In this document: positions 1 through 64,000 of the stretch, piece by piece | How the letters are laid out: every line of letters starts with the position of its first letter | Position numbering within the stretch: the first letter of the stretch is position 1 | Assembly: GCA_963666275.2 (NCBI GenBank) | Contig: CAXXOA010000002.1 | Location: 480,001 to 544,000, forward strand | DNA from: Oceanispirochaeta sp. | GTDB lineage: Bacteria > Spirochaetota > Spirochaetia > DSM-2461 | Direction of reading: 5' to 3' | DNA length: 64,000 nucleotides | Notes under the pieces: model-generated | Seen by the model: the letters and a program-made list of their open reading frames with translations, nothing else | The model's database searches: none | What the model was told of the DNA's origin: nothing | Translations under genes and position numbers: made by a program

Positions 1-742
1 TCAGTCTGGGGATTACATAGGCATTCTCAACTATCCTCGGATCTGCTGTTAAAACACCGTCAACATCGGTCCATATCTCTACTTCGGAAGCATCAAGAGC
101 GGCTCCGATGATACTGGCTGTATAATCGCTTCCGTTTCTTCCCAGAGTTGTGGTTCTGTTATTCCTATCAGATCCGATAAATCCTGTGATTATACCAATG
201 GAATTTCCGATTAGCTCTATGCGTTCTTTTATAAGTTTATAAGTGGTTTCAAAAATAACATTTCCCTTGCCAAACTGACTATCCGTTTTAATTATTGAAC
301 GGGCGTCGATATACTCAGATCTGATACTGATGGAATTCATATAGCTGGCAACCTGAAAACAGTTCATTCTTTCGCCGAAACTCATAATGATATCTTTTGT
401 TTTCAGAGAACACTCTCTAACCAGTTCCACACCATGAAGGATATCTTTTAATTCATTCAGCATCTGGTCAATCCCGCTTTTCAGTTGTTCAGGTACAGAA
501 TTATTAAAAAGTTCTTCCATACAATTATAATGAATATTCCGGATTTCCCGTATATCCTGCAGATAGGCGGAATTACCGGATTCCGCTTTTTCGGCAGCAT
601 CAATCAGGAGATTTGTGACCCCCTTCATAGCAGATAAAATGACAGTAACAGGCTGATTTTCAACAGCTGTAATTATACTGACGGTTTGCTGTATTCTTTT
701 TGAATCGGCCAGTGAACTGCCGCCGAATTTCATAACTTTCAT
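1..742 (-). CDS. Aspartate kinase, ThrA/MetL-like N-terminal domain (partial, continues beyond window start)
   Basis: Not in ORF track. Manual minus-strand translation from ATG at 742 gives MKVMKFGGSSLAD...SFGERM...TTLGRNGSDY...EIWTDVDGVLTADPR, the amino-acid-kinase motifs. A fused HSDH domain cannot be seen in this window. Confidence 0.92.
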   Translation of the reverse strand, partial: MKVMKFGGSSLADSKRIQQTVSIITAVENQPVTVILSAMKGVTNLLIDAAEKAESGNSAYLQDIREIRNIHYNCMEELFNNSVPEQLKSGIDQMLNELKDILHGVELVRECSLKTKDIIMSFGERMNCFQVASYMNSISIRSEYIDARSIIKTDSQFGKGNVIFETTYKLIKERIELIGNSIGIITGFIGSDRNNRTTTLGRNGSDYTASIIGAALDASEVEIWTDVDGVLTADPRIVENAYVIPRL

Positions 743-860
743 TTCTGGTTTAAATCCTTTAAAGGGGTTTCAGTTTTTATATCTTTTTTTTTCAAAATTT
801 TCCATACCCTGCAATGTTATAGAGCCTATATTCCTATTTGTTGAACAACCTGATTCTTTA

Positions 861-889
861 TTGACACAACATGATGCAATCTATAGATT
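861..889 (+). promoter_or_regulatory. sigma70-type promoter of murA (probably leaderless)
   Basis: TTGACA(861-866)-17 nt-TAGATT(884-889); ATG follows 6 nt later. Confidence 0.6.
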
Positions 890-895
890 TTTAGG

Positions 896-2173
896 ATGCA
901 CAAATATGAAATCGAAGGTGGCTTTCCCATTAAAGGGAAGATAAAAGCCAGTGGTAATAAAAATGCCGCTCTGCCCTGTATAGCGGCTGTACTCCTCACT
1001 GATGAGGTGGTTGAATTAAGCAATATACCTGAAATTGAAGATGTTCGGGTTATGATTGAAATTCTGGAATATCTTGGGTGTTCTGTCAAAAAAACCGGAG
1101 CCAACAGATTCCGGTTCAAAATGAATGATATCAAAAATGAGGTTCCCTATACACTGGCTTCCGCCGTAAGGGCTTCCATTCTGTTTGCCGGCCCTCTCCT
1201 TGCCAGAACCGGTAAGGTTATTCTTCCGCCTCCCGGGGGAGATGTTATAGGCAGAAGGCGACTGGATACGCATTTTATGGCCCTTACTTCTCTGGGCGGC
1301 AGGGTAGAGGTAGACGGCCAGTTTACAATTACGGCAAATAAACTTGTCGGTGTTGACCTTTTTCTGGACGAAGCTTCGGTTACAGCCACGGAGAATGCCA
1401 TAATGGCAGCAGTTCTGGCAGAAGGTATGACAGTTATACAGAATGCCGCATCTGAACCGCATGTTCAGGATCTCTGTAACATGCTCAATAGCATGGGTGC
1501 AAAGATTACAGGTATCGGTTCCAACATTCTCTATATCGAAGGCGTTAAAACCCTGAAGGGGACTGAATTTACCATTGGTTCAGATTTTATGGAAGTGGGA
1601 TCCTATATTGGTCTTGCTGCTGTTACCAGAGGAGAACTGGAGATTGAGGATGCGAATCCGGAAAATCTCAGGATGTGCAAAATAGCTTTTGGCAAAATGG
1701 GAATTCACTGGAAAACTGAGGGGAATACAATCCATATACCACCCAACCAGAATTTGAAGGTTGTAAGTGATATGGGTGGAATGATTCCTCAAATAGATGA
1801 TGCCCCCTGGCCCGGTTTTCCACCGGATCTGACAAGTATTATTACTGTTGTGGCAACTCAGGTAGAGGGAACAATACTTATCCATGAGAAAATGTTTGAA
1901 TCCCGCATGTTTTTTGTTGATAAACTCATTTCCATGGGAGCTGGAATTATACTCTGTGATCCTCATAGAGCTGTTGTGACGGGACCGAGAATCCTTACAG
2001 GATCTGATCTAGTCTCTCCGGATGTTAGGGCCGGTATGGCAATGGTGATCGCCGCTATGTGCGCCAGAGGAAAAAGTACAATCCATAATGTCTATCAGAT
2101 TGAAAGGGGTTATGAATCTCTTTCTGAGAAACTGAATAGCCTTGGTGCAAATATTAAGAGAATAAAAGAGTAG
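896..2173 (+). CDS. murA: UDP-N-acetylglucosamine 1-carboxyvinyltransferase
   Basis: GNKNAALP, RASIL..GPLLAR, PPGGDVIGRR (Asp in place of the usual Cys), ASVTATEN, PWPGFPPD, DVRAG, IERGYE. Confidence 0.97.
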   Translation: MHKYEIEGGFPIKGKIKASGNKNAALPCIAAVLLTDEVVELSNIPEIEDVRVMIEILEYLGCSVKKTGANRFRFKMNDIKNEVPYTLASAVRASILFAGPLLARTGKVILPPPGGDVIGRRRLDTHFMALTSLGGRVEVDGQFTITANKLVGVDLFLDEASVTATENAIMAAVLAEGMTVIQNAASEPHVQDLCNMLNSMGAKITGIGSNILYIEGVKTLKGTEFTIGSDFMEVGSYIGLAAVTRGELEIEDANPENLRMCKIAFGKMGIHWKTEGNTIHIPPNQNLKVVSDMGGMIPQIDDAPWPGFPPDLTSIITVVATQVEGTILIHEKMFESRMFFVDKLISMGAGIILCDPHRAVVTGPRILTGSDLVSPDVRAGMAMVIAAMCARGKSTIHNVYQIERGYESLSEKLNSLGANIKRIKE

Positions 2174-2182
2174 GTTTTTTAC

Positions 2183-2408
2183 TTTTCAACAGGTTATCCA
2201 CAAGGAAAATCTTAATAACTTGGCAATCTGAGAGGTTTGCTAAGCTTTTTAATATTTTCCTTTTTTTATGTTAAATATATATACTAAAATAAAATAAAAT
2301 AACTAAAAGTAAATATAAAGAATTTATTTGCAGAATTACAATAATGTAATTAATACTTTGAGGAGAGTTTCATACAATCTTTCCACAGTTATGCACAAGT
2401 TATACACA
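2183..2408. other. Putative replication origin / DnaA-box cluster with AT-rich core
   Basis: Same-strand boxes TTTTCAACA 2183-2191, TTATCCACA 2194-2202, CTTTCCACA 2379-2387, TTATGCACA 2389-2397, TTATACACA 2400-2408; 2281-2340 has only 8 G/C in 60 nt. Confidence 0.65.
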
Positions 2409-3023
2409 GGGTATCTCCAGTAAATATCCCTCTCGATAAATGACCCTTATATTCAATACATCAGGATAAAGAAGAGGGACACTATCTTTTAATTTCTTTT
2501 TCAGTCTTGAGATATAGACGAAAAGAGTTTTTTCATAATTTTCAGATTCTATTCCTATAAACCCGGAAATACTTTTGTACGGGCAAAGGGTATTTCTATT
2601 TGTGTACAGAAAGAATAGAATTCCTTTCTCCTTCTGAGTGAGAGCTATAGATTTTCCATCGATTCGGACAGAATTGGATAAAAACTCCAGCGGGGGAAAT
2701 GTTGAAGAGACTCTCTGCCAACTCAAGGCTTTGTCTAAGCGGTGAATTAACTCTCTCTCTGTCCATGGAGCCTTTAAATAGTCAAAAGATCCGAGGAGAA
2801 AAGCTTCTTCCAGATATTCAGGTTCACCGAATGAAAGTACTCTCATATTCTGAAATAGATCTGCCCGGAATATGAACATTTCTACAGGAATCACTATGAC
2901 GGGAAATCGGTTGTCTTCGATGAGAGTCTCTGAAAAAGAACAGATATTATATATTGCGGGATGATTGCATTTGACTGCGAATCGAATATGATCCGGAAGG
3001 GAAATACATAAAACGGCTTGCAT
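2400..3023 (-). CDS. OmpR/PhoB-type winged-helix regulator with degenerate receiver domain
   Basis: GSFDYLKAPW (receiver C-terminal motif), LTQKEKGIL, LFVYISRLKKKL, VIYREGY (wHTH); acidic pocket not recognisable. Confidence 0.75.
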   Translation of the reverse strand: MQAVLCISLPDHIRFAVKCNHPAIYNICSFSETLIEDNRFPVIVIPVEMFIFRADLFQNMRVLSFGEPEYLEEAFLLGSFDYLKAPWTERELIHRLDKALSWQRVSSTFPPLEFLSNSVRIDGKSIALTQKEKGILFFLYTNRNTLCPYKSISGFIGIESENYEKTLFVYISRLKKKLKDSVPLLYPDVLNIRVIYREGYLLEIPCV

Positions 3024-3052
3024 AAAAAAAACCGGGCTTCATAAACCCGGTT
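3024..3052 (-). terminator. Intrinsic terminator after STAS gene
   Basis: Minus strand AACCGGGTT-TATGA-AGCCCGGTT followed by a T-run. Confidence 0.7.
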
Positions 3053-3059
3053 GAAAGAA

Positions 3060-3614
3060 CTAACCCAAAAATACCTGACCGGTATTATCAATAGCCAGAA
3101 TTGTTTTACATTCACTGCATCGGAATCTTCCGGGCTTTGTGGCCTTCAGTTTTTTTGAACAGATTGGACAGCGGAAAATCTTTGGAAATATATCACTGGA
3201 TTTTGTTTCCCCTTCACTTTCAAAAAATGCAACAGCTTCATCAAGATTATCTTTAATATTGAAGAACTGTGAAAAACCGAGAAGCTGGAATACTTCGTAA
3301 ACTTTCGGCTGAATTTCCAGAAGTACGAGATTTCCTCCTCTGGGTTTTACTGTTTTAAGAAAAGCTGTGAAAGACCCTATTCCTGTACTGGAGACATAAT
3401 TGAGACTCCCGCAGTGAAAAATTAAGCGGGTAAAACCAGCTTCAATTGCTTTATTAACCCTTTTCTGAAAAAGGTTAGAGTTGTAGGTGTCGATATAACC
3501 CGTTAAATATAAAACCAGACAACCTTTTACAGAATCGATTTTCTGCAGTCTAATTTTTAGACTGTCATCTTTTTCTATATCAAATCCAGGTACGATCTCA
3601 TTGTTCCCACTCAT
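3060..3614 (-). CDS. Anti-sigma factor antagonist (STAS domain) with C-terminal zinc ribbon
   Basis: GYIDTYNS, LNYVSSTGIG (phosphorylatable Ser), VFQLLGF; CPIC...CSEC. Confidence 0.9.
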   Translation of the reverse strand: MSGNNEIVPGFDIEKDDSLKIRLQKIDSVKGCLVLYLTGYIDTYNSNLFQKRVNKAIEAGFTRLIFHCGSLNYVSSTGIGSFTAFLKTVKPRGGNLVLLEIQPKVYEVFQLLGFSQFFNIKDNLDEAVAFFESEGETKSSDIFPKIFRCPICSKKLKATKPGRFRCSECKTILAIDNTGQVFLG

Positions 3615-3669
3615 ATAATTTCACCTTTAAATTTTACGTAACTTGCTTATTAGAATATACATCCTCTAT

Positions 3670-3698
3670 TCTATTAATCTGCCAATGATTTGTCAAAT
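3670..3698 (-). promoter_or_regulatory. sigma70-type promoter of STAS gene
   Basis: Minus strand TTGACA-17-TAGAAT; coordinates approximate. Confidence 0.6.
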
Positions 3699-3805
3699 AA
3701 ATAAAAATAGTAATTTTTTATTATACGAAAAATAACTAGAATCCTTGATCTACCCAGATTGGGGAGTTAACATGTATAATACAAAAAACTTACCTGGAGA
3801 TATCC

Positions 3806-4282
3806 ATGAAAAAAATTCTTGTGATTTCAATTTTCTTCTTAACGGTATCCCTCTATTCCCAGGATTCAATACTTTCCAATCTGGATAATTTTTCTTTTAT
3901 TCCTACAGTGAAAAGCTTGAATTTAGCATCAGCTCAAGAACTGAATTCCTATATTGATAGCAGACTCTGGGTTGTTCTGGACGGCTCATTATCCTCTATT
4001 ACAAGACTTTCGGGAAGGGATGAAGAGTATCTGATTGAAACATCTCTCGTACAGGGAGAATGGCAGGATCTGGAACGGGTTGTAAAATATAACTGCCGTG
4101 CAATTTTTCAGGGGGATTACTGGATGGATATCATACCTGACAGAGTACCGAGAGATCCTTCGGATGATATGATTCTATTGAATACCCATGTCCTGATTCT
4201 GGGACAGCTGGTGAGTTATGAGCAATCTGACGGAATGAACATTCCCTATATTCTGGTTGATCAGATCCGGAAAATTCCCTGA
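3806..4282 (+). CDS. Hypothetical exported protein
   Basis: SD GGAGA, N-terminal signal peptide MKKILVISIFFLTVSLYS. Confidence 0.75.
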   Translation: MKKILVISIFFLTVSLYSQDSILSNLDNFSFIPTVKSLNLASAQELNSYIDSRLWVVLDGSLSSITRLSGRDEEYLIETSLVQGEWQDLERVVKYNCRAIFQGDYWMDIIPDRVPRDPSDDMILLNTHVLILGQLVSYEQSDGMNIPYILVDQIRKIP

Positions 4283-4325
4283 TATCCCTAAACTGGGAAA
4301 TCTTTTCTTAAAAAGAACGGTATTA

Positions 4326-5426
4326 TCAGTAGAAGAGAATATGCCTGTCCTCAATCTCTTTATCCAGACCTGAGCGTATAGAGGCTCTTATTATAGTAGA
4401 TTTCAGCTCCCGAATATTTCCCGGCCAATGATAGTCCAGCAGAATATCCATAGCAGAAAGGGATATCCGTTTCTGAATTTTCTGATTTTTCAGAAAGTAG
4501 GTGCATAAGTGCGGAATATCCTCTTTTCTCTTCCTCAGGGGAGGAATATGGATCATCAAAGTATTGATACGATGGTAGAGATCTTCCCTGAATGTCCGTT
4601 CTTGTACCATCTGTTTGAGATTTCTGGAAGTGGCCGTGACAATCCTTGTATTCAATTGGATGATTTTATCAGAACCGAGAGGAGTCACTGTCTTTGTTTC
4701 CAGGACTCTGAGAAGCTTTGCCTGCATATTCAGAGACATTTCCCCGATTTCATCAAGGAAAAGGGTTCCACAATGGGCCTTCTGAAATAATCCGCTTCGG
4801 TTGATTGAATCGGTAAAGGCTCCTTTTGCCGTTCCGAAGAGTTCTGACTCCAGAAGATTTTCCGGGATGGCAGAACAGTTTTTTGCAATGAATTCTCCGG
4901 TATTCATATGACTCTCATGGAGAGCCATGGCTACAAGTTCCTTACCTGTACCTGATTCTCCCTGGATAGTAACAGACTCTTCTGTGGGACCGTACTGCTC
5001 GATTTCCTTCAGTATATCGCTGATCACCTGGGAGGAGCCAATAATTTTTGTATTTAATATACCGGATTGGTCAATGATATGATTCTTGTAGTAGTGGTAG
5101 TGCTGAATAATGTAGGTATAAACATCTTTGAATATGTAATCGGGAGTAAAGTATTTGGCAGATCTCTGGACCATTGGAAGAATGAGGGATATTTCATCTT
5201 CTGCTGCGCCCAGTATGATTATTTTTTCCAGGGAAGACCGTATCTTCTCTGATAAATTGGAAATCCTGGAAACTTCAGTGATTATGAAGTCTGCTGTTAT
5301 CCTGTTGTAATCATCCAGGGAAAAAACATCGTTCCTGATGATCTTTATTGTATCAGGCAAGAGAGTGCGAAATTGCTGAAATTTTTCTTTTCCTAAAGAA
5401 ATATATAACGTCATTTTTCCTTCCAA
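4326..5426 (-). CDS. Sigma54-dependent transcriptional activator (AAA+), lacking C-terminal HTH
   Basis: GESGTGKE, ESELFG, GAFTDS, LFLDEIGEM, FREDLYHR, WPGNIREL; ends about 25 aa later. Alternative start at ATG 5414. Confidence 0.9.
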   Translation of the reverse strand: MEGKMTLYISLGKEKFQQFRTLLPDTIKIIRNDVFSLDDYNRITADFIITEVSRISNLSEKIRSSLEKIIILGAAEDEISLILPMVQRSAKYFTPDYIFKDVYTYIIQHYHYYKNHIIDQSGILNTKIIGSSQVISDILKEIEQYGPTEESVTIQGESGTGKELVAMALHESHMNTGEFIAKNCSAIPENLLESELFGTAKGAFTDSINRSGLFQKAHCGTLFLDEIGEMSLNMQAKLLRVLETKTVTPLGSDKIIQLNTRIVTATSRNLKQMVQERTFREDLYHRINTLMIHIPPLRKRKEDIPHLCTYFLKNQKIQKRISLSAMDILLDYHWPGNIRELKSTIIRASIRSGLDKEIEDRHILFY

Positions 5427-5470
5427 TAAAAAAAGAGATTAACGCTATTGTAACCTATATATGGAGATAA

Positions 5471-5917
5471 TCAATCAATAATATTCATGTATTCATGAAT
5501 TTCTTTCCAATCTATCTTTAAAATCCTGGAAAGGTAGGCCCCTAATTTTGTTCTGAGAAAAGGAATGGAACAAATAAAACCGATCAGAGAACTTAATATA
5601 CCGGGCATTATCAGTATGAATGAAACAGCCAGACTCCCCGGGAGGGATAAATAGTGATCCAGAACCATAATATTGGATTTCAGATCCTCGTGTATCTGCT
5701 GCTGAATCTTTCTGATGATTCTTCTGGAAAGGAAAAACCCGAAAAAACTGAGTGCCATGAGGATGGCAAGGAAAAGATAATTCCCTATCAAGTAGGCCAG
5801 ATTCAGAATGAGAATGCAGTCCAGAACGGGTATAAATGAAACCAGGAGAAGAAAATACAGAAAATTTCTTGTAAATTCAGGTTGCAGTATATTTATGAGT
5901 ACTTTCAAATTCAGCAT
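5471..5917 (-). CDS. FxsA-family membrane protein
   Basis: Hydrophobic segments; ILIMPGILSSLIG..IPFLR resembles the FxsA LLxPGFxTD motif. Confidence 0.7.
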   Translation of the reverse strand: MLNLKVLINILQPEFTRNFLYFLLLVSFIPVLDCILILNLAYLIGNYLFLAILMALSFFGFFLSRRIIRKIQQQIHEDLKSNIMVLDHYLSLPGSLAVSFILIMPGILSSLIGFICSIPFLRTKLGAYLSRILKIDWKEIHEYMNIID

Positions 5918-5970
5918 GGGATGGATAGTACCATTATTTACTGGTTACAGCAATAATCCTGTATAATGGA

Positions 5971-6705
5971 TTATCTGGCCCGGCTTTTGATCTTTTCGAC
6001 TGTCAGAAGGAGAAAAAACAGAATATACCGTAAAAGTCTCCAGGGAAGAATCAATGAAAAGAACCCCTCCAGGAACATCTTCATTCCCTTCATATCTTTA
6101 GGCTTCTCTTTTTTTCCCGAAAAAATTTCAAAACAGCTTCTTCCCCACATGATAATACCCGGATTGAAGGCCTTGCTGTTTTTATAGAGCCATAGATTAT
6201 TGCCACTCAAACCTCTTCCTGTAAGGAGAAGGGTGGGAGAAGATTTTTTTATGGCAGTGATAACATTTTTCTCTTCCTGCCTGGTAAAAGAACCGGCGTA
6301 GCGACCTACGATCTGAAGACCGGGAAATGAGGTTTTGAGGTTTTTTTCAGACTGGAGAATATTCTTTTTTCTTGAACCGAGAATATAGATGGATTTCTGG
6401 TACTTTTCCAGAACTCCCAAAAGTCGGATCACAAAAGTGAATGGGTTATGAACTACCGGTTTTTCTCTTTTCAGCCAGGATGCCGCAAAGCGGACAGAGG
6501 TTGTGATAGGGATATTGAGTTCGGATTTTGCAAAACAGCTCTTCAGTTCCCTGTTAAACTGAGCCCTCATAATATCTCTGAAAGAGATAAAACAGATCTG
6601 AGAGCTGTTGCTGCTTTCAGAAAGAGAAAGGATTTTCTGTTCAATCTGATCTTCACTGAGATTATCAATAGGTATATTGAGAATCATAATCCTGTTTTGT
6701 GTCAC
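5971..6705 (-). CDS. WecB/TagA/CpsF-family glycosyltransferase (divergent)
   Basis: ILNIPID, IYILGS, FPGLQIVGRYAG, IKKSSPTLLLTG. Confidence 0.8.
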   Translation of the reverse strand: MTQNRIMILNIPIDNLSEDQIEQKILSLSESSNSSQICFISFRDIMRAQFNRELKSCFAKSELNIPITTSVRFAASWLKREKPVVHNPFTFVIRLLGVLEKYQKSIYILGSRKKNILQSEKNLKTSFPGLQIVGRYAGSFTRQEEKNVITAIKKSSPTLLLTGRGLSGNNLWLYKNSKAFNPGIIMWGRSCFEIFSGKKEKPKDMKGMKMFLEGFFSLILPWRLLRYILFFLLLTVEKIKSRAR

Positions 6706-7437
6706 TTAGAATAACTCCATAATTGTTATGACTGATGATAAGGCAAAGAGGCAGGCTGTCTCCGCACGGAGAACATTGTTCCCCAGATAGAGAGGCTGAA
6801 ACCCTTTCTGCTGCAGAAGGCGGATTTCTTTATCAGATAACCCTCCTTCCGGTCCAATCAGTATTTTTACTGTGTCCAGATCTTTTTGCAATAGTTCTGA
6901 CAAGGTATTTTGCTCAATGTAATCCTGATGACAGAAAAAGCCGCACTGCCTATCCTGAACCGGTGAGATCTCAGAGAGCAGTAGAGGATCAGACAGAACT
7001 GTATTGATAGTGGAACCGCTCTGCTGCTCCGCTTCCCGTACAATTTTTTCCAGACGGGCCTTTTTATGGGAAAAATCCTCATTACTGCGATACTGAATAA
7101 GAGAGTGATCACTGAAAAGGGGAGTAATTCTCGAAACACCCGTTTCTGTTGCCTGACGGACAATGCCATCGAGTTTCTTGCCTTTTGGAAAACAGCAGTA
7201 AAGTTCAAGACTGTAAGACCTTGCTACAGTTTCCTTCTCCTCAGAAATAGAGAGGGTGCAGGAGCTGGTGGAGATCTCAGTGATTTTTGCATCGTAAGAT
7301 GACCCTTTACTGTCCTTTACAGGAATTGTCTGGCCTGTGGAATGGCGTCTCACATGACAGAGGTAATGAAAATCTCTTCCTGTCAGTTCTATTGTGTCTC
7401 CGGAATGACAGGGTTTATCTATGACAAACTGCTTCAA
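6706..7437 (-). CDS. rsmE: 16S rRNA m3U1498 methyltransferase
   Basis: HYLCHVRR, QATETGV, EAEQQS, IGPEGGLS, LGNNVLRAETA. Confidence 0.95.
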   Translation of the reverse strand: MKQFVIDKPCHSGDTIELTGRDFHYLCHVRRHSTGQTIPVKDSKGSSYDAKITEISTSSCTLSISEEKETVARSYSLELYCCFPKGKKLDGIVRQATETGVSRITPLFSDHSLIQYRSNEDFSHKKARLEKIVREAEQQSGSTINTVLSDPLLLSEISPVQDRQCGFFCHQDYIEQNTLSELLQKDLDTVKILIGPEGGLSDKEIRLLQQKGFQPLYLGNNVLRAETACLFALSSVITIMELF

Positions 7438-7841
7438 TCCTGCTCCCCGAGAATCGTTACCTGAACCTTTCTTGATCGTGGGCCATCGTATTCACAAAAA
7501 TAAATCCCCTGCCATGTTCCCAGGGTAAGCTGACCCTTATTAATGGGGATCATCAGATGAAATCCTGTAAAAGTCGCTTTGATATGAGCTGCTGAATTTC
7601 CTTCAAAATGCTGATAGTTATCATCAAAAGGGACTATTTTATTTATCTCTTTCATCATATCAGCTTTGACATCAGGATCGGCATTTTCATTTATTGTGAG
7701 ACCGGCAGTGGTATGGGGACAGTAGATGAGACAGGCACCCTCCTGAACCCCTTTTTCTTTCACAATTTTTTTAACATCAGAAGAGATATCAATCATCTCA
7801 GCTGCTGTATGTGAATTCACAGATATCAGATCAATTGCCAT
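7434..7841 (-). CDS. yjbQ: YjbQ / UPF0047 family protein
   Basis: HTTAGLTINENADPDV, GNSAAHIK, LGTWQGIYFCEYDGPR; ATG overlaps the ctpA stop. Confidence 0.92.
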   Translation of the reverse strand: MAIDLISVNSHTAAEMIDISSDVKKIVKEKGVQEGACLIYCPHTTAGLTINENADPDVKADMMKEINKIVPFDDNYQHFEGNSAAHIKATFTGFHLMIPINKGQLTLGTWQGIYFCEYDGPRSRKVQVTILGEQD

Positions 7842-9241
7842 CAAATTTCTCCTTCAATAAGAGACATGATTTTCTGAAGGGGTTTATCGTATTCCAGGTC
7901 AAAAACAGGGGGATCATCAAGACGTCTGTTGGCTTCATTTCTTATCATAATCCTCAGGAACTGCTCACTGATCTCAATACCCTCATCTCGAAGAGAAGCG
8001 ATAAAGGCAGTAATATCCTGTTGTGAGGGGTTATTTTTCTCGTTTATGAAACTTCCTATCCTGTTTGACTCTATGAGTGTTTTGTAATCTTCAATATCGC
8101 TGTCTGATAGTTCATCGTCTTTGACAAAAATATCAGGATCAATCCCTGTTTTGTCAATGTTCACACCGCTGGGGGTATAATATCTGGCCATAGTGAGTTT
8201 AATGGCACTGTTACCAAGCATGAGCATCTGCTGAACTGAACCCTTGCCGTAGGTTGTATCTCCCACAACAACAGCTCTTCCCCGGTCTTTCATCACTCCT
8301 GTAAGAATTTCAGAAGCCGAAGCAGATCCATTGTCTATAATCAGATAAATATCTGTTGTATCCGGTATTATTTTTCCGGATTCAGCCCTGTAAACTTCAT
8401 TTTCTCCGGGAATTCTTGAACGGGTACTGACAATGGTTCCATTATCAAAAAACTGATCGGCGATTTCCACGACAGAGTTGAGAAGGCCACCCGGATTGTT
8501 TCTGACATCGATAATCAGAGAACTTACATCATTCCTTTCAAAATCATTAAGAGCTTCCTCCACCCTTAAAGCGGTATAGGGAGTAAACTGAATTATTCTC
8601 AGATAACCGGTCTGATCATCGATGTAGTCCCATTTTACTGTGGGAATTTCAATATTGTCTCTTGTGAGATCAACATTGAAGGTGATATCGCTGCCCCTGA
8701 GAATTGTAACTTCCACATCTGTGCCGGCAGTTCCTCTCAGAAGATTTGAAACTTCATCAGTTGTAAAATCTTTTGCTGATTCTCCATTGATCTTATAGAT
8801 ATAATCTCCCGCATGAATTCCCGCTCTGTATGCGGGTGTGCCTTCGATGGGAGCTACCACTTTTACATAGGGACGTCTGCCATTCGGATTTTCTTCATCG
8901 AAAAAATCCTTGGAGATATAGAGTCCAACTCCTCCGAACTGTCCCGAAGTGGTATCGGTCAGAGACTGGAGCTCACTCTCTTCAAGATAGGTGGAGTAGG
9001 GATCATCGAGGCTGTCAAAAAGGCCACGCATCGCCCCTTCGAAAAGCGTCTGAGGCGGAATTTCATCCACATAATTTCTTAATATCAGATAATAGGCTGT
9101 TTCAAACATCCTGAGATAATTCTCTGTAGACGCTCCCGAGGACTGAGCCGAAACGGAAGGAGCAAGTAAAATTACACCCAGCGAAAGAAGAAGGGAGAAT
9201 GTTAAGGATATCCATAATACCCTTTCAGTTTTTCTTTTCAT
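7841..9241 (-). CDS. ctpA: Carboxyl-terminal processing protease (S41, PDZ)
   Basis: LDDPYS, GGVG, PDZ, DVRNNPGGLL, SASASEI, TYGKGSVQ. Confidence 0.93.
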   Translation of the reverse strand: MKRKTERVLWISLTFSLLLSLGVILLAPSVSAQSSGASTENYLRMFETAYYLILRNYVDEIPPQTLFEGAMRGLFDSLDDPYSTYLEESELQSLTDTTSGQFGGVGLYISKDFFDEENPNGRRPYVKVVAPIEGTPAYRAGIHAGDYIYKINGESAKDFTTDEVSNLLRGTAGTDVEVTILRGSDITFNVDLTRDNIEIPTVKWDYIDDQTGYLRIIQFTPYTALRVEEALNDFERNDVSSLIIDVRNNPGGLLNSVVEIADQFFDNGTIVSTRSRIPGENEVYRAESGKIIPDTTDIYLIIDNGSASASEILTGVMKDRGRAVVVGDTTYGKGSVQQMLMLGNSAIKLTMARYYTPSGVNIDKTGIDPDIFVKDDELSDSDIEDYKTLIESNRIGSFINEKNNPSQQDITAFIASLRDEGIEISEQFLRIMIRNEANRRLDDPPVFDLEYDKPLQKIMSLIEGEI

Positions 9242-9265
9242 ACGTTCAATATCCTTTGAAAGGTA

Positions 9266-9331
9266 ATTGTATGGTCAGACTTTTCTTTGTCAACACCTTT
9301 ACTTGACCAGCAATTCAATCAGTTTTAAACT
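9266..9331. promoter_or_regulatory. Divergent sigma70 promoters (ctpA and flhG-like operons)
   Basis: Minus: TTGACA(9293-9288)-16-TACAAT(9271-9266). Plus: TTGACC(9303-9308)-17-TAAACT. Confidence 0.55.
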
Positions 9332-9447
9332 GAAGATCATATTTATATAGTAATAGAATGCCCTATAATTAACAAAAAAACAGGTCTTGAATAAAACTTT
9401 TTACAGACCTTCAGGTATTAGTATTATTGTTAGCAGGAGTGATGTTC

Positions 9448-10590
9448 ATGCAGGTTATTGCTGTGGCCAGTGGAAAAGGTGGAGTTGGTAAATCTCTTCT
9501 TGCTGCAAATATGGCTATCGGTCTCGCCAAAAATAACAAGAAAGTCATATTGGCTGATCTTGATCTCGGAGGATCCAATCTGCACCTGATTATAGGTCAG
9601 AAGCCCACTGTTAACGGTCTGGGATCCTTTATTAATAATCCAAAGCAGAAAATTGAAAATATTATTCAGCCGACGGAATTTGAAAATCTGATGTTTATTT
9701 CCGGAGAGGGTGAAATCCCCGGTGCCGCCAATATTCCGGCAGGGCAGAAGAAAAAACTGATAAATAATCTTCTAAAACAGGATGCGGATTATCTCATTCT
9801 GGATCTGGGAGCCGGTACTTCCAATATTACACTGGATTTTTTCCTGGTTGCCGGATGCGGAACGATTGTGACCACTCCGACTCTTACAGCCACTCTGAAT
9901 GCCTATCTTTTCGTTAAAAGTGTTCTTTTTCGGCTGATCTATACCTCCTTTGACCGAAAATCTCCCGCTATTGCCTATCTGGAACAGCTGAGAAAAGATG
10001 GAATCTCACTTCAGAAGGTATACCTTTCAAGTCTGGAGGATAAACTGAGGGAGCTGGATCCGGAAGGAGCGGATGTTTTTCTGGAAAGGAAAAAACACTT
10101 TCAGCCCAAGCTGGTCATGAATATGCTGGAAAATCCTGAGGATATGCAGAAATCTGACAGGTTGATCCAGTCTGTCAGAGATTATCTGGAAATTAATATG
10201 GAATTCCTGGGAGTCATGTACAGAGATGAACTTCAGAAGACAGCCTTGAACTCAAGACTCCCTCTGATCGTCTACAAACCCAGATCTGTTCTTTCCCAGG
10301 GGATTTACCGCATTTGTGATAAAATTCTCGAAATGCATCTGGAAGAGTCTGTTGATATCTCCCGGCTGGAGGCGGAATACTCCTATCAGGCAGCTGAGAT
10401 GGAGGCAGAAACAGATTTCAATGATAGGATACAGTCAATGGAAGAGTTACTGCACAGCGGGGTATTAACCCAGGGAGATCTGATTGAAACGATCAGGATG
10501 CAGCAGTATGAAATACAGAAATTAAAAAAAGAAAACCGGTTTATTAAATCAAAACTGGTAAAAGCAGCGGAAGCAGGTTTTCAAGTTTAA
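9448..10590 (+). CDS. MinD/FlhG-like P-loop ATPase with C-terminal coiled-coil extension
   Basis: ASGKGGVGKS, DLDLGGSNL, LDLGAG; SD AGGAG supports ATG 9448. Confidence 0.88.
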   Translation: MQVIAVASGKGGVGKSLLAANMAIGLAKNNKKVILADLDLGGSNLHLIIGQKPTVNGLGSFINNPKQKIENIIQPTEFENLMFISGEGEIPGAANIPAGQKKKLINNLLKQDADYLILDLGAGTSNITLDFFLVAGCGTIVTTPTLTATLNAYLFVKSVLFRLIYTSFDRKSPAIAYLEQLRKDGISLQKVYLSSLEDKLRELDPEGADVFLERKKHFQPKLVMNMLENPEDMQKSDRLIQSVRDYLEINMEFLGVMYRDELQKTALNSRLPLIVYKPRSVLSQGIYRICDKILEMHLEESVDISRLEAEYSYQAAEMEAETDFNDRIQSMEELLHSGVLTQGDLIETIRMQQYEIQKLKKENRFIKSKLVKAAEAGFQV

Positions 10591-10599
10591 AAAACAGTT

Positions 10600-13464
10600 A
10601 TGAGTCAGGATTTCAAAGGGAATATAAGCATAGAAATTGATGAGAGAGCTCTCTCTGTCAGATTACGTTTCAAACCGGATGATAAAGGGGAGAAGCATAA
10701 TCTTGATTCCGTCCGGAAACTCCTTCAGGAGAATAAAATCCATTATGGAATTTCTGACATAGCTCTGAAGGATGCGGTGGAAAGCTTTTCCGACGCCATG
10801 GAGGAGGAAGTTTCCGATCCTGTCGCCGAGGGGGATGAGCCCAATTCCGGCGAGGGTGAGGTCTATGATTTTTCACCTCTGTCCTATCCTCCCCGGCTTA
10901 AACCGGTGGCAGATAAAATTCTCTCACTGAATAAATCTCCCCAGGTCTTTGATATTATCAAAACTACAGTCAAAAAGGACAGAAGAGTCAAAGACAGGGG
11001 ACTTTTCAAGGGTGGAAAAGAGAAGATCATCACAGTTGAAGAGACTGTGGAAAAAAAAGTTCCTATACAGGTTTCCTCAGAAGTAAAGAATATCGGCTAT
11101 TTCAGAAAAGATGATCTGATCTGTACTCTCCGTTCCTCCAGCGGAGATTATACAAAGGGGAAGGATGTTTACGGCAATGTGATTGAGCCGCTTCCGTTGG
11201 CCACAGGAAAATTTCATCCCGGAAGTTTTGTACGAAAAGTTAAAAGTGAATATTTTGCGGATGCAGACGGTTTTGTCAGAGTAGGTGAAAACTGGCTCGA
11301 TCTTTTTCCCTTCGCTGTACACATGTGGGATGTCCGCATCAGCGATGATAAAGCGGACTGTCTCCTGACGATTGATCCGGGACACAAAGTCTCGCCCCAG
11401 CCTAAACTGAATGAAATTAAATCAAAAATACAGACCCTGGGATTTTCTCTGGATCAGTTGATCCATGACAGCCAGATTCTCAGATATATTAAAGAAGGAT
11501 GTACAGGGGACTCTCCCAGGACTTTCAGCCTGACAAACGATGAAGACGGGGAATTCAATATTGAAATAAATTCTCTGGCCACGGAAGCCTATCTGGAATT
11601 GAGAAAAGGGACCGGAAAGGGCAGCAAACTTGATCTTAAAAAGATATGGAGTAAAATCCTTTCACTGAATATTAAAAAATTTGAAGAGGATAGAGTTAAA
11701 CTGGCAATCCTTAGTTTTAACAGTTCCAACGAAATAGAAACATCCATTCTCCTGGCCAAAGGAGAGATTCCCGAAAGAGGGAATGACAGGGAAGTGATCG
11801 TTGATACAGAATATCTGCCTGAAAATGAAAAAAATGCCATTCTGGAAAGAATGGAGCATATGAAGAAAGTACCGGAATCCTTTCAGGAATTTCCGGTTGA
11901 TAAGATAGAAAAGATGGCTCTTGTGAAAAAAGGAGCTCAGATTTTTCACCTGGGAAAGATAAATGAAGGAAAAAAAGGCATGGATGTATTCGGGAATTCA
12001 ATTCCCGGTATAGACGGCAATGATCCGGTTATCCGTCATTTTGAAAATATAATAATCCAGGAAGGAAAAGCCCTCGCCGGAATTGACGGAATTCTTGATT
12101 ATTCCAGCAAAGACTCGGTGCATTCTATCAGAATCCGAAAGCATAAGGATGCCCAGGTTCTCGTAACAGTTTCAGAAAACTATATGAAAGCTTCAATATC
12201 TGTTATTCCCCCGGAAGGAAGCGGCGGGCTTCCCTCAAAAGAAACTCTGGTACGGGCTCTGGAGGAGAAAGGCGTTGTAAAAGGAATTTCCGACGACACT
12301 CTCAATTCGATTCTGGAGATGACGGGAAGGGAGGAACTGGTTACGGATGTTACTGTGGCTCAGAGTCTTATTCCCTATAAAGGTTCCAAAGCCATAAAAT
12401 TTATCATTGATGTAGATCCTGATAAAAAGAATACCCTCCCCGTTGAAGTCGGGGATACTATTGCTGAGGTGTATTCTTCTGCCGATGATGATTCTGTTGG
12501 TGTTAATATCCTGGGAGACAGAATATTTGAAGAAAAAGAGGAATTGCACTGCGATGCCAATATCAAGGAAGAAAACCGGGAAAATGGAGTTTTTCTTGTC
12601 GCCATTGAGAAGGGACTGCTGGCAATCGAAGACAATACGCTTCAGATAAGGAATAAACAGGTCATAAAAGGGGATCTGACACGAAATATCGGTAATATCC
12701 AGTTTCCGGGAACAGTGGAGATCATTGGCTCCGTTCTTTCTGGCGTCTACGTCAATGCGGGGAATGATTTAAAAGTCCGTGATGTCGTGGAAGCCTCTCT
12801 TTTAAGTTCCAACGGATCAATCCTCATCGGCAAGGGGATCAAAGGAGACAGAAAAGCGGTTGTCCGTTCAAACAAGAATATCAATCTCGGTTTTGCTGAA
12901 AATGCCAATCTAATGTCTGTCGGGAATATCTCCTATAAAAAAGCTTTCATGAACTGTCAGATAAAATGCAATGGGAAAATTCTATCCCAGGGAAAAGAGA
13001 CTAGAATCATAGGGGGAGCCATAAAAGTTAAAAACGGGCTTTCTGCCGGATCGATCGGGTCAGAACGGGGCGTTCCCACTATGATTTCCTTCGGGCAGGA
13101 CTATCTTGTGGAAGATCAGATTAATGTAATGACCAAGGAAATTGAACAGATAAACAGTCAGCTGAAATCTCTGGAAGAAATGATGAGTCTTGCAGAGGAG
13201 AAAAAGCAGAAAAATAAGCTGCTTGCCATGAGAAAAAAGAAAATTCAGCTTCTGAAGGTTCAGGAAAAAATCGTAGTTAAGAATTTTCTTATGAAAGATA
13301 AATTTGAAGTGCATTTTAATTCGGAAATCCGTGTAACCGGAACTATATTTGCCGGAACAGTATTTGAAAGTCATAATAGAAAGATGGAGGTTAAAGAGAA
13401 TTTAACTTCTGCAGTGATTTCCTTTGATAGTGAAACCGGAAAAATCATCACGAAAAAAATATAA
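10600..13464 (+). CDS. FapA / DUF342 family protein (repeated N-terminal modules)
   Basis: Repeated GKDV.GN modules, GNIQFPG.VEI.GSV beta-helix region, coiled coil, IFAGT C-terminus. Confidence 0.85.
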   Translation: MSQDFKGNISIEIDERALSVRLRFKPDDKGEKHNLDSVRKLLQENKIHYGISDIALKDAVESFSDAMEEEVSDPVAEGDEPNSGEGEVYDFSPLSYPPRLKPVADKILSLNKSPQVFDIIKTTVKKDRRVKDRGLFKGGKEKIITVEETVEKKVPIQVSSEVKNIGYFRKDDLICTLRSSSGDYTKGKDVYGNVIEPLPLATGKFHPGSFVRKVKSEYFADADGFVRVGENWLDLFPFAVHMWDVRISDDKADCLLTIDPGHKVSPQPKLNEIKSKIQTLGFSLDQLIHDSQILRYIKEGCTGDSPRTFSLTNDEDGEFNIEINSLATEAYLELRKGTGKGSKLDLKKIWSKILSLNIKKFEEDRVKLAILSFNSSNEIETSILLAKGEIPERGNDREVIVDTEYLPENEKNAILERMEHMKKVPESFQEFPVDKIEKMALVKKGAQIFHLGKINEGKKGMDVFGNSIPGIDGNDPVIRHFENIIIQEGKALAGIDGILDYSSKDSVHSIRIRKHKDAQVLVTVSENYMKASISVIPPEGSGGLPSKETLVRALEEKGVVKGISDDTLNSILEMTGREELVTDVTVAQSLIPYKGSKAIKFIIDVDPDKKNTLPVEVGDTIAEVYSSADDDSVGVNILGDRIFEEKEELHCDANIKEENRENGVFLVAIEKGLLAIEDNTLQIRNKQVIKGDLTRNIGNIQFPGTVEIIGSVLSGVYVNAGNDLKVRDVVEASLLSSNGSILIGKGIKGDRKAVVRSNKNINLGFAENANLMSVGNISYKKAFMNCQIKCNGKILSQGKETRIIGGAIKVKNGLSAGSIGSERGVPTMISFGQDYLVEDQINVMTKEIEQINSQLKSLEEMMSLAEEKKQKNKLLAMRKKKIQLLKVQEKIVVKNFLMKDKFEVHFNSEIRVTGTIFAGTVFESHNRKMEVKENLTSAVISFDSETGKIITKKI

Positions 13465-13476
13465 AGAGAGGCTTTA

Positions 13477-14421
13477 ATGCTTTATTTTCAATTTCCCGCC
13501 TGGCTCACACCTGAAATTATTCCGGGGCTGCCGGTCCGGTGGTACGGCCTTATGTACCTTTTTGCGTTTGCAACAGCCTATCTCCTCTTTCGCTGGCAGG
13601 TAAAAAAAGAGGAACTGGACTATTCTGATGATGATATTTCCAATCTTTTTTTCTGGCTGATCCTGGGGCTGATCCTGGGAGCCCGTATCCTTTCGACACT
13701 GGTCTATGATACAAGCGGAATCTACTGGAGAAAACCCTGGCTTATATTCTGGCCCTTTTCCAATGGCCGTTTTGTGGGTCTTCAGGGTATGTCCTATCAC
13801 GGAGGGCTGTTAGGAGCCATTATCGCGGGGATTCTGGTCTGCCGGAAATACGGTTGGAATATCTTCCGTATTGCCGATAGACTGACCGCAGGAATTCCCC
13901 TGGGCTATACCTTCGGAAGGCTGGGGAATTTTATAAACGGAGAACTTTACGGCAGGGTGACAAGCTCTCCTCTGGGTATTGTGTTTCCCTATGCGGAACG
14001 ATTTCCCTCCAGGCTGGAATGGGTGCAGAAGATGGCGGGAGAAATCGGAATGGATATTTCCGGACTGGCCGCTGTTAATCTTCCGCGCCATCCCTCACAG
14101 CTCTATGAGGCTTTTTCGGAAGGAATTCTTCTCTGGTTAATCCTGTGGTTTATCGTAAGAAGGGTGAAGCGTTTTGAAGGAGCGGTTTCCGGTATGTATC
14201 TCATAGGATACGGAATTTTCCGTTTTATTGTGGAGTATTTCAGGGAACCTGATGAAGGACTGGATTTTCCCCTTCAGTGGGGGGGCGATTCTCCCAATTA
14301 TCTGATGTCTTCTCTTTTTAATTTTACCACAGGACAGATATTCTGTTTTATTATGATCCTGACGGGTCTTCTGATTCTACTTGTCGCCAGGCAGTACAGC
14401 CGGAAAGGAAAAAATGTCTGA
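13477..14421 (+). CDS. lgt: Prolipoprotein diacylglyceryl transferase
   Basis: RWYGLMY, GMSYHGG, GRLGNFINGELYGR, HPSQLYE, EYFREPD. Confidence 0.97.
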   Translation: MLYFQFPAWLTPEIIPGLPVRWYGLMYLFAFATAYLLFRWQVKKEELDYSDDDISNLFFWLILGLILGARILSTLVYDTSGIYWRKPWLIFWPFSNGRFVGLQGMSYHGGLLGAIIAGILVCRKYGWNIFRIADRLTAGIPLGYTFGRLGNFINGELYGRVTSSPLGIVFPYAERFPSRLEWVQKMAGEIGMDISGLAAVNLPRHPSQLYEAFSEGILLWLILWFIVRRVKRFEGAVSGMYLIGYGIFRFIVEYFREPDEGLDFPLQWGGDSPNYLMSSLFNFTTGQIFCFIMILTGLLILLVARQYSRKGKNV

Positions 14422-15580
14422 TTTCATAAAGGCTCTCTTTATTCTGATCTTTCTTTCTGTCTCGACACTTGTTTCTGCCTATCAGGTAAGATTCACACCC
14501 ACAGCGGGTTCGGTTGATATTCCTGTGGGCTGGAGTCTTCTTGACAGTTCCGATCCGGGGAGGATCTCTTTTTCCAATCCCGATTCATCGATCATATTCC
14601 AGGTTAGCGCCTATCCGGGGGATCTTTACCGGAATGACAGGGAAATGATGGAAAGCCATCTGCAGGAACTGGATATTTTGGAGTCGGATTTTTCCCGTTT
14701 TCTCTATCAGGACCGTTCTGTCAGTCTGGCTGAGTGTGCTTTCAACTCTTCCGGTTCTGTCATTCACGGGTGGTTCCTTTTTATTGACCGGGACGATTTT
14801 GACTACTACCTGACAGTGATTACTCCCGACAGTTTCTATCAGGAGTCTTTCCCCTGGATGATCTCCTGTCTTGACAGTTTTTCTCCCGATCAGGACGGGC
14901 GGGAGAATCCGGGCCCTGTGAGTACCATGTTTTCCGCCGGCGAGGATTCAGTGGAAACATTATCTGTGGATATCTCCGGAAAGAGGATCCCCTTCTCTTT
15001 CCACACTCTGAATAATCAGGCCGTGCAGCTGCTGATTGAGCGGGAGGCTGCCATTCTGAGTACCTATACGGATCCGGGGGAGTTCGCTGAAGCATGGAAA
15101 AGACACTATCAGCTCATATACAGAGCCTCTCAGTCGGATCTGGAACCTCTCTCCCTGAGTCTTCAGAATCTTCTGAAAGCGCAGAATCCGGTAGAGAAAT
15201 CTGAAACCCTTCTCTCCTGGCTGCAGGATTTCACTTATGGGAGCAGTGACAGCTTTTCAGATCTTCTCTCTCCCCTGAGTGTTCTCCAGTCCCGTACGGG
15301 AGACTGTGATGCCCTGGCTCTCCTTTATAATATTCTGCTTCAGGACATGGACATCCCCGCACTCCTTATGGTTTCCTATGTTTACAGCCACTCCATGGGA
15401 GCTGTGGCAGTGGAAAAGGACGGCGCCGGTTTTGAATATGACGGATCAAAATACATAGTGGCGGAGATGACAAAAAAAGTTGACCTGGGTCTGATAAGCC
15501 AGGATATGGCTGCCATTGAAAACTGGGTGATAATTTCTCCCTCGGAGCCTGAATACCATAGTATTTCGATCATACAATAG
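14414..15580 (+). CDS. Exported transglutaminase-like domain protein
   Basis: Signal peptide; GDCDALALL...HSMGAV...YIVAE; ATG overlaps the end of lgt. Confidence 0.75.
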   Translation: MSDFIKALFILIFLSVSTLVSAYQVRFTPTAGSVDIPVGWSLLDSSDPGRISFSNPDSSIIFQVSAYPGDLYRNDREMMESHLQELDILESDFSRFLYQDRSVSLAECAFNSSGSVIHGWFLFIDRDDFDYYLTVITPDSFYQESFPWMISCLDSFSPDQDGRENPGPVSTMFSAGEDSVETLSVDISGKRIPFSFHTLNNQAVQLLIEREAAILSTYTDPGEFAEAWKRHYQLIYRASQSDLEPLSLSLQNLLKAQNPVEKSETLLSWLQDFTYGSSDSFSDLLSPLSVLQSRTGDCDALALLYNILLQDMDIPALLMVSYVYSHSMGAVAVEKDGAGFEYDGSKYIVAEMTKKVDLGLISQDMAAIENWVIISPSEPEYHSISIIQ

Positions 15581-15620
15581 TTATTTATGAATACATTGTG
15601 TCTAAAAAATCATACACACG

Positions 15621-15648
15621 GGAAAATTCGGCAAATGGAGAATTTTCC
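15621..15648. promoter_or_regulatory. Inverted repeat, candidate enhancer (UAS)
   Basis: GGAAAATTC-N10-GAATTTTCC, perfect 9-bp arms, 60-90 nt upstream of a sigma54-like promoter. Confidence 0.45.
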
Positions 15649-15709
15649 GGAGTTGATTAAATAGCTGTATGAAAAGGGATTAGTTAAATATTCTTTAAAA
15701 TTTTAAACC

Positions 15710-15725
15710 TGGTATGGTAATTGCA
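15710..15725 (+). promoter_or_regulatory. Sigma54 (-24/-12) promoter
   Basis: TGGTATGGTAATTGCA versus consensus TGGCACG-N4-TTGCW, with exact GG/GC spacing. Confidence 0.65.
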
Positions 15726-15771
15726 TTAATTGTTAGCAGTATATTAAAATTCTGTATTCAGGTGTTTAATT

Positions 15772-16380
15772 ATGGTTATTACCAGTGTCAATTCAAAGAG
15801 TTACCTTTTTCATAGTATTCAGAAAGAACTTGTAAGAAAGGCTATTCATCTCATGATTGCCTTTGTTCCGACTCTGGCGTCATGGAATCACATGCTGACT
15901 GTTTCACTTCTGATCTGCGGTATCCTGAGTTACACCTATTCCGAATACCTCCGCAGCAGGGGAAAATATGTATTCCTGATATCTGATCTGACATCCTTTG
16001 CCTCAAGGGACAGAGATAAGGGACATTTTGTCCTTGGTCCGATTACACTGGGAATGGGAGCCCTTCTGGCTCTACTCCTCTATCCCCATCCTTCTGCTTC
16101 TATTGCTATATACGCTCTGGCTTTCGGAGACGGCCTTTCCAGTCTGGCTGGAAAGATTTTCGGTGACAGGAAAATTCCTTTTACAGGTGGAAAAACTTTT
16201 GCCGGTTCCTTTACCTGTTTTGCCGCAGTATTCCTTATGACTCTTCATCTTACCGGGGATTTTACAAAAGCTTTTTTCATTGCCCTTGTAGCGACTTTGC
16301 TGGAAGCCATTCCTTCAAGAGATCTCGATAATATTATTATTCCTGTAGGAACCGGTTATTTCGCTACTCTTTTAGGCTGA
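15772..16380 (+). CDS. Dolichol/phytol kinase-like membrane protein (CTP-dependent kinase / cytidylyltransferase family)
   Basis: ELVRKAIH, LAFGDGLSSLAG, KTFAGS, DLDNIIIP. Confidence 0.85.
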   Translation: MVITSVNSKSYLFHSIQKELVRKAIHLMIAFVPTLASWNHMLTVSLLICGILSYTYSEYLRSRGKYVFLISDLTSFASRDRDKGHFVLGPITLGMGALLALLLYPHPSASIAIYALAFGDGLSSLAGKIFGDRKIPFTGGKTFAGSFTCFAAVFLMTLHLTGDFTKAFFIALVATLLEAIPSRDLDNIIIPVGTGYFATLLG

Positions 16381-16381
16381 T

Positions 16382-17206
16382 TTAAGACCAGAGGAAGAGT
16401 TTCTGACTTGTCCTCAGATAAAAAAATGTTCCAAGAACGAGAAGTATCATCCCCGGTACATAGAGGGGAAAGTAGATAAAAAATACCATTTCAAAACCTG
16501 TCAGCATAAGAACAGCAAAAAACATGATCCTGTAGAGTTCGTTTCGGGAATGTTTTACAGCTGTGGAAAAGTAGTTCAGTACAGTTAGTATTTCCAGTGT
16601 CAGACAGAAAAAAGCCAGGCTTTTCTCCTCCCCGACCCTGTAGATCAGGGCAGATGTGAGTATGGTTGTGTTAAAAGGGAGAATGATGGAAATGGTAAAG
16701 GATACCAGAGTATTTATCAGGAGTATCATCCCGAATTTCTGAATCTGAATTCCTGTCACGAAAAGAGATGCCGCAAAGAAGGAAGACAGTCCGAAAAGCC
16801 TGCCGAAATAGGTAATTCTTGTAATTATTTCCTTATCCAGCTGATGAAAGGGGAGTGACCCCTCCGGAATAAGAGGAAAAATCCTCATGAGTGAGAGAGA
16901 GAAGGAAAAGATAAACAGGTACAGGAATGCCAGCTGGGCAGAGGGATTTTTCCGGATCTGTCGATAAACAAAAATTCCGAATACAAGAGAGTAGGTTCCC
17001 AAACCCATCAGGGATACCCAGGCCTTCAGTGTCTCTCCTGAGCGCTGAATTCTATAGAGCATCCACCAGAGCTGATGATTGGATATGGTAAAGCTTTTAG
17101 CTGAGGTCGGCTGGTATCTGAAATAGTAGAAAACGCCCAATAACACAAAGGCGATGGAGATGGATAAAAAAAGGCGAACCAGGTATTTTCTAAAAAGGAG
17201 TATCAT
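16382..17206 (-). CDS. Hypothetical polytopic membrane protein
   Basis: About 7-8 hydrophobic segments; ATG 17206 preferred over TTG 17233. Confidence 0.7.
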   Translation of the reverse strand: MILLFRKYLVRLFLSISIAFVLLGVFYYFRYQPTSAKSFTISNHQLWWMLYRIQRSGETLKAWVSLMGLGTYSLVFGIFVYRQIRKNPSAQLAFLYLFIFSFSLSLMRIFPLIPEGSLPFHQLDKEIITRITYFGRLFGLSSFFAASLFVTGIQIQKFGMILLINTLVSFTISIILPFNTTILTSALIYRVGEEKSLAFFCLTLEILTVLNYFSTAVKHSRNELYRIMFFAVLMLTGFEMVFFIYFPLYVPGMILLVLGTFFYLRTSQKLFLWS

Positions 17207-17302
17207 AGCTCTATTAAAAACCAAATCGGGCAAAACGTCAAAATATCAAAAAATAATTACAGTATATTTCCAGTTGTTCGATAATGTAATAGAGGTAAAA
17301 CG

Positions 17303-17995
17303 ATGAAAAAAAGACTCACAATTATGATATTCCTCTCTTTTTTAGTGACAGCTGCTCTTTGTGCTGGAGATAAAGCGGAGTTCGTAAATTTAGGTTTTTC
17401 ACCGGACGGTCGATATTTCCTTTTCGGACAGTATGGGTATATGAGCGAACAGTCCCTCAGCTATGCAGACCTTTTTCTGGTGGATGTTCAGAAAAATATT
17501 TTTGTATCCGGCGGCGTTCTGAAAGGGGAATACACAAACTCCCTGGAACCGGGGCAGTCCGCAGACGGGGCTCTCTATAAACTGCTTGAATCTGCTCTGA
17601 CGCTGAAAAACAGATACGGAATTGATTTTCTAGAAAAAGGACGGCCCCTCTATATCCGTATAGATGAATCGGAAGAATCGCTGGATACACTGGATTTCAG
17701 GGATTTTGAAACTTCCAGCCATTACGGTATGACTCTGAATAAAAATATAGTCACCGACGGAGAAGGAATCCCGGAAAAATCCTCTTTCTATATAGATCTG
17801 GATTACACGGGGAATTCCGGAAATACCGTATCCTTTAAAATAGGTCATCCCGATTATATGAGGAAAGGTATTGGGGATTACAGAATCGAAAGAGTTCTGA
17901 CAGATCCTCTGGGAGACTCCATTGTGATTATCCTGGCCAAAACCGACAGGGATCTTAATGTCCGCTATATGGTGGAGACCCTTAAAATCCGCTGA
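17303..17995 (+). CDS. DUF2259-like exported protein
   Basis: Signal peptide then AGD.A.F.NLGFSPDGRYFLFGQYG; SD GAGG. Confidence 0.75.
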   Translation: MKKRLTIMIFLSFLVTAALCAGDKAEFVNLGFSPDGRYFLFGQYGYMSEQSLSYADLFLVDVQKNIFVSGGVLKGEYTNSLEPGQSADGALYKLLESALTLKNRYGIDFLEKGRPLYIRIDESEESLDTLDFRDFETSSHYGMTLNKNIVTDGEGIPEKSSFYIDLDYTGNSGNTVSFKIGHPDYMRKGIGDYRIERVLTDPLGDSIVIILAKTDRDLNVRYMVETLKIR

Positions 17996-18019
17996 CCGAT
18001 CCGTAAAAAACAATCGATG

Positions 18020-18049
18020 ACCATCCTCACACTGGAGGATGGTTTTTTT
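18020..18049 (+). terminator. Intrinsic terminator
   Basis: ACCATCCTC-ACACTG-GAGGATGGT followed by a T-run. Confidence 0.8.
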
Positions 18050-18084
18050 CTGTCCGAATTCAACGTGTTTTTAGCCTTCATATC

Positions 18085-18112
18085 TTGAGTTAATACCTAT
18101 ATTGGATATAAT
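18085..18112 (+). promoter_or_regulatory. sigma70 promoter of proS
   Basis: TTGAGT-16-TATAAT. Confidence 0.5.
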
Positions 18113-18170
18113 TATCCTTCCGAGACAGAAAATTGCCTCAAATTCCAAGAACAATTAATCAGGAGAGCTT

Positions 18171-19895
18171 ATGCGCATCAGTCAGCTGTTTTATCAGACT
18201 TTGAAAGAAGTACCCAGGGAAGCTCAGATCCCAAGTCATCAGCTGATGTTCCGTGCCGGAATGATCCAGCAGCTGGCCAGCGGAATCTATAATTATCTTC
18301 CCCTGGCCTATAAAAGTATTCGCAAGCTGGAAACTATAATCAGAGAAGAGCTGGAGAAAAAGGGCTGTCAGGAGGTCCTGCTTCCCTATGTACAGCCTTC
18401 TGAATTATGGGAGGAAAGCGGACGCTGGGGGTACTATGGCCCTGAACTGCTCCGGTTTAAAGATAGAAAAGGCGGAGATTTCTGTCTGGGACCGACCCAT
18501 GAAGAGGTTATCACAGACATGGTCAGAAAAAATCTGAAATCCTACAGGCAGCTTCCCTGGAATATCTTTCAGATTCAGACAAAATTCAGGGATGAAGTGC
18601 GTCCCCGATTCGGTCTGATGAGAGGCCGGGAATTTATTATGAAAGACGGTTACAGTTTTGATGTGGACGAGGAAGCTTCCAAAGTCACCTATCAGAAAAT
18701 GTACGATGCCTATACGGCGATTTTTTCCCGCTGTGGTCTTACATTCCGGGCAGTTGATGCTGCTACCGGTAATATCGGCGGGGATATGAGCCATGAGTTT
18801 CAGGTCCTGGCCCAGTCAGGTGAGGATCTCATTCTCAGCTGCGATACATGCAGCTACGCCGCCAATGTGGAAAAGGCTGTGACAAAGCGTTCCGAAGGAA
18901 CCAGGGACTCGTCCCTGTTTGAAGAGCCTGAAGAAGTACATACTCCCGGATGTAAAACCATCGAGGAGATTTCAGATTTTCTGAAGATGGATGCTTCCCG
19001 GTTTATCAAGAGTATTGTTTATATCATTGATGAGGAACCTGTTCTGATTCTTATCCGGGGGGATCTGGATATCAATGAATCCAAGGTTCAGACCATTATG
19101 GGAGCCAACAGTGTAGAGTTGGCTGATGACGCTACCGTCCTTGAAATTACAGGGGCCGGAACCGGATTTGCCGGGCCGGTGGGGCTGAAAAAGAAAGTGA
19201 AAATTCTGGCAGATTTTTCTGTGACTTCTGGTGAGAATTTTGTTTCCGGCGCCAATAAGGATGATTATCATCTTAAAAATGTGAATTACGGAAAAGATTA
19301 TACTCCTGATATGCTGGGAGATATTACCTTCGCTGCCGCCGGAGAGAGCTGTCCCCATTGCGATGGAAAGCTTGAAGAGCATCGTGGCATTGAGGTTGGA
19401 CAGGTATTCTATCTGGGGACAAAATACTCCAAAACCATGAACTGCTCCTATCTCGATAAAGACGGTAAGGATCAGCTTGCTGTTATGGGCTGCTACGGTA
19501 TCGGTGTCGGCAGGACTGTGGCTGCAGCGATTGAGCAGAATCATGACGATGACGGGATTATCTGGCCGGCGGCTCTGGCTCCTTTTGAAGCAGTGGTCCT
19601 TCCTCTGCAGATGAATAAGGAAGAGGTTGTTCAGGCGGGAGACACCATTTATGAGGAACTGAAAGCCCAAGGTGTTGATACCGCTCTGGATGACAGGGAG
19701 GAAAGAGCCGGATTTAAATTCAAGGATGCCGACCTGATAGGATACCCCCTGCAGATTGTTGTGGGAGCCCGATCTCTGGAAAACGGAGAAGTGGAAGTGA
19801 AAATCCGGAAAACCGGCGAGAAAATGAACCTCTCTCTGGATAAAGTGGCTTCTTTTGTCAAAGAGTATATTGACGGGGAGAAAGCCATTTCCTGA
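18171..19895 (+). CDS. proS: Proline--tRNA ligase (bacterial type with editing insertion)
   Basis: LGPTHEE, KFRDEVRPRFGLMRGREF, GIEVGQVF, MGCYGIGVGR. Confidence 0.97.
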   Translation: MRISQLFYQTLKEVPREAQIPSHQLMFRAGMIQQLASGIYNYLPLAYKSIRKLETIIREELEKKGCQEVLLPYVQPSELWEESGRWGYYGPELLRFKDRKGGDFCLGPTHEEVITDMVRKNLKSYRQLPWNIFQIQTKFRDEVRPRFGLMRGREFIMKDGYSFDVDEEASKVTYQKMYDAYTAIFSRCGLTFRAVDAATGNIGGDMSHEFQVLAQSGEDLILSCDTCSYAANVEKAVTKRSEGTRDSSLFEEPEEVHTPGCKTIEEISDFLKMDASRFIKSIVYIIDEEPVLILIRGDLDINESKVQTIMGANSVELADDATVLEITGAGTGFAGPVGLKKKVKILADFSVTSGENFVSGANKDDYHLKNVNYGKDYTPDMLGDITFAAAGESCPHCDGKLEEHRGIEVGQVFYLGTKYSKTMNCSYLDKDGKDQLAVMGCYGIGVGRTVAAAIEQNHDDDGIIWPAALAPFEAVVLPLQMNKEEVVQAGDTIYEELKAQGVDTALDDREERAGFKFKDADLIGYPLQIVVGARSLENGEVEVKIRKTGEKMNLSLDKVASFVKEYIDGEKAIS

Positions 19896-19925
19896 ATGAC
19901 AGGATCGCAACGGACAAAATAGACG

Positions 19926-19966
19926 AAGGGTGGTAGAACGAAAGGTTCTTCTGCCCTTTTTTTTTT
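19926..19966 (+). terminator. Intrinsic terminator of proS
   Basis: AAGGGTGGTAGAAC-GAAAG-GTTCTTCTGCCC followed by T10. Confidence 0.75.
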
Positions 19967-19992
19967 ACTCATCAGGATATATATTGTTAAGC

Positions 19993-20649
19993 ATGAAAGG
20001 ATACTGTTTATTTTTTACACTCCTGTTTCTGCTGGGGACCTCTACCGCTCTTTTCAGCCTTGAACTCGAGTATCAGGGTATTGATGGTGAAGTGGGCTTC
20101 CTGTGGAAGCATAATGAGGGATATGACAGTCAGAAGGGTGATAGCGGACCGGATCTTTTCACTTTTTTTCCCGGAGTCTCAGTGTTCTTTACCCTGGACG
20201 AACACTGGTTTTTCAAACCTGGAGTCTTTATGTACACCGAGACTCTGCAGTATCTTCCCGACAGGGATTATACCATTCCTGTTGATCAGGCGAATATAGA
20301 CTCCATGTCGGTTCTTGCCATGACGATTCAGCCTGCAGCCGGGTATCGGTGGACAGTTAAGGAAAGGCATACTTTCGGTGTCCAGACCGGTCTGGGGTTC
20401 AATTTTCAAATTCCCCTCTGGGGGCCGGGCAGTGATGACAGGGGTAAGATGTTTTCCTCTCTTATGAGAGAGTGGTTTTATATAAACCCCGGATTCTGGT
20501 ATTACAATCCCCTCACAGAACGCTTTGCCTTCACTTTCCGTACAGAAGTGGGGCTTCCTGTCTATAACACTTTTATAGACCGAAATCTTCCTTTTTCCGA
20601 CGGCCTGACTGTTCTGGGTATGGTAGGTATCCGGGTTATTGTGCAATAA
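19993..20649 (+). CDS. Hypothetical exported protein, probable outer-membrane beta-barrel
   Basis: Signal peptide from ATG 19993; alternating aromatic/Gly strands. Confidence 0.65.
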   Translation: MKGYCLFFTLLFLLGTSTALFSLELEYQGIDGEVGFLWKHNEGYDSQKGDSGPDLFTFFPGVSVFFTLDEHWFFKPGVFMYTETLQYLPDRDYTIPVDQANIDSMSVLAMTIQPAAGYRWTVKERHTFGVQTGLGFNFQIPLWGPGSDDRGKMFSSLMREWFYINPGFWYYNPLTERFAFTFRTEVGLPVYNTFIDRNLPFSDGLTVLGMVGIRVIVQ

Positions 20650-20664
20650 CCCGGCAAGGATCTA

Positions 20665-21918
20665 TCAGATATACTCTTTCGTGTCCCTGTGAAACCGGCA
20701 ATCATCCTCTCTACTCATGATAAGTGATAGAAAGGCCGCATTGGCCGTATCCAGAACACCTGCAAACAGAACCAGAACCGGCAGTACCGGAAGTATCAGA
20801 ATATACCCCTCTGTAAGCCCTCTGCCGTAGAAACTGCAGGACAGGATAAGTGCTGTATAAAGGGCTGTATAGGAGTGGGAGAAAAGCAGGAATGAGACAC
20901 ATACGGAGACTCCCATAACCCAGAAAACCTGAAAGGCAGTCAATTCAAGGCTGGAGTAGGATTTCAGTATGGTGAGCAATGCCACATTTGTGACCATGGC
21001 GGTCCCGGCTTTGGCGAAAAGGGTCAGAAAAGGAAGGGATAAGCCGGACATCTTCCGTTTAATTCCGCTGTTCTCCTTAAGGGTTCTCAGCAGGATCTGG
21101 GCGTTTATGAAATTGTCCCCTGTAAAAAGAGAACTGATCAGGGGTGCCGTAAAAGCCCGCATCTCAGAAAAGGGCCTTTTCCCTGTCAGAAGGAAGTAGA
21201 CGAGAGGATAGACTACAAAAAGAAGAAAGGCTGTGGATATCCCGATTATACGGAATAATCCTGTATAGGAGCTGAAGTCCTCTATTCCTGTCAGATGGGC
21301 CGTGGCAATGGCAGATACCGGAATGATCAGGATGAAAAAAGCATTTGTGAAAAAGGCATTCATTTTATAAAAGAGACGCCCGAAAGAGTCAAAAAGGTTG
21401 TAGACAGGTTCTGCTTCTTCTTTGTCCTTGAAAAGCTGTGTTCCCAGAAAGAAGGCAAAAATCAGGGCCGGAAGGATAAAGTCTCCGGAATTCTGAAATA
21501 TTTCAAAGAGGTTCACAGGAAGAATGGATCTGAGGATCTCACTGGTTCCCATGTTGTTCAGGCCATTCTGGTAGGGGAAAGGCGACATCCAGCCGTTTGT
21601 TTCGGTGATTATGGGAATACGGCTCATGGGCATAAGCATAGACAGTCCCGTGCTGACTATGACCTGGATAAGGGCTGCCGAGAGGGCCAGAATGATCAGT
21701 TTCAAAGAGCTTTTAATCAGCAGTCTTTCCCGTCTCAGCTGGCAGACTGAAATTGAGAGTGTGAAAAAAAGCAGAGGGAATATGATATACCTACCAAACC
21801 GGAGTCCGAATTCTCCCAGGGAAAAGAGTATATTGTACTGGATTGTACCGGGTTGAGAAATCAATCCCAGTAAAATGCCTGTTATTCCTGCAAGGGTATA
21901 TTTTAACCACAACTTCAT
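20665..21918 (-). CDS. Dicarboxylate/amino acid:cation symporter (DAACS), divergent
   Basis: FGRYIIFPLLFF, ILPVNLFE, LIFAFFLG, many TM segments; SD GGAGG before ATG 21918. Confidence 0.8.
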   Translation of the reverse strand: MKLWLKYTLAGITGILLGLISQPGTIQYNILFSLGEFGLRFGRYIIFPLLFFTLSISVCQLRRERLLIKSSLKLIILALSAALIQVIVSTGLSMLMPMSRIPIITETNGWMSPFPYQNGLNNMGTSEILRSILPVNLFEIFQNSGDFILPALIFAFFLGTQLFKDKEEAEPVYNLFDSFGRLFYKMNAFFTNAFFILIIPVSAIATAHLTGIEDFSSYTGLFRIIGISTAFLLFVVYPLVYFLLTGKRPFSEMRAFTAPLISSLFTGDNFINAQILLRTLKENSGIKRKMSGLSLPFLTLFAKAGTAMVTNVALLTILKSYSSLELTAFQVFWVMGVSVCVSFLLFSHSYTALYTALILSCSFYGRGLTEGYILILPVLPVLVLFAGVLDTANAAFLSLIMSREDDCRFHRDTKEYI

Positions 21919-21945
21919 GAGAGCCTCCAATTCAGGGGTAATGAA

Positions 21946-22608
21946 TTATTTTCTTTTTATTATTGGAAGAGACTGAAATATTCCTTTCTTTTCAGAAAAT
22001 TTCAACCATTCGCCATTTGCCCTGGGATCAGAATTGTCCAGAACATTCAGGATAAAATCACCGAAGTCATCCATCTCGGTAATCTGAGTCAGAAATCCGC
22101 ATTTGTAAATCCCGGGCATCCGGGAAAGAAGGACGGCATCCGCAAACGCATGAAATCCCCCCCGGATCAGATTGCTCACGGGAAAAATGCCTTCAGAATC
22201 TCTATCGGGCTCGGCAAAGGCCAGAGTTCCCTTTTCTTCAGAGACAAAGTAGTCCACAAGCTCTTTTATCAGGTAGAGAGAACCATGGATGAAGGTATTG
22301 ATCGCTTCATCCATACTTTCTATGGATGACTCTGACAGAGAGGAGGGTATCTTGGGTTCGGGATGCACCACCAGGACCGTATCGATCCTTCCGAAAGATC
22401 TGACAGCTTCCCGTATTACAGTTTTGGACGAGATGAGAGATCCCCTGTTCCAGGGAATAACGCGGAGATTCCTGTTACTGGATTCTTTCAGTTTATCCTG
22501 TGAGGTCATTACGGGGGCGATAACCCTGTTCCCCTTGTTGAGGCTCAATTCAATGAGCTTCCTGCCAAGGAGAGTTTCGCTGCCGATAATGAGAACGATT
22601 TTATCCAT
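21946..22608 (-). CDS. SDR-fold (Rossmann) protein, atypical
   Basis: IVLIIGSETLLGR, FGRIDTVL, INTFIHG; YxxxK not seen. Confidence 0.7.
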   Translation of the reverse strand: MDKIVLIIGSETLLGRKLIELSLNKGNRVIAPVMTSQDKLKESSNRNLRVIPWNRGSLISSKTVIREAVRSFGRIDTVLVVHPEPKIPSSLSESSIESMDEAINTFIHGSLYLIKELVDYFVSEEKGTLAFAEPDRDSEGIFPVSNLIRGGFHAFADAVLLSRMPGIYKCGFLTQITEMDDFGDFILNVLDNSDPRANGEWLKFSEKKGIFQSLPIIKRK

Positions 22609-22651
22609 ATGATGCTATAGTAGCCTCTTGGGGCGACCGGGTCAACAAGGA

Positions 22652-25600
22652 TTATCCATTCTCTTTTTCCAGATACGCAAGGATTTTTTTGACCTTATAT
22701 TCCGATTCAGCCAGGGCATTCTGCAGATCTGTCATGAAGACTTCGAATTTTTCAAGGGAATTCTGAAATTCCATATCTGTCCGGGGACCATTGAATTTCA
22801 GAGCCAGGATAATCGAAAACCACCAGACCGCTTCCTCCATCATTTCCTTGTTGTACCACAGGACATTCCTGTATTCATTGATACCGAACCAGTCGTAAAA
22901 ATCCCTGTCTTTCAGAAGAGATATAAAGAAGGCTCTGAAATCTCCCGCTGTATCTGACTTGAGCCAGTTTCTGTAGATATCGTAGAAATGAACCATATTG
23001 AAAAGCAGAGTGTCATGAAGCTCCGTCATTTTCAGAGCCTGAAACGACGGTATGATGATAGCCTCCATACGGATCCGGTTGCGGATATTGGCCTTGTTTA
23101 TCCTGGGACGGTTCATGTTCCGCATGATCTTTCTGATCCGATTGAGATCACTGGAAAGCATGGTGATCAGATCATCCATCCGGGGGGTATCAATGATCCC
23201 GGTTACCAGAAAATCCCGGATCATATTCATTGCCGGCTCATAGTCGGAGAATTTGATTGCCCTGTCCAGGTCTTTCACGCCCCTGTTGCCCACCCGGAGA
23301 AGGAGTTTTTCAAGAGACTTCTTTTCATCATCTTTCCTCTGGATTACCGGATAGTAGACGCGGGATTCATAGCCTTTCAGAACCAGAGGGAGTTCTGATC
23401 GAATCAGGTCCCGGTTTCTGAAGATATACCAGAGTTTTTCCTTCTGGTTATACATAATGGTATAATCGTCAGGATCCAGTCCCAGGATTTCCTGCATGTT
23501 TAGACTCCGCGTACCCATACGGTCTCCGAACTCGTTATTGATTGCTTTCGGAACACTCTGCCATATGGTTCCTTCTGTTTTGCGGAAGGAATTATTATAG
23601 AAAACCAGAGCGGTGCCCCTGTAACTTGTATTGATAAAGGCATACACATCTTCATTGACTTCGCTGTTTTCCATAAAGTCAAAAAGATGAAATCCCTTTG
23701 CTCCGGCAAAGACGGAACGTTTTTTCATGAGGGGAACAATTTCCCTGTAATGCCTTTTTACAAGCTCCTTGTCGGGAGATTCGTTCCAGTAGGCTTTTTT
23801 ATACTCCATACCGTATTTTTCTTCAAAGCCCTCAAACTGTCCGTGACCTATCATGGGGAGCCCCGGGAGTGTCATCATCAGGGTACAGACCCCGAAATAC
23901 TTCTCTTCTTTTCCGAACTGGGCAACCGCCGTATCTTCATCAGGGTTGTTCATGAAATTGACGAACCTTTTCAGGATTTTAGGATCATAATCCAGAGTCT
24001 CTTTCATGATTTTCCGGAATTCCCTGTTATCCTCTTTTTTCAAAAGATTCATAAAGGCGGAATTGTAAACCCTATGCATGCCCAGGTTTCGGACAAAGTA
24101 TCCCTCCATCATCCAGAATGCTTCTGCCAGAAGGAGTGTATCGGGCATTTCCACGGCAATCCTGTCGACCACTTCTCTCCAGAATTCCACGGGGATCTTA
24201 TCCATAATATCCTGTTTATTCATACTGAATTCCGAGCGGGAGGGTATCGCTCCGCCATGACCCGGTTCGGGGAACCAGAGTCTCTGGATATGCTTCCTGG
24301 CCAGTGTCATGGCCGCATCAAAACGGATGATGGGAAAGTGCCGGGCCACGTGGAGGATCTGCTGAAAAACCTCCTCCCTGATATGGGGTTCCAGAAAATT
24401 GATCTGGGCCGTATCGTTCCAGGGCATGGTTGTCCCATCGTTTCCATGGTAGACATAGCTGATTTCTCCGCTCCGGTTATCCACTCTCTTGAAAACCACA
24501 GCCGCATCGGAACGGTTGTAATATCCGTCTTCAATATAGAGGCTTATCCTGTCATCCTGAGAGAGATTGGGGCCGTTGAATGTGTATCCCGGATAGGGGA
24601 TATCGGGACGGCTGAGAAAATAGTCGGGATGCTCAGTGACCCAGTCGGAATCAAGGCCTGTGTGATTGGGAACCATATCGCTGGCCAGCCGGATCCCTTT
24701 GGTGAAACAACGGGATTTCAGGTTTTCCAGTGCCTCCCAGCCTCCCAGGACTCCTGATATATCATAGCGGTTCAGGGAATAGGCTGATGCCTCTGCTTCG
24801 GGGTTTCCGCAAATCCTTTTGATGGTTTTGGAGGCAGGGCTCCTTTCCCAGAGACCAATCAGCCAGAGACCTGTGATACCCCTTTCTGCCAGTTCATCCA
24901 GTTCTTCATCGGGAATACTGTCCAGAGTTTCTATGGGTGTTCCGTATTTTTTCGAAAGCTGATCCAGCCAGACATAGGCATTTTTAGCAAGGAGGATAAG
25001 ATTGGGCATCCAGTCCGAGTCCTGGCTGAATTTGGCTGAATCCTCTTCCAGGCTTGCGAAATCTATCCCTTCCACCGGACCGGGACCTCCACCGAAAAAA
25101 CGGGGCATGTTCTCTTCTGTATGGAAATCCACAGCCTGCAGAAGAAACTCTGTATCCAGCTCCAGAAAGGCATTCCATGTATTCATTATAAAAAGGATCT
25201 GATCCTTTAAAGATCCGGGAAACCTCCTGGAAGGCTCCAGCAGTTTTTCCACAAGATCGAATTTTTCATATTCCCTTGCTCCCGTCAGGTTGATATGGCT
25301 GTTCAGATTGTGAAGGATTGTTTTTCTCAGGGGAAGTGAGAGTCCCTCATCGGGAAAAAGGGTTTTCAGGGTTCTGCAGGCGGGATTCTGATTGGTCAGA
25401 TAGAGGAGTGCCCCGTCGATGACGCGGGTGTCCAGTTTCTGAATTTCTCTGAGCTTTCCGGCGGAAACCTGTTCCGTTTCCTTCAGAATCCTGTCCGGAA
25501 ATTCTTTTACAAGGGAACGGAGGTAGGTATCCCACTCCTCCTGCTGGCCCGATTCGGTTATGCCGGAGATGGAGTAATCCCGACCGGAGGTTTTACCGAT

Positions 25601-25840
25601 GTGGGCAAAATACTGCTGAATGAGCCTTCTGTAGAGCATGTTGAGAACAGAAAGCAGATAGATATCACAGGCTTTTATGGTTTCCGGAGGATTCAGGGAA
25701 CTGTTTGATCTGGAGGAAAGCTCTCTGGTCTGAGAGATACTTTCCAGCAGAAACCAGCCGTCCTCATTCATCTGGGACGGCTGGATCTGCATTTTCTCGC
25801 GGACGGTTTTTTCCAGGTAGATATAATTCAGTTGTTCCAT
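22652..25840 (-). CDS. Large GH13 alpha-amylase-family protein
   Basis: DMVPNH, IRFDAAM, LLAEAFW, FMNNPDE, LPGLPMI. Confidence 0.9.
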   Translation of the reverse strand: MEQLNYIYLEKTVREKMQIQPSQMNEDGWFLLESISQTRELSSRSNSSLNPPETIKACDIYLLSVLNMLYRRLIQQYFAHIGKTSGRDYSISGITESGQQEEWDTYLRSLVKEFPDRILKETEQVSAGKLREIQKLDTRVIDGALLYLTNQNPACRTLKTLFPDEGLSLPLRKTILHNLNSHINLTGAREYEKFDLVEKLLEPSRRFPGSLKDQILFIMNTWNAFLELDTEFLLQAVDFHTEENMPRFFGGGPGPVEGIDFASLEEDSAKFSQDSDWMPNLILLAKNAYVWLDQLSKKYGTPIETLDSIPDEELDELAERGITGLWLIGLWERSPASKTIKRICGNPEAEASAYSLNRYDISGVLGGWEALENLKSRCFTKGIRLASDMVPNHTGLDSDWVTEHPDYFLSRPDIPYPGYTFNGPNLSQDDRISLYIEDGYYNRSDAAVVFKRVDNRSGEISYVYHGNDGTTMPWNDTAQINFLEPHIREEVFQQILHVARHFPIIRFDAAMTLARKHIQRLWFPEPGHGGAIPSRSEFSMNKQDIMDKIPVEFWREVVDRIAVEMPDTLLLAEAFWMMEGYFVRNLGMHRVYNSAFMNLLKKEDNREFRKIMKETLDYDPKILKRFVNFMNNPDEDTAVAQFGKEEKYFGVCTLMMTLPGLPMIGHGQFEGFEEKYGMEYKKAYWNESPDKELVKRHYREIVPLMKKRSVFAGAKGFHLFDFMENSEVNEDVYAFINTSYRGTALVFYNNSFRKTEGTIWQSVPKAINNEFGDRMGTRSLNMQEILGLDPDDYTIMYNQKEKLWYIFRNRDLIRSELPLVLKGYESRVYYPVIQRKDDEKKSLEKLLLRVGNRGVKDLDRAIKFSDYEPAMNMIRDFLVTGIIDTPRMDDLITMLSSDLNRIRKIMRNMNRPRINKANIRNRIRMEAIIIPSFQALKMTELHDTLLFNMVHFYDIYRNWLKSDTAGDFRAFFISLLKDRDFYDWFGINEYRNVLWYNKEMMEEAVWWFSIILALKFNGPRTDMEFQNSLEKFEVFMTDLQNALAESEYKVKKILAYLEKENG

Positions 25841-25880
25841 AGTGGCCCTCCGGAGAATTGTTACAGTTATCAGTTTTTCA

Positions 25881-27131
25881 TTATAGCTTGGAAAAATCTA
25901 ATGTTGCAAAGTAATCTTCTATCGTTTCTCTCCGTCGTATTTCTGTGACGCTGCCGTCTTCATGAAGAAGAAGTTCCGCATGTCTGAGTTTCCCGTTGTA
26001 GTTAAAACCCATAGCATAACCATGGGCTCCCGTATCATGGATGACAATAAAATCATCCCCCTCTATTCTGGGGAGGGGACGGTCAATGGCAAATTTATCA
26101 TTGTTCTCGCACAAGGATCCTGATACGTCATAGATGTGATCCACCGGCGCATTCTCCTTGCCGGGAATGGTTATATGATGATAGGCTCCGTACATTCCCG
26201 GACGCATCAGATCCGCCATACAGGCATCCACACCGATATAATGCTTATAGGTATCTTTTTTATGGATCGCTTTGGTGACAAGATAGCCGTAGGGGCCGGT
26301 TACCATCCGTCCGCACTCCATATAAATCTTCAGGTTCTGATTTTCAGGAGACCCTATGGTCTTTTCATAGTACTCCTTAATGCCTCTGGATACATATTCC
26401 AGATCGACAGGACTTTCCTCCACTCTGTAGGGAATTCCGATTCCTCCGCCCAGATTGATAAATTCAAATTCGATCCCCAGGTCTTCCTGAAGCTCTTTAA
26501 CCAGATCCAGCAGCATCCGGCCGGTTTCGATAAAGTAGTCGGGATTCAGTTCGTTTGAAGCAACCATTGTATGAAGTCCGAATCGTTTCACTCCGTACTC
26601 CATGGCTTTTCTGTAACCCTCTTTCAGCTGTTCTCTTGTGAAACCGTACTTGGCTTCTTCAGGAGAACCGATAATGGTGTTTCCTTTTTTAAGAGGCCCC
26701 GGGTTGTAGCGGAAGCAGAGAAGCTCGGGGAGCCCCGGTCCGCTGTGAAGAAAATCCACATGGGTAATGTCATCAAGATTAATGACTGCACCCAGCTCAA
26801 GGGCTTTTGCATACTCTTCCATGGGAGTGTCATTGGAGGTAAACATGATCTCTTCTCCCTTCATTCCCGCTTTTTCCGCCAGCAGAAGCTCTGGAAGAGA
26901 AGAGCAGTCGGCCCCCATTCCCAGAGAGTGCAGCATTTTCATTATATAGGGATTGGGAAGTGCTTTTACGGCAAAATAGTTCCGGAATCCGCCGGGAGCC
27001 CAGTCAAAGGCTTTCAGAAAGTAGGCGGCATTCTCTTTTATTGCTTTCTCATCATAAATATGGAAAGGAGTGGGATGTCCTTTCTCTATGGTTTTCAGTT
27101 CATCCCTGGTAAAGGGTATTGTTCTGTTCAT
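25881..27131 (-). CDS. lysA: Diaminopimelate decarboxylase
   Basis: FAVKALPN (PLP Lys), NLGGG, MECGR, GSLCENND, GAHG..MGFNYN. Confidence 0.95.
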   Translation of the reverse strand: MNRTIPFTRDELKTIEKGHPTPFHIYDEKAIKENAAYFLKAFDWAPGGFRNYFAVKALPNPYIMKMLHSLGMGADCSSLPELLLAEKAGMKGEEIMFTSNDTPMEEYAKALELGAVINLDDITHVDFLHSGPGLPELLCFRYNPGPLKKGNTIIGSPEEAKYGFTREQLKEGYRKAMEYGVKRFGLHTMVASNELNPDYFIETGRMLLDLVKELQEDLGIEFEFINLGGGIGIPYRVEESPVDLEYVSRGIKEYYEKTIGSPENQNLKIYMECGRMVTGPYGYLVTKAIHKKDTYKHYIGVDACMADLMRPGMYGAYHHITIPGKENAPVDHIYDVSGSLCENNDKFAIDRPLPRIEGDDFIVIHDTGAHGYAMGFNYNGKLRHAELLLHEDGSVTEIRRRETIEDYFATLDFSKL

Positions 27132-27147
27132 ATACTATCTCCTGCAG

Positions 27148-27336
27148 TTAATTTTCTTTTTTCAATAGATTCCTGCACCAATCCCGAAAGACCGGCTCGG
27201 AAACCCTCTTCAGATGGTCATAGTCTTTTTCTTCGAGGTTTTCCAGTGTACTCCGGACGAGTTTCAATACATCTTCTTCATAACCGCACTCACGCGCTCG
27301 TAAATGGATATAATCGATACTTTCCTGCTTTGTCAT
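27148..27336 (-). CDS. Small hypothetical protein (62 aa)
   Basis: Fills the gap directly upstream of lysA on the same strand; helical, charged composition. Confidence 0.55.
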   Translation of the reverse strand: MTKQESIDYIHLRARECGYEEDVLKLVRSTLENLEEKDYDHLKRVSEPVFRDWCRNLLKKEN

Positions 27337-27498
27337 TTCTTAACTCTTGGTGATAAGATTTTAAGTATTCTAGGATAAAACAGGGACCTTTGGGAATAGA
27401 GGAATTCCCTCATCAGGAAGTCTCTTTCCCTATTCTTTCACTGTCTGTTCGGTTACAATACTCCCATTAACCTATATTTGAACCATAAAGGAATACGT

Positions 27499-28479
27499 AT
27501 GATCAGAAGGTTCCTCCTATTTATACCTATCCTGCTCCTGCCCCTTCTGGCGGGCTGTACCAGAGCTCTTTATCCTGTATTTATTGACGGACAGGTCGGA
27601 TATATAGACAGAAAAGGGAATCCCGTAGTCGAGCCTGTTTATGAAAAAGGCGACTCATTTTCCGAGGGACTTGCCATTGTTTCAAGTCAGGGAAAGCTGG
27701 GATTTATAAACCACAAAGGGGAGCTTGTCATTGATCATCAGTTTGATCAGGCGGCTCCGTTTCATGAAGGTTTCGCTCTTGTCGTTGTTGACGGCAGGGT
27801 GGGTTACATCAATAAGAAGGGAGAGTTTCTCATTGAACCCACATTTGTAAGAGGGGGGAATTTCTCCGGAAAAAGAGCATCAGTTCATACCGATGAGGGG
27901 GTCACCTACCTCATAGATAATAAGGGAGAAACCATCCGGGAGGTCTCTTTCGAATATCTGGGAGAATTCCGGGAGGGGCTGGCCCTTTTTATCCGCCAGG
28001 GATTCTGCGGATTTATCGATGAGAACGGTATTGCTGTCATTGAACCCCAGTACGAATACGCGGGACCCTTTTCCGATGGATTGGCTTTGATCGTGCAGAA
28101 TGGAAAAGGCGGATACATAAACAAAAGCGGTGAGATCGTTATAGAGCCTGCCTACTCCTTTTCAGGGGATTTCTCCAATGGAAGGGCCCTTTTTGTAGAA
28201 GATGAAAAGGCCGGATATATCGATAAAACCGGAAAAACAGTTATATCGCCCCGGTATGCCTTTGCGGGTAATTTCTCTGAAAAGCTTGCGAAGGTTCAGA
28301 TCGGTGATCAGATGGGATTTATAAACACTTCCGGCGAAGTTGTTATTGAACCTGCCTATGATTATGGAGAGGATTTTCAGAACGGACTGGCCATGATGGT
28401 TAAAGGGGATTCCCTCGTCTATATTGATAAAAAGGGACGTGTTGTCTGGTCTGGAGTTCAGCCGGTACAGGAGGATTAA
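27499..28479 (+). CDS. WG-repeat lipoprotein
   Basis: Lipobox LLAGC; about 8 repeats of G(Y/F)I(D/N)xxGxxVIxPxYxxAxxFSEGLA; SD AAGGA. Confidence 0.9.
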   Translation: MIRRFLLFIPILLLPLLAGCTRALYPVFIDGQVGYIDRKGNPVVEPVYEKGDSFSEGLAIVSSQGKLGFINHKGELVIDHQFDQAAPFHEGFALVVVDGRVGYINKKGEFLIEPTFVRGGNFSGKRASVHTDEGVTYLIDNKGETIREVSFEYLGEFREGLALFIRQGFCGFIDENGIAVIEPQYEYAGPFSDGLALIVQNGKGGYINKSGEIVIEPAYSFSGDFSNGRALFVEDEKAGYIDKTGKTVISPRYAFAGNFSEKLAKVQIGDQMGFINTSGEVVIEPAYDYGEDFQNGLAMMVKGDSLVYIDKKGRVVWSGVQPVQED

Positions 28480-29484
28480 ATGGATAAACTGACTATTCGG
28501 AAACCTGATGATCTGCATCTGCATCTCAGACAGGGTGAGCCCCTAGCCGCGTATGTGCAGGAAACCGCCGCGGCATTTAAAAGGGCACTTGTTATGCCTA
28601 ACACGATTCCCCCTGTCAGCAATGTCGCTATTCTTGAAACCTATAGGAAAGAAATTGAACAGGCCGCTGAGGGATTTGTTCCTCTGATGGCTTTTAAAAT
28701 CCTTCCCGGTATGACCGGGGAGGATGTGGTAAAACTCAAATCCGCCGGTGTTCTTATTGGAAAGTACTATCCTGCAGGAGCTACAACAAATGCCGAAGAC
28801 GGTGTTTCCTCCCCTGACCAGATCAGAGATGTTCTGGCGGCTATGGAACAGGAAGGAATTGTTCTGAGTGTTCACGGAGAGGATCCGGAAGCTCCGGTTC
28901 TGGACCGGGAGGTTCGCTTCTTTCCCCAGCTAGAGCAGATCCTGGGGGATTATCCCCGCTTGAAAGTTGTTTTTGAGCATATTTCCTGCCGTGAAAGCCT
29001 GGATTTCCTCAATACCATGCCCGACCGTCTTGCGGGAACAGTCACGGTTCATCATCTCCTGTATACATTGGAAGATATGATGGGAGGAAGTTTCAACCCC
29101 CACCTGTTCTGTAAACCCGTTGTGAAATCCGGGAAGGACAGAGAGGCGCTGGTCGCGGCGGTCATGTCCGGACATCATCGGCTCTTCTTCGGTTCCGACA
29201 GCGCTCCTCACCCCAGGGAGAGAAAAGAGGCCTCGTCTGTGAGCGCCGGAGTTTTCTCTTCTCCTGTGGTTATGCCTCTGCTTGCGGAGCTTTTTGAAAA
29301 ACAGGGTGCCCTGGATAAGCTGGAGCCTTTTATCAGTATTCTCGGGGCCCGGTTTTACGGTCTTCCCTTGAATGAGGAAAAACTGACTCTTGTGAAAGAG
29401 GCCTGGAAGGTTCCTGAACTGATAGGAGGGGCTGTCCCTCTTCTGGCGGGAAAAGAGCTCTCCTGGAGGGTTCTCCCTTCCTGA
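28480..29484 (+). CDS. pyrC: Dihydroorotase (type II)
   Basis: DLHLHLR, VMPN, KYYPAGATTN, VHGE, FEHI, GSDSAPH. Confidence 0.95.
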   Translation: MDKLTIRKPDDLHLHLRQGEPLAAYVQETAAAFKRALVMPNTIPPVSNVAILETYRKEIEQAAEGFVPLMAFKILPGMTGEDVVKLKSAGVLIGKYYPAGATTNAEDGVSSPDQIRDVLAAMEQEGIVLSVHGEDPEAPVLDREVRFFPQLEQILGDYPRLKVVFEHISCRESLDFLNTMPDRLAGTVTVHHLLYTLEDMMGGSFNPHLFCKPVVKSGKDREALVAAVMSGHHRLFFGSDSAPHPRERKEASSVSAGVFSSPVVMPLLAELFEKQGALDKLEPFISILGARFYGLPLNEEKLTLVKEAWKVPELIGGAVPLLAGKELSWRVLPS

Positions 29485-29508
29485 GGTTTCCATTAAAATG
29501 GGGAAATT

Positions 29509-30255
29509 ATGATTATCATACCAGCAATAGATTTACTGGACGGCAAATGTGTCCGTCTGTTGAAAGGGGACTATAACTCTGTCAGTTCCTACGAAAATGA
29601 TCCGGCTGTCATGGCCGAACAGTTTCAGAATATGGGAGTCAAACGGCTTCATCTGGTTGATCTGGATGCCGCCAGAGGCCAGGGGAAGAATAACCGGCTA
29701 CAGATTCGGGCAATCCGGAAAGTCTTTAATGGACTTATCGAGGTCGGCGGAGGAGTCAGGACCGAAGAGGATATCCGGGAACTCCTGGATGCCGGTGTGG
29801 ACCGTCTTATTGTCGGGACTGTCCTGGCAAAGGATCCGGATCTTGTGGAAAGCTGGATCCGGAAATTCGGACCAGTATTCATAGCCGGGATCGATGCTCT
29901 TGACGGGGAAGTGAAAGTCTCCGGATGGGAGAAGGGAACAGCTCTGGGTGATGAAGATCTGGCTGTGAAATGCCGTCAGATCGGAATAAAAAATATTATC
30001 TATACCAATATAGCCAAAGACGGAACCCTGGAGGGACCTGATCTGGAACGGACCAGCAGGATTGCAGAAGTTTCCGGGCTGGCTGTGACCCTTTCAGGGG
30101 GGATCAGCAGCCAGGACGATGTGGACAGGGTCTGCCGGGACGGTAATGCAGGCATCAAAGGGATCATAACGGGAAAAGCCGTATACGAAGGCCGGATAGA
30201 CATCGGGTCTGCGGTGGAATCCTACCAGAAAGTGAACGAGGAGATTGACTGGTGA
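29509..30255 (+). CDS. hisA: ProFAR isomerase
   Basis: IIPAIDL..GKCVRL, HLVDLD, EVGGGVR, TNIAKDGTL.GP, SGG. Confidence 0.96.
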   Translation: MIIIPAIDLLDGKCVRLLKGDYNSVSSYENDPAVMAEQFQNMGVKRLHLVDLDAARGQGKNNRLQIRAIRKVFNGLIEVGGGVRTEEDIRELLDAGVDRLIVGTVLAKDPDLVESWIRKFGPVFIAGIDALDGEVKVSGWEKGTALGDEDLAVKCRQIGIKNIIYTNIAKDGTLEGPDLERTSRIAEVSGLAVTLSGGISSQDDVDRVCRDGNAGIKGIITGKAVYEGRIDIGSAVESYQKVNEEIDW

Positions 30256-30830
30256 GCGAAGGTGTAAATCTTCCGCTGATAGTGGAAATTGAAGGGGCCT
30301 CAGTAACGGGAGCCCTGATGAACGATAAAAGTTATTCCAAGAGCATTGAGAACAAGGTCCTCTGGGTGAGCCATCCGGAAACAGGACGAATCCTTCCCTA
30401 TAAGGGAGATCCCCGGTTTCTCAGGCTGGAAAAGGCGGAGAATTTCTATAAAGCTCTGCTTCCCGGAGGTTCGGAAGAAAAGGCCTATGATTTTGTCGTC
30501 GATGAACGGGATGTGGAAATTCATGAGGGAGTTGCCACAGCTTCGGATGGAGGAGAAGACAACAGTATCCTTGCCGATCTGACCGCGACCATTGCGGAAA
30601 GGCATCAGCAGATGCCCGAGGGATCCTATACAACCCATCTCTTTCAGAAAGGGCCGGATAAAATCCGGAAGAAAGCGGGTGAGGAAGCCATCGAACTTGT
30701 ACTGGCCCGGTCTAAAGAGGACCTTATCTATGAGTCTGCTGATCTCATATATCACCTCATGGTTCTTCTGGAATCAGAGGGACTGAAAATACAGGATGTT
30801 CTTCTGGAACTGAAAAAACGGCACAGCTGA
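30252..30830 (+). CDS. hisE: Phosphoribosyl-ATP diphosphatase with degenerate HisI-like N-terminus
   Basis: SYTTHLF, KKAGEEAIE, ESADLIYHL. Confidence 0.9.
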   Translation: MSEGVNLPLIVEIEGASVTGALMNDKSYSKSIENKVLWVSHPETGRILPYKGDPRFLRLEKAENFYKALLPGGSEEKAYDFVVDERDVEIHEGVATASDGGEDNSILADLTATIAERHQQMPEGSYTTHLFQKGPDKIRKKAGEEAIELVLARSKEDLIYESADLIYHLMVLLESEGLKIQDVLLELKKRHS

Positions 30831-30841
30831 TTGATCTGAAT

Positions 30842-30875
30842 AAAAAAAATACCGCCCTTGAGGCGGTATTTTTTT
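30842..30875. terminator. Bidirectional intrinsic terminator
   Basis: A8-TACCGCC-CTTGA-GGCGGTA-T7 between convergent genes. Confidence 0.9.
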
Positions 30876-30887
30876 GGCTCTCTCTGA

Positions 30888-32378
30888 TTACTTCTCTTCC
30901 AGGGCTCTGTTGATAGCCTCTGCGGCCCTGCGTCCGTCTCCCATGGCCAGGATGACCGTGGCGGCTCCCTGGGAGATATCTCCCCCCGCATAGACCATGT
31001 CCAGTGAGGTCTTCTGGTTTTCATCGACCTTGACAGTTCCCCATTCGGTAAACTCCAGCCCCGGGGTTGTCTGTTTGATCAGAGGATTCGAGGCGTTTCC
31101 GATGGCGGGTATGCACACATCCACGGGAATCTCGAACTCACTACCTTCAACGGCTACAGGACGCCTTCTGCCCGAAGCGTCGGGTTCTCCCAGTTCGTAT
31201 TTCAGGCACTCGATGGCCCGTACCCGGCCCTCGTCATCGCCCAGGATCCGCACAGGGTTGGTGAGCATATTAAAAATCACGCCCTCTTCCCGGGCATGAT
31301 GCACCTCTTCCACACGGGCGGGCATCTCTTTCTCGGTCCGGCGGTAGATGATATGAACCTCTTCGGCTCCCAGACGGACCGCTGTTCTGGCTGCATCCAT
31401 GGCCACATTGCCCCCGCCGAAAACGGCCACACGGGTCCCCTTGTAGATGGGGGTTTCCGAATTGCTGTCATCGTAGGCTTTCATCAGGTTCGACCGGGTC
31501 AGGTATTCGTTGGCCGAAAAGACCCCCACCAGGTTCTCGCCCTCAATGTGCATAAACTTGGGTAGTCCCGCTCCCGAGGATATATAGACCGCATCATAGC
31601 CGTCCTTCTCCATCAGGTCTTTCAGTTTTCTGGTCCGGCCCACCAGGAAGTTGGTTTCGATCTCAACGCCCATCTCCCTGAGGCCCTGAACCTCCAGGTC
31701 CACAATCTCCTTGGGCAGACGGAATTCGGGGATTCCGTAAACTGTTACGCCGCCGGGTTTGTGGAAGGCCTCGAAAATGGTGACCCCGTGGCCGGCCTTT
31801 CTCAGGTCCGCCGCGGCGGTCAGTCCAGAAGGCCCGCTGCCGATAATGGCCACTTTCTTTCCTGTTTCGCACGCAATCTGTACGGAAGGCTTTTCGCCGT
31901 TCTCCCGCTCCCGGTCCGCCAGGAACCGTTCGATCCGGCCGATGGCCACCGACTTTTCCGGATCCTTAAGGATCTTGCCCAGGGTGCACTGTTCCATGCA
32001 CTGCTTTTCCTGGGGGCAGACCCGTCCGCAGATCGCCGGGAGCATGCTGCTCTCTTTGATGGTGGCAATGGCGCCTTTGAAGTCTCCCGCTCCCGCCTGG
32101 TCTATAAACCCGGGGATATCAATACTCACGGGGCAGCCCTTGATGCAGGGGGCGTTTTTGCACTGGAGACAGCGCAGGGACTCCACAAGCACCTGCTCCT
32201 CGCTGTATCCCAGGGCGACCTCTTCCATATTGCCCCGGCGGACCGCCGGATCCTGGGAGGGCATATCCTGCTGGGGAATGTCCCGGCGGGATTTGGCTGT
32301 CAGCTCTTTATCTTTCAGTTCCTTCAGGAGCTCTTCCGCTTCCCTGTGGAGTGTTTCGGGGGATTTATATGCACTCAT
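30888..32378 (-). CDS. nfnB: NfnB / GltD-like FAD, [4Fe-4S] subunit of electron-bifurcating transhydrogenase
   Basis: RCLQC..APC..GCP, CGRVCPQE.QC, GSGPSG, GGGNVAMD, AGGD..GAATV; directly downstream of an NfnA-like gene; no gltB nearby. Confidence 0.85.
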   Translation of the reverse strand: MSAYKSPETLHREAEELLKELKDKELTAKSRRDIPQQDMPSQDPAVRRGNMEEVALGYSEEQVLVESLRCLQCKNAPCIKGCPVSIDIPGFIDQAGAGDFKGAIATIKESSMLPAICGRVCPQEKQCMEQCTLGKILKDPEKSVAIGRIERFLADRERENGEKPSVQIACETGKKVAIIGSGPSGLTAAADLRKAGHGVTIFEAFHKPGGVTVYGIPEFRLPKEIVDLEVQGLREMGVEIETNFLVGRTRKLKDLMEKDGYDAVYISSGAGLPKFMHIEGENLVGVFSANEYLTRSNLMKAYDDSNSETPIYKGTRVAVFGGGNVAMDAARTAVRLGAEEVHIIYRRTEKEMPARVEEVHHAREEGVIFNMLTNPVRILGDDEGRVRAIECLKYELGEPDASGRRRPVAVEGSEFEIPVDVCIPAIGNASNPLIKQTTPGLEFTEWGTVKVDENQKTSLDMVYAGGDISQGAATVILAMGDGRRAAEAINRALEEK

Positions 32379-33226
32379 TTGTTCTTCTCCAGTTTCTCCG
32401 CCTGGGCGTCCAGGTTGCAGCGGTGGCTCTCCTGGCCCTTGTAGGCTTTCAGACGGGACATCATATTGTCAAAGTCCACCAGGTGACCGTCAAACTCGGG
32501 GCCGTCTACACAGACGAATTTGGTTTTGCCGCCGATAGTGACCCGGCAGCCGCCGCACATACCCGTACCGTCCACCATGATTGTATTCAGGGAGACTGTG
32601 GTGGGGACTTTGTAGGGCCTTGTGGTTTCGGCGCAGAATTTCATCATGATCGGGGGGCCGATGGCCACCACTTCCGCCGGGGGAACGTCTTTTTCGCAGA
32701 GTTCCTTCAGGGGGACCGTGACCAGATCTTTCCGGCCGTAGGAGCCGTCGTCGGTACAGATGATAAGTTCATCCGCCAGGGCTTCCATCTCTTCCTTCAT
32801 AATCAGAAGGTCTTTGTTCCGAGCGCCCATAATCACAATGACCCGATTGCCCGCTTCTTTGTGGGCCTGAACGATCGGGTGCATGGGAGCCACGCCGATA
32901 CCGCCTCCCACACAGACCACGGGGCCGTCCATTTTTTCAATATGCGTAGGCTGTCCAAGAGGGCCCAGGACGGTTTCGATGGTATCACCGGCATTTTTAC
33001 GGCTCAGTTTCAGGGTGGTCGCCCCCACAGCCTGGAAGATGATCTCAATAAATCCTTCTTCCGCATCGGCGTTGGCAATGGTCAGAGGAATCCGTTCTCC
33101 GTACTCCTTGTCCACCTGAAGGATCAGAAACTGCCCCGCCTGTCTCTCTTCCGCAATGAGAGGGGCTTCGATTTTCATACGGAATACATCAGCCGACAGC
33201 TGTGTCTTTGCAAGAATTTTATTCAT
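32375..33226 (-). CDS. nfnA: NfnA (FAD/NAD-binding, [2Fe-2S]) subunit
   Basis: GERIPLTI, GPLG, GGGIGVAP, MVDGTGMCGGCRV, CVDGPEF; SD GGAG before ATG 33226. Confidence 0.88.
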   Translation of the reverse strand: MNKILAKTQLSADVFRMKIEAPLIAEERQAGQFLILQVDKEYGERIPLTIANADAEEGFIEIIFQAVGATTLKLSRKNAGDTIETVLGPLGQPTHIEKMDGPVVCVGGGIGVAPMHPIVQAHKEAGNRVIVIMGARNKDLLIMKEEMEALADELIICTDDGSYGRKDLVTVPLKELCEKDVPPAEVVAIGPPIMMKFCAETTRPYKVPTTVSLNTIMVDGTGMCGGCRVTIGGKTKFVCVDGPEFDGHLVDFDNMMSRLKAYKGQESHRCNLDAQAEKLEKNK

Positions 33227-33403
33227 TCTCAACTCCAAAATATTTTAAAACTTCTGTGTAAATTTCAGCTTATTCAATTTGAAAAGGCATTATGGTAAAC
33301 CAGAGTATGCTACCCTGTTTTGGACAATTTTTCAAATATTGTTGATATAAATATTTATTTATCGAAAATGGGGAGAGGATTCAAAAATAAGGGGAGGTCG
33401 GAA

Positions 33404-33847
33404 TCAGACAAATTTGTTGTAGCTTTTCAGCATAAGAAAACTTTCTGTAGAGGTAACATTTTTCACAGCTGAAAGTTCTTCTGTCAGAAAACGGACAAGC
33501 CCGTGATTGGAGTCTATCAGAACCTGGACAAACAGATCGTACCTTCCTGAAGTGATGGAGACATCCAGAACATTGGGTAACTGGGATATTTCCATGGCTT
33601 TTGCTTCCAGCAGGGAAGACTCCGAAACATTGACAGCTATGGTAGCCAGCTGCTGATTCTCAAGAACTTCGGGATTGATTAAGGCACGGATCTTAACAAT
33701 GTCCGCATCTTTCAATCTTTTGAGTCTCTGTCTGACAGTTCCCTCGGAAATTCCAAGCTGCCTGGCAATGGCATTATTGTTCTGATGGGAGTCTCTGAGA
33801 GTATTAATAATTTTCCAGTCTATATCGTCGGGTTGCATGGTATACAT
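33404..33847 (-). CDS. Lrp/AsnC family transcriptional regulator
   Basis: DDIDWKII, IARQLGISEGTVRQRLKRL, TSGRYDL. Confidence 0.92.
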   Translation of the reverse strand: MYTMQPDDIDWKIINTLRDSHQNNNAIARQLGISEGTVRQRLKRLKDADIVKIRALINPEVLENQQLATIAVNVSESSLLEAKAMEISQLPNVLDVSITSGRYDLFVQVLIDSNHGLVRFLTEELSAVKNVTSTESFLMLKSYNKFV

Positions 33848-34947
33848 TCCTCTAGGGAAGTATACGGTATATCCAATGCTTGGGCAACTCTCTCACATGT
33901 AAGAAGACCTTCATAAGTGTTTACACCCTTCCGGATTGTATCGCTGGCACACGCCGCTTTTTCTATTCCCATAGCTGCAATCATCAATCCGTAGCGGAGA
34001 GTCGCGCCGGTTAAAGCCATGGTAGATGTCAGGGCAACCGCCCCGGGCATATTGGCAACACAGTAGTGGACCACTCCATCGATAGTAAAAACAGGATCAT
34101 CATGAGTTGTGGGTCTTGTTGTTTCAAAACATCCCCCCTGGTCTACGGCCACATCCACAATCACCGTACCGGGTTTCATTTCAGCCAGGTCTCGCTTTTT
34201 AATGAGGTGAGGCGCTCTGGCTCCGGGGATCAGAACAGCACCGATGACAAGATCACTCTCTCTGATGACTTTGTGAATATTCTGCTCCGTACTGTACAGG
34301 GTTGTGACCCTGCCTCCGAAGATATCATCCAGATAGGCCAGTCTGTCTGCATTTATATCGAGAATTGTGACTTCCGCACCCAGGCCCACTGCCATTTTCG
34401 CTGCATTGGTACCGACAACGCCGCCACCCAGGACAGCGACTTTACCTCTGTGAACTCCGGGAACTCCCCCCAGAAGAACTCCCCGGCCGCCCTGGGGCTT
34501 TTCAAGAAATCTTGCCCCCTCCTGAACGGACAGACGTCCGGCAATTTCACTCATAGGGGTTAAGCAGGGCAGTTTTCCATTGTGTTCCATCGTTTCATAG
34601 GCAACCGCTTTGACCTTTTTTCTCATAAGTGCTTCTGCCTGCTCTTTATCCGCCGCCAGGTGAAGGTAGGTATAGAGAACCTGTCCTTCATGAAACAGAT
34701 CATATTCCGAGGGCTGAGGTTCCTTCACTTTTACAATCATATCGGCTCTGTCAAAAAGCTCTTTCTTATCCCTGACAATTTCCGCACCGGCGTGTGAATA
34801 TTCCAGATCTGAGAAACCAGAGGACTCTCCTGCATCTTTTTCAACAAGAACCTCATGGCCTCCGGCAATATAGGCTTTCACATTATCCGGTGTCAGTCCA
34901 ACCCTGTATTCATGAGTTTTGATCTCTCTGGCTACAGCTACAATCAT
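33820..34947 (-). CDS. ald: Alanine dehydrogenase
   Basis: EIKTHEYRVGLTP, KVKEP, YLHLAA, MSEIAGR, GGGVVG, DVAVDQGG, YCVANMPGAV. Confidence 0.96.
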   Translation of the reverse strand: MIVAVAREIKTHEYRVGLTPDNVKAYIAGGHEVLVEKDAGESSGFSDLEYSHAGAEIVRDKKELFDRADMIVKVKEPQPSEYDLFHEGQVLYTYLHLAADKEQAEALMRKKVKAVAYETMEHNGKLPCLTPMSEIAGRLSVQEGARFLEKPQGGRGVLLGGVPGVHRGKVAVLGGGVVGTNAAKMAVGLGAEVTILDINADRLAYLDDIFGGRVTTLYSTEQNIHKVIRESDLVIGAVLIPGARAPHLIKKRDLAEMKPGTVIVDVAVDQGGCFETTRPTTHDDPVFTIDGVVHYCVANMPGAVALTSTMALTGATLRYGLMIAAMGIEKAACASDTIRKGVNTYEGLLTCERVAQALDIPYTSLEECIPCNPTI

Positions 34948-34986
34948 TTTACGGCTCCTTTTTACATTTAAAAACGAAATGCGGTC

Positions 34987-35001
34987 TACAATTAAATTGT
35001 A
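34987..35001. promoter_or_regulatory. Palindromic operator candidate upstream of ald
   Basis: TACAATT-A-AATTGTA, perfect 7-1-7 palindrome. Confidence 0.4.
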
Positions 35002-35142
35002 AAACGAAAAACGTAATAAAACAATTATTTAACAATATTAAGCGTAATCCAGGCAGGGGAATCAGAGGAGATCCCTGAAAAGGGCTGCATTCGGGGCTCC
35101 CGGCATACTGACCAAGGTGTTTTATTGGTGTATAAAAGAAAA

Positions 35143-37410
35143 ATGGAAAAGAAATTCGGAACCTTCAAAGGGGTTTTTGTCCCCTCCACAGAGGCCATTC
35201 TCGGAACAGTTCTGTTTCTGCTTATGCCGCTCCTGGTGGCTGATGTCGGCCTGTTTCCCATGCTTCTGATTGTTATACTGGCCCATACCGTTACAATCTC
35301 GACAAGTTTCTCCCTGGCTGACTGCGCCACCAACCTCAATACCATTGAGGGAGGGGGGATGTATGCCCTGGCAAAAAAATCCCTGGGAAATGCCATGGGC
35401 GGCTCCATCGGGATAATGCTCTATCTTGCCCAGGCGGCTTCAGTGGGCTTTTATTCCATAGGTTTTGCGGAACCTCTCCAGCCCCTCCTGGCCCCTCTTC
35501 TGGGGTTTCTGGAACCCTTCCGCGATTTTTCTCCCCAGGGGATCCTGTTGCAGAAACAGCTCCTGGCTTCTTTCTTTTTTATCATTTTCTTTATTATCGT
35601 TATGGCCGGGGCGGATTTCACTTTGAAAATTCAGACTCTTATCCTTGTGGTACTGGGAGTCAGTGTCGGGGCCATTTTTATTTCCCCCCTTCTGGGTCTC
35701 TCCTATAAGGGGTCTGAGGTTTTTCAGTCCAGGCCTGTTCTATCGGGGAACAGGCCCCTGACAGTGGGGGTATTCTTTCTGGCTTTTACACAGTTTTTCC
35801 CTGCAGTTACAGGTATCAGTACTGGTGTGGGGATGAGCGGGGATCTGAAAGACCCCGGTAGGAGCATTGTCAGGGGAACTTTCTCCGCCATACTCGTGAC
35901 AATGGCTGTCTATCTCTCCGTGACTGTTCTGTTTTCCTTTATAGACAGAGACATCATTCTAACAGGTTATTCCGGTCAGAATCCCGAAGGCCGACTGCTT
36001 ACGGAACTGTTCGGCCTGGGTAAACCCCTCCCTGCGGGGCTCCCGGGACTGCTGATCCTGCTGGGGGTTCTTTTTGCCACCTGTTCTTCCGCTCTGAGTG
36101 TTTTTATGACCGGTCCCCGGACTCTCCAGTATCTGGCAAAGGATGGAATTCTGCCGGGGAAACTGGATTTTCTGGAGAAGGACTTCCGGGAAGGGGGAAC
36201 AGAGCCCCGTTATGCCCTGATTGTCACTTTTGTCCTGGGAATCAGCATTATCTGGATGGGGAACATCAATTTCGCCGCTATCCTTGTGGGTATCCTGTTC
36301 CTGGTTGTATACGGCTGGGTGAATGGAGCGGCATTTCTGGAAAGAATCAGTCGAAACCCTTCCTTCAGACCGACTTTCAATGGTCACTGGCTGATCTCTC
36401 TTTATGGTTTCGCTTCCTGTCTGGCGGCGATCTCCCTTTTTAACTGGAAGATTGGTTTGATGATTTTTCTCTCCCAGTACTGGATGTTCAAACTGATCCT
36501 CAAGTATAAAGCCGAAGGAAAACTTGAGGGTGTCTGGTGGGGCTTTCTTTTCCGTCTCATCACAAGGGCTCTTGAGAGTCTTCAGGGCATTGTTCAGGGG
36601 TCTCATAACTGGCGTCCTGTCATTGCCTCTTTTGCCTACAGGGAAGAGTACGATATCTGGAGGAAGATTGCCTTCCTGTCGGAAAAACTGGCCTCCTATC
36701 AGGGGCTTGTAAGCCTGAACATTCTGGCCCTGCCAAAACTGGCGGAGGCACCCCTGGACTGTTCCAGCCTTTCCATCCCGGCAGTGGAGATCTCTACAGG
36801 ATCTCCCGGACAGACTGTTCTGGATCTCATGCAGAGCTGTCAGCACAGCGGGATAGCTCCCAATACGGTGCTTATGCAGTATCACAGCAAACTGGAAAAT
36901 GTGAAAATTCTCAACAGAGCCCTGTCCTTGAATAAGGACATCCTTTTTCTGAAAAACGGAGAGAGGTTTAAAACCGGGGGGACCCTGGATATCTGGTGGC
37001 GGGGAGAACAGAACGGAAATCTGATGGTTCTCCTGGCCTACATCATGAATCTGTCTTCCGAGGAGAGAGACCGCTATGATATAAGGATTCTCCGGAAACT
37101 GGGGAGGGATGAACAGAAGGATCTGGCCGAGGAGGAACTGCGTTCCCTGCTGAAAAAAGCCCGCCTTAAAGGCGAGATTCTGATTCTGGATGAACCGGAG
37201 GTCTCCTTCAAAGAGGCCCTGGATAAGGTTTCCTCTTCAACCAGTCTGATTATGATGGGGCTTCCGGGAAATTATGTTTCTGAAAACGGAAACCGTTCGC
37301 TATTCAAACTGAATGAGTTCTTCTTTGATAAGGAGATCAACGGATACGGAAATCTGCCGGCCATCCTGTTTGTCAGATCCTCCCGTCCCATGACTCTTAT
37401 GGAGGAGTGA
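35143..37410 (+). CDS. Cation-chloride cotransporter (CCC/SLC12-like) amino-acid permease
   Basis: KFGTFKGVF.P, GGGMY...SLG...GG.IG, FFPAVTGI..G..MSGDL, NWRP, DIWW in the C-terminal soluble domain. Confidence 0.88.
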   Translation: MEKKFGTFKGVFVPSTEAILGTVLFLLMPLLVADVGLFPMLLIVILAHTVTISTSFSLADCATNLNTIEGGGMYALAKKSLGNAMGGSIGIMLYLAQAASVGFYSIGFAEPLQPLLAPLLGFLEPFRDFSPQGILLQKQLLASFFFIIFFIIVMAGADFTLKIQTLILVVLGVSVGAIFISPLLGLSYKGSEVFQSRPVLSGNRPLTVGVFFLAFTQFFPAVTGISTGVGMSGDLKDPGRSIVRGTFSAILVTMAVYLSVTVLFSFIDRDIILTGYSGQNPEGRLLTELFGLGKPLPAGLPGLLILLGVLFATCSSALSVFMTGPRTLQYLAKDGILPGKLDFLEKDFREGGTEPRYALIVTFVLGISIIWMGNINFAAILVGILFLVVYGWVNGAAFLERISRNPSFRPTFNGHWLISLYGFASCLAAISLFNWKIGLMIFLSQYWMFKLILKYKAEGKLEGVWWGFLFRLITRALESLQGIVQGSHNWRPVIASFAYREEYDIWRKIAFLSEKLASYQGLVSLNILALPKLAEAPLDCSSLSIPAVEISTGSPGQTVLDLMQSCQHSGIAPNTVLMQYHSKLENVKILNRALSLNKDILFLKNGERFKTGGTLDIWWRGEQNGNLMVLLAYIMNLSSEERDRYDIRILRKLGRDEQKDLAEEELRSLLKKARLKGEILILDEPEVSFKEALDKVSSSTSLIMMGLPGNYVSENGNRSLFKLNEFFFDKEINGYGNLPAILFVRSSRPMTLMEE

Positions 37411-37437
37411 CAGGACTTTCATTCAGAGATTGTAAAG

Positions 37438-37479
37438 AAAAAAAAATGGACTGCCCGATTGGACAGTCCATTTCTTTTT
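37438..37479. terminator. Bidirectional intrinsic terminator
   Basis: A-run, AAATGGACTG...CAGTCCATTT stem, T-run, between convergent genes. Confidence 0.85.
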
Positions 37480-37492
37480 ATAAAGAACAGCC

Positions 37493-40400
37493 TCAGTCTC
37501 CAGCGACTTTGATGACTTCTTCCTCATCCTGAACTGTTTCATCCTGTTCGATCAGCTCCATAGAGTCCGGACTGGACTTGAATCTGAGAACATTCATCAT
37601 GAAAATGTTCAGCTTGTTGATAATATTGGGAGGTAACTGATTACCATCCACCTCAATCGACATGGCAGGATAGTTTCTTTCTCTGGCCCAGGGGGTGAAG
37701 ACTCCTTCAATTACCCTTCCGATCAGACAGGCAAAGGGAGAAATATTCACGATTCCTGAATATCCTTCCTCCATAGCCGTGGCGGCGACACCGCTGGATA
37801 TCGCTATTTCCGAGTTGAGTTCCAGATTGACAAAATTTTCAGAGGTAATCTTCATGATTTTTTTCATATCATGAGGAGTATGGGGGATCAGGTCGGCATG
37901 TTTCAGCTTTCCTTTTACCTTCCGCTCTATGTGATGTTTCCAGGCCATTTCAAGATGGAGCTTGAGAAGATCCTTCATTTCGCTGCTGAAAGGCCTCTGG
38001 AGAGGATTTTTCAGCTTGAGCCTCTTGTTCAGATCGTACTCCCTGACAAAGTCCAGATAGTGGATCCATTCGGAAATACCGGATACTTTGGCAATGATGT
38101 TCTTTTTACTCATCAGATCTACCAGTTCATCTACGGCAAAGTCATCCCTTCTGACGTAGATTTCACCCACAATCAGAACTCTGGGAACCTGATGGATGGT
38201 TTTCTTCAGAGGAATCTTTGCCACCTCTTTAGAGACATACTCCAGTTTGGGGTAGACCGTGGGGAAATCTTTTTCAGCGGCTCTGGTCAGCTCTTTCCAG
38301 AGGCTGTTGTAGGTTCTCAGGGCTTCATCGGGATTTTCCGCACAGGCTCTCAGAGAGGTCTGAATATCCTTCATATAGTCTGAGATCACAAGACCCTGCC
38401 ACATATAGCGGGTGAAATAGGGCCCCAGTTCGGTATAGGAGTTGTCCGCGCTCATGGTGAAGACAACGACATTTTCAAGACGCAGATCCCTGAAGAGGTT
38501 TTCATAGAATACAAAATACTGTCCGGTCCGGCAGGGGCCGGTGGTTATGGGTACAAAAAGGAGATAGATTTCATCTTTCCGGTACTCCGGTGAGTTGATG
38601 AATTTCAGGGCACTTCCCAGAACCAGATGGCTCGGAACGCACTCCTTGCCGGAGGCATGGCTTCTGGCCAGCTGGAGGGTCAGGGAGTCGGCAACAGGCA
38701 GAGCCTGGGCATGGTATCCGGAAGACCGGATAATGGATGCCATCATCTCTGTGGCCAGGTCTCCCATATTGGAAAGGAGCATTTTCACTTTGGGATTGTT
38801 CTTCAGCGGGATCTTCTCATCTGTTCTGGCATCATGGATATGAAGTTCATCTTTTCCGTTATTCACAAATTTCAGGCCGTTGTCATAGCGGTTCAGAAGG
38901 TCCGTATCCTTTCTGGAACGGTATCCGTCAATGATATCCAGGAAGGCTTCGATCCTGGTATCCACACCCGCATCAGCAGAATGAGAGTCCAGTTCCAGAA
39001 TCAGGAAGGGTTTTGTTCCCATCATCCACTTCAGATAGTGCAGGATAAATGAGTCGGGTGCACAGGAGAAGTTGGTAATGTAGGTTACATAGATATTAGG
39101 TTCATCCTTCAGCATGGAGGCGGCCTTCATATCCAGCTGCCCGTAGTACCAGTACATATTGTCAAAGATTTTTTCCTCTTTCACAGGAAGGATATCAAAT
39201 GGAATGATAGAGAAGCCGCGGCTGCTGAACTTCCGGGGAATTCCCATATTCGCTTCGGGTGTGAAGGCGTTGTAGGGACGTCCCAGAAGGGCTATGACCG
39301 GTCTGTTGCTCTCTTTCGCCTCTTCCAGGGCTCGTCTTCCCAGGTTCAGGGCGGCCTTCTGATACTCCTGCTGCTTTCTCAGGGCTACCTTAAAGGCTTT
39401 GCTGATTTCATCCTGCGGGATGGAGAGCTGTTCTCCCATCTGGTGGAAATATTCCAGTGCTTTGGTTTCGCCGAATTTAAAAGTCACAATCAGAGGGATC
39501 AGTTTGGATTCGGGAACATCAGGGAAGGCCTTCTTAATATAATAGGGCAGACTCTGAGTGATGGGACAGAAGTTGGCGTGTACATCCTTCTCCATACTGG
39601 GCATGTCCCTGTAGTGGGGAACAAAGATATAATCTGTTTTCTTGTTGATAATGTCCTGAACCGCTCCATGAGCGATCTCCGCAGGGAAACAGTAGGTACT
39701 TTCCGCTCTGGCGACACCCTTGTGGTCGATCTCATCGGAGAGGACTGTTTTTATTCCCAGTTCATGAAAAAACCAGGAGTAGAGGGGGTAGAGGGTATGG
39801 ATTGAGAATGCCCGGGGAATACCCACAGTAAAGGCTCTTTTTGTGGAAAAGTCTTCGGATTTGGGAGCAAATGTCTCAAACATCAGCTTATTCCGCTCAT
39901 CGATATAGTTGATAACCTCGCCGACAGCTTCTGTTTTTTTGCTTGTGTTGGTGTACTTGCTGCAGCGGCCGCCGAACATATATTTATGACCGTTTACATT
40001 GAGGATCTGAATCGGACAGAAGTTATCGCAGGATTTACAGGTAAATACCCTGTCATACTCGATCTGTGTGTCCAGAGCGGCTTCAAGATCGTAATTTCCG
40101 GCTTCAAGAAGGCCTTCCTGATACTTCTGCCGTGCCAGTACGGCGACTCCGAAACATCCCATGAGTTCGGGTGCCGGGGGAACGAGGATCTCCTTGTCCA
40201 GCAGCATGGCAAATGCCAGGGGAACAGCCTTGTTTTTGGCCACTCCGCCCTGAAGGAAGATTTTCCGCCCGATGGTTCTGTTTCCCACGACTCTGTTCAG
40301 ATAGTTGGAAACAATGGATGTGACGATTCCGGCTGTAATGTCCTCACGGCGGGCTCCCTGCTGGATGGCCTTCCGGATATCCGAGTTGATAAAGGCTGAA

Positions 40401-41809
40401 CAATGCTCTCCGAACTTCAGAGGATTATCCGCTTTTAGGGCGATCTCGCCGATTTCCCAGGCATGGGCTATGTTCAGGTCTCCCGCCGCAGACTCTTCCA
40501 GGAAGGATCCGGTACCTGCGGAACAGGCTTCATTCATGGCATAGTCGATGGGGACCCGGTTTTCCAGTAGGACATATTTGGCATCCTGTCCGCCGATTTC
40601 AAATATGGTATCTACATCACTGCTGAAAAAAGTGGTTCCATGGGAGTGGGCGATGATTTCGTTGTAGACGCCCTGGGTTTCCATAAACACACCCAGAATT
40701 TCTCTGGAAGATCCTGTGGTGGAGCAGAGCGGAATCTTAATGGAAGATTCATCGCCGATATCCTTATGGATCTTCTTGCGGAGTTCAATGATGCAGTTTT
40801 TCAGCGCAGTTACAGGGTCTCCATGGGTTCTTCCGTAATGGGCGGCTACGATCTCACTTGTTTCCATATCTATCAGACAGGCTTTTGTTGTGGTGGAACC
40901 GCCGTCAATTCCGAGAATATATTCTCTGTCGGGTTTGACTGCTCCCACCTGAGTTTCCAGGTATTTCACCTTGTCTTCCGCGGTTTTCAGATCTTTATAG
41001 CGGTCGAAACGAATGACACTCTTCTTCAGAATTTTTTCTGCTCCGGGAAGAGGTGATCCGGATTCTCCTGCCAGATGAGCCGCACCGAGGGCTTCAAAAT
41101 AGGGGGCTTCCTCAGGAATGATATAGCTAATGTCCGGAGTTTTCTCCTGCATAAACCGGAGGATATGCTTGTTTTTTGTAATTCCTCCGGTAAGCAGAAC
41201 CTGACCTTTCTCTATTTTTGCCCTGTCCAGAAAATCCGCGACCTTGGTGGCCATCACGTCACTCAGAGAAAGGACAATGTCATCTTTTGTCGCCTGCTTT
41301 TTATTCAGTCTGTGAGTACAGTCGCTCTTCATAAAGACCGAACAGCGTGAGGAGAGAGAGATGACTTTACTGTCATCAGCCACCTGATTCACGTTATCCA
41401 GGGTCATGTCCATCCTGGCAAGCTGCTGTTTAAAAAATTCTCCTGTACCGGACGCACACTTGCTGCCGGAGAAGTTGTTGACGATCTTATTGTTTCCGTC
41501 GATGGTGTAGACCACAAGATCTTCACCGCCCATACTGACCACAGCATCCACTTTGTGGCCTGTGACTTCCAGGGCTTTTTCTATACACACCGGTTCAATG
41601 ACCGAATTGGTCGCCAGAAGAAACCTTCCTTCCGTTCCGGTTGCCAGTGCGGGAATTCCCTCTTCAAGCTGGGATTCTCTCAGGACTTTTATGATGGCAC
41701 TCTGAAAGTCTCCTTCGTGGGGAACCACCTTGTTCCAGAGTTCTTTTCCATTTTCGATAACAACAGTTTTCAGGCTAGAGCTGCCAATGTTAATTCCGAT
41801 ACTTTTCAT
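37493..41809 (-). CDS. 2-hydroxyacyl-CoA dehydratase activase-like fusion (two BadF/BadG ATPase domains + DUF2229-like domains)
   Basis: GINIGSSS, KCASGTG, GIDGGSTTTK, EIGGQDAK, MNEACSAGTGSF, CKSCDNFC, CFPAE, FSCAPD, GPCRTGQY. Confidence 0.88.
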   Translation of the reverse strand: MKSIGINIGSSSLKTVVIENGKELWNKVVPHEGDFQSAIIKVLRESQLEEGIPALATGTEGRFLLATNSVIEPVCIEKALEVTGHKVDAVVSMGGEDLVVYTIDGNNKIVNNFSGSKCASGTGEFFKQQLARMDMTLDNVNQVADDSKVISLSSRCSVFMKSDCTHRLNKKQATKDDIVLSLSDVMATKVADFLDRAKIEKGQVLLTGGITKNKHILRFMQEKTPDISYIIPEEAPYFEALGAAHLAGESGSPLPGAEKILKKSVIRFDRYKDLKTAEDKVKYLETQVGAVKPDREYILGIDGGSTTTKACLIDMETSEIVAAHYGRTHGDPVTALKNCIIELRKKIHKDIGDESSIKIPLCSTTGSSREILGVFMETQGVYNEIIAHSHGTTFFSSDVDTIFEIGGQDAKYVLLENRVPIDYAMNEACSAGTGSFLEESAAGDLNIAHAWEIGEIALKADNPLKFGEHCSAFINSDIRKAIQQGARREDITAGIVTSIVSNYLNRVVGNRTIGRKIFLQGGVAKNKAVPLAFAMLLDKEILVPPAPELMGCFGVAVLARQKYQEGLLEAGNYDLEAALDTQIEYDRVFTCKSCDNFCPIQILNVNGHKYMFGGRCSKYTNTSKKTEAVGEVINYIDERNKLMFETFAPKSEDFSTKRAFTVGIPRAFSIHTLYPLYSWFFHELGIKTVLSDEIDHKGVARAESTYCFPAEIAHGAVQDIINKKTDYIFVPHYRDMPSMEKDVHANFCPITQSLPYYIKKAFPDVPESKLIPLIVTFKFGETKALEYFHQMGEQLSIPQDEISKAFKVALRKQQEYQKAALNLGRRALEEAKESNRPVIALLGRPYNAFTPEANMGIPRKFSSRGFSIIPFDILPVKEEKIFDNMYWYYGQLDMKAASMLKDEPNIYVTYITNFSCAPDSFILHYLKWMMGTKPFLILELDSHSADAGVDTRIEAFLDIIDGYRSRKDTDLLNRYDNGLKFVNNGKDELHIHDARTDEKIPLKNNPKVKMLLSNMGDLATEMMASIIRSSGYHAQALPVADSLTLQLARSHASGKECVPSHLVLGSALKFINSPEYRKDEIYLLFVPITTGPCRTGQYFVFYENLFRDLRLENVVVFTMSADNSYTELGPYFTRYMWQGLVISDYMKDIQTSLRACAENPDEALRTYNSLWKELTRAAEKDFPTVYPKLEYVSKEVAKIPLKKTIHQVPRVLIVGEIYVRRDDFAVDELVDLMSKKNIIAKVSGISEWIHYLDFVREYDLNKRLKLKNPLQRPFSSEMKDLLKLHLEMAWKHHIERKVKGKLKHADLIPHTPHDMKKIMKITSENFVNLELNSEIAISSGVAATAMEEGYSGIVNISPFACLIGRVIEGVFTPWARERNYPAMSIEVDGNQLPPNIINKLNIFMMNVLRFKSSPDSMELIEQDETVQDEEEVIKVAGD

Positions 41810-42020
41810 ACGTTATGGCTTTCCTTCTATGTAGAATGGGAGAAATCCCGTAAATTCCTCATTTTATATGACAGAATTGAATGATCTGTCTATTTAATAG
41901 GATTAACTGATATTATTCTTAAAGTTGGCAGTTTTGTCTATCTGGTGAACCGTGGTTTTTGTCATTTGCCCGCTCTCCGGTTCTTGTCATTTCCCCCATT
42001 CTCTGCAAAAATCCATAGCC

Positions 42021-43073
42021 ATGAAGATAGCCGTATTATTATCGGGGGGCGTGGACAGTTCCGTTGCTCTCAGACGCCTCCAGGATGAAGGATATAAAGA
42101 CATTACCGCCTATTACCTTAAAATCTGGCTGGAAGATGAACTGAGTTTTCTGGGGGAGTGTCCCTGGGAAGAGGATCTGGAATATGCCCGGGAGGTTTGT
42201 GAACAGGCCGGGGTTCCTCTGAAAGTTCTGCCTCTGCAGCAGGAGTATTATGACAGGGTAGTATCCTATACGGTATCGGAACTGAAAAAAGGCCGAACTC
42301 CCAGTCCGGATATATTCTGTAATCAGAGAGTGAAATTCGGAGCTTTTTTTGACAAGGTCAACGAGGAGTTCGACAAGGTCGCCACCGGTCATTACGGTGT
42401 GGTGGAAGAGATTGACGGTCTTTACTATCTCAAGCGCTCTCCCGATCCTGTGAAAGATCAGTCCTATTTCCTCTCCCATCTCTCACAGCAGCAGATCTCA
42501 AAGATCCTTTTTCCCATCGGAGGCCTCATTAAAGAGGAGGTCCGGGTTCTGGCGGAGAAGTATGATCTTCCCAACAAGGCCAGGAAGGACAGTCAGGGAA
42601 TCTGTTTTCTGGGAAAGATAAAATACTCGGATTTTATCAAACACTATCTGGGAGAACAGGAAGGGGAAATCCGGGAGAAAGAAACCGGAGAAGTTCTGGG
42701 AAAACACAGGGGATTCTGGTTTTATACCATCGGTCAGCGTCAGGGGCTGGGGCTGAGCAACGGTCCCTGGTATGTCACCGGGAAAGACCTGGAAAAAAAT
42801 ATCATCTATGTCTCTTCAAGCTTTAATGTGATGGATCAGAAAGTGCAGACTTTTACTGTCTGCGAGCCCAACTGGATCAGCAAAAAACCCTCAAAGAGCG
42901 AACTGAGTCTGAAGCTCCGCCATGGACCCAGAATCAATCAGTGCATCGTCAGATGGCTGAGTCCGGACAGGCTGGAAGTGACTATGGACGAGGGCGATAA
43001 AGGGGTTGCTCCGGGGCAGTTCGCTGTTTTCTATGACGGGGAAATCTGCCTGGGCGGGGCGAGAATCGAGTAG
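42021..43073 (+). CDS. mnmA: tRNA-specific 2-thiouridylase
   Basis: SGGVDSSV, TPSPDIFCN, ATGHY, KDQSYFL, DSQGICF, TIGQRQG, APGQ. Confidence 0.97.
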   Translation: MKIAVLLSGGVDSSVALRRLQDEGYKDITAYYLKIWLEDELSFLGECPWEEDLEYAREVCEQAGVPLKVLPLQQEYYDRVVSYTVSELKKGRTPSPDIFCNQRVKFGAFFDKVNEEFDKVATGHYGVVEEIDGLYYLKRSPDPVKDQSYFLSHLSQQQISKILFPIGGLIKEEVRVLAEKYDLPNKARKDSQGICFLGKIKYSDFIKHYLGEQEGEIREKETGEVLGKHRGFWFYTIGQRQGLGLSNGPWYVTGKDLEKNIIYVSSSFNVMDQKVQTFTVCEPNWISKKPSKSELSLKLRHGPRINQCIVRWLSPDRLEVTMDEGDKGVAPGQFAVFYDGEICLGGARIE

Positions 43074-43861
43074 TCTCGGGCTGCCCGGACAACGGCTTCG
43101 GCGTTGTCTGAAAAAATCCCGTCTACACCGGCTGCAAAGAGCCTTTTCATCTCTTCCGGGTCATTAATGGTCCATACCTGGATAACGATCTCACGCCGGG
43201 AAGCCCAACGGATCAGTTTTTTTGTCAGAACCGGTATACCCTTATGGGAGACAGGGATCTGGATGACTCTGCTTTTTCTTTCTCTCAGTGCCTTTACTGA
43301 ACCGCCGAAGAGATAGGCGCAGAGGAGCTGAATCATCTCTTTTTTTGAAATTGAGGTATCAACTCCGGGGGCTGCCCGGCGAAACTCCTGCAGTACCCCA
43401 TGATGAAAAGAGCCGATACAGACCCGCTTTTCCGCGCCGACGGCACGGAAGATCTCAGCGGCCGCTTCGGCAAGGGCGGGGTTGTCGTCTTTCAGATCGA
43501 TATTGAACCGGGTCTGAGGAAACTGTTCCAGCGCTTCCCTGAGAAGGAGGGGATGAATCCCCTTGTCCCGGAAGGGGAAGGTTTTCCCTCCGTCCGGGGT
43601 AAAAAGGGCTCCCGCATCAATTCCTGCCAGTTCAGATTTCCTTATCAGAGAGATATTCCTTTCATCACCCGAGACCCGGCTGAAATTGTCATCATGCCAG
43701 ATCAGAACCTCCCCGTCTGCGGTCAGGTGAACATCCGTCTCAATCACATCCACTCCGAGCCTTGTGGCGGCGGCAAAGGAAACAGCCGTATTTTCCGGAA
43801 AATGGAGACTGTCTCCTCTATGGGCGAGGGAGCGGGGCATGGGGGTAAAAAAATCAGCCAT
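43031..43861 (-). CDS. Glycerophosphodiester phosphodiesterase
   Basis: AHRG, PENT, IETDVH, HD, NIDLK, WTIND, GVDGIFSD; 3' end overlaps mnmA. Confidence 0.93.
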   Translation of the reverse strand: MADFFTPMPRSLAHRGDSLHFPENTAVSFAAATRLGVDVIETDVHLTADGEVLIWHDDNFSRVSGDERNISLIRKSELAGIDAGALFTPDGGKTFPFRDKGIHPLLLREALEQFPQTRFNIDLKDDNPALAEAAAEIFRAVGAEKRVCIGSFHHGVLQEFRRAAPGVDTSISKKEMIQLLCAYLFGGSVKALRERKSRVIQIPVSHKGIPVLTKKLIRWASRREIVIQVWTINDPEEMKRLFAAGVDGIFSDNAEAVVRAARDYSILAPPRQISPS

Positions 43862-45027
43862 CAGAAGCTGCTTTCCAGAATGGTAAGTATTTCCTCTTCG
43901 GAAAAAGGATAGGGATTGTTTTTATTTCCTGAAAGGGATGCCGCTTTTTTCAGTTCCTCCCGGGGGAGACCGTACTCTTTCAGACTGGGCAGAGACGCCT
44001 GGTCGGCCCAGAGATCCAGCTGACTGATGAGGGCAAGAACCGCCTTTTCCAGAGACAGATCCCTGTTTCCTTTTATATACCTCCCCAGCTGGGCCGCTTT
44101 CTTCAGGGAGGAGTTCTCCGGATCATTCTGAAGCAGATTGCTGAGGGTCAAGCGCATGACAGGAGGCATCAGGATGCCGCAGGCCAGTCCATGAGGAATG
44201 GGATAGAGTCCTCCCAGAACTCCGGCAATGCCGTGGACTGTTCCCAGTCCGGCATTCGCCAGGGTCAGGCCCGAGAGAGCTGCGCCCAGAGAGATGTCTT
44301 CTCTGTTCCCGGCATCCGCTTTATCCTCCAGGAGCGGGGTAAAGGACCGGAAAAAACCTTCCAGTCCCTGACGGGCCAGTGCGTCTGTCAGAGGCGAGGC
44401 TCCGGTGGAGAGGAAGGATTCCAGCAGCTGGCTGAAGGCATCCATTCCACAGGATGCGCTGATCTGACGGGGCAGATATTCCAGCCAGTCCGGATCAATG
44501 ATTGCCGTGTCGGGGATAAAGTTGTCGTGCCTGAGGGACTTTTTGAAGCCTTCAGGTCCGGGACGGCTGATAACAGCATTTTTGGTGCATTCACTACCTG
44601 TGCCGGCTGTCGTGGGCAGGGCGATGAAAGGAACTTTTCTGCCCGAAGGATCTTTTGTTCCCACTCCCTCCAGAAAATCTTCTATGGAACCCTCTTCGCA
44701 GAGCATGGCTGAAACGGCTTTTGCCGCATCAAGCACACTGCCTCCTCCCAGGGCGGCAACAGCTCCTATCTGACGGTCCCGCATTTCGCCGGTGATTCCA
44801 TCTACAATTTCAGGAGAGGGCTCTCCTGTTACTGTTTTGTAGAATATCTCTCCCCCCCTGCCTTTCAATGAGATTTTCAGATTTTCAAAGCGGGGCGTTT
44901 CCGATACGGACCTACCTGTGATAAACAGGACATTTCCCCTGGACGGATCAAGAATTTCTGCAAGTTTCTCAGTTTTTCCCTGTCCGAACAGGATCTTTTT
45001 ATTCGCAGAGAAGGAAAAATCTACCAT
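43861..45027 (-). CDS. Iron-containing alcohol dehydrogenase
   Basis: GEPS, GGGSVLDAAK, PTTAGTGSE, DAFSQ, GLGTVHG, PHG; ATG 45027. Confidence 0.92.
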   Translation of the reverse strand: MVDFSFSANKKILFGQGKTEKLAEILDPSRGNVLFITGRSVSETPRFENLKISLKGRGGEIFYKTVTGEPSPEIVDGITGEMRDRQIGAVAALGGGSVLDAAKAVSAMLCEEGSIEDFLEGVGTKDPSGRKVPFIALPTTAGTGSECTKNAVISRPGPEGFKKSLRHDNFIPDTAIIDPDWLEYLPRQISASCGMDAFSQLLESFLSTGASPLTDALARQGLEGFFRSFTPLLEDKADAGNREDISLGAALSGLTLANAGLGTVHGIAGVLGGLYPIPHGLACGILMPPVMRLTLSNLLQNDPENSSLKKAAQLGRYIKGNRDLSLEKAVLALISQLDLWADQASLPSLKEYGLPREELKKAASLSGNKNNPYPFSEEEILTILESSF

Positions 45028-45329
45028 TGGGTCCTCTCTCCGGGAAAATGCGGCTGGTATTGTACCCCTTTCCTGGGTTCTGCCATCCAGGGCGCCACGG
45101 TCTCCCTCCACTTCAGATAGTGGGCTGTCTCTTTGTGTGAGACAACGGCTTCTTCGGAATCGTAGACCTCATAAAGAAAAAAACGGGTAGGATCGTCACT
45201 TTTCTGAAGGACATCAAAACGGATATTTCCCGGTTCTTTTCTTGTTTTTTTATGGTTCTCTTCGGTGGCGGTAAGAAACTCGCTTTCATTTCCTCTGGTG
45301 ACAGTGACTTCTACACAATAGACAATCAT
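45021..45329 (-). CDS. LsrG-like / ABM-family cofactor-independent isomerase or monooxygenase
   Basis: NH..TRKEPGNIRFDVLQ, FFLYEVY, HKETAHYLKWR..VAPWMAEPR. Confidence 0.85.
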   Translation of the reverse strand: MIVYCVEVTVTRGNESEFLTATEENHKKTRKEPGNIRFDVLQKSDDPTRFFLYEVYDSEEAVVSHKETAHYLKWRETVAPWMAEPRKGVQYQPHFPGERTQW

Positions 45330-45365
45330 GGGTATTCTCCTCTCTTGGGGTTGGTGATCACAAAA

Positions 45366-46913
45366 TCAGGGTAAGGTATATATTGTATTATAACAGGATT
45401 CGCTGAGACTTGAATGGTTTTTCCTGTAAAAACCTAGAGCTCTGGGAAGATACCTGATGATATCAGAGGCTGTAAAAGAGTCCTGGGGTATCTCCTCCTC
45501 AGCCAGCTGAGCTGTCAGGCCGTGCAGAAGAACAGCTGCTTTCACAGCATCTTCCATCCCCAGTGTGGCTGTCAGTCCTGCAATTATGCCCGTCAGGACA
45601 TCCCCGCTGCCGGCTGTTCCCAAAGCGGAGTTGCCTGTCATATTGAGGAATTCTCTCCCGTCGGGCGTTTTTATTGCGGAATGCGGCCCCTTGTAAACTG
45701 TAATGGCCTGAAAGGCCTTTTCTATGGTTTCTCCTGAGGGCAGATCCCTTCTGAGGACACGCTGTTCTCCCGCATGGGGTGTCAGAACCGTTGCGGCCTT
45801 TCTGTTTCGGGTCCATTCCGGATGGCCTGCCAGAGCATGGAGGGCATCCGCATCGATAATGACGGGAACTGGGATAGCGGGGATCAGCTTTTCCAGGAGG
45901 TTCTGGACCTGTATGCTCCTGGTGATGCCCGGGCCGAGGATGACGGCGGTATGCCTTGAGGACAGTTCGAGAAGTTCCTCCCCGTTAGCTTCGCTGAAAC
46001 CGTGATGTTCATCACTTTTCATGGGAGCAAGGACTGCCTCCGGGCAGAGGCGTGAAAAAGAGGATCCCAGCTGTTCGGGAAGTGCTGCCGTGACAAATCC
46101 TCCTCCGCTCCTGAAAACCGCCTGTGCCGCCAGGGCAGGGGCTCCGAAATAGGTTTTTCCTCCGCCTATAATAAGAATCTTTCCAAAACTGTTCTTGTAG
46201 CCCTCCTGATTCCTGGGGGGCAGGGGCGGGGGGAGATTCACTTCAGAGGTCAGTGCCCTGCTGTCATAGAGAGAAGGAGGAAAGGATATGCGGGAACAGA
46301 AGAGTGTGCCGTTTTCTTCGTAACCCGGATAGAGAAGATTTCCCCGTTTGGGAGAACCGAAAGTGACAGTGGCCGAGGCTCTGACAGCTTTCCCTTCAAT
46401 GGCTCCTGTGGAACCGTTTATTCCCGAGGGAATATCCAGAGAGAGAACCGGAAGGCTCCTTTCATTAATAAGCTGAATTATCTGTGCATATAGGCCGCTC
46501 ACAGGCCGGTTGAGGCCTGTCCCCAGAAGAGCATCCACAAGATAGTCTGCCTTATCCAGAATCTGTGAAAACTCCTTTATCTGCGGGTTCTCCATAAGAG
46601 GGATCTGAATTTTTTTCAGAGAGTGGTAATTCGTAAGGGTTACGGGAGTGAACTTTCCGGAATCTCCGAAAAGGATTACAGTGAAAGGAAACTTCAGGGA
46701 GAAAAGCTTTCTTGCCAGAGCAAAGCCGTCTCCTCCGTTATTTCCGGAACCGCAGATAATCAGTCCATTTTTTCCTGAGGGCTGTATCTGTTTCATTAGA
46801 ACTGCCATGGATGCGGAGGCAGCATTTTCCATAAGGATCCCTTCCGGGATCCCCAGTTTTTCCGAGGCGGATAAATCAAGATCCCGCATTTCTGCAGGAG
46901 TCAGAATCTTCAT
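45366..46913 (-). CDS. nnr: Bifunctional NAD(P)HX epimerase/dehydratase
   Basis: LMENA, GSGNNGGDG, DALLGTG, DIPSG, LGPG, DADAL, TPH.GE, GTAGSGDVL.G. Confidence 0.94.
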   Translation of the reverse strand: MKILTPAEMRDLDLSASEKLGIPEGILMENAASASMAVLMKQIQPSGKNGLIICGSGNNGGDGFALARKLFSLKFPFTVILFGDSGKFTPVTLTNYHSLKKIQIPLMENPQIKEFSQILDKADYLVDALLGTGLNRPVSGLYAQIIQLINERSLPVLSLDIPSGINGSTGAIEGKAVRASATVTFGSPKRGNLLYPGYEENGTLFCSRISFPPSLYDSRALTSEVNLPPPLPPRNQEGYKNSFGKILIIGGGKTYFGAPALAAQAVFRSGGGFVTAALPEQLGSSFSRLCPEAVLAPMKSDEHHGFSEANGEELLELSSRHTAVILGPGITRSIQVQNLLEKLIPAIPVPVIIDADALHALAGHPEWTRNRKAATVLTPHAGEQRVLRRDLPSGETIEKAFQAITVYKGPHSAIKTPDGREFLNMTGNSALGTAGSGDVLTGIIAGLTATLGMEDAVKAAVLLHGLTAQLAEEEIPQDSFTASDIIRYLPRALGFYRKNHSSLSESCYNTIYTLP

Positions 46914-46916
46914 TTC

Positions 46917-47189
46917 CTATTCCGGTTCGAGGCCCCAGAACTGGAAAATCTCAGATTGGATCCACATGAAGTTACTGTTTTCTGTAGGAATCAGAAACTG
47001 GGATGTTTCCACATTGGATTCATCTTCAGCAATGATTGTGACATCTTTCACGGCCAGAACAGGATAAACTTTATTGGAATGAAAATTCTTGGCAATTTTC
47101 AGGTACTCTTCAGAAATGTAGGGAAAAAAGTCTTTTCTCTGTTTTGAATAATCTTCTCGTATCTTTACAAAGAAAACGCCGGTTCTCAT
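46917..47189 (-). CDS. Small hypothetical protein (90 aa)
   Basis: SD GGGAG; 3 nt from the nnr start; same strand. Confidence 0.7.
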   Translation of the reverse strand: MRTGVFFVKIREDYSKQRKDFFPYISEEYLKIAKNFHSNKVYPVLAVKDVTIIAEDESNVETSQFLIPTENSNFMWIQSEIFQFWGLEPE

Positions 47190-47280
47190 ATAAAAACTCC
47201 CTATATGTTTGGTCTTTTGGGATCATTATACAGGAACTCCCTTTTTTTGGCTTCCATTTTTTATTAATTCCGGGAGGTTT

Positions 47281-49077
47281 TTATGTCTGTCCGTTGTCTG
47301 CCGTGGTTTCCTCGGCAGCGACGCTGTCAACCTCGCCCTCTCCGGTCTCTTCCTGACGGGGTTCTTCGGAGGCGTAGCGGATGCTTATGGTTTCTCTGTT
47401 TGTTCTCTGCCGGATTTTCACATAGAGGGTCCGGTTTACAGAGTCATAGACCCATCCGTCCGAATAGCGCTGAAACCGGGGATCGCTTTTCCATACGATG
47501 TTATGCAGAATGATTCTGTCAAAGGGATCCACCCCTCTTATTATCAGATGATGTACCTGACCTCTGGGAAAATCCACATCAATATCCAGACCGTTCTCAG
47601 ACTGCCTCACTCTGTAGGATTCCGCCGCAGTAAAGAGCCAGCTGTCCCTTCCGGTAGCCTCTGAAATATCATGGAAACGGGGAGTAAACTCTTCCTGGGG
47701 ATAGAGTTTCAGAACCGTTGCCGGCCGTATATAGCCGTTGTTCTGGGAGGGCCTTTCTCTGGAAAAGGATATTTCTGCCGGGAGAAATCCATTTTCATCA
47801 CTTCTGCCAAGCAGTGTCAGCATGAGTTCCCGGCCTATCTGGATAAGGTCTTCATTCTCTGCTGCTTCGCCGGCTTCCTGAATGAGACTTGCCGCCAGGA
47901 GATTCAGCTTCACATCACATACAGGGTTCTCGGGATGAAAGAAAAAGAGACCTTCTTCAAGCCATACAATCAGAGGGTAGAGGTTCTCTTCGATCCATGC
48001 TTCGATATCATGGTCCTCCCCATCGTTCAGCATGCTCTGAAGAAGGAGAATTTCTCTGTTGGGAGATCCTTCAGGGTTTCCTTCCAGTGAAAATGCGGTG
48101 ATACGGTTCATCAGATCATTCGTATTCTGCCTGAGAATAGGAGCCCCTTTATTCACAATGTCTCCGGTAAAGGGGGCCGAGTACCAGGTCAGACTGGAGC
48201 TGTTCCGGTCTCTGCTGCCTAAAAGATCCTGCAGGAGCACAGAATAGTCATCCCTTCTGAGAGTTTCGCTCATAAAAGAGACATAGGAGTATTCATTGAA
48301 TTCCCTGGTTTCATCGGGCAGGGAGAACTGACCGGTAGTGAAGTCGAATCGGGATTTCATTCCCTCATAGACGAGGCTTCTGAATTCTGTCAGCTGATCC
48401 TCATAGTCTCCCTGGGTTATATCTGTTTTGTCTGCCAGCCACTCCCTGACACTTCTGCCCAGGCCGGGTGCTTCATCTTCAAGCATTAGAACTGCAGACG
48501 TTCTGTCATTCATACGGATGGACAAAATATTTTTTGATTCATCAAGGATGAAATCCTGGTCCATGTTGAGAAAGAAGGAACTTGTTCCATCCGAAAGAAT
48601 GAGCTGATCTTCTCCCTCTCTGTTCAGCTGAAAAGGAGAGATGATTTCTGTATGAAGCTGAATCTCCGAAACAGGCGGTCTGGTCTGGGGAACGAAGATT
48701 TCAATGGAGCTGTTGCTGCTCACAGGATCGGTGGTCAGAGTCAGAACCGTATCGTATTTGAACTGAAGTCTGAGGGAGTTATTATCCCGGCTCATTTCCT
48801 GAATCTGAAGATCTCTTTTTATCCCGTCAGCAGTGATAATCGAAAGAGGTTTCCTTCCTGAAAACTGGAGACCCAGGCCATTGCTGTCCAGGTTGAGTTT
48901 TGTGATTCTGGGAGGTCTGATACCCCTTCCCCGGGTGACTGTGCCGCTGTAGAAGGCATTTTTCATCTCTCTTGAAAAATGGTCAAACTGGGAAAAATGG
49001 AAAAAAAGAAAAGCAAGAATAAGAAGGACATAGACTACAGCTGTGACAAATAATCGGGGACTTTTTTTTCTTTCCAT
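47281..49077 (-). CDS. Hypothetical membrane-anchored periplasmic protein
   Basis: Single N-terminal TM, long soluble domain, acidic tail; ATG 49077 preferred because ATG 49089 lies in the -10 box. Confidence 0.8.
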   Translation of the reverse strand: MERKKSPRLFVTAVVYVLLILAFLFFHFSQFDHFSREMKNAFYSGTVTRGRGIRPPRITKLNLDSNGLGLQFSGRKPLSIITADGIKRDLQIQEMSRDNNSLRLQFKYDTVLTLTTDPVSSNSSIEIFVPQTRPPVSEIQLHTEIISPFQLNREGEDQLILSDGTSSFFLNMDQDFILDESKNILSIRMNDRTSAVLMLEDEAPGLGRSVREWLADKTDITQGDYEDQLTEFRSLVYEGMKSRFDFTTGQFSLPDETREFNEYSYVSFMSETLRRDDYSVLLQDLLGSRDRNSSSLTWYSAPFTGDIVNKGAPILRQNTNDLMNRITAFSLEGNPEGSPNREILLLQSMLNDGEDHDIEAWIEENLYPLIVWLEEGLFFFHPENPVCDVKLNLLAASLIQEAGEAAENEDLIQIGRELMLTLLGRSDENGFLPAEISFSRERPSQNNGYIRPATVLKLYPQEEFTPRFHDISEATGRDSWLFTAAESYRVRQSENGLDIDVDFPRGQVHHLIIRGVDPFDRIILHNIVWKSDPRFQRYSDGWVYDSVNRTLYVKIRQRTNRETISIRYASEEPRQEETGEGEVDSVAAEETTADNGQT

Positions 49078-49179
49078 AATGGAGAGCATAGTATCAGCAG
49101 GATTCTAAAAAAGCAACCTTGTCCAAACAGGGATCCATAGGTATATTTATCACACTGGCCCCATCCAAGGAGACATTAG

Positions 49180-50601
49180 ATGCTGAACTCTATCAGATGC
49201 CTGAAACTGACAGGATTTTCCATTCTGTTCTTTCTTTTTATACTCACCGGTTGTGCTACCGCTCCGGAAAAACCTTCCGGGGAAGTCACTCTTCCTGCTG
49301 AAAAAACAGAAGAGACTCCTCCGGTGGAAACTCCAGAGGAAGAAGCGGATCTCCTTGAAAAGCTGGAAGCCGTGGCATCCCCTGAAAATACGGGAGAAGC
49401 CCTGGCTGTTTTTGAAGAGTCCTCCGATGAGCTCAGCATTGAGGAGAAAATCGTGATGGCCTCCCTTCAGGTCGCAGAAGGACTATTTCCGGATGCGGAG
49501 GCAACCCTTGATGAGGTTCTGGCGGAAGAGCCCGAAAACACAGAAGCTCTCTATGTCTATGCACTTTTATATGATGCCCGGGAAGAAGAGCCTCTCAGGG
49601 ATGATACCCTGAAAAAAACCCTGGCGCTGGATCCGGGTCATATTGATGCCAATCTGTTTCAGGGAATGGTCCGTCTGGGCCGCAGAGACTACAGGAATGC
49701 GGGAGCCAATTTTTCCCTGGTCCTCCAGGAGGAACCGGAAAATTTCCTTGCCCTGTCCGGAGCGGCCACGGCCCAGATGAATCAGGATAATCTGGAATCG
49801 GCGGTTTCACTGCTGGACCGGGCGATAGAGCTGGAACCTGACTTTGCCTATCTCTATATTGACAGGGCCAGAGCCTGGAAAGGGCTTAAAAAATACGGTA
49901 AGTCCGAGGATGACATTACAAGGGCGATAGAACTGGAACCGGATGTGGAATGGCACTACCTTGACCGGGCACGGATAAGGATCCAGTACTTCTACAATCT
50001 GGAGGGAGCCTATGAAGATCTTTCCAAACTCCTTTCCATCAATCCTGAGAATTTCTTCGGCAATGTTTATATGGCGGGGATTCTGGACGACTGGAAGAGG
50101 TACGACGAAGCGGAAGCGGCCTATCTTAAAGTCCTGAAAGCCAGGCCCTCCTACGGTTTTGCTCATGAACCACTGGCAAAGATTGCCTATATGAACGAAC
50201 GGTATGAAGATGCGGCAGAGCATTTTATAAGAGCCTATGATTTTGAGCCCAGGGAGTTTTGCTATATACTGTCCGCAGCGGTCTGTATGGAAAAATATGG
50301 GGACAGATCGTCGGCTCAGAGCCTTCTGAAAGAGGTCGCACCGCGGGTACAGCGGGAAACGGTTATGTATGAGATGTTCCGCTATTACCTCTCTCCCGGA
50401 TCAGATTTCTTTATCTCCGATAAAATTCAGAAAGAAGAGGATAAAGAGGTTCAGAGCAGGATGTATTTCTATCTGGGAGCCCGGTATGATCTGGCGGGCT
50501 TACGGAACTCCGCTCTGGCCGCCTACGGCAATGTGAACGAGAAAAGTGATTTTTATGAGTCCGATCTGGCCGGGTGGGAATTGAACCGGGCAGAAAATTA
50601 A
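49180..50601 (+). CDS. TPR-repeat lipoprotein
   Basis: Lipobox LTGC, Glu/Pro-rich linker, multiple TPRs (AIELEP...); SD AAGGAG; promoter TTGTCC-17-TATATT upstream. Confidence 0.88.
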   Translation: MLNSIRCLKLTGFSILFFLFILTGCATAPEKPSGEVTLPAEKTEETPPVETPEEEADLLEKLEAVASPENTGEALAVFEESSDELSIEEKIVMASLQVAEGLFPDAEATLDEVLAEEPENTEALYVYALLYDAREEEPLRDDTLKKTLALDPGHIDANLFQGMVRLGRRDYRNAGANFSLVLQEEPENFLALSGAATAQMNQDNLESAVSLLDRAIELEPDFAYLYIDRARAWKGLKKYGKSEDDITRAIELEPDVEWHYLDRARIRIQYFYNLEGAYEDLSKLLSINPENFFGNVYMAGILDDWKRYDEAEAAYLKVLKARPSYGFAHEPLAKIAYMNERYEDAAEHFIRAYDFEPREFCYILSAAVCMEKYGDRSSAQSLLKEVAPRVQRETVMYEMFRYYLSPGSDFFISDKIQKEEDKEVQSRMYFYLGARYDLAGLRNSALAAYGNVNEKSDFYESDLAGWELNRAEN

Positions 50602-50641
50602 GGACATCAAGTTGAACAATTCGGCAGTACAGGAAAAAACT

Positions 50642-51835
50642 ATGACCATCGTCAATGAAAGTGATACGGTTACCCGTATAACCCTGGAGGACAGGGAGAT
50701 TATTCTGATGGGAACCGCTCATGTTTCCCATGAAAGTGTTGAGCAGGTTGCCCAGGCTATCCGTGAGGAGAGTCCGGACAGAATCTGTGTGGAAATCGAT
50801 GCCGGCCGGTATCAGTCTCTTTCAAAGAAAGAAAACTGGCAGCAGATGAATCTGAACAAAGTATTCAGGGAGAAAAAGGGGTTTCTGCTCCTGGCCAACC
50901 TGGTTCTTACGTCCTTTCAGCGGAAGGTCGGTATGGGGACCGGAATTAAACCCGGTGAAGAGATGAAACGGGCCATTGAGGTTGCCCGGGAACTGGATAT
51001 ACCTTTCTCTTTCAGTGACCGTCCTGTTCAGATTACCCTTCAGAGAGCCTGGGGAAAGAGCAATTTCTGGAATAAAATGAAACTGCTGGCCTCGCTTATC
51101 AGTTCTGTTTTTTCCAATGAAGAAGTGGATGCCGAAGAGATCGAGTCTCTGAAACAGAAAGGGGCCTTGGAGGATATGATGGGTGAGCTTGCGTCCTATC
51201 TGCCCTCTGTAAAATCAGTTCTGATTGACGAACGGGATCAGTATCTGGCTACCAATATCTACAAGTCTCCGGGCAGCAAGGTTCTTGCTGTGGTCGGCGC
51301 AGGCCATATGGCGGGAATGGTCAAATGGATTCAGGCCCTTTCGGAAGGGAAAGCCTCGGATGATCTGAGAGAGATCTCCCAGCTGCCCCCTCGGAAAACC
51401 TCTTCCAAAATTCTCCCCTGGGTGATCCCGGCAATCATCCTCTGTATTGTTGTGACAGGTTTCCTGACTTCGGGCAGGGAAGTGGGAGTCCGGATGCTCC
51501 TGATCTGGATTCTCTCAAACGGAACTCTGGCTGCCATTGGAGCCCTGATCGCTCTGGGTCACCCTCTGACCATTATCGGTTCCTTTCTGGCTGCCCCTAT
51601 CACCAGTATGAATCCGACGATCGGAGTGGGTATGGTTTCAGGTATTATGGAGTACTTCCTGAGAAAACCCAGGGTTCATGATATGGAAAAGCTTCAGGAT
51701 GATGTAACCACATTGAAGGGCTGGTACAGAAACAGGATCTCCCGGATCCTGCTTGTTTTCTTTTTCTCCTCTCTGGGAAGTTCCATCGGAACCTTCTACG
51801 CCCTTCCGAGGATCTCTCTTTTACTGGGCAGCTGA
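50642..51835 (+). CDS. TraB/GumN (pheromone-shutdown) family protein with C-terminal TMs
   Basis: GTAHVS..S, CVEID..R, PGEEM, DRP..ITL.R, LIDERD, VVGAGH. Confidence 0.9.
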   Translation: MTIVNESDTVTRITLEDREIILMGTAHVSHESVEQVAQAIREESPDRICVEIDAGRYQSLSKKENWQQMNLNKVFREKKGFLLLANLVLTSFQRKVGMGTGIKPGEEMKRAIEVARELDIPFSFSDRPVQITLQRAWGKSNFWNKMKLLASLISSVFSNEEVDAEEIESLKQKGALEDMMGELASYLPSVKSVLIDERDQYLATNIYKSPGSKVLAVVGAGHMAGMVKWIQALSEGKASDDLREISQLPPRKTSSKILPWVIPAIILCIVVTGFLTSGREVGVRMLLIWILSNGTLAAIGALIALGHPLTIIGSFLAAPITSMNPTIGVGMVSGIMEYFLRKPRVHDMEKLQDDVTTLKGWYRNRISRILLVFFFSSLGSSIGTFYALPRISLLLGS

Positions 51836-53212
51836 GTTACGGTCCTTTCGGGAAGCGAAGACTTTCCGAATGCTTTCTGAAATATCCTGCACCAGAAGGG
51901 GTTCTGACTTTGTCCACTCTTTGCTGTCCGCGGCTGTGCCGGGCAGCAGAATCCTTTTGAAACCCATCTCTTCAGCGGCTTTCAAGCGCCTTTTCAGCTG
52001 AGGAACCGGCCGGATCTCTCCGGTAAGGCTCATCTCTCCCATGGCTATCAGATCCGCCGGGAGAGCGATTCCTGTTCTGGCAGAGTAGATAGCCAGTGCC
52101 AGGGGCAGCTCCATACCGATTTCGGCAATCTTCATTCCCCCTGCGACATTGATATAGATATCCTGATCGGAAAAACGCAGGTTGGCATGTTTCTCCATAA
52201 TCGCAGCGAGACGGGAAATCCTGCCCGGTTCTATCCTGTCGGAAAATATCCGGGAAACCGCGCCTTTCGCCTCTACAGTGAGGGCCTGAATTTCCACAAG
52301 CAGTACACGGGAGCCTTCAAAGACAGGGGCTACCGCTATTCCCGGAGGAAGAGTTCCTTCCCTGTTTTCAAGGAAGAGACCTTCGGGATTGCTTATCTGC
52401 AGGAGCCCATTGGCTTCCATTCTGAAAATGCCGATTTCATCGACCGAACCGAACCTGTTCTTTGTAGACCGCAGAATTCTCAGATCATTGCCCGAGTGGT
52501 CAAAGTAGAGAACCGTATCGACCATATGTTCAATAACTTTCGGGCCCGCAATGGCTCCTTCCTTGGTGACATGAGCGACAAGAAAAAGGACCGCGCCGCT
52601 CTCTCTGGCCCAGTTGATCAGCTCGAAACAGCCGAATTTCAGCTGGTTGACTGTACCTGGAACAAGACCCTGAGTCGGCGAATGGAGCGTCTGTATAGAA
52701 TCGATAATGACAAGTCCGGGCTTTCTGTCGGAAAGGACTTTCAGGATCTCCTCTACTCTGGATTCACAGAAGATAACCAGATTTTCGTTATTCACACCCA
52801 GACGATCCGCCCGGATTTTCAGCTGTCCCTGGGACTCTTCACCCGATACATAGAGAACTTCTGAATCTTTGCTGGCGGACTCGGCGATCTGAAGCATCAT
52901 GGTGGATTTTCCAATCCCGGGTTCCCCTCCCAGCAGGATCGATGAGCCGGCGACAAGACCGCCTCCCAGCACCTGGTCGGCTTCGTGGATACCGCAGGAT
53001 CTGCGGACATCCGGATCGGGTTTGAGTTCTTTTACAGATACAGGCTTTGAAGGCTGTCTTACCTGTCCGGCAGGTGATACAGATTCTGTCTGTACTTTCT
53101 GTTCCCTGAAGGTATTCCACTCCCCGCAGCCGGGACAGTGACCAAGCCACTTAGGCTCTTCATGACCGCAGGATGTGCAGAAAAATACAGTTTTGTTTTT
53201 GGATTTAGCCAT
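51821..53212 (-). CDS. radA: DNA repair protein RadA/Sms
   Basis: C4 zinc finger, GGEPGIGKST, YVSGEES, IDSIQT, KNRFG. Confidence 0.97.
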   Translation of the reverse strand: MAKSKNKTVFFCTSCGHEEPKWLGHCPGCGEWNTFREQKVQTESVSPAGQVRQPSKPVSVKELKPDPDVRRSCGIHEADQVLGGGLVAGSSILLGGEPGIGKSTMMLQIAESASKDSEVLYVSGEESQGQLKIRADRLGVNNENLVIFCESRVEEILKVLSDRKPGLVIIDSIQTLHSPTQGLVPGTVNQLKFGCFELINWARESGAVLFLVAHVTKEGAIAGPKVIEHMVDTVLYFDHSGNDLRILRSTKNRFGSVDEIGIFRMEANGLLQISNPEGLFLENREGTLPPGIAVAPVFEGSRVLLVEIQALTVEAKGAVSRIFSDRIEPGRISRLAAIMEKHANLRFSDQDIYINVAGGMKIAEIGMELPLALAIYSARTGIALPADLIAMGEMSLTGEIRPVPQLKRRLKAAEEMGFKRILLPGTAADSKEWTKSEPLLVQDISESIRKVFASRKDRNSAAQ

Positions 53213-53220
53213 GGAGCTGA

Positions 53221-54219
53221 CTACTGAAAATCAATCAGTTCAATATCAAAGATCAGCCAGGAATCGGGAGGGATGGGGCCGTATCCTCTCTCTCCATAGG
53301 CCAGTTCGGGGGGGAGGACTACAGTCCTCTGTTCTCCCGGCTGCATACTCAGTGCGGTTTCAACCCAGCCGGGGATAACGCCGTCTTCGCCCAGAGTAAA
53401 CGAGAAGGGTTCTCCCCGCATATAGGAGTTGTCGAACTCCTGGCCTGTGACAAGTTTCCCTGAATAGTGCATCTGAACAGTATTCCCGGGACGGGGCTTG
53501 GCTCCCGAACCTTTTCTGAAGACTTTGTAATAGATTCCTGTTTCACTCACCTGAAGGTCTTCTCCCAGCTGGTCCAGAATGGCCGCAACACGGGGATTCT
53601 CTTCGGCGAAGAGCTGACGGTTTTTCTCTCTGGCCGCAGAGATCAGAGAGGCCACCGCCTCTTCATCGGGTCTGAAACTCTGGGCATCTGATCCGATTCG
53701 CATGATTTCGATAGAAAGATCATCATCCTGTTTTATCTTGGGAAGGATCTCTGCTCCCCTGATAAGCTTACCGAACACTGTGTATTTTGAATCAAGAAAA
53801 CTGTCTCCCTGAATCAGGATAAGAAATCGGCTTCCACTATCTTCGTTTTTCCGGGATTCCATCATCAGGGCGCCCGGTTCGGAGGAGCTGAAACTGCCGG
53901 TCTGCTCCCGGGGAAAGGTGTATTCCTCACCTCCCTGTCCGGATACAGGGGATGCCCCTGAAAACAGGGCATACCCTTTGACAACCCGGGAGAATGAGAG
54001 ATTATCATTCAAGGCGGATTCCGCATTCCCTTCTGCCTGAGCAACAAAGTTTGATACCGTCAGAGGAAGGTTCCGGTAATCCAGCTGATAGATCAGATCT
54101 CCCCGGGGGGTGGACAGGCGGGCATATATCCCCTCTGTCAGATCAGAGCTTTCTTCCCCTGTCAGAAAAAACGGGCTGATCAGCAAGGCAATAAGGATAG
54201 GCAGGATTCGTTTCTTCAT
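53221..54219 (-). CDS. Exported cyclophilin-FKBP fusion PPIase; cyclophilin domain degenerate
   Basis: Signal peptide; PLTVSNF..AEG, YTVFG; FKBP HYSG....FDNS, VIPGW, PPELAYG. Confidence 0.85.
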   Translation of the reverse strand: MKKRILPILIALLISPFFLTGEESSDLTEGIYARLSTPRGDLIYQLDYRNLPLTVSNFVAQAEGNAESALNDNLSFSRVVKGYALFSGASPVSGQGGEEYTFPREQTGSFSSSEPGALMMESRKNEDSGSRFLILIQGDSFLDSKYTVFGKLIRGAEILPKIKQDDDLSIEIMRIGSDAQSFRPDEEAVASLISAAREKNRQLFAEENPRVAAILDQLGEDLQVSETGIYYKVFRKGSGAKPRPGNTVQMHYSGKLVTGQEFDNSYMRGEPFSFTLGEDGVIPGWVETALSMQPGEQRTVVLPPELAYGERGYGPIPPDSWLIFDIELIDFQ

Positions 54220-54247
54220 AATAATCTCCTTTTTCTGCAGGCTATAT

Positions 54248-55279
54248 TTAGAAATCCAGAAGTTCCACTTCAAAAACAAGCCAGGCATTGGGAGGAATGA
54301 CTCCACCGGCTCCGCGGCTTCCGTATGCCAGTTCGGGAGGAAGGATAATGGTCCGTTTTTCCCCTTTTTTCATATCCAGGAGGGTTTCATCCCAGCCCCG
54401 GATAACCTGTCCCACACCAGCCTGCAGTTCAAAGGGAGTTCCTCTCTGAACAGAGCTGTCAAATACTTTCCCGTCCAGGAACATTCCTGTGTAATGCGCG
54501 GTCACAGTCGTTCCGGCGGCAGGTTTATCTCCGCTGCCCTCTTTTTCAATAATGTAGCGGATTCCCGATTCGGAAACTTCTGCACCGGGCCATTTGGCAT
54601 TGATCTCTTCCAGAACAGCCTTATTGGCTTCTTCCATCTTTTTCCGTTCCAGCTCGGCAATGTCTTTCTGATATTTATCAAAAGCCGCCTGATCATTCTG
54701 GAAGGCTTCCGCTTCGGATCCTACACGGATGATCTCCAGCTTCTCGATAAGGTCGTTCTGTTTGATCGCATCCACAACATTCTGACCTTCTACAACATGA
54801 CCGAAAATGGTGTGTTTTCCCTGGAGCCAGGGGGTTTCCACATGGGTTATGAAAAACTGGCTGCCGTTGGTCCCGGGACCGGCGTTGGCCATGGCCAGGA
54901 TTCCGGGGCCGTCAAACTGGAGGGAACTGTCGATCTCGTCTCCGAAATTGTAGCCGGGACCGCCTGTTCCGTTGCCCAGAGGATCTCCTCCCTGGATCAT
55001 GAAATTGTCGATCACCCTGTGGAATTTCAGACCGTCATAGTAGGGGCCGTCTTTCATGGATGTTTCCATTTTGCCTTCCGCCAGGCCTGTGAAGTTGATA
55101 ACAGTCAGAGGGGTCTTTTTGTATTCCAGTTCGACAAGAATGTCGCCTCTGTTTGTATTGAAAAGGGCGTAAAGTCCGTCCCCCAGTTTGGATCTGTCTA
55201 TGGCATTTGAACTCATAATAACTGATACGAGCAGCATTCCTGTTAAGAAGAATCTTTTCCGGTTGAATAGCCGACTCAT
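54248..55279 (-). CDS. Exported cyclophilin-FKBP fusion PPIase
   Basis: [63 protein letters not shown] before ATG 55279. Confidence 0.93.
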
Positions 55280-55531
55280 ATTTCCTCCTGATAATTGTAT
55301 TGTCTGTAAAGGTAAACAGCCCCGTCCGGATTCTGTTACAGATGGGCAGGATGTTTTCAAAGAGCATAACACTATTGGGAGGCATGAATCAATTCTATTG
55401 AAGAGAGGATTCAATAGGGAATAGGGTTTAATAATTCCCACCCAGATTGTAAATACTCGGGTTTCTGCTGTCGTAACTGATCAAAGCTTTTGATCCATCC
55501 GGGGATAAACAGAAATTGAGGGGATCTCTTT

Positions 55532-57049
55532 CTACTTCAGGGAATAAACTGTAAGATCAGAGAAACGGGTCCCCAATATCGCTGTGGAACCATCAGAAGA
55601 GAGTTCTGCCAAAGACGGTTCGAAGTTCATTTCTCCTGTCAGCGGGATCTTTGCCTTTTGGGTCCAGTTTGAGCTGCTTCCTGTGTAGATATAAGCCAGA
55701 TCTTCTTTATTTGAGCCCACAATAGCGGTAGAACCATCTGAAGAGAGGCTGACCGAGAGGCCGTAGCCCTTTGCCGTCTCTGGGAGTTTTACAGTCTCGG
55801 TACAGTCTGACCATGAGGAGGGGGAGTAAAGATAGGCTCCGCCGTTCCTGGACGCCGTACTGTCGCCTTTTCCGACAAGAGCCGTAGATCCGTCCGCAGA
55901 AAGGCTGACAGAGTAACCGAATCCGTCAAAGGGCGAACCATCAGAGGCCGTGAGTTTTGCTGTTTCTGTACAGTCTGTCCAGAGAGAGGAGGTAAATATA
56001 TAGGCTTTCCCCCGTCCGTCTTCGAGATGTCCCGTTCCGATTAAAGCTGTCTGCCCATCGGCAGACAGGCTGACAGAAAACCCCAAGCCATCATCTGGTG
56101 CCCTATCAAAAGCTGTCAATTCTGCGGTTTCCGTGCAGTCTGACCAGGAGGAGGACTGGAAAATATAAGCCGCTCCTCTATTACTGTTAATAGATAGGGC
56201 CCCGACAAGAGCGGTTTTTCCATCCCCGGAAAGACTGACCGCGCAGCCCAGTTCTGCATCCGTTTCCCGGTCAGTGGTTGTCAGCTTTGCCGCCTGAACC
56301 CAGGTGGCGCCTGATCTTGTAAAAATATAGGCCGCGCCCGCCCTATCGACGTCATAGGTCTCATTGATAGAATCATCACCCATAGCTCCGATCAGAGCTG
56401 TATTTCCGTCTGCCGAAATACTCACTGAACATCCGAATCTATCCTTTGTAAACCCATCAGAGGGTAGCAGTTTTGCATTCTGTTCCCAGCCCGTGGAGGT
56501 TTTCGTATAGATATACGCTGCCCCGGCGTAAGAGCCGTTTCCACTGTCTCTGCTGTCTCCGATTAAAGCCGTTGTGCCGTCAGCAGAGAGACTGATTGAA
56601 TCACCGGAAACTGAAAGGTCCTCTCTGTAATGGATGGAAACAGATACCGAATCAGAATCGGTTGTTTTGCCGTCATTCACACTGAGAGTAAATGTGTAAT
56701 CTCCTTCCGCCAGATCTGGAGTGATTGTAAAGCTGGCAGCCCTAGTGTTGCTGTCGGTCAGATCTACTGATGTGGGATTTGCGGCAGAAGGTTCCCAGGT
56801 ATATGTTGCCGAAGTATCTTCATCACTGATGGAACCGGAAAGAGTTATTGTCTGCCCCAGAGCTGTCCCGATCTGATTTTCACCGGCAGAACAGGTTAGG
56901 GTCGTTTCTTCATCTGATTTTTCCAGATCCGAGAGAAGCTCTCCCATGGGGCTTCCGCATCCGGCTGATAGGATCAGGATGATGCCGGAGAAAAAAGTTA
57001 AAGCCGCGAATTTACTTAAAGTCCATGATGAGTATCTATATGAGTTCAT
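55532..57049 (-). CDS. Lipoprotein with Ig/PKD-like domain and FG-GAP-like beta-propeller repeats
   Basis: Lipobox LSAGC; AGENQ..TITLSGS..Y.W..FTLSVNDG; repeats (F/L)G.SVSLS.DG.TAL.G...GAAYIF. Confidence 0.85.
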   Translation of the reverse strand: MNSYRYSSWTLSKFAALTFFSGIILILSAGCGSPMGELLSDLEKSDEETTLTCSAGENQIGTALGQTITLSGSISDEDTSATYTWEPSAANPTSVDLTDSNTRAASFTITPDLAEGDYTFTLSVNDGKTTDSDSVSVSIHYREDLSVSGDSISLSADGTTALIGDSRDSGNGSYAGAAYIYTKTSTGWEQNAKLLPSDGFTKDRFGCSVSISADGNTALIGAMGDDSINETYDVDRAGAAYIFTRSGATWVQAAKLTTTDRETDAELGCAVSLSGDGKTALVGALSINSNRGAAYIFQSSSWSDCTETAELTAFDRAPDDGLGFSVSLSADGQTALIGTGHLEDGRGKAYIFTSSLWTDCTETAKLTASDGSPFDGFGYSVSLSADGSTALVGKGDSTASRNGGAYLYSPSSWSDCTETVKLPETAKGYGLSVSLSSDGSTAIVGSNKEDLAYIYTGSSSNWTQKAKIPLTGEMNFEPSLAELSSDGSTAILGTRFSDLTVYSLK

Positions 57050-57053
57050 TGTA

Positions 57054-57626
57054 TCAATCCTTTGTCTGGTTATTCAGAGAGACCAGTTGGTATTTCACAC
57101 CGAGAGAGAGGGTCGGGCACTGATAGCTGTCATCCGATTCAAAGAGAAAAATGTAACCGGGAGTGCAGGATAGACTGAACTTCCCGCTTAATTGAAAGTC
57201 CAGGGAGCAGCCGGCACTCAATACGCCCTGAAGGCCTTCGCTCCGGCCGGATTCGGAGTTATTAATCCAAAGGTAGCTGATACCCCCTCCCAGGAAGGGA
57301 ATAAGGGCAAATCGTTCAGTAACAGGCAAGCGCCACCCCGCTTCTATCAGCGGCATGAACATTGTCATGCTTTTAAGCTGATCTTCTTCCGGAATAAATG
57401 TAAAAAAACCGACTGTAAATCCCAGTCCCAGACCTGTTCCGGCAATTCCGGAGTATTCACATCCTATATTTCCTCCCAGACCCAGGGGAGCGACATCGGC
57501 AAAATCTCCGGTCATAAAGAGACCCGCCGTTTCGGCTGTGATATTTACCTCCTCTGCTGAAAGGGCAGAGAAAAAAATGAGCCATATTAAAGGGGCTGCA
57601 ATAAGAAGCTTGTTCAGGTTTATCAA
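57054..57626 (-). CDS. Probable small outer-membrane beta-barrel protein
   Basis: SD GGAGGA + TTG start, signal peptide, PFLGGG.SY, LSLGVKYQ. Confidence 0.7.
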   Translation of the reverse strand: MINLNKLLIAAPLIWLIFFSALSAEEVNITAETAGLFMTGDFADVAPLGLGGNIGCEYSGIAGTGLGLGFTVGFFTFIPEEDQLKSMTMFMPLIEAGWRLPVTERFALIPFLGGGISYLWINNSESGRSEGLQGVLSAGCSLDFQLSGKFSLSCTPGYIFLFESDDSYQCPTLSLGVKYQLVSLNNQTKD

Positions 57627-57841
57627 AGATCTGGTCCTCCGGATGATGAAATCAATAGTTTATAAATGAACAATACATTATTTTCAAAAGTGTGCATACA
57701 CTTCTTATTGGTGGAGGCTCTAAAATCTTAATATGCCGTTTGTGGATGTTTATTTAAATCTGATCTCGTTCTAACACAAATCAGTCAGCAAGCTATGTTG
57801 AAACCGGGAAAATCAAATGATCCCTCTGATCTCTCTCTTTC

Positions 57842-57870
57842 TTGACAGGAAATCCCCAAGTGGCTAAAAT
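57842..57870 (+). promoter_or_regulatory. sigma70 promoter of pheST leader
   Basis: TTGACA(57842-57847)-17-TAAAAT(57865-57870). Confidence 0.8.
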
Positions 57871-57880
57871 ATTTCACAAT

Positions 57881-57967
57881 ATGAAAAAGCCCGTATTCTT
57901 TTTTTACTTTTTTAATTTCTTTTTCTTTTTCAGCTTTACCGACAGGAAGAAGCCCGGGCTTGGTTAA
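57881..57967 (+). CDS. Phe-rich attenuator leader peptide (PheM-analogous), 28 aa MKKPVFFFYFFNFFFFFSFTDRKKPGLG
   Basis: Manual translation; 11 Phe among 14 consecutive codons; lies between the promoter and the terminator upstream of pheS. Confidence 0.85.
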   Translation: MKKPVFFFYFFNFFFFFSFTDRKKPGLG

Positions 57968-57980
57968 GGAACGGTAGTTC

Positions 57981-58036
57981 AAGAGAGCCGCAGAGAGTTT
58001 CTTCAGACGAACGAAACTTACTGCGGCTCTTTTTTT
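57981..58036 (+). terminator. Attenuator terminator upstream of pheS
   Basis: AGAGCCGCAG..AGTTTC.TTC-AGAC-GAA.GAAACT..CTGCGGCTCT followed by a T-run. Confidence 0.85.
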
Positions 58037-58106
58037 GCCATATAAAAAATCCAAAAGCCGGTTAGCCCTCAACGGAAGGGACCCGGTAAAATATGAGAGG
58101 TCCGGA

Positions 58107-59150
58107 ATGGAACAAAATCTGGAAGATCTTAAGAAGGAGTTTGCCCAGGCCATTGAATCGGTCACTGACCGGTCTGCCCTGGTAAACCTGAAAGCCGATT
58201 ACCTTGGAAAAAAGGGAAAGCTCAATGCTATCCTCAAATCACTGAAGGATGCCTCCCCTGAGGTTAAAAAATCCCTTGGTATGAAGTCCAATCAGCTGAA
58301 GGAAGAGATCCTGGCGGAAGTGGATCAGAAAATGACTCAGCTGGAAACAGCGGAGATCAATGAAAAACTACTGAAAAACTGGCAGGACGTTTCTTTCAGG
58401 AATTCAATCCGTGATCAGGGGCTCAATGCCGCAGGGTTTCACCCGGTCTCTCTCATACAGAGAGAACTGGAGGAAATCTTCCAGTCTATGGGTTTCTCTA
58501 TTCTGGACGGCCCCCATATCGAAAATGAATACTATAACTTTGAAGCTCTTAACATACCGGCGAGTCATCCCGCCAGGGACATGCAGGATACCTTCTGGTT
58601 TACCGATAAAAAACATCTTCTCCGGACCCATACTTCCAACATGCAGATCCGGGGTATGGAGATGCACAAGCCTCCCTTTAAATTCGTAGGGGCCGGTAAG
58701 GTTTTCCGCTGTGAGACCCTGGATGCCAGCCACGAGGCAGCGTTCCATCAGATGGAGGGAATGATGGTGGGAAAGGATATTTCCGTTTCCCATATGATTC
58801 ACTTCCTGAGAACCCTTCTGTCGGAGATCTTCAAAAAAGAGATCAATGTCAGACTCCGTCCCGGATTCTTCCCCTTTGTAGAGCCCGGATTCGAGCTGGA
58901 CTACGAATGTTTGCTCTGCGGCGGTAAAGGCTGCAGCGTCTGTAAACAGGTAGGATGGGTCGAAGCTCTGGGTTGCGGAATGGTCCATCCCAATGTGCTG
59001 GAAGCCGGCGGGATTGATCCCAAAGAGTGGAACGGCTTCGCCTTCGGTATCGGTGTGGACCGTCTGACCATGATGCGCTATCACATTGACGATGTAAGGT
59101 ATCTCCATAGCGGGGATCTGCGGTTTTCAGAACAGTTCAAGGCCTACTAG
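58107..59150 (+). CDS. pheS: Phenylalanine--tRNA ligase alpha subunit (bacterial type)
   Basis: HPARDMQDTF, LRTHTS, FHQMEG, FFPFVEP, GCGMVHP, FAFGIGVDR; SD GAGG before ATG 58107. Confidence 0.97.
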   Translation: MEQNLEDLKKEFAQAIESVTDRSALVNLKADYLGKKGKLNAILKSLKDASPEVKKSLGMKSNQLKEEILAEVDQKMTQLETAEINEKLLKNWQDVSFRNSIRDQGLNAAGFHPVSLIQRELEEIFQSMGFSILDGPHIENEYYNFEALNIPASHPARDMQDTFWFTDKKHLLRTHTSNMQIRGMEMHKPPFKFVGAGKVFRCETLDASHEAAFHQMEGMMVGKDISVSHMIHFLRTLLSEIFKKEINVRLRPGFFPFVEPGFELDYECLLCGGKGCSVCKQVGWVEALGCGMVHPNVLEAGGIDPKEWNGFAFGIGVDRLTMMRYHIDDVRYLHSGDLRFSEQFKAY

Positions 59151-59160
59151 GAAGGGAAAT

Positions 59161-61578
59161 ATGAAGATAAGCTTAGATTGGATTAAAGAATTCACCGATA
59201 TACCATCAGATATAACAGCCCAGGAACTGGGTATGAAATTCACTCTTTCCACCTGTGAGGTTGAGGGAGTGGAAGCGACCAACGAGCATATGGATGCCGT
59301 AACGGTTGCTCAGATCACAGCTATTGAGCCCCATCCCGATGCGGATAAGCTGAACCTTGTCTCTTTTAAGACGGCAGAGGGTGAAAAAAAGGTTGTCTGC
59401 GGCGCTCCCAATGTGGCAGTGGGACTGAAAGTTCCTTTTGCTCCCATAGGAACCACCCTGCCCGGCGGATTCACCCTGGAACCCAAGAAGATCCGGGGTA
59501 TTCTCAGCGAAGGTATGCTCTGTGCTGAAGATGAACTGGGACTGGGAGATGGTCATGAGGGACTTCTCGTCCTTCCCGAGGATGCAGTTATAGGTACAAC
59601 CATGAGTGAACTGATGGGACTGAAAAAGGATGTCCTTCTGGATATCGATAATAAGTCCATTACCCACAGACCCGACCTCTGGGGCCACTACGGTATGGCC
59701 AGAGAGTTTGCCGCGGTTTTTAAAAATCCCCTGAAGAAGCCTTTCAGTGACGAGTGGATGGCAAAAATGCGGGGATATTTCACTTCCGATGCTTCTCCGG
59801 TTACCATCTCGGTTGAAGAGGGCTCTGCCTGTCTGGGATACCTGGGACTGAGCGTCGACAATGTTACTGTCAAGCCGAGCCCCTCCTGGATGCAGCAGCG
59901 TCTGATCGCCTGCGGCCTGCGGCCCATTAATAATATTGTTGATATTTCCAACTATGTGATGCTGGAACTGGGGCAGCCCAACCACCTTTTTGACCGGGAT
60001 ACGATCCGGGGAGGCAGGATCATTGTCAAAGAGATGGGAGAGGAAATCACCTTTACCACTCTGGATGAGATGGAACGAAAGATCCTTCCCGGTGATACCA
60101 TGGTCTGTGATACCGAAGGCCCTTCGGTCATCGGCGGTATTATGGGCGGACTCACAAGCAGTGTGAAAGAGGATACCAGCAGAATCTTCATCGAAGCGGC
60201 GAACTGGATCGATGCCAGGATCCGCCATACATCCACCAGGCTGGGACTGAGAACAGATTCCAGTCAGAGGTATGAGAAATCCCTGGATACCAATCAGCTT
60301 GAAAAAGCAGTTCTCAGGATCCTGGAACTGGTCCTGGAAAGCTGTCCCGAAGCGAAAGTGGTGGGAAAAATTGAATCGGACGGGATTATTCCCACTCCGG
60401 AACTTAAAATCTCTCTGGATTCTGCAAGGGTAAACTCCATTCTGGGGACAAGCCTGAGTGCGGCGGAAATCACAGAGAATCTGGAAGCTCTGGATTTTAT
60501 TGTGGAACCTGCGGGGGATCTGCTGATGGTCACTGTTCCCAGTTTCCGTGCCACCAAGGATGTGGAAGTGGATGCGGACCTCATCGAAGAGGTGGGAAGA
60601 GTCTACGGTTACGACAAACTTGTTCCCCAGGCTCCGCTCAGTGCCGTTTCTGCTGTGAATCTGACTCCGGCTAAAAAAATTCAGAGAAAGGTTCTGGACT
60701 ATATGGTGTACAGAGGACAGGCTCTGGAAGTCTATACCTATCCCATGGTGGGAGAGAAACTTCTGGATCAGGCTATGTGGCCTGTCAGAAATGAGAGCCT
60801 CAAACTGGTGAATGCCATCAGCCCCGAGCATGACAGGATGCGTCCTTCCATGATTCCCAGTCTTATCCAGTCCGCCTCTCTGAACCAGAAAAACTGGAAC
60901 AGTTTCAGAATGTTTGAACTGGGACGCTCCTACAGGGAAGATGAAAAAGAGTTCTCCCGGGAACTCTATCAGCTGGGTGCGGTTTTTTATGACAGAAAAG
61001 GGTCTCCCTTTCTGGATGCGGCTAATGTGATGGAAGGACTTCTCAATTCTCTGAACCTGCCTTTCCGTATCAGCGCATCCTATAACCCGGCCAATTCTCT
61101 GCTTCCTGAAAACTGGGCCGGTCTGCACCCCACGGACTTCCTGGACATTCAGGTAATGGGCAGAAGCTGCGGATTTGTTTCAACCATTCATCCCCTGGTG
61201 TGCCGGAACTTTAAAATCAAGGGGAATCTTGTCATGGCTGTTCTGGACCTCACATCCTTTCAGGATAAGGAGATGAAGGATAAAGCCAAATACAAACCTC
61301 TTTCCCGTTTTCCCTCTTCCACCTTTGACTGTACCGTTGTGGCTGATACCAGAACTCCGGTTGAGGATATTGTCAAAGCTCTGGGCCGCCTGAAAATGAA
61401 GGAACTGGACTGGGTTAAAATAGCCGATGTTTTCACTCTCAGCGAAGAGCAGAAAAGCGTGACTGTAAGAACATCATTTTCCGATCCTGAAAAAACCCTT
61501 TCCGGAGATTTTATTCGTCAGGCGGAAGACAAGGTCGTCTCTACCCTCAGAGATGCGGGATTCCCCCTGAAAATGTAG
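59161..61578 (+). CDS. pheT: Phenylalanine--tRNA ligase beta subunit (bacterial type, 805 aa)
   Basis: HPDADKL, VVCGAPN, SEGMLC, THRPD, NNIVDISNYVMLE.GQP, DLIEEVGR, C-terminal anticodon-binding domain. Confidence 0.97.
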   Translation: MKISLDWIKEFTDIPSDITAQELGMKFTLSTCEVEGVEATNEHMDAVTVAQITAIEPHPDADKLNLVSFKTAEGEKKVVCGAPNVAVGLKVPFAPIGTTLPGGFTLEPKKIRGILSEGMLCAEDELGLGDGHEGLLVLPEDAVIGTTMSELMGLKKDVLLDIDNKSITHRPDLWGHYGMAREFAAVFKNPLKKPFSDEWMAKMRGYFTSDASPVTISVEEGSACLGYLGLSVDNVTVKPSPSWMQQRLIACGLRPINNIVDISNYVMLELGQPNHLFDRDTIRGGRIIVKEMGEEITFTTLDEMERKILPGDTMVCDTEGPSVIGGIMGGLTSSVKEDTSRIFIEAANWIDARIRHTSTRLGLRTDSSQRYEKSLDTNQLEKAVLRILELVLESCPEAKVVGKIESDGIIPTPELKISLDSARVNSILGTSLSAAEITENLEALDFIVEPAGDLLMVTVPSFRATKDVEVDADLIEEVGRVYGYDKLVPQAPLSAVSAVNLTPAKKIQRKVLDYMVYRGQALEVYTYPMVGEKLLDQAMWPVRNESLKLVNAISPEHDRMRPSMIPSLIQSASLNQKNWNSFRMFELGRSYREDEKEFSRELYQLGAVFYDRKGSPFLDAANVMEGLLNSLNLPFRISASYNPANSLLPENWAGLHPTDFLDIQVMGRSCGFVSTIHPLVCRNFKIKGNLVMAVLDLTSFQDKEMKDKAKYKPLSRFPSSTFDCTVVADTRTPVEDIVKALGRLKMKELDWVKIADVFTLSEEQKSVTVRTSFSDPEKTLSGDFIRQAEDKVVSTLRDAGFPLKM

Positions 61579-61590
61579 TTGGAACTTCCT

Positions 61591-61626
61591 TCTCATTCCG
61601 GTAGCCTGAGGGCCGCCGGAGTGAGA
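61591..61626. terminator. Hairpin between convergent pheT and DUF1707 gene
   Basis: TCTCATTCCGG...CCGGAGTGAGA; U-tract weak. Confidence 0.45.
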
Positions 61627-61637
61627 TATTTCTTCGT

Positions 61638-62216
61638 CTATTTTTTTGTTTTTGCCTGGATACTGCCGAGCAGAACAAACCCTTCAATATGTATCAGAGG
61701 TCCGGCGGCTTCCGACTGGACCTTGTTTTCAATGGATCCCAGAAGGGGAACTCCTTTGGATGTGACCCTTACTCCGGGGGGAAACTTCATCTCCACACTT
61801 CCCATAAAGGCAAATGCGTGTATCACTGTGGTCCCTCTGGCAAACCGGGCTTCTCTGAAATCCAGAAGCTGGCTGCCCAGTATCGCCGCCACATCCAGTT
61901 TTCGGGGCACATCCCACTCTCCCTTCCTTGTATGACTGCCCAGAATGGTAAAGAAGGAATCATTTTCATTTTCACTGTCACCGGGGCTTTCCCTGTAGAA
62001 AGAGCTTTCCTGTTCAGTCTCCTCCTGCTGGGGAGGAAGATCTGCCACAAGGGATAAAAGGGTTGTTTTGTCATCGCTGCGGTTGAGGATGTCCAGCCGC
62101 TTTTCCAGCTCTTCAATAGAGATATGGTTATGCGCATAGGCCCACTGGAGATGCAGTTTCACCTCTTCTCTCAGTTCTTCGGGACTGATGCTCGCAAATC
62201 TATTCAGAATCGACAT
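61638..62216 (-). CDS. DUF1707 (SHOCT-like) + LiaF/DUF2154-like domain protein
   Basis: REEV...LQWAY....ISIEELEKRL...L..LVADLP; ILGS..R.G.W, LDFREA, MGSVE. Confidence 0.82.
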   Translation of the reverse strand: MSILNRFASISPEELREEVKLHLQWAYAHNHISIEELEKRLDILNRSDDKTTLLSLVADLPPQQEETEQESSFYRESPGDSENENDSFFTILGSHTRKGEWDVPRKLDVAAILGSQLLDFREARFARGTTVIHAFAFMGSVEMKFPPGVRVTSKGVPLLGSIENKVQSEAAGPLIHIEGFVLLGSIQAKTKK

Positions 62217-64000
62217 CGCTGCTCCTGTTCGTTTTTTCCACCGGAAATTCCATATGGAACGACAACCCTTCCTCCGGTGTGGTTTCCACTGAGATGTTTC
62301 CTCTCAGTTTCTGGGTTATTATATTATAAACAATGTGGAGGCCCAAACCTGTTCCTCCCTCTGAACGGGCCGTTGTATAAAACGGTTCGAAAATCTTTCC
62401 CGAAAGCTCTTCAGGAATCCCCTGACCGTTATCCCTGTATTTGATTATGATATCATCTGCCTCTCTGTAGCTGACAATACTGATCTTTCCGGAATCCCTG
62501 TTTTTAAATCCGTGTTTCAGCGAGTTCATAATCAGGTTGGAAAAAATCTGTGAGATTGTTCCAGGGTAAGTTGTAATCATGAGATCATCGGGGCAATCTA
62601 TTTCAATCAGGCAGGGTTTCTTTTTCAGCTCGGGATGGAGACTTTTGATGATTTCCTGAAGGTACTGTTTCAGCAGAAAAGTCCGGATGGCTTCATCAGA
62701 CTGATCCACGGCCACCTGCTTGAAGACCTGAATCTGACTGGCTGCCCGTTCCAGGTTGGCTAGGATCATACTGCAGGACTCTCTGGTGCTGTCCATATAG
62801 TTTTTGAACTCTTCCTCAGTCAGCTCCTCCTGATCCATCAGGTTTTTCACTTTACTGGTTTTATCATCCAGATAGGAGGCAGCGGTAACGGCAATCCCCA
62901 GAGGTGTATTGATCTCATGTGCCACCCCGGCCACCAGGCGGCCCAGGGCAGCCATTTTTTCAGACTGGATCAACTGCTGCTGAGTCCCCTCCAGGTCTTT
63001 CAGGTATTTCTGAAGGGTACCCGTCCTGTCTTCCACCTGCCTTTCCAGATTTTCATTCAGCTTTTTAAGCTGATCTTCCATGTTTTTTCTTTCTGTAATA
63101 TCTCTCCCTTCGGGAAGGATAAACCTGACTTTCCCCTGGCTGTCAAAAACAGGACTGACCGAAATATCATAAAAGCGTTTTGTTCCGTCCTGATTGATAT
63201 ACACAGTCTCAAACCGCCTGTTCTCTCCATAGGATGCTTCTTCCAGAATGTCTCTGATCCTTTTTTTTTCATTGCCGGAATTGCTCAACCAGGGGGAGTC
63301 CCAGAAGCTCTGCCCTTTGACTTCCTCCAGTGTACTGCCAATAACATCCAGAGCGATTTTATTGGCCTGCAGAATCCTTCCTTTTCTATCCAGAATTCCC
63401 ACCAGCTGGGTTGTACTTGTAAAGATGGTTTTAAAGAGCTGGGCTGTTTCTCCTTCTTTCTCTCGGAGGAGTTCATACTGTTTTTTCAGGGAAGAAATTT
63501 TATATGTCAGAAATGCGGTAATCCCGAGTATCAGCAGCAGCATCGTATATCCCAGCAGCAGAATCCTGCGGATCTGAAAACTTTTCAGAGAAGAGATTTC
63601 GTCTGGGTAAAAACCGGTTCCGATAATCCAGTCCCAGTCTTCAAAAAGGGTCACATAGGATATCTTTACGGCAATAATTCCGGGGTCATCGTATTTCTGA
63701 TAGGAGTATGTTACATATCCGCTTTTTTCCGCTTCAACAATCGCCCCCATCTCCTTGTAGATTTTTTTTCCTTCGATATCCTCGTACTCTCCGATATACT
63801 GTCCCAGAAGATCTTTCATGTAGGGATGAACAATCATATCCGGTCTTGTCGTCATTACCCAGAAATAGTTTCTCCTGTCCTGCCCGTAGCGAAGGGAGTC
63901 AATCATTTCACTGGCCTGTTCCTGTGCTTTTTCCAGAGAGAGTTCTCCGGAATCCACACGGCTCTGCAAGTTTGTCAGGAGGGATATTATAGTAACAGTC
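62200..64000 (-). CDS. Sensor histidine kinase with Cache and PAS domains (5' end outside window)
   Basis: YFWV..MIVHP..W.WIIGTG (Cache), PAS (EGRDITERK), SEKMAALG.LVAGVAHEINTPL, NL.MNS.KH, DNG.GI, GGTGLGL. Confidence 0.92.
   Translation of the reverse strand, partial: TVTIISLLTNLQSRVDSGELSLEKAQEQASEMIDSLRYGQDRRNYFWVMTTRPDMIVHPYMKDLLGQYIGEYEDIEGKKIYKEMGAIVEAEKSGYVTYSYQKYDDPGIIAVKISYVTLFEDWDWIIGTGFYPDEISSLKSFQIRRILLLGYTMLLLILGITAFLTYKISSLKKQYELLREKEGETAQLFKTIFTSTTQLVGILDRKGRILQANKIALDVIGSTLEEVKGQSFWDSPWLSNSGNEKKRIRDILEEASYGENRRFETVYINQDGTKRFYDISVSPVFDSQGKVRFILPEGRDITERKNMEDQLKKLNENLERQVEDRTGTLQKYLKDLEGTQQQLIQSEKMAALGRLVAGVAHEINTPLGIAVTAASYLDDKTSKVKNLMDQEELTEEEFKNYMDSTRESCSMILANLERAASQIQVFKQVAVDQSDEAIRTFLLKQYLQEIIKSLHPELKKKPCLIEIDCPDDLMITTYPGTISQIFSNLIMNSLKHGFKNRDSGKISIVSYREADDIIIKYRDNGQGIPEELSGKIFEPFYTTARSEGGTGLGLHIVYNIITQKLRGNISVETTPEEGLSFHMEFPVEKTNRSSDVDSE

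Follow-up and report, generated by a model that had tools for sequence, protein, structure and literature searches.

Among the described systems closest to the locus considered here, the attenuation mechanism of Escherichia coli pheM belongs to the classical literature. In the available text of a paper that covers such systems, attenuation of pheST is named for gamma-proteobacteria and T-boxes for Firmicutes (PMC1262725), and another source lists pheM, in the part available, among the genes without transposon insertions (PMC5821084). In Deinococcus deserti, 14 leaderless leader peptides have been put forward as attenuators of amino-acid and tRNA synthetase genes (PMC4007540, available part), and the supplement of that work gives 1450 in the first read column for the leader peptide Deide_20901 versus 69 for pheS (PMC4007540 supplement, available part). 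As for spirochaetes, the available text of one study mentions Spirochaetales only for leader-gene distances (PMC4833913), the main text of another, which includes shikimate genes with Phe/Tyr uORFs, nowhere contains "spiroch-" (PMC6429828), and the main text of a third mentions neither "spiroch-" nor pheS (PMC2965389). No paper describing pheST attenuation in a spirochaete turned up in a literature search, mostly outside subscription papers.

We analyzed a 64,000-nt stretch of Oceanispirochaeta sp. (contig CAXXOA010000002.1, forward-strand positions 480,001-544,000; hereafter the window, to which all positions refer unless a contig is named) that carries a Phe-rich leader ORF in front of pheST. 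We propose, at a probability of about 0.88 and on the strength of sequence comparison, that this conserved leader and the predicted terminator following it constitute a transcription attenuator of the pheM type, operated by ribosome stalling on an mRNA whose 5' leader is approximately 3 nt, which would likely raise the output of phenylalanyl-tRNA synthetase (PheRS) when charged tRNA-Phe is short. One point in favor of this reading is that the Phe codons precede the PheRS genes, i.e., the amino acid and the regulated genes are cognate.

The leader locus and its distribution in Spirochaetia

The following features frame the leader:

57054-57626, minus strand: divergent ORF of 190 aa upstream of the leader, its N terminus signal-like; no Pfam match
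57842-57870, plus strand: sigma-70-type promoter TTGACA-17-TAAAAT (TTGACA 57842-57847, TAAAAT 57865-57870), read directly from the sequence
57878-57880, plus strand: predicted transcription start A57878 (+/-2) and approximately 3-nt 5' leader without a Shine-Dalgarno (SD) sequence
57881-57967, plus strand: leader ORF of 28 codons with 11 Phe in codons 6-19 (57896-57937), from direct reading and frame conservation in relatives
58095-59150, plus strand: SD sequence GAGAGG (58095-58100) and pheS, bacterial-type alpha subunit of 347 aa from the ATG at 58107 (TIGR00468, 291 bits, above the NCBIfam cut-off of 237)
59161-61578, plus strand: pheT, bacterial-type beta subunit of 805 aa (TIGR00472, 644 bits, above the NCBIfam cut-off of 403)

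The promoter matches the consensus at 11/12 positions and is the sole promoter-like site in 57000-58600, a scan of shuffled sequence giving a mean of 2.0 sites at the scan's looser threshold. The leader ATG (57881) lies 10 nt past the -10 box and has no SD sequence, and the ORF, whose stop codon occupies 57965-57967, is an outlier in composition: a density of 11 Phe in 14 codons occurs once among the 50,531 short ATG ORFs of the genome, the next two ORFs having 8. The sequence-only reading of this DNA had described the promoter, the ATG 10 nt later without an SD sequence, and a 28-codon ORF with 11 Phe in a run of 14 that stops at 57967, and direct reading places all of these where it had put them. 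The leader peptide has no family match in Pfam or NCBIfam. The closest named PheS comes from an Oceanispirochaeta sp. assembly (L031; 95% identity); two contigs from one sample are identical to the window over this stretch, but probably represent its source sample and hence are not independent.

By the rule that transcription starts at the first purine 6-7 nt past the -10 box, as for Spirochaeta africana promoters (bioRxiv 10.64898/2026.02.09.704077, available part), we infer that the leader transcript starts at A57878, which would give it a 3-nt 5' leader. Across the long ORFs of the same genome, the distance of the ATG behind strong -10 boxes peaks at 6-7 nt (21 and 24 cases versus 1-4 at flanking distances), and leaderless genes thus look common in this organism. 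Since the long-ORF starts peak at 6-7 nt and the leader ATGs lie at 8-12 nt, the Phe leaders would carry a very short 5' leader instead of none at all, probably of 1-6 nt.

To delineate the distribution of the leader, we took the 81 of 401 genomes of the class in which a bacterial-type PheS was matched at E <= 1e-60; for 80 of them the scan covered up to 450 nt of upstream sequence, and the 81st (G695) was inspected by eye. In the other 320 genomes, no bacterial-type PheS reached this threshold. Four features defined a strong leader: a promoter, an ATG, 14 codons with at least 5 Phe, and a terminator; a promoter-to-ATG spacing of 3-16 nt was allowed. By this rule, strong leaders are present at 40 of the 80 loci, including the window's own (39 of 79 relatives), in 13 genera and 7 families, with the caveat that the genomes include kin and samples and the counts are not independent trials. 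The remainder comprises five loci with a weaker version having 3-4 Phe (three with and two without a terminator), two cut by contig ends, and 33 with none by the rule. On inspection, a weak version typical of genus g2 is present in two of these 33 (L156, L162) and in G695. The g2 variant as a whole (L028, L029, L156, L162-L165, L221) has 2-5 Phe behind a conserved SVYS-like motif and an ATG 6-7 nt past the -10 box where measured, with L028 and L029 having no terminator. In genus g4, of the same family, the leader is absent in 4/4.

Beyond these, no such unit was found before the long (506-537 aa) PheS in 10/10 class members checked, a type that in Spirochaeta, Treponema, and Borrelia has been described as archaeal in origin (PMC3191353, available part). 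It was likewise absent from 25 loci of other classes of the phylum, where one locus (L122) has a GTG ORF with 6 Phe in a layout that does not match, and from 29 native Desulfobulbales loci. The Bacteriovoracaceae and other non-spirochaete loci examined also lack the unit, the exceptions being Desulfopila and Desulfogranum (see below); one of these loci (L057) has a TTG ORF with 7 Phe but no promoter-terminator layout. The closest non-spirochaete PheS proteins (63-68% identity; L058-L110) are mostly from Bdellovibrionota and are without a leader.

The layout of the strong leaders is uniform in all 40 cases, as the search rule itself required of promoter and terminator. The promoter lies 8-12 nt (mode 10) before the leader ATG, a predicted U-tailed terminator hairpin follows the ORF, and the first ATG past the -10 box opens the Phe frame, with no ATG in another frame within 20 nt. 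An SD-like word occurs between the -10 box and the leader ATG in 2/40 and before pheS in 38/40. Conservation of a Phe-rich uORF upstream of pheS, proposed as a check in the sequence-only reading, is thereby borne out for half of the scanned loci in ORF, frame, spacing, lack of an SD sequence, and terminator. The same reading had taken displacement of the T-rich tract from the frame in relatives as evidence against its proposal; instead, within the U-richest 36 nt of each leader (picked by T count), the C of TTCT falls at codon position 3 in 77/77 cases drawn from 12 of the 13 genera. When leaders of the same genus are aligned, all gaps within the ORF are of 3 or 6 nt, i.e., multiples of three. 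Frames 0, +1, and +2 hold 325, 161, and 179 Phe codons, respectively, a bias that is partly by construction as the leaders were chosen on frame 0.

Mutually exclusive RNA structures and the proposed switch

The RNA from 57876 to 58045 folds with a z-score of -4.51, none of 200 shuffles being equally stable. The predicted elements, which partly overlap, are:

57887-57903, plus strand: segment 1, predicted protector with segment 2 (57887-57893 with 57955-57961; 57896-57903 with 57944-57951), -14.6 kcal/mol from folding
57944-57961, plus strand: segment 2, which forms the predicted antiterminator's 5' arm (outer 57946-57953, inner 57957-57961), within the last ten codons of the leader; from folding and duplex energies
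57969-57980, plus strand: small GAAC-N4-GTTC hairpin in the antiterminator loop, its stem invariant in 10/10 same-genus leaders and its loop variable
57981-58036, plus strand: predicted intrinsic terminator, with stem 57981-57993 pairing 58021-58033, an interrupted upper stem, and T7 at 58030-58036; from folding
57985-58004, plus strand: segment 3, common to the antiterminator (57985-57989, 57997-58004) and the terminator 5' arm; from folding and duplex energies

These yield three exclusive pairings over common segments, namely the protector (1:2, -14.6 kcal/mol), the antiterminator (2:3, -19.3 kcal/mol), and the terminator (3:4, -31.4 kcal/mol over 57981-58033). The strong hairpin with a T-run that the sequence-only reading had noted before pheS is recovered as this last element, and the pairings that it had pointed out, AAGCCCG with CGGGCTT, GGCTT (57957-57961) with GAGCC (57985-57989), and the GAAC-GGTA-GTTC hairpin, are all present. 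Its antiterminator stood with respect to the inner GGCTT:GAGCC helix but was too short, as an additional 8-bp outer helix joins 57946-57953 with 57997-58004. A simple terminator scan did not pick up the hairpin at 57981-58036, presumably because its long interrupted top exceeds the loop limit of the scan.

We propose the following course of events. The transcript would begin about 3 nt ahead of the AUG, and a ribosome would load without an SD sequence. With ample Phe-tRNA the ribosome would reach the stop codon and cover segment 2, leaving 57985-58004 free, and the terminator would form. With scarce Phe-tRNA it would stall in codons 6-19 and break the 1:2 protector, whereupon segment 2 would pair with the emerging segment 3. 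This pairing, above all that of GGCUU with GAGCC, would hold the base of the terminator stem until RNA polymerase passes the U run, and its action must be kinetic.

Folding models of growing transcripts are consistent with such a sequence. With a ribosome modeled in the Phe run and the transcript extended to 58010, both antiterminator helices form at this locus at 0.82-1.0; at 58024 the outer helix yields to the terminator top while the inner helix holds at 0.70-0.92; and from 58031 onward the terminator is at 1.0 regardless of the ribosome. In a model of the 40 strong leaders, in which the exposed RNA ended 14 nt short of the seventh U and the ribosome had a fixed 13-nt footprint, the median sequestration of the terminator base was 0.82 with the ribosome stalled in the Phe run versus 0.11 with it at the stop (0.82 versus 0.10 at this locus). 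Sequestration under stalling exceeded 0.5 in 38/40 leaders, and the difference between the two states exceeded 0.3 in 31/40, the remaining 9/40 showing a contrast of at most 0.3 under the fixed footprint. Full-leader folding at equilibrium does not reveal the switch: the terminator wins in 33/40 leaders, including this one, and the antiterminator is kept in 7/40, so that only a kinetic switch is plausible. The state without a ribosome is ambiguous, with a median of 0.68 sequestered over the 40 leaders by a measure that also counts pairing with the U tract; super-attenuation is therefore not predicted with confidence.

Duplex energies were compared with 500 base shuffles in 42 leaders (38 strong, three weak, and that of Desulfopila; four were dropped as having no terminator under the rule of this test). 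The antiterminator duplex beats the shuffles (p <= 0.05) in 28/42, and the protector duplex does so in 30/42, although the ensemble without a ribosome does not clearly free the terminator arm. For this genome the antiterminator duplex (-15.1 kcal/mol) is not significant, being matched in 45/500 shuffles. These energies, together with a repeat without shuffles, replaced an earlier antiterminator control by dinucleotide shuffles of the whole spacer, which was weak (shuffled means of 0.27-0.67 in 15/16 leaders). RNAalifold applied to leaders cut before the terminator 3' arm recovered the antiterminator in two groups. Among 12 leaders of four families, 5/12 antiterminator pairs change on both sides (10 cells versus 2.8 in shuffles; 0/500), in a test whose structure was itself derived from this alignment of related sequences; in its slid controls the paired fraction drops from 92% to 35-63%. 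Within the genus, the inner helix and the GAAC/GTTC stem are invariant in 10/10 leaders and give no covariation signal. The search for covarying stems and alternative conformers, also suggested in the sequence-only reading, thus indicates that the antiterminator can form with compensatory changes in relatives.

By eye, at least four leader architectures can be distinguished, those of this genus, of families f2/f10/f12/f26, of genera g5/g213, and of genus g3, the last being the worst fit to the attenuation model. The distances from the last Phe codon to the stop and from the stop to the terminator arm are constant within each. This constancy bears on the best surviving rival, namely that translation of the uORF sets a fixed level of read-through, or that a protein such as PheRS binds the leader, with no sensing of charged tRNA-Phe. 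The terminator is indeed far more stable than the antiterminator here, and mutating candidate regulatory codons of an ilvB leader had no effect (PMC1262725, available part). Yet, apart from the constant spacing, 5-11 Phe codons are kept in 40/40 strong leaders while the flanking residues diverge freely, and we regard this alternative as improbable. Somewhat less probable still is that the U-rich tract is an RNA polymerase pause or UTP sensor of the pyrL kind, in which ribosome-polymerase coupling would matter and codon identity would not. A Phe run is inherently a long U tract, TTT making up 247 of the 339 leader Phe codons, but the interrupting C occurs only at the wobble position, a restriction that selection for U content by itself would not impose, and the genes regulated are pheS and pheT, not nucleotide genes. 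Control of pheS translation by SD sequestration instead of transcription termination has parallels in the mycobacterial leaderless sORFs (10.1101/834739, available part) and in the terminator-less 3-Phe uORFs of the g2 loci L028 and L029, but is very improbable given that the hairpin here runs into T7 some 60 nt upstream of the pheS SD and that a U-tailed hairpin follows every strong leader. The sequence-only reading's interpretation of the locus as a ribosome-stalling Phe-tRNA sensor, by comparison, gains support from the conservation at 40/80 loci, the maintained frame, and the compensatory changes.

Probable transfer to sulfate reducers, and other short-leader units

PheS of Desulfopila sp. 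IMCC35008 (complete chromosome, L053) is 67% identical to that of the window, versus 39-44% for the other 120 of the 121 genomes of its order. Desulfopila has a single PheS match, as does Desulfogranum marinum (L047). In a careful tree of 37 of the 110 rows, the two group with spirochaete genera g5 and g213 in a clade with 100/100 support, the tree of all 110 rows being a quick one. An AU test rejects (p = 0.0015) a grouping of both with seven PheS native to Desulfobulbales; that native group is taxonomic, but was designated once the quick tree had been seen. The corresponding PheT proteins are 62-66% identical to that of the window over the available part, versus 35-38% for five native PheT. 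The Desulfopila locus (L053:1296-1490) has a 22-codon leader with 7 Phe in 14 codons and a g5-type antiterminator and terminator, its promoter failing the search rule, whereas the Desulfogranum locus (L047:190-375) has kept the promoter and terminator but no longer has the ATG, the antiterminator arm, or most of the Phe codons. The best reading of these data is that the leader and pheST came together from a spirochaete into Desulfopila, a direction that follows from the rarity of this type in the recipient order. Such a joint transfer would suggest that a switch of this kind can move between phyla with its genes.

A scan of the genome yielded three further short-leader units with terminators, pertaining to Leu, Ala, and Phe/Tyr/Trp. 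The first (C1:2533712, plus strand) is a Leu-rich ORF of 27 codons with a terminator before a gene that, from its sequence features, is presumably leuA-like. The second (C1:1244834, plus strand) is a 28-codon ORF with an Ala run, located 7 nt past a -10 box and followed by a terminator and an ORF that by the same token is presumably aminotransferase-like. The third (C2:1134972, minus strand; L220, L225) is a near-leaderless 33-codon leader with 8 Phe, 2 Tyr, and 1 Trp plus a terminator, behind which lie genes for an HMGL-like aldolase (P0003) and a lipoate-protein ligase.

The aldolase matches PF00682, falls under all NCBIfam cut-offs, and has 3DXI as its closest solved structure. Aromatic-rich leaders are present at 7 of 29 aldolase loci, of which the genome's own, L240, L227, L243, and L244 were found by script and L226 and L242 by eye; a U-tailed hairpin was read behind each of the six whose downstream stretch was inspected (all but L243). 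The L244 sequence contains undetermined bases, and the ATG close to its promoter is not in frame. In the closest relative, the aldolase homolog (G004:C8:83582-84509; L240, L241) aligns as two separate pieces, suggestive of a frameshift or an assembly error, and its aromatic leader is intact. The aromatic leader suggests a role for the aldolase in aromatic amino-acid supply. That it might stand in for a missing DAHP synthase was rejected, as the genome has two canonical DAHP synthases over the NCBIfam cut-offs; 5/5 other genomes with the aldolase have PF00793 hits. A literature search on the aldolase gave nothing relevant among the best 15 of 65 matches.

A broader scenario, which we put forward as speculative and rather unlikely to hold in its entirety, is that free-living spirochaetes run a set of near-leaderless leader attenuators (Phe/pheST, Leu/leuA, Ala/aminotransferase, Phe-Tyr-Trp/HMGL-like aldolase). 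In it, the Phe unit would be portable, having been carried across phyla to Desulfopila along with pheST and having degenerated in Desulfogranum, and the aldolase would be an unrecognized enzyme of aromatic supply, e.g., a pyruvate-using DAHP-type aldolase beside the canonical synthases.

Comparison with known systems

The locus combines the components of a classical leader-peptide attenuator, i.e., a short ORF rich in cognate codons, a predicted terminator, and a mutually exclusive antiterminator. Its best Rfam match over 57894-58036 is Phe_leader (RF01859), at 24.6 bits versus a gathering threshold of 55 (E 0.37); membership in that family was rejected on this score, and none of the five genomes searched has a hit over the cut-off. 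A T-box (RF00230) was also considered and set aside, there being no T-box match in 56500-59000. The genome's single T-box (C1:2467985-2468242, minus strand; L224) lies before a thrS-like gene, presumably encoding a threonyl-tRNA synthetase, and T-box and leader-peptide control of synthetases would thus coexist in this genome. If our reading is right, attenuation of tRNA synthetases extends to free-living Spirochaetia and involves at least four RNA architectures undetected by Rfam, and the locus offers a clean test case for how ribosomes load on a 3-nt leader fast enough to control termination.

The mycobacterial poly-Cys sORF attenuators resemble this system in having an amino-acid run in a short ORF at the transcript 5' end that stalls the ribosome, but they sense Cys and sequester a ribosome-binding site, whereas here the run is of Phe and is followed by a terminator (10.1101/834739, available part). 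Closer is Deide_20901 of D. deserti, a leader peptide before pheS whose first base is the listed pheS transcription start (-126); it differs in phylum, in its length of 60 nt, and in starting transcription at the AUG where a leader of approximately 3 nt is predicted here, and its regulation is itself a prediction (PMC4007540, available part). With respect to the near-leaderless start, then, the sequence-only reading was right about the short spacing and the lack of an SD sequence, both of which are conserved, but a leaderless pheST leader had already been annotated in Deinococcus. E. coli pheM (b1715, in the pheST-ihfA operon) is likewise a short Phe-rich ORF followed by a U-tailed hairpin before pheS-pheT. 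It has 14 codons with 5 Phe versus 28 with 11 here, sits between rplT and pheS whereas the spirochaete leader follows a divergent gene, has, by our reading, a promoter-like TTGACT-17-TTCAAT 38 nt before its ATG versus 10 nt here, and by eye shares no sequence likeness with the spirochaete leader beyond the Phe codons. The mechanism itself is thus known from pheM, and a specialist's surprise would be moderate owing to this textbook mechanism and the Deinococcus precedent.
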